IMG/VR virus record: IMGVR_UViG_3300029138_000071
Reading direction: 5' to 3' (one strand)
Length of the DNA stretch: 4,659 nt
Source: a virus
Lineage: Duplodnaviria; Heunggongvirae; Uroviricota; Caudoviricetes
Part shown: one piece after another, positions 1 to 4,659 of the stretch
Position numbering within the stretch: the stretch's first letter is position 1
Layout of the letters: each line of letters begins with the position of its first letter
Notes under the pieces: generated by a model
What the model was told of the DNA's origin: nothing
The model's database searches: none
The model's input: only the letters and a program-made list of their open reading frames with translations
Made by a program: the position numbers and the translations under genes

Positions 1-637
1 CCCCGCCGTGGTGTGGAAGAGGATGTTTACTGGTGGGTGCCGTCCTTCAACGAGCCGACAGCCTTCACGCCCGGCTCCGTGTTTCACCTGCTGGAGCCGG
101 ATATTAATCAGGAGCTGTACGGCCTGCCGGAATATCTCAGCGCCCTTAATTCTGCCTGGCTGAATGAGTCGGCCACGCTGTTTCGCCGCAAGTATTACGA
201 AAACGGCGCACATGCCGGATACATCATGTACGTCACTGATGCCGTGCAGGATCGCAACGATATCGAAATGCTTCGCGAAAACATGGTGAAGTCGAAAGGC
301 CGCAACAACTTTAAAAATCTGTTTCTCTATGCCCCGCAGGGGAAAGCCGACGGCATTAAAATTATCCCGCTCAGTGAAGTGGCAACGAAGGACGATTTTT
401 NNNNNNNNNNNNNNNNNNNNNNNCGCTGACCTGCTGGACGCGCACCGCATCCCCTTTCAGTTGATGGGCGGCAAGCCGGAGAACGTCGGGTCGTTGGGTG
501 ATATTGAGAAAGTGGCAAAGGTCTTTGTCCGCAATGAGCTTATCCCGCTACAGGACAGGATCCGCGAGATAAACGGCTGGCTCGGTCAGGAGGTCATCCG
601 CTTTAAAAACTACTCACTGGACACTGACAACGGCTGA
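1..637 (+). CDS. Q: Phage portal protein (P2 gpQ-like), 5'-partial; reading frame interrupted by the assembly gap at 401-423
   Basis: Frame 1 is open from position 1 to the N-run (ORF track 13..429). After the gap the protein continues in frame 2 (ORF track 329..637) and ends at TGA 635-637. The gene ends about 170 bp before the cos site and points toward it, as Q does in P2. The gap is 23 N, not a multiple of 3, so the frame change is an assembly artefact of unknown true length. Protein identity is inferred from synteny, not from recalled sequence. Confidence 0.8.
401..423. other. Run of 23 N: assembly/scaffold gap inside the portal gene
   Basis: Directly visible as n characters at 401-423. 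Confidence 0.99.
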
Positions 638-642
638 ACATC

Positions 643-664
643 GCCGCCTGCGGGCGGCTTTTTT
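643..664 (+). terminator. Rho-independent terminator of the portal gene
   Basis: GCCGCC (643-648), tetraloop TGCG, GGCGGC (653-658), then TTTTTT (659-664), starting 6 nt after the Q stop codon. Confidence 0.8.
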
Positions 665-806
665 ACACCCCGTCATCACGCCCTCACACGCTCACCTCCA
701 CGCAAAACAGCCCGCAGACACACCGACGCCCCGGCACACAATCTAAACGCCATCACGACGCGCTGAGACGCCGAAAAAATAAAATCAGCACCACCGCCAG
801 CGCGCA

Positions 807-825
807 GTGCTTTCCCCGCCTCGCC
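807..825. other. cos site: 19-nt P2-type cohesive-end sequence
   Basis: Plus strand gtgctttccccgcctcgcc is the reverse complement of GGCGAGGCGGGGAAAGCAC, which I recall as the P2/P4 cohesive end. It sits between convergent Q and A, the expected position in a circular or prophage P2 map. Confidence 0.85.
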
Positions 826-1110
826 CGCCCGCTTCACGGGGCGGTTTTAATGCAGTTGCATAGATACTATGGATCCGCACCAGTCCTGACCGCACGCAGC
901 CTGAACGGACATCCCCAACGCATGCAAAAACATTCACTTGTTGCATGCATAGCTTTTTAAGTACGCCATACCGCAACTGTACATTTTTAAGCAATTGGCA
1001 ACTTTAAAAAATTTACATTGCTTTCAAGACCTTATCATCCGTAGTCTCTGTTTTTTACTTTGAGCTACATCAATAAAATCTCAAACATGTTTAATGCAAA
1101 GCCCTTGTTA

Positions 1111-1164
1111 CACAACATAGAATGTATGTCTAGAAACAACGACATACTATATGTTGTGTTTTTC
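1111..1164 (+). terminator. Long imperfect AU-rich hairpin followed by a T-run; candidate intrinsic terminator or structured RNA element
   Basis: Arm cacaacata-gaat-gtatgtc (1111-1130), loop tagaaacaac, arm gacatac-ta-tatgttgtg (1141-1158): 9 bp plus 7 bp of pairing around a small internal loop, then TTTTT (1159-1163). No T-run follows on the minus strand. Confidence 0.4.
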
Positions 1165-1225
1165 CGGCTCTCTGTTCGGTGATATGCCAAATCACTTTGC
1201 GTTTAAACAGAGCATTATTTCAGGG

Positions 1226-1240
1226 CAAGACTTCGCTCAA
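1226..1240 (+). repeat. Direct repeat copy 1 (CAAGACTTCGCTCAA), in the 5' leader of the small ORF
   Basis: Identical 15-mer recurs at 1490-1504; this copy ends 64 nt upstream of the ATG at 1304. Confidence 0.9.
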
Positions 1241-1303
1241 AAGTCATTCCACCTAAGAAGCGCATATACCGGTGGAAGTTGCCCTCTACTTACAGGAGGC
1301 AAT

Positions 1304-1417
1304 ATGAAGAAATGCTATTACTGCATTCTCGTTCTGGCCCTCTTTGGCTATCCAAACGGTAGTCCGAGTGGTTTGTCAGTAAACGTCAGTAATATCAATG
1401 TCAGCATTATGCTTTAA
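1304..1417 (+). CDS. Small hydrophobic protein, 37 aa (MKKCYYCILVLALFGYPNGSPSGLSVNVSNINVSIML); candidate single-pass membrane peptide
   Basis: AGGAGG at 1294-1299, 4 nt before ATG 1304; MKK followed by a 13-residue hydrophobic stretch; stop TAA 1415-1417, then a terminator. The ORF track gives a longer in-frame version from 1151, but that ATG lies inside the hairpin stem and has no SD; an alternative start is ATG 1184. Confidence 0.45.
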   Translation: MKKCYYCILVLALFGYPNGSPSGLSVNVSNINVSIML

Positions 1418-1429
1418 TATGCTTCAAAC

Positions 1430-1459
1430 AAAAAAACCACCTGCCAGGGTGGTTTTTTT
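1430..1459. terminator. Bidirectional rho-independent terminator
   Basis: A-run 1430-1436, stem CCACC (1437-1441), loop TGCCAG, stem GGTGG (1448-1452), T-run 1453-1459. It reads as hairpin plus U-run on both strands, so it can end both the small ORF transcript (+) and the gene A early transcript (-). Confidence 0.8.
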
Positions 1460-1489
1460 GCGCCCATCATCAATACGATGAAAGACTGA

Positions 1490-1504
1490 CAAGACTTCGC
1501 TCAA
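1490..1504 (+). repeat. Direct repeat copy 2 (CAAGACTTCGCTCAA)
   Basis: Identical to 1226-1240. It lies just downstream (on the minus strand) of a promoter-like TTGCGG-17 nt-CATAAT (1538..1533 and 1515..1510). Confidence 0.9.
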
Positions 1505-1612
1505 GACGAATTATGCGTCGACATAAGGTTACCCGCAATGATTTTATTAGACTAAATAGATGGCCTTTTATGACCAGGATCAAACGGCTGTCCTTACCGA
1601 CATGCTAGTCAC

Positions 1613-1650
1613 TCAATAGCATTTAGCCTTCTAATTCAGCATGCTATTGA
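1613..1650. repeat. Perfect 10-bp inverted repeat (TCAATAGCAT / ATGCTATTGA) with an 18-nt spacer
   Basis: 1613-1622 and 1641-1650 are exact reverse complements; no U-run on either side; it lies 37-74 nt beyond the true stop of gene A. Confidence 0.7.
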
Positions 1651-1686
1651 CCTTCTGCTGCCCCATAACTGCTCCGCATAAGCCAT

Positions 1687-3985
1687 TCAATGCCATATCA
1701 AATCACGTTGTATTTTTACTCAAATGGGTAACGAGAACCCCGGCCACTCATCAGCAACCGGATACGTGAATTTTTTCCCGTCATAATTTACGGTCGCGCC
1801 ACGCGCCAGCGCCTCAAGCTCCCATCGTTGCGGCCTGATACCGTTCTGAGCGAGGTCAACGCGGATACGGGTAATTTGCAATCGTTCGACCGGGTCAGTC
1901 TGGCCGACGGTGCTATTTCATGTGGTTTTAACGGGCTTCCGTTTCTTTGCTGACGATTTGGTGTTTTCAGGCCGTGTTTTAATGCATCCCTGAGCGTCCT
2001 CACGACCTCCGGGTCACTCCATTCGATGACACCGTCATCAACCAGATTAAGCACTGCTACGGCGTGCTCAGAGGGTGTGGGAGCCGGTAACGAAGTATCA
2101 CCACCAGTGAGCTTTCCACAGTTATTGACAGGACTCCGAGGCGCGGCGATGCCGCTTTTTAAAGTCAAAGGCTCAACGACCGGAGCTTTCGGCACAATGC
2201 GCCAGTCCGTCGTTCTGGTGATATGAATATGACGCGCGCCGAGATGCGGCGCGTAAATGCCGACCACTCTCTCGACTTCTTCCTCGTACTCGTTAACTTC
2301 ATCCGACGGACTACGGGCGACCCTGACAGTCTGACAATCGCGCGGGACATTTGCCCCACCCTGCGCGCTGATATACAGCGCAAAATCGCCACTGTCTGCG
2401 GCAGCGCGTGCAGCCTCGACGCGTTCGTCAAACTCATCAGCAATGCTGACGCCGCGAGGCAATTTGCGTAGTTCACGGTAAGCCCCCATTGTCGGCAGGC
2501 CAACCGTTTTAAATTGCGGAATGCGCCACGTTGACGCCCATGCGGTAACAGCCGCGGCAGTGTCTTTCAGCGGCCTGCCGGTGTCGTTATCGAGCTGACC
2601 ATCCAGTGCATAGCCATCGATGTTTTTTGAAATGTATTTCGCGATATATCCCGCAGCACCGCCCCGGTTAAGGTGTTTTGCCTGAAAACGGTTTCGCGCG
2701 GCTCCTCTTTCGTCGCCATCCTCTTTGAGCGCATAGCGACGCATGATTTCGATAATCTGGTTACGCTGGCGTGGATTACAAAAAAGCATCATATGCCAGT
2801 GCGGCGTTCCGTCGTGGTGTGGTTCAACAACACGCAAACCGTAGGCCAGTAAATCATTATCCTTGAATGCCGTGCGCATCAGGCTCCAGATACGGCAGAG
2901 ATAACGCTGCGCATCCTTTGGATTAAATGCCTCATCATTCCAGCCGTGACGGTTTTACTTTCGCCTTTTCTGACCTGACGTGTCGGGTGATACTTTGACG
3001 GCGCGGTCAGCGTGATAAACATCCCCACATCACCCTCTGCGGCAGCGTAACGCTCAATACCGGCGATGGTGTTCATCAGCTCCATCCGGCGAATTTCGGG
3101 ATTAGAAATACTGCCCATCACCTTACTGATAAGGTCGATGCGCTCGCCGGTTTCCTTGTTTTCAAGGTCACACGATTTAAGAAATTCCAGATTTGCCTGG
3201 CGGCGCGCACGCACATCACGAATGGCATGTTTACTGGCATAAGGAGAACGGTCTTTATTGACCTCCCCGACAGCAATCAGTAACGCCTCATGCCAGCGCA
3301 TACGCTGGCCTTTAAGCTGATGAGTCCACCACTCATCGTTAAACAGACGGGCAATGGCAGAATATGCCTGCCTCGTGGTCATCTGCCCTTTACGGTATTT
3401 TTTCCAGTAGAGCGGGGAAATATTGAAAGCACGTGCAGCGCCAGCAACATGACCATACAGGTGAGCCTGCGCCTCATCCGTAAACAGCGATTCTTTCTCG
3501 CCATGCGCATCCACCCAGGCATCGCAGAGTTCCTCATACATTATGAAAAGCTGCGATGAGATACGGGCGGCAAACTTTTTCAGCTCCTTGTCATTCATTC
3601 CCGGCAGGCGCGCATAGTGGTCACGCTCTGCCAGAAACAGTAACGACGCGTCGGTGTTCATTTCATGGCGCTGATTCACACGCTCAATGCGCGGCCATAA
3701 ACGCCGCTGAAAAGTGGATGTGAGGAAATAAAACCCGTGCACCGGGCTTTTATTGCGCCGGATGTAGTCATAGCGTGAAGTAAACAGCGAGCGCAAAAAG
3801 TAAGGCAGGCGGTTAATCGTGGATAAAACACCTTGCACCTGACGCATCTCGTCACGTGTAAGGGGTCTTTCGCGCCCGACAGCCTCGCGTGGCGCGTTCC
3901 ATGCATAAGCACCGGTAAACGTCTTACCGGTGCCTGCGGCAAATGCTGACGGAGGGACAAAACGCCCGGAGGCTTTAACGGCCAT
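1687..3985 (-). pseudogene. A: Replication initiation protein gpA (rolling-circle HUH endonuclease, P2 gene A), interrupted by two frameshifts
   Basis: The gene reads as three frame segments: 3985..2879 (N-terminus MAVKASGRFVPP, motif FITLTAP), 2879..1788 (HUH motif PHWHMMLF, tyrosine motif YIAKYISKNIDGY) and about 1887..1687 (ERLQITRIRVDLAQNGIRPQRWELEALARGATVNYDGKKFTYPVADEWPGFS...). The frame changes between codons KTV and HGWNDEAF near 2945-2950 (consistent with a roughly 10-nt deletion relative to my recollection of P2 A) and between RLTRS and ERLQ at 1886/1887 (consistent with a 1-nt deletion). The ORF track's ATG at 4027 is an in-frame upstream alternative start, but it overlaps the preceding gene. 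The final stop is TGA 1689..1687. Confidence 0.85.
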
Positions 3986-4250
3986 ATGAGCCAAAAGCCT
4001 CTGAACAACGCCTGCTGAGTTGCTCAACCTGCGCGTTTAAATCAGCAAAAGACTTTGCGCTTCCGGTCAGAATATCGTGATGCATCATGCCGGAAACGAG
4101 CTGGCTTAATTTCGGGTAATAACCAACCACCGCCAGCCATTCCTGACCGGCGTTTTTACCGCTTTCAGCTCTCTTTTTCTCGTGGAGAATAAACTGAAAG
4201 CTGTCACTGGTAACGACATAACGTTCGCCAATTTCAATACGAATACTCAT
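3975..4250 (-). CDS. Hypothetical early-operon protein (P2 Orf83-like position), 91 aa
   Basis: ORF 4250..3975 with a GGAG SD about 7 nt upstream; its ATG overlaps the upstream gene stop (ATGA at 4250-4247), and its 3' end overlaps the A start by 11 nt. Operon context only; no recognisable domain. Confidence 0.7.
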   Translation of the reverse strand: MSIRIEIGERYVVTSDSFQFILHEKKRAESGKNAGQEWLAVVGYYPKLSQLVSGMMHHDILTGSAKSFADLNAQVEQLSRRCSEAFGSYGR

Positions 4251-4471
4251 GCCATTCTCCGGTAATGCTTGTTTTTTGCTTCAAAGACTGACTGGCATGA
4301 AACACAACGCGTGGCTGACGGATAAGCCGCACGACGGGCAGCAGGTATTGGCGCGTCACACTCTTCGCAAACCAGCGCAGAAACACCGCAATGCTTTACC
4401 CTTGCCGCGTTAATCTGGCGCTCCAGTAATTCAGCCTGTTGTTCCTGAATAAAATCTACGTTGTCCGGCAT
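4247..4471 (-). CDS. DksA/TraR-family C4-type zinc-finger protein (P2 Orf82-like), 74 aa
   Basis: The protein contains C-x2-C-x17-C-x2-C (CEEC...CVSC), the TraR/DksA zinc-finger signature. GGAG SD 6 nt upstream; the start overlaps the stop of the upstream ORF (TAATG). Confidence 0.85.
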   Translation of the reverse strand: MPDNVDFIQEQQAELLERQINAARVKHCGVSALVCEECDAPIPAARRAAYPSATRCVSCQSVFEAKNKHYRRMA

Positions 4472-4659
4472 TACCAGCTCCTTTTGTCGTTCAGCTTCTT
4501 AAATTCATCAGCGCAATAGCTGGCGATTTCTGTCGTTAATTTTGTCAGTTCATCCACGGATGAAATTTGCTTATGAAATACAGCGCGTTTAACAAGTAAA
4601 TTGACCACATCAGACAGGAGATTTAATTCGTTCTGATAAATCGCGAAAACAGATTCAGT
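4471..4659 (-). CDS. Hypothetical protein (P2 Orf81-like position), 3' portion only; gene continues beyond the window
   Basis: Minus-strand frame open from the window edge to TAA 4473..4471 (62 codons, ...TEIASYCADEFKKLNDKRSW) and translationally coupled to the next gene. It is missing from the ORF track because it has no start within the window. Confidence 0.6.
   Translation of the reverse strand, partial: TESVFAIYQNELNLLSDVVNLLVKRAVFHKQISSVDELTKLTTEIASYCADEFKKLNDKRSW

What the first reader, a model, noticed from the sequence alone, without database searches (positions are those of the whole stretch)
1226..1540. 15-nt perfect direct repeat sets up potential antisense pairing between the small ORF leader and a convergent minus-strand transcript
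CAAGACTTCGCTCAA occurs at 1226-1240 (64 nt before the small ORF ATG) and again at 1490-1504, beyond the bidirectional terminator. Any minus-strand RNA crossing 1504..1490 would be perfectly complementary to the plus-strand leader over 15 nt. Such RNA could come from a weak promoter-like TTGCGG-17-CATAAT at 1538..1510 or from read-through of the gene A transcript ending at the bidirectional terminator. This layout resembles trans-encoded antitoxin sRNAs of type I systems (zorO/orzO, tisB/istR-1, shoB/ohsC). An exact 15-mer recurring within 300 bp is unlikely by chance.
Basis: partly seen in the sequence, partly recalled or inferred. Interest (0 to 1): 0.65.

Follow-up and report, generated by a model that had tools for sequence, protein, structure and literature searches.

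The report
Unannotated small-ORF and antisense sRNA module
The 15-base repeat is the pairing site between a 37-codon gene's mRNA leader and a convergent ~75-nt antisense RNA, together forming an unannotated, probably toxin-antitoxin-like module that travels on P2 prophages, several hundred IncF plasmids, an N15-like phage and a Salmonella chromosome.

Summary
In detail: CAAGACTTCGCTCAA occurs exactly at 1226-1240 and 1490-1504 (0 of 200 shuffles). The repeat lies inside a ~530-nt module (about 1050-1583) found in P2-like prophages (152 of 5,426 E. coli genomes), 423 plasmid records (mostly Klebsiella IncF), an N15-like phage and a Salmonella chromosome, unannotated in the records inspected. 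Across 13 haplotypes the two copies keep 14-17 contiguous base pairs when read as plus-strand mRNA and minus-strand RNA. Two diverged plasmid lineages carry the same three substitutions in both copies, and every one-sided change in the core gives G.U, never A.C. The minus strand has a promoter footprint (TTGCGG, scrambled 17-18-nt spacer, invariant CATAAT), with the seed starting 7 nt after the -10. A central hairpin has 6 of 8 pairs compensated, and the intrinsic terminator is shared with the ORF. The ORF is under purifying selection (median dN/dS 0.23). Its promoter is homologous to host nrdDG (FNR and NrdR boxes). The closest architecture is par(pAD1) RNA I/RNA II. The module looks like a new family of a known kind.

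The parts
1060..1073 (+). FNR-2-like box TTGAGCTACATCAA of an nrdDG-like promoter
   Evidence: One mismatch to TTGAT-N4-ATCAA. Aligned with the treC-nrdD intergenic region of E. coli and Salmonella. Kept in all module lineages. 5,424 of 5,426 E. coli genomes match window 1052-1105, which is their nrdD promoter.
1091..1104 (+). FNR-1-like box, degenerate in this window (TTAATGCAAAGCCC); relatives have TTGATGCAAATCAC
   Evidence: Alignments.
1110..1125 (+). NrdR-box-like palindrome 1 (ACACAACATAGAATGT), overlapping the -10 TAGAAT at 1118-1123
   Evidence: Inverted repeat I10. The -10 aligns with TAAAAT of nrdD. NrdR boxes are 16-bp palindromes with a 15-16 bp linker (PMC12176259).
1144..1159 (+). 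NrdR-box-like palindrome 2 (ATACTATATGTTGTGT); the linker is 18 bp here and 16 bp in type B/C/D relatives
   Evidence: Aligns with nrdDG box 2 ACCCAATATGTTGTAT. Conserved.
1130..1461 (+). Predicted small-ORF mRNA (~330 nt). The 5' end is inferred from homology to the nrdD promoter and the 3' end lies at the terminator T-run.
   Evidence: Inference. Not mapped experimentally.
1170..1212 (+). Leader stem-loop SL1 (CUCUGUU...AACAGAG with inner GGUGAU/AUCACU)
   Evidence: RNAalifold finds 3 compensatory pairs. Fully compensated in L073: CCCGGA/UCCGGG and GUGCU/AGCAC.
1224..1240 (+). Target site on the mRNA leader: copy 1 of the repeat (1226-1240) plus two flanking G, forming a 17-bp duplex with the sRNA 5' end
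   Evidence: More accessible than the mRNA average.
1247..1277 (+). Leader stem-loop SL2 with conserved loop GAAGCGCA(U/G)AUA
   Evidence: 2 compensatory pairs. CCACC/GGUGG becomes CCGCC/GGCGG and CCUUCAG/CUGAAGG in L057.
1279..1299 (+). Anti-SD strand UUGCCCUCU (1279-1287) and SD AGGAGG (1294-1299), forming the SD-sequestering hairpin SL3. The anti-SD can pair with copy 1's 5' flank instead.
   Evidence: predicted only.
1304..1417 (+). 37-codon ORF MKKCYYCILVLALFGYPNGSPSGLSVNVSNINVSIML (candidate toxin)
   Evidence: Length fixed at 37 codons, median dN/dS 0.23. No Pfam, NCBIfam, PHROG or PADLOC family.
1429..1460 (.). Bidirectional intrinsic terminator shared by the mRNA and the sRNA
   Evidence: I2. 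Nearly invariant in all lineages.
1428..1503 (-). Predicted antisense sRNA (~75 nt): 5' seed (1504/1503..1488), central hairpin (1486..1462), terminator
   Evidence: Folds with z -3.6 to -4.5. Covariance model hits of 65-103 bits on this strand in all lineages. Hairpin has 6 of 8 pairs compensated. The minus strand is favoured, -83.4 vs -53.3 kcal/mol.
1488..1504 (-). sRNA seed: reverse complement of copy 2 of the repeat (1490-1504) plus two flanking bases
1510..1538 (-). sRNA promoter: -10 CATAAT (1515..1510), 17-nt spacer, -35 TTGCGG (1538..1533). A TAATAAA UP-like element lies at 1549..1542.
   Evidence: Phylogenetic footprint in 11 representative loci (the L042 row was mis-anchored; its promoter was read by eye): hexamers kept, spacer scrambled.
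1570..1583 (.). Conserved FNR/CRP-like palindrome ATGACCAGGATCAA, about 73 bp upstream of the predicted sRNA start. It marks the right edge of the conserved module.
   Evidence: ATGAT-N4-ATCAA in L057. Function inferred only.

Best explanation
The two 15-nt copies are the two halves of an RNA-RNA pairing site inside a compact, self-contained two-gene module (about 1050-1583). On the + strand, a promoter homologous to the host nrdDG promoter (FNR boxes, NrdR-box-like palindromes) drives a ~330-nt mRNA. Its ~174-nt structured leader sequesters the Shine-Dalgarno sequence, and it encodes a conserved 37-aa protein with an N-terminal hydrophobic segment. On the - strand, a sigma-70 promoter (TTGCGG-17-CATAAT) drives a ~75-nt sRNA whose first 14-17 nt are complementary to the leader 64-80 nt upstream of the AUG. 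A hairpin follows, then the intrinsic terminator that both transcripts share. I infer that the sRNA represses the small protein post-transcriptionally. It would do so by occupying the accessible stretch between leader stems SL1 and SL2, with occlusion of a standby or entry site and/or RNase III cleavage. It may also free the anti-SD strand, which otherwise pairs with the 5' flank of the target. I further infer that the protein is a membrane-active toxin, so that the pair behaves as a type I toxin-antitoxin or addiction module on mobile elements. Shown in silico: the repeat, its co-evolution, the sRNA gene anatomy, coding selection and the promoter homology. Inferred: transcription, the direction of regulation, toxicity and FNR/NrdR control.
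For: The repeat is exact and non-random. The module is conserved in 5 lineages at 68-78% mutual identity plus two more-diverged class II plasmid lineages, and it sits on P2 prophages, IncF plasmids, an N15-like phage and a chromosome. The duplex keeps 14-17 contiguous bp in all 13 haplotypes. It shows 94.6% paired cells against 29-42% when slid, three pairs changed on both sides, and a covariation score and double-change cell count reached by 0 of 500 shuffles. Class II lineages L073 and L076 have TAAGGCTTTGCTCA in both copies. One-sided core changes are all G.U in the (+)mRNA:(-)sRNA orientation. The sRNA promoter footprint holds, and the seed starts 7 nt after the -10. The sRNA folds with z -3.6 to -4.5. 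The covariance model scores 65-103 bits on the predicted strand against ~24 bits on the other. The central hairpin has 6 of 8 pairs compensated and is more stable on the minus strand. Leader stems covary and the SD is sequestered. The ORF has dN/dS 0.23 and a fixed length. nrdD promoter homology is clear. The par(pAD1) architecture is described in PMC7472228. All three decayed copies lose the ORF.
Against: There is no transcript, 5'-end or interaction data. The one relevant dataset I could reach (K. pneumoniae MGH 78578) does not contain the module on pKPN3. Toxicity is untested, and the hydrophobic stretch is short (~13 aa) with an uncharged polar tail, unlike most type I toxins. The two class II lineages are related, so the three double changes may reflect one ancestral lineage. 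In-silico blocking of the target did not change SD accessibility consistently. The -35 is weak (3-4 of 6), and the generic promoter scan did not call it. The covariance-model alignment is fitted to the model structure.
Confidence: 0.7

Rival explanations
1. The sRNA is real, but its main targets are host or competing-phage mRNAs. The match in the adjacent leader would then be a secondary autoregulatory or sponge site, and the small protein would not be a toxin. It could be, for example, an anaerobically induced small membrane regulator.
For: The sRNA has a typical trans-acting layout of 5' seed, hairpin and U-rich terminator. The peptide lacks the charged tail usual in type I toxins and matches no toxin family. 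The nrdDG-like promoter suggests physiological, not stochastic, expression.
Against: The seed and the cis-linked target co-evolve across hosts and replicons, which points to the linked leader as the selected partner. The module moves as a unit among unrelated mobile elements. Decayed copies lose the ORF.
Confidence: 0.15
2. The two copies are duplicate DNA binding sites for a protein such as a host regulator, and the RNA complementarity is incidental.
For: Both copies are conserved DNA motifs near promoters. The finding itself raised this alternative.
Against: The module encodes no DNA-binding protein. Sites for a host factor would not acquire the same three substitutions in both copies. One-sided changes are restricted to the copy and direction that give G.U in an RNA duplex, an asymmetry that has no meaning for DNA sites. 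Copy 2 lies at +1 to +15 of a footprinted promoter with a covarying RNA hairpin downstream.
Confidence: 0.04
3. The repeat is a passive scar, either a target-site duplication or a recombination junction left by insertion of the ORF-terminator cassette.
For: The repeats flank the ORF and terminator directly. One plasmid (L075) has a single hybrid copy with the 264-nt interval missing, which could be read as an empty site.
Against: Scars would diverge independently. Here the copies stay complementary over 68-78% module divergence and change in concert. L075 keeps the ORF's promoter and leader but no ORF, which fits a secondary deletion by recombination between the repeats. It is rare: 388 of 423 plasmid hits are near full length.
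Confidence: 0.03
4. Only the plus strand matters at copy 2. The region CTGACA-17-AATTAT (1486-1514) would be an outward-facing plus-strand promoter, and the conservation would reflect that.
For: It is the only promoter-like site called by the generic scan. Its -10 overlaps the invariant ATTATG.
Against: Its -35 varies (CTGACA, CTAGCA, CTGGCA), and nothing conserved lies downstream, since homology among lineages ends at ~1583. It explains neither the covarying hairpin between the terminator and copy 2, nor the G.U strand bias, nor the concerted change of copy 1.
Confidence: 0.03

Closest known systems
par(pAD1) Fst / RNA I - RNA II type I toxin-antitoxin system of Enterococcus faecalis and its par-like relatives
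   Same: Both have convergent promoters and a shared bidirectional intrinsic terminator that makes the 3' ends complementary. Both have direct DNA repeats transcribed in opposite directions, which provide a second, 5'-proximal complementarity. Both have an intramolecular stem-loop that sequesters the toxin's SD, a short antitoxin RNA (~65-75 nt), and carriage on mobile elements (PMC7472228).
   Different: This module has one repeat rather than DRa plus DRb. The target lies 64-80 nt upstream of the AUG and not over the translation initiation region. The peptide is unrelated to Fst/Ldr, with no Pfam hit. The hosts are Enterobacteriaceae. The toxin promoter is derived from nrdDG.
tisB/istR-1, zorO/orzO and shoB/ohsC (enterobacterial type I systems with trans-encoded sRNAs)
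   Same: All use a short stretch of complementarity (roughly 18-21 nt, from my own knowledge) created by a repeated sequence. The sRNA 5' end pairs far upstream of a structurally sequestered RBS in a long leader. The proposed mode of action, standby-site occlusion and/or RNase III cleavage, follows tisB/istR-1.
   Different: Those loci are divergent, with the sRNA gene upstream, whereas this one is convergent with a shared terminator. There is no sequence or Rfam relationship: OrzO-P scores 21 bits against a gathering score of 60, driven by the terminator only. Expression appears to run from an FNR/NrdR-type promoter rather than LexA control.
E. coli / Salmonella nrdDG promoter (FNR-activated, NrdR-repressed)
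   Same: Window ~1003-1165 aligns with the treC-nrdD intergenic region. The alignment includes the FNR-2 box, the FNR-1 half-site, the -10 and the second NrdR box.
   Different: It drives a 37-codon ORF rather than ribonucleotide reductase. In this window's lineage the FNR-1 box is degenerate and the NrdR-box linker is 18 bp, against 15-16 bp normally. Homology stops at ~1165.

Membership tests
Type I toxin-antitoxin system (general definition) | Small (<60 aa) hydrophobic protein-coding gene | tested here: met
   The ORF is 37 aa with a basic N-terminus followed by CYYCILVLALFGY. Its length is fixed across lineages and median dN/dS is 0.23.
Type I toxin-antitoxin system (general definition) | Antisense RNA gene whose product base-pairs with the toxin mRNA | tested here: met
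   In silico only. The duplex is 14-17 bp in 13 haplotypes with covariation. The sRNA gene has a promoter footprint, a covarying hairpin and a terminator.
Type I toxin-antitoxin system (general definition) | The protein is toxic when expressed, and the RNA neutralises it | not testable with these tools
   There is only an indirect hint: the three decayed copies found all lose the ORF.
Type I toxin-antitoxin system (general definition) | The toxin mRNA folds to sequester its Shine-Dalgarno sequence | tested here: met
   Predicted: the anti-SD/SD hairpin appears in the RNAalifold consensus, and SD unpaired probability is 0.06-0.29 against an mRNA mean of ~0.36.
par(pAD1)-like loci (Fst/RNA II) | Convergent promoters with a shared bidirectional intrinsic terminator | tested here: met
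   Terminator at 1429-1460. The plus promoter is inferred by homology to nrdD and the minus promoter by footprint.
par(pAD1)-like loci (Fst/RNA II) | Direct repeats transcribed in opposite directions that overlap the toxin's translation initiation region | tested here: not met
   A single repeat is present, and its target copy lies 64-80 nt upstream of the AUG rather than over the SD/AUG.
par(pAD1)-like loci (Fst/RNA II) | The toxin belongs to the Fst/Ldr superfamily | tested here: not met
   No Pfam or NCBIfam family matches at E<=10. The tail is uncharged and polar.
zorO/orzO, tisB/istR-1, shoB/ohsC | Divergently transcribed sRNA gene upstream of the toxin gene | tested here: not met
   The sRNA gene is downstream and convergent.
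zorO/orzO, tisB/istR-1, shoB/ohsC | Sequence or structure homology to the known sRNA families | tested here: not met
   No Rfam family reaches its gathering score in the window or in four homologous loci. OrzO-P scores 21 bits against 60.
nrdDG-type promoter | Sequence homology with FNR boxes at conserved spacing | tested here: met
   FNR-2 has one mismatch. FNR-1 is degenerate in this window but is TTGATGCAAATCAC in relatives.
nrdDG-type promoter | Two 16-bp NrdR boxes separated by 15-16 bp | tested here: inconclusive
   Box-like palindromes lie at 1110-1125 and 1144-1159 with an 18-bp linker here, 16 bp in type B/C/D and L057, and ~26 bp in L048/L058. Binding was not tested.

The most novel reading that the evidence does not exclude
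A previously undescribed, widely mobile type I toxin-antitoxin family in Enterobacteriaceae whose toxin gene has captured the host nrdDG promoter. On this reading the small membrane protein is made only when oxygen is low (FNR) and/or the dATP signal sensed by NrdR falls, for example during replication stress or phage infection. A constitutive or FNR-assisted sRNA holds it in check by sequestering an SD-mimic in the leader. In the P2 gpA-gpQ defence hotspot and on Klebsiella resistance plasmids it would act as a nucleotide- and oxygen-sensing abortive-infection or addiction device. Its two natural seed classes would be orthogonal.
Probability: 0.25. Interest if true: 0.8.

Novelty: new member of a known kind. 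Interest (0 to 1): 0.62.

Why it matters
If the prediction holds, an unannotated 530-bp locus carried by about 3% of complete E. coli genomes, through P2-like prophages, and by several hundred mostly Klebsiella IncF plasmids encodes a regulatory RNA and a small protein that current pipelines miss. The locus sits in the P2 gpA-gpQ interval, which is known as a reservoir of anti-phage systems (PMC9122126). It would therefore be a candidate minimal defence or addiction module. It would extend the par(pAD1)-type convergent, direct-repeat architecture to Gram-negative bacteria. It would supply a natural pair of orthogonal seed/target classes for testing sRNA specificity. It would also link type I toxin expression to the FNR/NrdR (oxygen and dNTP) regulatory inputs of ribonucleotide reductase, which I did not find described in the searchable literature.

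Tried and rejected
- Rfam on the window (E-value mode) and on four homologous loci (gathering mode) gave only sub-threshold hits driven by the terminator, plus an unrelated CopA RNA on L048.
- Pfam, NCBIfam, PHROGs and PADLOC on the peptides found no family.
- The protein search found only 4 clusters, because the ORF is rarely called by gene finders.
- The first genome-contig scan, with an ORF seed, found nothing.
- The repeat-pair scan gave 5 hits, of which 4 were unrelated tandem coding repeats (Kibdelosporangium, two Bacteroidales-order MAGs (one Muribaculaceae), Salinimicrobium). Only L042 was a true homolog.
- I hoped for direct transcript evidence from the K. pneumoniae MGH 78578 dRNA-seq, RIP-seq and RIL-seq study. 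I fetched all of pKPN3, but the module is absent, and the seed is absent from the paper's supplements.
- The 88-aa in-frame extension of the ORF (1151-1417) was rejected because relatives have a TAG directly after copy 1.
- An attenuator or leader-peptide reading was rejected because no conserved downstream plus-strand gene exists.
- The in-silico test of the SD-mimic switch, blocking the target and measuring SD accessibility, gave no consistent shift, and my SD regex mis-hit in two lineages. The switch is kept only as a possibility.
- The literature searches found no paper containing the peptide or the seed, none describing an FNR/NrdR-controlled type I system, and not the older P2 'TO region' papers.
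Full report
**1. The observation**

CAAGACTTCGCTCAA occurs at 1226-1240 and 1490-1504 on the + strand and nowhere else, even with two mismatches allowed. The chance expectation is 0.01, and 0 of 200 shuffles give two matches (family D2). They are a 37-codon ORF at 1304-1417 behind AGGAGG, a perfect 13-nt-arm bidirectional terminator at 1429-1460 (I2), and TTGCGG-17-CATAAT on the minus strand at 1538..1510.

**2. Setting**

The window is a P2-like (Peduovirus) prophage. It contains the portal gpQ C-terminus (13-637), the cos region, cargo, and then replication gene A on the minus strand. The finding lies in the gpQ-gpA interval, the known P2 hotspot for anti-phage cargo (PMC9122126). Similarity to generic P2 phages resumes only at ~1733.

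**3. The repeat belongs to a mobile ~530-nt module, not to P2**

Near-identical and ~86%-identical copies occur in 149-152 of 5,426 complete E. coli genomes and in three phage records.

I searched with seeds that do not include the repeat: an ORF segment, a back-translated peptide core, and the terminator. These recovered progressively diverged homologs:

| Locus | Source |
|---|---|
| L048 | Metagenomic IncFII contig |
| L058 | Salmonella chromosomal lineage (P0003, seen on 72+ contigs) |
| L057 | N15/phiKO2-type linear plasmid-prophage (protelomerase, Toprim RepA, CI-like repressor) |
| — | 423 plasmid records, 388 near full length, mostly conjugative Klebsiella IncFIB/IncFII plasmids |
| L073, L076 | Two strongly diverged lineages on Salmonella and Leclercia IncF plasmids |

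Five lineages are 68-78% identical to each other, and homology among them is confined to about 1050-1583. Apart from 'hypothetical protein' calls in three records, the module carries no annotation in the records inspected. No Rfam family reaches its gathering score. The peptide has no Pfam, NCBIfam, PHROG or PADLOC family. No paper in the library contains the peptide or the seed.

**4. The two copies co-evolve as an RNA duplex**

I found 13 distinct (copy 1, copy 2) haplotypes. Read as plus-strand RNA for copy 1 and minus-strand RNA for copy 2, all of them keep 14-17 contiguous base pairs.

- *Concerted changes.* The Salmonella and Leclercia plasmid lineages carry TAAGGCTTTGCTCA in both copies, in place of CAAGACTTCGCTCA. 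That is three concerted substitutions.
- *Intermediates.* At two of those three positions, other lineages show the change in copy 1 only (C to U in L069; A to G in L048, L058 and L057). These give U.G and G.U.
- *Flanking positions.* The two flanking positions vary only in copy 2 (GA, AG or GG) opposite a constant GG. This gives C or U opposite G.
- *Direction.* No one-sided change of the kind that would produce A.C is seen. Only half of all possible transitions, and no transversions, are tolerated by such a duplex, and every core change observed falls in the tolerated class.

The pair-counting tool gives 94.6% paired cells, against 29-42% when the partner is slid. Three pairs have changes on both sides. 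Six cells carry a double change and the covariation score is 0.161 against 0.122±0.013, and 0 of 500 shuffles reach either value.

One caveat applies. The two class II lineages are related, so the three double changes may stem from a single ancestral lineage.

**5. There is a well-formed sRNA gene on the minus strand**

- *Promoter footprint.* Across the lineages the -35 is TTGC(G/C)N. The 17-18-nt spacer is completely scrambled. The -10 CATAAT is invariant. A 6-nt discriminator varies, and the seed begins exactly 7 nt after the -10. A TAATAAA element sits upstream (L042's promoter was read by eye because the script anchored on an upstream CATAAT). Identity between the repeat copies ends at the predicted transcription start.
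- *Fold.* Each lineage's ~75-nt RNA folds as seed, central hairpin and terminator, with z-scores of -3.6 to -4.5.
- *Hairpin.* The central hairpin has seven different sequences at the same position. It is significant in 8 of 9 lineages. Summed energy is -83.4 kcal/mol on the minus strand against -53.3 on the plus strand, because of 11 G.U pairs.
- *Covariance model.* A model built from eight sequences finds the RNA on the predicted strand in every lineage at 65-103 bits. That includes class II lineages not used to build it. The opposite strand scores about 24 bits, from the terminator alone.
- *Pair counts.* On the model-based alignment, 6 of 8 hairpin pairs show compensatory changes, 31 cells carry a double change (0 of 500 shuffles), and the covariation score is 0.316 against 0.166±0.016. 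This alignment is fitted to the model, so it leans towards the structure.

**6. The plus-strand gene**

The ORF keeps 37 codons (39 in class II), and median dN/dS is 0.23 over 19 lineage pairs.

The leader has three stems:

- SL1 has 3 compensatory pairs and is fully recompensated in L073.
- SL2 has 2 compensatory pairs and a conserved loop.
- SL3 sequesters the SD.

The target lies between SL1 and SL2. It is more accessible (0.47-0.61 unpaired) than the mRNA average (~0.36), while the SD is at 0.06-0.29. RNAduplex places the best sRNA site at copy 1 in all seven haplotypes tested.

The 5' flank of the target (AGGGCAA, GGUGGCA or GGUGGUA) is predicted to pair with the anti-SD strand (UUGCCCU, UGCCGCC or UGCCACC), and this stem covaries. 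Blocking the target lets the full anti-SD:SD helix form in four lineages, but the accessibility change is not consistent. I therefore treat an SD-mimic switch as plausible and not as shown.

**7. The ORF's promoter is a copy of the host nrdDG promoter**

Window ~1003-1165 aligns with the treC-nrdD intergenic region. 5,424 of 5,426 E. coli genomes match 1052-1105 at about 85-89% identity. The shared elements are the FNR-2 box (1060-1073, one mismatch), the FNR-1 box (degenerate here, TTGATGCAAATCAC in relatives), the -10, and NrdR-box-like palindromes.

nrdDG is FNR-activated and NrdR-repressed (PMC2892513; PMC12176259). The published FNR positions of -64.5 and -33.5 are from my own memory of Roca et al. 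2008. They place the mRNA start near 1130. Regulation by FNR and NrdR is an inference.

**8. Mechanism and comparison**

The layout is convergent promoters, a shared bidirectional terminator, a direct repeat transcribed in both directions, and an SD-sequestering stem. This is the architecture of par(pAD1) RNA I/RNA II (PMC7472228). The position of the target, far upstream of a sequestered RBS, resembles tisB/istR-1.

The module fails membership of both groups. For the par group, there is a single repeat that does not overlap the initiation region, and the peptide is not Fst/Ldr. For the zor, tis and sho group, the locus is convergent rather than divergent and there is no Rfam homology.

I conclude that it is a new family of type I toxin-antitoxin-like module. 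Toxicity is unproven. The only hint is that all three decayed copies found lose the ORF:

- L075 was deleted by recombination between the two repeats.
- L066 has an 86-nt microhomology deletion.
- L074 is truncated by an IS element.

**9. Rivals**

Duplicate protein-binding sites, a passive insertion scar and a plus-strand promoter at copy 2 each fail to explain three things: the concerted change of both copies, the strand-specific wobble pattern, and the covarying hairpin. The most credible alternative is that the sRNA is real but the protein is not a toxin, or that the sRNA's main targets lie elsewhere.

**10. Verdict**

Confidence is about 0.85 that the pairing is a selected function, about 0.8 that the sRNA gene is real, and about 0.5 that the protein is a toxin.

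Noticed in passing
window 1003-1165: The region upstream of the small ORF is homologous to the chromosomal nrdDG promoter (treC-nrdD intergenic region). It includes FNR boxes, the -10 and NrdR-box-like palindromes, and every E. coli genome matches 1052-1105. In this window's lineage the FNR-1 box is degenerate and a 2-nt insertion makes the NrdR-box linker 18 bp, against 16 bp in type B/C/D relatives.
   Followed up: yes
window 2948/2949 (gene A, minus strand 4027..1788): A 10-bp deletion (ATTAAGCTGA) relative to E. coli M15 splits the replication endonuclease gene A into two ORFs, 2879-4027 and 1788-2879. The prophage is probably replication-defective, unless this is an assembly error.
   Followed up: partly
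window 401-423: A run of 23 N inside the portal (gpQ) coding sequence, i.e. an assembly gap or masked stretch.
   Followed up: no
window 1570-1583: A conserved FNR/CRP-like palindrome, ATGACCAGGATCAA (ATGAT-N4-ATCAA in L057), lies about 73 bp upstream of the predicted sRNA start. It is present in all lineages and marks the edge of the conserved module. It may mean the sRNA is co-regulated with the ORF.
   Followed up: partly
window 1584-1733: A stretch shared by the P2-borne type A and B modules but not by the plasmid or chromosomal lineages. It contains a 10-nt perfect inverted repeat (1613-1622 / 1641-1650) and no conserved ORF. No function is assigned.
   Followed up: no
L075 (K. pneumoniae plasmid NZ_CP069863) ~979; L066 (Salmonella GCA_023560395.1) 3001-3177: Two natural decay products. 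L075 has a single hybrid repeat copy, with the ORF and terminator deleted by recombination between the two repeats. L066 has an 86-nt deletion between GCCAG microhomologies that fuses the ORF to the terminator's 3' half (annotated as a 58-aa hypothetical protein).
   Followed up: yes
L057 (IMGVR_UViG_3300011594_000020) 5464-6276; L048 6427-6517: In L057 the module sits between the Toprim RepA-like gene and the protelomerase gene of an N15/phiKO2-type linear plasmid-prophage. L048 carries an IncFII CopA RNA (98.8 bits). The same module therefore rides on very different replicons.
   Followed up: partly
L003, L004, L005 (loci 600-1130): In the ~86%-identity P2 relatives (including phage P2 DC1 and Salmonella phage MET_P1_103_31) the hotspot holds extra cargo on the cos side of the module: an ImmA/IrrE-family metallopeptidase gene and a hypothetical gene.
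   Followed up: no

Follow-up and report, generated by a model that had tools for sequence, protein, structure and literature searches.

A small hydrophobic-peptide gene between cos and gene A of a P2-like phage as part of a putative mobile type I toxin-antitoxin-like cassette with an nrdDG-type promoter

In most type I toxins the transmembrane helix is complete, and a charged tail is frequently present. In the systems tisB/istR-1, zorO/orzO, shoB/ohsC, dinQ/agrB and ralR/ralA, a separately promoted sRNA pairs by 16-21 nt, and the pairing site of tisB, zorO, shoB and dinQ belongs to the 5' UTR and lies a long way upstream of the ribosome-binding site. The toxin promoters of tisB and dinQ are governed by LexA, i.e. 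they are wired to a stress regulator. The par locus of pAD1 from Enterococcus faecalis combines convergent promoters, a bidirectional terminator, complementarity at direct repeats and sequestration of the Shine-Dalgarno (SD) sequence (PMC7472228). A further point of comparison for the locus described here is the host nrdDG promoter, which is activated by FNR and in which the NrdR1 box overlaps one FNR site (PMC2892513); NrdR boxes are two 16-bp elements with the core CWATATATWG, canonically 31-32 bp apart (PMC2892513, PMC12176259).

The window analyzed in this study is a stretch of 4,659 nt from a Caudoviricetes virus (IMG/VR record IMGVR_UViG_3300029138_000071), in which the portal gene ends at position 637, the P2 cos 19-mer is found at 807-825, and gene A (a replication endonuclease according to the annotation of relatives) is located on the minus strand. 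The original prediction had placed a peptide unit between cos and gene A, at 1290-1459, consisting of a near-consensus SD, a 37-codon open reading frame and a terminator right after the stop codon, and all of these elements are present:

1294-1299, plus strand: Shine-Dalgarno sequence AGGAGG, 4 nt before the ATG at 1304; GGAGG or GGAG in all relatives
1304-1417 including the stop codon, plus strand: 37-codon ORF encoding MKKCYYCILVLALFGYPNGSPSGLSVNVSNINVSIML (37 aa)
1429..1460, no strand assigned: bidirectional intrinsic terminator common to mRNA and sRNA, an inverted repeat that is near-invariant in all relatives

The terminator begins 11 nt past the stop codon, and its arms of 13 nt are 100% complementary, enclosing a 6-nt loop; as it is preceded by an A-run and followed by a T-run, it is able to work in both directions. 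The true extent of the unit, however, is wider than had been proposed. Judged by homology, the 37-codon gene is one half of a mobile cassette of about 500 bp (~1050-1550), and the similarity to plasmid copies stops at ~1550, just past the promoter of a predicted sRNA. The cassette would thus comprise the peptide mRNA and a small antisense RNA converging on it, an organization that appears to be built like a type I toxin-antitoxin system.

Two features were absent from the original prediction, namely this antisense sRNA and a promoter derived from nrdDG. The elements of the latter are:

1004..1105, plus strand: homologue of the treC-nrdD intergenic region, i.e. the upstream half of the nrdDG promoter (blastn)
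1060..1073, plus strand: FNR-2-like site TTGAGCTACATCAA, identical to the E. coli nrdDG site in the alignment
1091..1104, plus strand: FNR-1-like site TTAATGCAAAGCCC; nrdD and other cassette clades read TTGATGCAAA..
1110..1125, plus strand: NrdR-box-like sequence ACACAACATAGAATGT, overlapping the -10 hexamer, 13/16 consensus matches
1118..1123, plus strand: -10 hexamer TAGAAT (TAAAAT in nrdD and most relatives), a column conserved in ten aligned promoters
1144..1159, plus strand: NrdR-box-like sequence ATACTATATGTTGTGT, corresponding to nrdDG box 2, 14/16 consensus matches

Among the matches listed, positions 1004..1105 are 78-80% identical to the region upstream of nrdD over 102 bp (86% in one shorter match); this nrdD-upstream match was obtained in all 5426 complete E. 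coli genomes (E ~1e-13 to 5e-16), and in BL21(DE3) it lies between treC and nrdD. The FNR-2-like and FNR-1-like sites are 31 bp apart, as in nrdDG, and at the FNR-1-like site the left half-site matches E. coli at 4 of 5 positions. The homologous arrangement, with FNR-2, FNR-1 and the -10 hexamer followed by the NrdR boxes, extends over ~150 bp. The core of box 2 is CTATATGTTG, compared with CAATATGTTG in the nrdDG probe that was bound by NrdR (PMC12176259). On this alignment the peptide promoter and the host nrdDG promoter are homologous, although the cassette version drives the 37-codon ORF instead of nrdD and shows no similarity to its host counterpart downstream of box 2. From the -10 hexamer and its distance to FNR-1, a start of the mRNA at ~1130-1131 is predicted.

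Owing to this homology, FNR is predicted to turn on synthesis of the mRNA under anaerobiosis. NrdR, in turn, would be expected to hold the mRNA down when dATP/ATP signals sufficient dNTPs, at least in those relatives with canonical boxes. Good boxes 31 bp apart are present in relatives L061 and L064, and the core CTACAGGTAG of L062 is identical to nrdAB box 2 (PMC12176259). In L039, L045 and L065 the boxes are farther apart by one helical turn (41-42 bp), haplotypes B and C have a shifted box 1 and a spacing of 32 bp, and the Klebsiella relative L054 has degenerate boxes. For the haplotype in the window NrdR control is doubtful, because the upstream box is degenerate or shifted and the spacing is 34 bp. 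An early -10 candidate (TTTAAT, 1090-1095, with a start at ~1102) and the interpretation of the inverted repeat at 1110-1159 as a hairpin at the 5' end of the RNA were both dropped after the nrdDG probe and the relatives had been aligned. A promoter scanner reported a single plus-strand site (1486-1514); it missed both promoters proposed here because their -35 hexamers match at only 3/6 positions.

The second half of the cassette and the leader of the peptide mRNA comprise the following elements:

1131..1303, plus strand: structured 5' leader of ~173 nt (RNAalifold, MFE folds)
1170-1176 with 1206-1212, plus strand: leader helix P1 (predicted fold)
1178-1183 with 1191-1196, plus strand: leader helix P2 with a GCCA loop (predicted fold)
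1247-1253 with 1271-1277, plus strand: leader helix P3 (predicted fold)
1223-1228 with 1279-1284, plus strand: possible long-range helix P4 (predicted fold)
~1281-1287 with 1295-1299, plus strand: anti-SD pairing (predicted fold)
1226..1240, plus strand: copy 1 of an exact 15-nt direct repeat, CAAGACTTCGCTCAA, the predicted sRNA target, 64-78 nt before the AUG
1490..1504, plus strand: copy 2 of the repeat, whose reverse complement is the 5' end of the predicted sRNA
1426..1503, minus strand: predicted sRNA of ~77 nt (conserved promoter and fold)
1510..1538, minus strand: sRNA promoter with hexamers conserved across relatives

In the sRNA promoter, the -10 hexamer CATAAT (reverse complement of 1510-1515) and the -35 hexamer TTGCGG (reverse complement of 1533-1538) are invariant or nearly so among relatives, while the sequence of the 17-nt spacer diverges freely. 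The predicted sRNA consists of a 5' antisense element (1503-1490), a hairpin (~1486-1462) and the terminator hairpin. This fold of 5' tail, hairpin and terminator is found in 15/15 versions, even though the hairpin sequences are unrelated; the copy in the window folds with a z-score of -4.45, its 43-nt 5' part alone with a z-score of -1.1, which is no better than shuffled sequences. RNAalifold analysis of the leader from nine relatives yielded 31 base pairs, four of them with compensatory changes, and placed the SD inside a hairpin; the sequences of the leader stems vary between clades, the helices are kept. MAFFT did not align the variable sRNA hairpin and P4 in register, and these two elements were therefore assessed by folds of individual sequences. 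A switch between P4 and the anti-SD pairing triggered by the sRNA was considered and is not uniformly supported; both pairings can coexist in L039.

Searches for known RNAs were negative. An Rfam scan of the whole window gave no family match and no Sok, IstR, OhsC, OrzO or similar RNA; the hits to RNAI and Phe_leader were sub-threshold (25-26 bits compared with gathering cutoffs of 47-55, E up to 1) and driven by the terminator hairpin. Esr41 (SpLE1) and the Pas sRNAs of lambdoid prophages are unrelated to the cassette. No cassette sRNA is listed in the one transcriptome resource consulted, that of Klebsiella pneumoniae MGH 78578 (PMC10907235), for whose plasmids carriage of the cassette is not established. 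None of the pKPN3 candidates KpnR_124, 126, 127 and 128 corresponds to the cassette; KpnR_127 and KpnR_128 flank a Hok gene.

We consider it reasonably probable that the cassette represents a mobile type I toxin-antitoxin-like module with the layout of par (Fst/RNA II). Transcription of both RNAs, translation and toxicity of the peptide, repression by the sRNA and control by FNR/NrdR are what we infer from the sequence. The plus strand would give rise to an mRNA of ~330 nt (~1131-1460), whose 173-nt leader could sequester the SD, and the minus strand to the ~77-nt sRNA (1503-1426), transcribed from a sigma-70 promoter and converging with the mRNA on the common terminator. The 5' end of the sRNA would pair with the leader 64-78 nt upstream of the AUG, and the sRNA, which is probably constitutive, would keep the mRNA untranslated or target it for cleavage. 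The membrane-active peptide would be produced once the element is lost or mRNA synthesis surges, and the outcome could be maintenance of the carrier element, or growth arrest triggered by stress or infection.

The cassette was found in ~150 of 5426 complete E. coli genomes (~3%), always beside P2 gene A, and on ~390 of the 72,556 plasmids in PLSDB, largely Klebsiella IncF plasmids. It is also carried by plasmids of Salmonella, Citrobacter, Leclercia and Enterobacter, and further copies adjoin inovirus genes in inovirus-like loci or prophages; scans of viral contigs recovered 30 loci representing only three haplotypes. No protein gene travels with the cassette, and it is unannotated across P2-like phages, plasmids and filamentous prophages. 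Such carriage by plasmids, P2-like phages and inovirus-like prophages is typical of addiction modules. On a Klebsiella plasmid of the same kind, a gene for Hok has been annotated.

The peptide itself starts with a basic N-terminus, followed by a hydrophobic segment of 13 residues; its C-terminal half is uncharged, rich in Ser and Asn, and shows an alternation of hydrophobic and polar residues. There is no charged residue after K3 and no PXXXG motif. The hydrophobic segment described originally could be located to C4-Y16 (~13 residues; top 7-residue Kyte-Doolittle mean 3.5), but a full membrane-spanning helix is not assured, the best 19-residue mean being 1.11. Insertion of the peptide into the membrane is presumptive. 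It had also been noted that the peptide resembles no known family, and this holds for all model collections searched, with no match in Pfam, NCBIfam, PHROG or PADLOC. In Pfam-A and NCBIfam, six family members gave no match at E values up to 10, including the Fst/Ldr models, and there was likewise no match in these two databases to Hok/Gef, TisB, ShoB, Ibs, ZorO or DinQ/DqlB (the presence of a model for each of these families was not confirmed); the PADLOC defence models gave no match with three family members. On a Salmonella plasmid, the NCBI annotation recognizes a DqlB gene 2.4 kb away, but not the cassette ORF. A padded peptide query matched only three database proteins, a degenerate peptide pattern retrieved nothing from genome contigs, and full-text literature searches with the peptide and RNA sequences returned nothing relevant.

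An alternative, which we regard as rather unlikely, is that the product is a moron without toxicity, a small accessory protein that is exported or located in the membrane, that is tuned by the sRNA and by FNR/NrdR, and that is involved in neither killing nor addiction; it could, for instance, modulate the envelope or the nucleotide physiology of the host in the anaerobic gut, or prevent superinfection. The N-terminus resembles a signal or anchor sequence no less than a toxin helix (a basic n-region and an h-region of 11-13 residues), with a hydropathy under the classic transmembrane threshold, and the C-terminal half maintains a conserved uncharged amphipathic pattern; furthermore, the promoter is borrowed from a metabolic gene, and the slot in question carries accessory cargo in P2-like phages. 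However, a complete par-like architecture serves in known cases to keep a harmful product off (PMC7472228), and the spread of a self-contained unit of 500 bp over mobile elements of three unrelated kinds is more in keeping with a selfish module than with a gene that benefits the host.

The ORF is intact in all relatives examined, with 37, 38 or 39 codons in 15 distinct DNA versions. Among nine 37-codon variants, its own frame shows a pS of 0.54 and a pN of 0.17 (pN/pS 0.32) and contains no stop codon. Of the five control frames, four have pN/pS values of 0.9-1.25 with 13-25 stops, and the remaining one, which is antisense and has its third codon positions in common with the ORF, has a pN/pS of 0.41, yet 22 stops. 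Fisher p values for single pairs of variants are as low as 7e-6, and codon position 3 holds 30 of the 60 variable columns of the ORF. The alternation of hydrophobic and polar residues survives the amino-acid changes across relatives, and the length of the ORF stays constant at 37-39 codons, whereas its flanks carry indels. The ORF is thus real, conserved and under purifying selection, and it is no chance ORF. In codons 6-15 there is hardly any nucleotide variation even at synonymous sites, which points to a further constraint. An extension of the ORF to 88 codons from an ATG at 1151, as called in one database entry (P0004), was rejected: an in-frame TAG replaces the AAG at 1241-1243 in haplotypes that are 86-88% identical.

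It is very improbable, in our view, that only RNA or DNA matters at this locus, i.e. that a decaying copy of the nrdDG promoter is combined with one or two non-coding RNAs or protein-binding repeats and an ORF that is not translated. Such an explanation would accommodate the observation that within the P2 clade the leader, the terminator and the sRNA region are as conserved as the ORF, as well as the near-invariance of codons 6-15 even at synonymous sites. It would also be consistent with the fact that the ORF is skipped by PGAP and most other gene callers and is represented by only 7 clusters among 1.84 billion representatives. Yet the low pN/pS combined with an absence of stops is seen in the ORF frame only, the frame remained open in all 15 versions at nearly constant length despite the indels in its flanks, and SD, ATG and residue pattern are conserved through nucleotide change. 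The original suggestion of a peptide gene of no known family, resembling type I toxins or phage morons, is supported, since the frame is under purifying selection, no family matches, an sRNA is predicted to converge on the gene, and the carriers are mobile.

In the toxin-antitoxin-like reading the two RNAs are predicted to be complementary at two places, the terminator and the 15-nt repeat. An exact repeat of this length has a chance expectation of ~7e-4 in 1.26 kb. The best mRNA-sRNA duplex falls at the repeat in 15/15 relatives, with 14-18 nt of pairing; in all of them it begins at nt 1-2 of the sRNA and ends at -63 to -66 from the AUG, and its energy of -29 to -39 kcal/mol is better than that of all 30 shuffles per relative. 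In the most distant clade (L061-L063; Leclercia/Salmonella/Citrobacter), three concerted substitutions have occurred in both copies, which read GGTAAGGCTTTGCTCA instead of GGCAAGACTTCGCTCA. Two changes affect a single copy, A to G in copy 1 of L045 and C to T in copy 1 of L065, and both result in G-U wobbles. The repeat core is otherwise invariant, so that the covariation amounts to one clade-level event and two wobble changes, and gene conversion between the repeats, or a protein binding to both copies, could mimic it. A scan for the pattern of the repeat pair identified one relevant locus and four unrelated ones. That the repeats are protein-binding sites or relics of a duplication, any minus-strand RNA having other targets in trans, might explain the almost invariant core and, through gene conversion, the concerted change in one clade, but is hardly credible given that copy 2 begins exactly at the predicted +1 of a conserved promoter and would therefore form the 5' end of the sRNA, that copy 1 is fixed at -64 from the AUG even in diverged leaders, that each of the two single-copy changes permits a wobble pair in the RNA sense, and that no protein gene accompanies the cassette.

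If the interpretation as a type I toxin-antitoxin-like module is correct, the cassette represents an unannotated family in Enterobacteriaceae that goes undetected by PGAP, Pfam, NCBIfam, Rfam and PADLOC and that belongs in toxin-antitoxin and sRNA annotation sets; it could also help to stabilize plasmids of clinical importance. Mobile elements of Gram-negative bacteria would then possess the par layout, which has so far been described for Firmicutes, and the toxin promoter would be recognizable as copied from a metabolic promoter of the host, its FNR and NrdR sites having been re-spaced in steps of helical turns; in this way a mobile element would wire a toxin to the sensing of oxygen and dNTPs. 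More tentatively, and with a probability that we place on the low side, production of the peptide might be coupled to oxygen through FNR and to dNTP status through NrdR by means of the copied nrdDG promoter, making this a new toxin-antitoxin-like family that senses replication or nucleotide stress and arrests growth specifically in the anaerobic gut; the stress sensed could come from an infecting phage or from loss of the element. To our knowledge, NrdR has so far been known essentially as a regulator of nrd genes, and the cassette would possibly be its first target outside nucleotide metabolism. Our literature searches found no paper linking NrdR with type I toxins.

With respect to known systems, the cassette peptide has fewer than 60 aa and is hydrophobic, as expected for a type I toxin, though its hydrophobic stretch is short for a transmembrane helix, and a complementary RNA that could act as antitoxin is predicted to be encoded at the same locus. 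The two predicted FNR sites, 31 bp apart upstream of a conserved -10 hexamer, are of the nrdDG type. Like hok/sok (R1, F, pKPN3), the cassette would belong to the antisense-repressed addiction modules with small peptides on enterobacterial plasmids and prophages, but it shows no Hok match in Pfam or NCBIfam and no overlapping mok-like frame, and its sRNA is not antisense to the translation initiation region. It shares short, non-overlapping complementarity and a separately promoted sRNA with the tisB, zorO, shoB, dinQ and ralR systems, whose sRNA genes, in contrast, are divergent or located elsewhere and have no terminator in common with the mRNA; their peptides are unrelated to the cassette peptide, and none has an nrd-type promoter. 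The likeness to par/Fst of pAD1 comprises convergent promoters, a common bidirectional intrinsic terminator giving rise to complementary stem-loops, oppositely transcribed direct repeats as a second complementary region, intramolecular sequestration of the SD, and a peptide of ~35 aa with an N-terminal hydrophobic segment, as well as occurrence on plasmids and phages. The layout is thus that of the Fst/Ldr loci, with one repeat instead of two, whereas the toxin sequence is not: the cassette peptide lacks PXXXG and a charged C-terminal tail and matches no Fst/Ldr model. In addition, the single repeat is located 64-78 nt upstream of the AUG, as opposed to two repeats over the translation initiation region in par, the sRNA is ~77 nt long compared with ~40 nt, the hosts of the cassette are Enterobacteriaceae, and its putative toxin promoter carries FNR and NrdR sites.

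The small hydrophobic-peptide gene proposed in the original prediction was recovered in full, its Shine-Dalgarno sequence (SD), ATG, 37-codon ORF and terminator all lying at 1294-1460. It belongs to a cassette of about 500 bp (window ~1050-1550), in which a predicted antisense sRNA would converge on the peptide mRNA.

Features of the locus (window coordinates)
end at 637: portal gene
807-825: P2 cohesive-end 19-mer GTGCTTTCCCCGCCTCGCC
1060-1073: FNR-2 site TTGAGCTACATCAA, by alignment
1091-1104: FNR-1 site TTAATGCAAAGCCC, 31 bp downstream of FNR-2
1110-1125 and 1144-1159: NrdR-like boxes
1118-1123: -10 hexamer TAGAAT
1226-1240: copy 1 of the 15-nt direct repeat CAAGACTTCGCTCAA, in the ORF leader
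1294-1299, plus strand: SD AGGAGG
1304-1417, plus strand: 37-codon ORF, ATG at 1304, peptide MKKCYYCILVLALFGYPNGSPSGLSVNVSNINVSIML
1429-1460: terminator, an inverted repeat with perfect 13-bp arms and flanking A- and T-runs
1490-1504: repeat copy 2, CAAGACTTCGCTCAA, beyond the terminator
1538-1510, minus strand: predicted sRNA promoter TTGCGG-17 nt-CATAAT, upstream of copy 2
1720-4064, minus strand: gene A, replication endonuclease by annotation in near-identical E. coli chromosomes

Scans of viral contigs, metagenome contigs and plasmids yielded 15 distinct DNA versions; their peptides are 37, 38 or 39 aa long, with identity running from complete down to ~35% and pairwise dN/dS mostly between 0.1 and 0.4. 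Conservation of the frame with synonymous-biased change, as expected of the gene originally predicted, was borne out by the nine 37-codon versions: summed over these, the annotated frame shows pS 0.54, pN 0.17 and zero stops, compared with pN/pS of 0.9-1.25 and 13-25 stops in four of five control frames, while the fifth (antisense, with third positions in common) has a pN/pS of 0.41 yet 22 stops. Variable columns number 17, 13 and 30 at codon positions 1, 2 and 3, and Fisher p for single pairs is as low as 7e-6. The substitution pattern marks the ORF as genuinely coding. The peptide consensus begins M-[KND]-[KR]-x(2,3)-C-[IL]-[LF]-[VI]-L-[AT]-L, with a short hydrophobic segment, and continues through a Gly/Ser/Gln-rich turn ending in G-[LW] to a tail of alternating hydrophobic and polar residues, an alternation that is kept despite many substitutions. 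The original prediction had recognised no known family and called for protein searches; these agreed: Pfam, NCBIfam, PHROGs and PADLOC all lacked a match to the peptide, and Rfam gave no match above noise for the locus.

An upstream in-frame extension to the ATG at 1151 was rejected, being broken by a TAG in the haplotypes of 86-88% identity. Across cassettes whose identity is otherwise 72-80%, codons 6-15 (1319-1347, TACTGCATTCTCGTTCTGGCCCTCTTTGG) hardly differ in nucleotide sequence even at synonymous sites, which implies a putative extra constraint, for instance from RNA structure or from a further binding partner. Rare ORF variants were also seen, in the database proteins P0002 and P0003: one has lost the stop, its frame running through the terminator to 68 aa, and the other diverges past LALFGY to reach 71 aa; both could be decayed copies.

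The window holds part of a P2-like prophage, oriented opposite to the P2 map, and the cassette lies within the ~900 bp separating cos from gene A, the interval occupied in P2 by tin and old. The segment 900-1790 is present at a coverage of at least 80% in 149 of 5426 complete E. coli genomes, without exception adjoining the gene A 3' end and never annotated by PGAP; versions of 86-88% identity occur in sequenced P2-like phages. Two further loci with the same cassette carry large defence cargo between the portal gene and cos, a SIR2-family protein in L001 (373-2847; cos 2908) and a retron Ec48 reverse transcriptase with its effector in L005 (990-2878; cos 3213), and none in the cos-gene A interval. 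Since this cargo is on the portal side, both sides of cos are cargo slots. Gene A itself is disrupted in the window: compared with a 99.7% identical E. coli prophage, in which the gene is intact at 2277 nt, it lacks 1 nt near 1886 and 10 nt (GATTAAGCTG) near 2947. Without these deletions the stop is expected at ~1720 instead of 1788. These lesions reflect either a replication-defective prophage or assembly errors, and a run of 23 N at 401-423, within the portal gene, indicates a draft or scaffolded assembly. In the complete chromosomes NZ_CP185789, NZ_CP066839, NZ_CP119008 and NZ_CP168035 the region lies at identical coordinates (matches 2207-3097) counted from base 1, which suggests that these E. 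coli assemblies were rotated to begin at P2 gene A, perhaps taken in error for the replication-initiator start point.

Homology limited to window ~1050-1550 was found in a Citrobacter contig (L039), a metagenomic F-like plasmid (L045), ~390 Klebsiella IncF plasmids, plasmids of Enterobacter, Leclercia, Salmonella and Citrobacter, and loci adjoining inovirus secretin/Zot genes. Because homology is confined to this unit and the flanks are mutually unrelated, we regard the cassette as a self-contained mobile unit carried by three kinds of mobile element. In L064 (3306-4528), L065 (1301-3982) and L066, cassettes encoding MKRLYHCILVLALIGYPVGSQSNWSVTVSQVSINVSL and MNRWHYCILVLALFFGYPVDNQSGLSLNISHVSVNILL adjoin secretin, Zot and DUF2523 genes, which is a filamentous (inovirus-like) prophage gene set. 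On a Salmonella plasmid with a distant cassette (L062, 30-125), an Rpn-family nuclease gene adjoins the cassette and an annotated DinQ-like type I toxin (DqlB) lies at 2.4 kb; the neighbours on a Citrobacter plasmid (L063) are an Abi-family gene and an Rpn gene.

A repeat such as CAAGACTTCGCTCAA would be expected by chance at ~7e-4 in the 1.26-kb region (our arithmetic). In all relatives the putative sRNA promoter keeps both hexamers and the spacer length while the spacer sequence diverges freely, and cassette homology stops just upstream of it. The predicted sRNA would run from ~1503 to the shared terminator, a length of 73-79 nt. All 15 versions adopt one fold (z = -4.45 for the window version), with a ~17-nt 5' tail containing the repeat complement, a hairpin, and the terminator hairpin. 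The sequence of the middle hairpin varies from clade to clade (GUCU.UCAUC/GAUGA.GGGC, GUCCUU/AAGGAC, GUUUUCA.CCU/AGG.CUGAAAAC, GUUCGGGUCUG/CAGGUCUGAAC).

When the first 30 nt of the sRNA were matched to the mRNA of each version, terminator excluded, the best predicted duplex always ran from sRNA nt 1-2 onward with the leader repeat copy, comprising 14-18 contiguous pairs and ending 63-66 nt upstream of the AUG; its energy (-29 to -39 kcal/mol) was better than that of 30 out of 30 shuffles in each version. The whole shared terminator provides a second complementarity. In the Leclercia/Salmonella/Citrobacter clade (L061-L063), where little BLAST alignment extends beyond the terminator, both copies carry three concerted substitutions (GGTAAGGCTTTGCTCA versus GGCAAGACTTCGCTCA). 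Single-copy changes were seen twice: copy 1 has G in place of A in L045 and T in place of C in L065, and each substitution yields a G-U pair with the sRNA, not a mismatch. The apparent repeat covariation rests on one clade-level event and two wobble changes.

RNAalifold predicted for the leader of nine versions the helices P1 (CUCUGUU/AACAGAG), P2 (GGUGAU/AUCACU, GCCA loop) and P3 (UCCACC/GGUGGA), a small hairpin whose loop exposes CGCUCAA, and base-pairing between the SD and C-rich sequence upstream of it; compensatory changes occur in four pairs. Helices are common to all clades despite different sequences, e.g. P1 as CUCUGCC/GGCAGAG in L064 and P2 as GUGCUU/AAGCAC in L061. In single-sequence folds, a long-range helix connects sequence on the 5' side of the target site with sequence immediately upstream of the SD. 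The window has GGGCAA/UUGCCC as its arms, the plasmid clade GGUGGC/GCCGCC and the distant clade UGGUGG/CCACCA.

All 5426 E. coli genomes contain, between treC and nrdD, a match to window 1004-1105 at 78-80% identity. Promoter elements were assigned by alignment to nrdD and cassette relatives and compared with the 57-bp nrdDG probe to which E. coli NrdR binds (PMC12176259) and with described NrdR boxes and FNR sites (PMC2892513). The mRNA is predicted to start at ~1131, leaving a 173-nt leader. Box spacing is the canonical 31 bp in L061 and L064, 32 bp with a shifted box 1 in haplotypes B and C, 34 bp in the window, and 41-42 bp, one helical turn more, in L039, L045 and L065; L062 keeps box 2, its core CTACAGGTAG being that of nrdAB box 2, and the Klebsiella version has degenerate boxes. 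The repeated return to helical phase suggests that NrdR binding is under selection in some family members at least; binding in the window version is uncertain. A long inverted repeat (ACACAACATA..TATGTTGTGT, 1110-1119/1150-1159) covers the -10 hexamer, predicted start and NrdR box 2, and its inner pair GTATGTC/GACATAC (1124-1130/1141-1147) is specific to the window haplotype, missing from those of 86-88% identity; the repeat may be a DNA palindrome for NrdR or in part an RNA 5' hairpin.

We consider it reasonably likely, from these sequence comparisons, that the cassette encodes a toxic, probably membrane-active peptide repressed by the sRNA. An accessory small protein that lacks toxicity but is controlled in the same way is a possible but distinctly weaker reading, and a non-coding locus and other readings are, even jointly, improbable. 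Our literature search found no description of the peptide or sRNA, and no paper connecting NrdR to type I toxins. KpnR_127 and KpnR_128, Hfq-bound sRNA candidates of K. pneumoniae MGH 78578, were rejected as the cassette sRNA: they are unrelated to the cassette and flank an annotated Hok-family toxin gene (L067, pKPN3 133742-134491), of which they may be the Sok-like partner and mRNA leader.

With its predicted pairing site well upstream of the ribosome-binding site, the cassette is reminiscent of tisB/istR-1 and zorO/orzO. Its layout matches that of the pAD1 par locus (reviewed in PMC7472228) in its convergent promoters, shared bidirectional terminator, direct-repeat complementarity, sequestered SD, small hydrophobic peptide and mobile-element location. 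Because the peptide, unlike Fst/Ldr, falls outside the sequence criteria of that group and no known toxin family matched, we regard it as a separate family with a par-like design.

What the first reader, a model, noticed from the sequence alone, without database searches (positions are those of the whole stretch)
1687..3985. Replication initiator gene A is split into three reading frames by two frameshifts
The HUH rolling-circle initiator is essential for P2 lytic replication. Here motif 1 (FITLTAP) is in one frame, the HUH and catalytic-tyrosine motifs are in a second, and the C-terminal about 66 codons are in a third. Junctions are near 2945-2950 (about 10 nt missing relative to my recollection of P2 A: expected ...KTVQLNHGWND...) and at 1886/1887 (one base missing in a CC run: expected ...RLTRSERLQITRIR...). 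If real, the prophage is replication-defective (cryptic or domesticated). If artefacts, the assembly has indels, as the N-gap also suggests.
Basis: partly seen in the sequence, partly recalled or inferred. Interest (0 to 1): 0.5.

Follow-up and report, generated by a model that had tools for sequence, protein, structure and literature searches.

The report
Frameshifted P2 prophage replication gene A
The replication-initiator gene of a P2-type prophage is broken by a 10-base and a 1-base deletion seen in no other public sequence searched, which is ordinary prophage decay or, less likely, a draft-assembly error.

Summary
Gene A (P2 GpA, HUH rolling-circle initiator) lies on the minus strand at 1720..3985. 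Against P2 and seven other intact relatives it has exactly two gaps. One is a 10-base deletion in codons 346-349 (junction 2949|2950). The other is a 1-base deletion in codon 703 (one C of a CC at 1887). Repairing both gives an intact 758-aa GpA.

As assembled, the gene reads in three frames:
- native residues 1-346, with motif 1;
- native residues 373-703, with HUH and Y450/Y454;
- native residues 704-758, which is 55 codons, not about 66.

The origin nick site inside A and the cos site are intact.

Neither junction occurs in 5,426 complete E. coli genomes, GTDB species representatives, IMG/VR or JGI metagenome contigs. There are no other indels in 4,636 aligned bases, and all homopolymer runs are correct. 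That argues against a generally error-prone assembly. However, the N-run is off by one base (a scaffolded draft), and differences from relatives are mostly synonymous. The lesions are therefore either very recent or artefacts.

My estimate is about 0.6 real inactivation giving a replication-dead prophage, and about 0.37 assembly artefact. Either way this is a known kind of event and of low interest.

The parts
1720..3985 (-). Gene A (P2 GpA homologue, HUH rolling-circle replication initiator), disrupted as assembled: 2,266 bases where intact relatives have 2,277
   Evidence: 96-98% nucleotide identity to intact A genes. Pfam PF05840 Phage_GPA and PHROG 91 'nicking at origin of replication' match the pieces at consecutive profile positions.
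2879..3985 (-). Piece 1: native residues 1-346 plus a 22-residue out-of-frame tail (TAGMMRHLIQRMRSVISAVSGA); contains motif 1, FITLTAP, at 2999-3019
   Evidence: Pfam profile positions 1-215 of 321
2947..2950 (.). Junction of the 10-base deletion (coding-strand TCCAGCTTAA lost; native codons 346-349). Placement is ambiguous by 2 bases because of a TC microhomology.
2877..2881 (-). TGATG: the stop codon of piece 1 overlaps the ATG (native Met373) that opens piece 2. The same sequence is present in all 10 relatives whose fetched stretch covers gene A, so it is a coincidence of native sequence and not an adaptation.
1788..2879 (-). Piece 2: native residues 373-703 plus a 32-residue out-of-frame tail; contains HUH (HWH, 2793-2801) and the catalytic tyrosines Y450/Y454 (YIAKY, 2634-2648)
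   Evidence: Pfam profile positions 227-321 of 321
2122..2152 (-). Origin of replication inside gene A. The P2 nick site (NC_001895 position 29892, codon 620) maps to window 2137, and the 31-base context is identical to P2.
1887..1888 (.). Site of the 1-base deletion (one C of a CC on the + strand; native codon 703)
1720..1886 (-). Piece 3: native residues 704-758 (55 codons) in the third frame. The listed ORF starts at an internal TTG at 1881.
   Evidence: PHROG 91 profile positions 700-749
807..825 (-). cos: the 19-base P2 cohesive end GGCGAGGCGGGGAAAGCAC, an exact match. The window runs across cos, so the source is an integrated or circular form and not virion DNA.
401..423 (.). N-run of 23 inside portal gene Q where relatives have 22 bases; an estimated-size scaffold gap (context for the artefact question)

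Best explanation
The window is the Q - cos - short hotspot - A - orf83 - traR segment of a P2-like (Peduovirus) prophage of E. coli or a close relative. Its replication-initiator gene A carries two real, recent, independent deletions: 10 bases at codons 346-349 and 1 base at codon 703.

The first deletion cuts the catalytic HUH domain between motif 1 and the HUH motif. It stops translation 22 codons later. The second deletion removes the last 55 residues from whatever might restart at Met373. No polypeptide can carry motif 1, HUH and the tyrosines together.

P2 A is essential and cis-acting (established knowledge: the annotation in NC_001895, and the title of Liu et al. 1993 as cited in PMC5694545). 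It follows by inference that the prophage cannot start rolling-circle replication at its intact origin, cannot be rescued in trans, and is locked in as a defective prophage.

A further inference concerns P4-type satellites. The late genes could still be switched on in trans by such a satellite, because P4 uses P2 late genes without P2 replication.

What is shown: the lesions, the frames, the motif positions, the intact origin and cos, and the uniqueness of the lesions. What is inferred: that the lesions exist in the DNA rather than only in the assembly, and the phenotype.
For: There are exactly two gaps against eight intact relatives (seven plus canonical P2), and the repaired product is a full-length 758-aa GpA.

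The Pfam Phage_GPA profile is split 1-215 / 227-321. The PHROG 91 profile is split 9-359 / 385-698 / 700-749.

No other indel occurs in 4,636 aligned bases. That stretch includes 1,082 non-coding bases and 25 homopolymer runs of 5-7 bases. The 1-base loss is in a 2-base run and the 10-base loss is a clean deletion with identical flanks. Neither is typical of homopolymer-type sequencing error.

Complete E. coli genomes contain independently decayed P2-like elements of the same hotspot type with a truncated A (L010 and L011).

A survey of 8,165 P2-like prophages reports that GpA (the paper calls it the P2 'primase') is found as a pseudogene more often than other core genes in defective elements (PMC13586616).

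P4 exploits P2 late genes without P2 replication (PMC12239096).
Against: The source is a scaffolded draft: 23 N stand where relatives have 22 bases, which also shifts the frame of Q.

Both lesions are unique. They are absent from 5,426 complete E. coli genomes, GTDB species representatives, IMG/VR and JGI metagenome contigs. The truncated proteins are not on record.

There is no sign of relaxed constraint. Against the O121 prophage, differing codons are 17 synonymous to 4 non-synonymous upstream of the first lesion and 16 to 6 downstream. Only 2 window-private substitutions were found. Two indels against at most two private substitutions is a high indel share for natural decay.

Both lesions falling inside A is not significant: A makes up 49% of the window, so the chance is about 0.24.
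Confidence: 0.6

Rival explanations
1. Assembly or sequencing artefact. The DNA carries an intact gene A, and the two deletions were introduced by the draft assembly. Possible causes are gap-closing or consensus errors, perhaps made worse by a second P2-like prophage in the same genome.
For: The window contains an estimated-size scaffold gap that is wrong by one base. Many E. coli genomes hold 2-4 P2-like copies, which makes short-read assembly harder. Both lesions are private to this sequence. The substitution pattern is that of a gene under purifying selection with almost no private changes, as expected if the gene is really intact.
Against: An error rate of 2 per 4.6 kb should also leave indels elsewhere, yet there are none. 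The 1,082-base non-coding region and 25 homopolymer runs of 5 or more bases are all correct. A clean 10-base deletion with perfect flanks and only 2 bases of microhomology is not a typical Illumina, 454 or nanopore error, and no repeat long enough to mislead a k-mer assembler flanks it.
Confidence: 0.37
2. The gene still works as a split or recoded gene. Piece 1 and piece 2 would be made as two polypeptides by termination-reinitiation at the TGATG overlap (GGAG lies 4 bases upstream) and would reassemble into an active nuclease. Alternatively, ribosomal frameshifting would restore the frame.
For: The stop of piece 1 overlaps an ATG in the native frame, with a GGAG just upstream. The origin nick site is intact.
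Against: The TGATG and GGAG are native coding sequence. They are present in all 10 relatives whose fetched stretch covers gene A, so they were not selected for coupling. 26 native residues (347-372), lying between motif 1 and the HUH motif inside the Pfam catalytic domain, would be missing, and 22 foreign residues would be added. The C-terminal 55 residues would also be lost. None of more than 1,500 relatives is split here. No slippery site was sought or seen.
Confidence: 0.03

Closest known systems
Bacteriophage P2 gene A (GpA; NP_046795, NC_001895 28034..30319), Pfam PF05840 Phage_GPA, HUH endonuclease superfamily
   Same: 96.2% nucleotide identity over 2,266 aligned bases. It has the same start codon, motif 1 FITLTAP at residue 323, HWH at 399, and Y450/Y454. 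The origin nick context inside the gene is identical. Synteny is the same (orf82/traR - orf83 - A - hotspot - cos - Q).
   Different: The window lacks 10 bases in codons 346-349 and 1 base in codon 703, so no full-length product is encoded. The extreme C-terminus and the downstream hotspot differ from canonical P2: there is no orf91, tin or old.
Intact gene A of E. coli P2-like prophages with the same short A-Q hotspot (e.g. strains M15, elppa4, PK5074, O121 GTVSS-020)
   Same: 97.5-98.0% identity in A and 98.9-99.5% in the hotspot. Outside the two lesions and the N-run the sequences are collinear with no length differences.
   Different: Those genes are uninterrupted 758-codon 'replication endonuclease' genes.
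Decayed P2-like remnants next to cpxP in complete E. coli genomes (NZ_CP062868, NZ_CP157115)
   Same: Same hotspot type, and gene A is a pseudogene. They are examples of real decay of this gene in finished genomes.
   Different: There the damage consists of large deletions (A lacks its C-terminus; traR, int and D are fragments) in a remnant of roughly 6 kb. Here the gene is full length with two small lesions, which points to a much earlier stage of decay, or to no decay at all.

Membership tests
Phage_GPA (PF05840) / P2 GpA replication initiators | Significant match to the family profile | tested here: met
   Piece 1 scores E 2e-70 over profile positions 1-215. Piece 2 scores E 5.5e-38 over positions 227-321. 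PHROG 91 'nicking at origin of replication' matches all three pieces in order.
Phage_GPA (PF05840) / P2 GpA replication initiators | One uninterrupted reading frame encoding the whole domain | tested here: not met
   The gene reads in three frames, and the profile is broken between positions 215 and 227. As assembled, the locus is a pseudogene of the family rather than a functional member.
HUH endonuclease superfamily (Rep class with two tyrosines) | Motif 1 (uuTu), HUH motif, and a Y-x-x-x-Y motif, all in one polypeptide | tested here: not met
   All three motifs are present in the DNA: FITLT at 2999-3019, HWH at 2793-2801, YIAKY at 2634-2648. However, motif 1 is in a different frame and ORF from HUH and the tyrosines.
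P2-type origin | Nick-site sequence located within gene A | tested here: met
   The 21-base origin annotated in fiAA91-ss and the 31-base context of the P2 nick site (position 29892) both match exactly at window 2122-2152.
P2-like (Peduovirus) prophage | P2 cos sequence and Q - cos - hotspot - A - orf83 - traR synteny | tested here: met
   The 19-base cos is exact at 807-825. Neighbouring genes match DUF5405 and zf-dskA_traR. The window is collinear with annotated prophages.
P2 GpA function | Cis-acting, essential nicking activity at the origin; prophage replication | not testable with these tools
   This needs induction or replication assays. Only the literature and the record annotation were consulted.

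The most novel reading that the evidence does not exclude
The two halves of the HUH initiator are made as separate polypeptides through the UGAUG stop-start overlap and reassemble into an active, naturally split rolling-circle nuclease, so the prophage still replicates.
Probability: 0.02. Interest if true: 0.5.

Novelty: already known. Interest (0 to 1): 0.1.

Why it matters
If the lesions are real, this prophage cannot replicate. Because A acts in cis, a co-resident phage cannot rescue it. It would be a locked-in element that may still provide lysogenic-conversion or defence functions and late genes for P4-type satellites. That is useful for annotating this one genome. It fits the published pattern that the replication gene is pseudogenised more often than other core genes in defective P2-like elements. 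It teaches nothing new about phage biology. If the lesions are artefacts, they only indicate the quality of this draft assembly.

Tried and rejected
1. Looking for the same lesions elsewhere. Junction queries against complete E. coli genomes found only gapped matches: best 87.5% for the 10-base junction and 98.6% (70 of 71) for the 1-base junction. Exact-pattern scans of genome contigs, viral contigs and metagenome contigs gave zero hits for both junctions.

2. Finding the source contig through the truncated proteins, with four start-codon variants. Nothing is on record.

3. Testing for relaxed selection downstream of the first lesion. Synonymous to non-synonymous counts are similar upstream and downstream, and only 2 substitutions are private. 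There is therefore no evidence of age, and the test does not separate 'recent' from 'artefact'.

4. Testing whether the lesions hit the origin. They do not: the nick site is 250 bases from the 1-base deletion and is intact.

5. Programmed frameshift or split gene. Rejected because the overlap motif is native sequence in all 10 relatives whose fetched stretch covers gene A, and 26 catalytic-domain residues would be lost.

6. Rfam scan of the window. It returned only sub-threshold chance hits on terminator hairpins.

7. Structure prediction and the large protein searches were not run, because the answer did not depend on them.

Full report
**What is in the window.** The window is a segment of a P2-like (Peduovirus) prophage. 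It contains, in order:
- the 3' end of portal gene Q on the + strand (1-637), interrupted by an N-run at 401-423;
- the Q terminator;
- the exact 19-base P2 cos sequence at 807-825;
- a short, largely non-coding A-Q 'hotspot' (638-1719);
- on the minus strand, gene A (1720-3985), orf83/DUF5405 (3975-4250), a TraR/DksA zinc-finger gene (4247-4471), and the start of orf81.

Because the sequence runs straight across cos, it comes from an integrated or circular form and not from virion DNA.

**Checking the observation.** The ORF listing shows gene A in three pieces and three frames: 2879..3985 from the ATG, 1788..2879, and 1720..1881.
- Megablast finds more than 1,500 E. coli prophages and 75 phages covering the gene. 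They span 2,512 bases where the query has 2,501.
- MAFFT alignment to a P2 isolate (NC_070905), an E. coli O121 prophage and Yersinia phage YpM46 shows exactly two gaps. One is 10 bases (coding strand TCCAGCTTAA) at window 2949|2950. The other is one base (GG to G on the coding strand, CC to C on the + strand) at 1887.
- Against canonical P2 (NC_001895; A = 28034..30319, 761 codons) these fall in codons 346-349 and 703.
- Filling the gaps restores a 758-residue GpA that differs at 10 residues from the O121 protein and at 23 from the NC_070905 protein.
- Motif 1 (FITLTAP, residue 323, window 2999-3019) is in piece 1. HWH (residue 399, window 2793-2801) and Y450-x-x-x-Y454 (window 2634-2648) are in piece 2.
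- Two minor corrections: the third frame holds 55 native codons (704-758), not about 66, and the gene's stop codon is at 1720-1722, not 1687.

**What the lesions do.**
- Piece 1 encodes native residues 1-346 plus 22 foreign residues.
- Piece 2, if translated from Met373, encodes native residues 373-703 plus 32 foreign residues.
- Residues 347-372 are encoded by neither piece, and residues 704-758 sit in the third frame.
- Pfam places the break inside the catalytic Phage_GPA domain: profile positions 1-215 fall in piece 1 and 227-321 in piece 2.
- PHROG 91 'nicking at origin of replication' matches the three pieces at consecutive positions 9-359, 385-698 and 700-749.
- In HUH nucleases, motif 1, the HUH metal site and the catalytic tyrosines belong to one fold (established knowledge of the superfamily). 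A product lacking one of them should therefore be inactive.
- The origin lies inside A. The annotated P2 nick site (position 29892, codon 620) maps to window 2137. Its 31-base context, and the 21-base origin annotated in fiAA91-ss, are both identical. The substrate is intact but the enzyme is not.
- P2 A is annotated as essential and described as cis-acting (title of Liu et al. 1993 cited in PMC5694545). Rescue in trans would therefore not be expected. This last step is inference.

**Real or artefact?**

*Evidence for real lesions:*
- Alignment of the whole window to the closest complete-genome relatives shows no other indel in 4,636 aligned bases.
- The 1,082-base non-coding hotspot is collinear, with no length difference, with about 100 complete genomes at 98.6-99.5% identity.
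- The 1,711 bases upstream of the first lesion align base for base with their best hits, and the 1,229 bases downstream differ only by the single base.
- All 25 homopolymer runs of 5-7 bases have the expected length.
- The 10-base loss is clean, with identical flanks and only a 2-base microhomology. The 1-base loss is in a 2-base run.
- Finished genomes contain independently decayed P2-like elements of this hotspot type with a truncated A.
- A survey of thousands of P2-like prophages reports GpA as the core gene found more often as a pseudogene than the others (PMC13586616).

*Evidence for an artefact:*
- The N-run is 23 bases where relatives have 22, so the source is a scaffolded draft with estimated gaps. 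This also shifts the frame of Q.
- Neither junction exists in 5,426 complete E. coli genomes, GTDB species representatives, IMG/VR or JGI metagenome contigs. The truncated proteins are not on record.
- Differences from relatives are mainly synonymous both before and after the first lesion (17:4 and 16:6 against O121). Only two substitutions are private to the window. That gives two indels against at most two private substitutions.
- Both lesions lying in A is not significant, because A is half of the window.

*Weighing:* I put real, recent mutations at about 0.6, an artefact at about 0.37, and a functional split or recoded gene at about 0.03.

**The split-gene idea.** The stop codon of piece 1 overlaps the ATG of piece 2 (TGATG, 2877-2881), with GGAG four bases upstream. 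This resembles a translational-coupling signal. The same 18-base string is present in all 10 relatives whose fetched stretch covers gene A, where it simply encodes W-S-L-M-R. It is therefore a coincidence, and any restart product would still lack 26 catalytic-domain residues and the C-terminus.

**Consequences if real (inferred).** The prophage would be replication-dead and locked in, while cos, Q and the neighbouring early genes in the window are intact. P4 activates P2 late genes without P2 excision or replication (PMC12239096, citing Six & Lindqvist 1971 and Halling & Calendar 1990). Such a prophage could therefore still help a P4-type satellite. Nothing in the window tests this.

**Comparison with what is known, and novelty.** The locus is a pseudogene (as assembled) of P2 gene A, which belongs to Pfam PF05840 and the HUH superfamily. 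Frameshifted replication genes in decaying P2-like prophages are documented. This is an already-known kind of event, or else an assembly error, and it deserves a low interest score.

**Seen in passing.** The A-Q interval is the known P2 defence hotspot (PMC9122126). Here it is only about 1.08 kb and carries no annotated gene in relatives. It does hold a 37-codon ORF with a strong ribosome-binding site and a terminator, and its differences from a P2 isolate are mostly synonymous. A strong hairpin and a 15-base direct repeat are also present. Details are in the list of things noticed.

Noticed in passing
window 401-423 (within gene Q, 1-637 +): The N-run is 23 bases where three relatives have 22 real bases (TTAATATCAAAAAAGCCAGCGCCG-like). 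The Q reading frame therefore shifts across the gap. It is an estimated-size scaffold gap, not a sign of a broken Q.
   Followed up: yes
window 1304-1417 (+), with AGGAGG at 1294-1299 and a hairpin plus T-run at 1429-1460: An unannotated 37-codon ORF (MKKCYYCILVLALFGYPNGSPSGLSVNVSNINVSIML) sits in the A-Q defence hotspot. It has a strong ribosome-binding site and a perfect 13-base-arm terminator hairpin. Against the 88%-identical hotspot of P2 isolate NC_070905 it shows 5 synonymous and 2 non-synonymous differences, and the stop codon is kept, so it is probably a real small gene. It has no Pfam or PHROG match, and no CDS is annotated there in the five complete-genome relatives whose annotation I read (the other listed hits show none under the match).
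   Followed up: partly
window 638-1719: The cos-proximal A-Q hotspot, which usually carries anti-phage systems (old and tin in P2), is only about 1.08 kb here and in about 100 complete E. coli genomes. No annotated gene lies in it. A recent survey says empty main hotspots were never observed for P2 when both main hotspots are considered (PMC13586616). This variant looks like a near-empty A-Q hotspot.
   Followed up: partly
window 1226-1240 and 1490-1504: A perfect 15-base direct repeat, CAAGACTTCGCTCAA, occurs 264 bases apart and brackets the small ORF and its terminator. Both copies are nearly conserved in NC_070905. Its function is unknown; it might be a cassette boundary or a regulator-binding site.
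   Followed up: no
window 1100-1170 (+): A strong hairpin (10 + 7 base pairs, -25.7 kcal/mol, z = -6.0 against shuffles) is followed by TTTTT. It looks like an intrinsic terminator or a small-RNA element upstream of the small ORF. The outer stem is conserved in NC_070905 and the inner stem is not.
   Followed up: partly
L010 4422-5753 and L011 4422-5753 (NZ_CP062868, NZ_CP157115): Two complete E. coli genomes carry a P2-like remnant of roughly 6 kb next to cpxP, with the same hotspot type. A is truncated, and traR, int and D are fragments. It is an independent and more advanced stage of decay of the same phage lineage.
   Followed up: partly
window 2877-2881 (-): After the 10-base deletion, the shifted frame ends in a TGA that overlaps the native Met373 ATG (TGATG), with GGAG four bases upstream. 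It looks like a translational-coupling signal but is native coding sequence, present in all 10 relatives whose fetched stretch covers gene A.
   Followed up: yes
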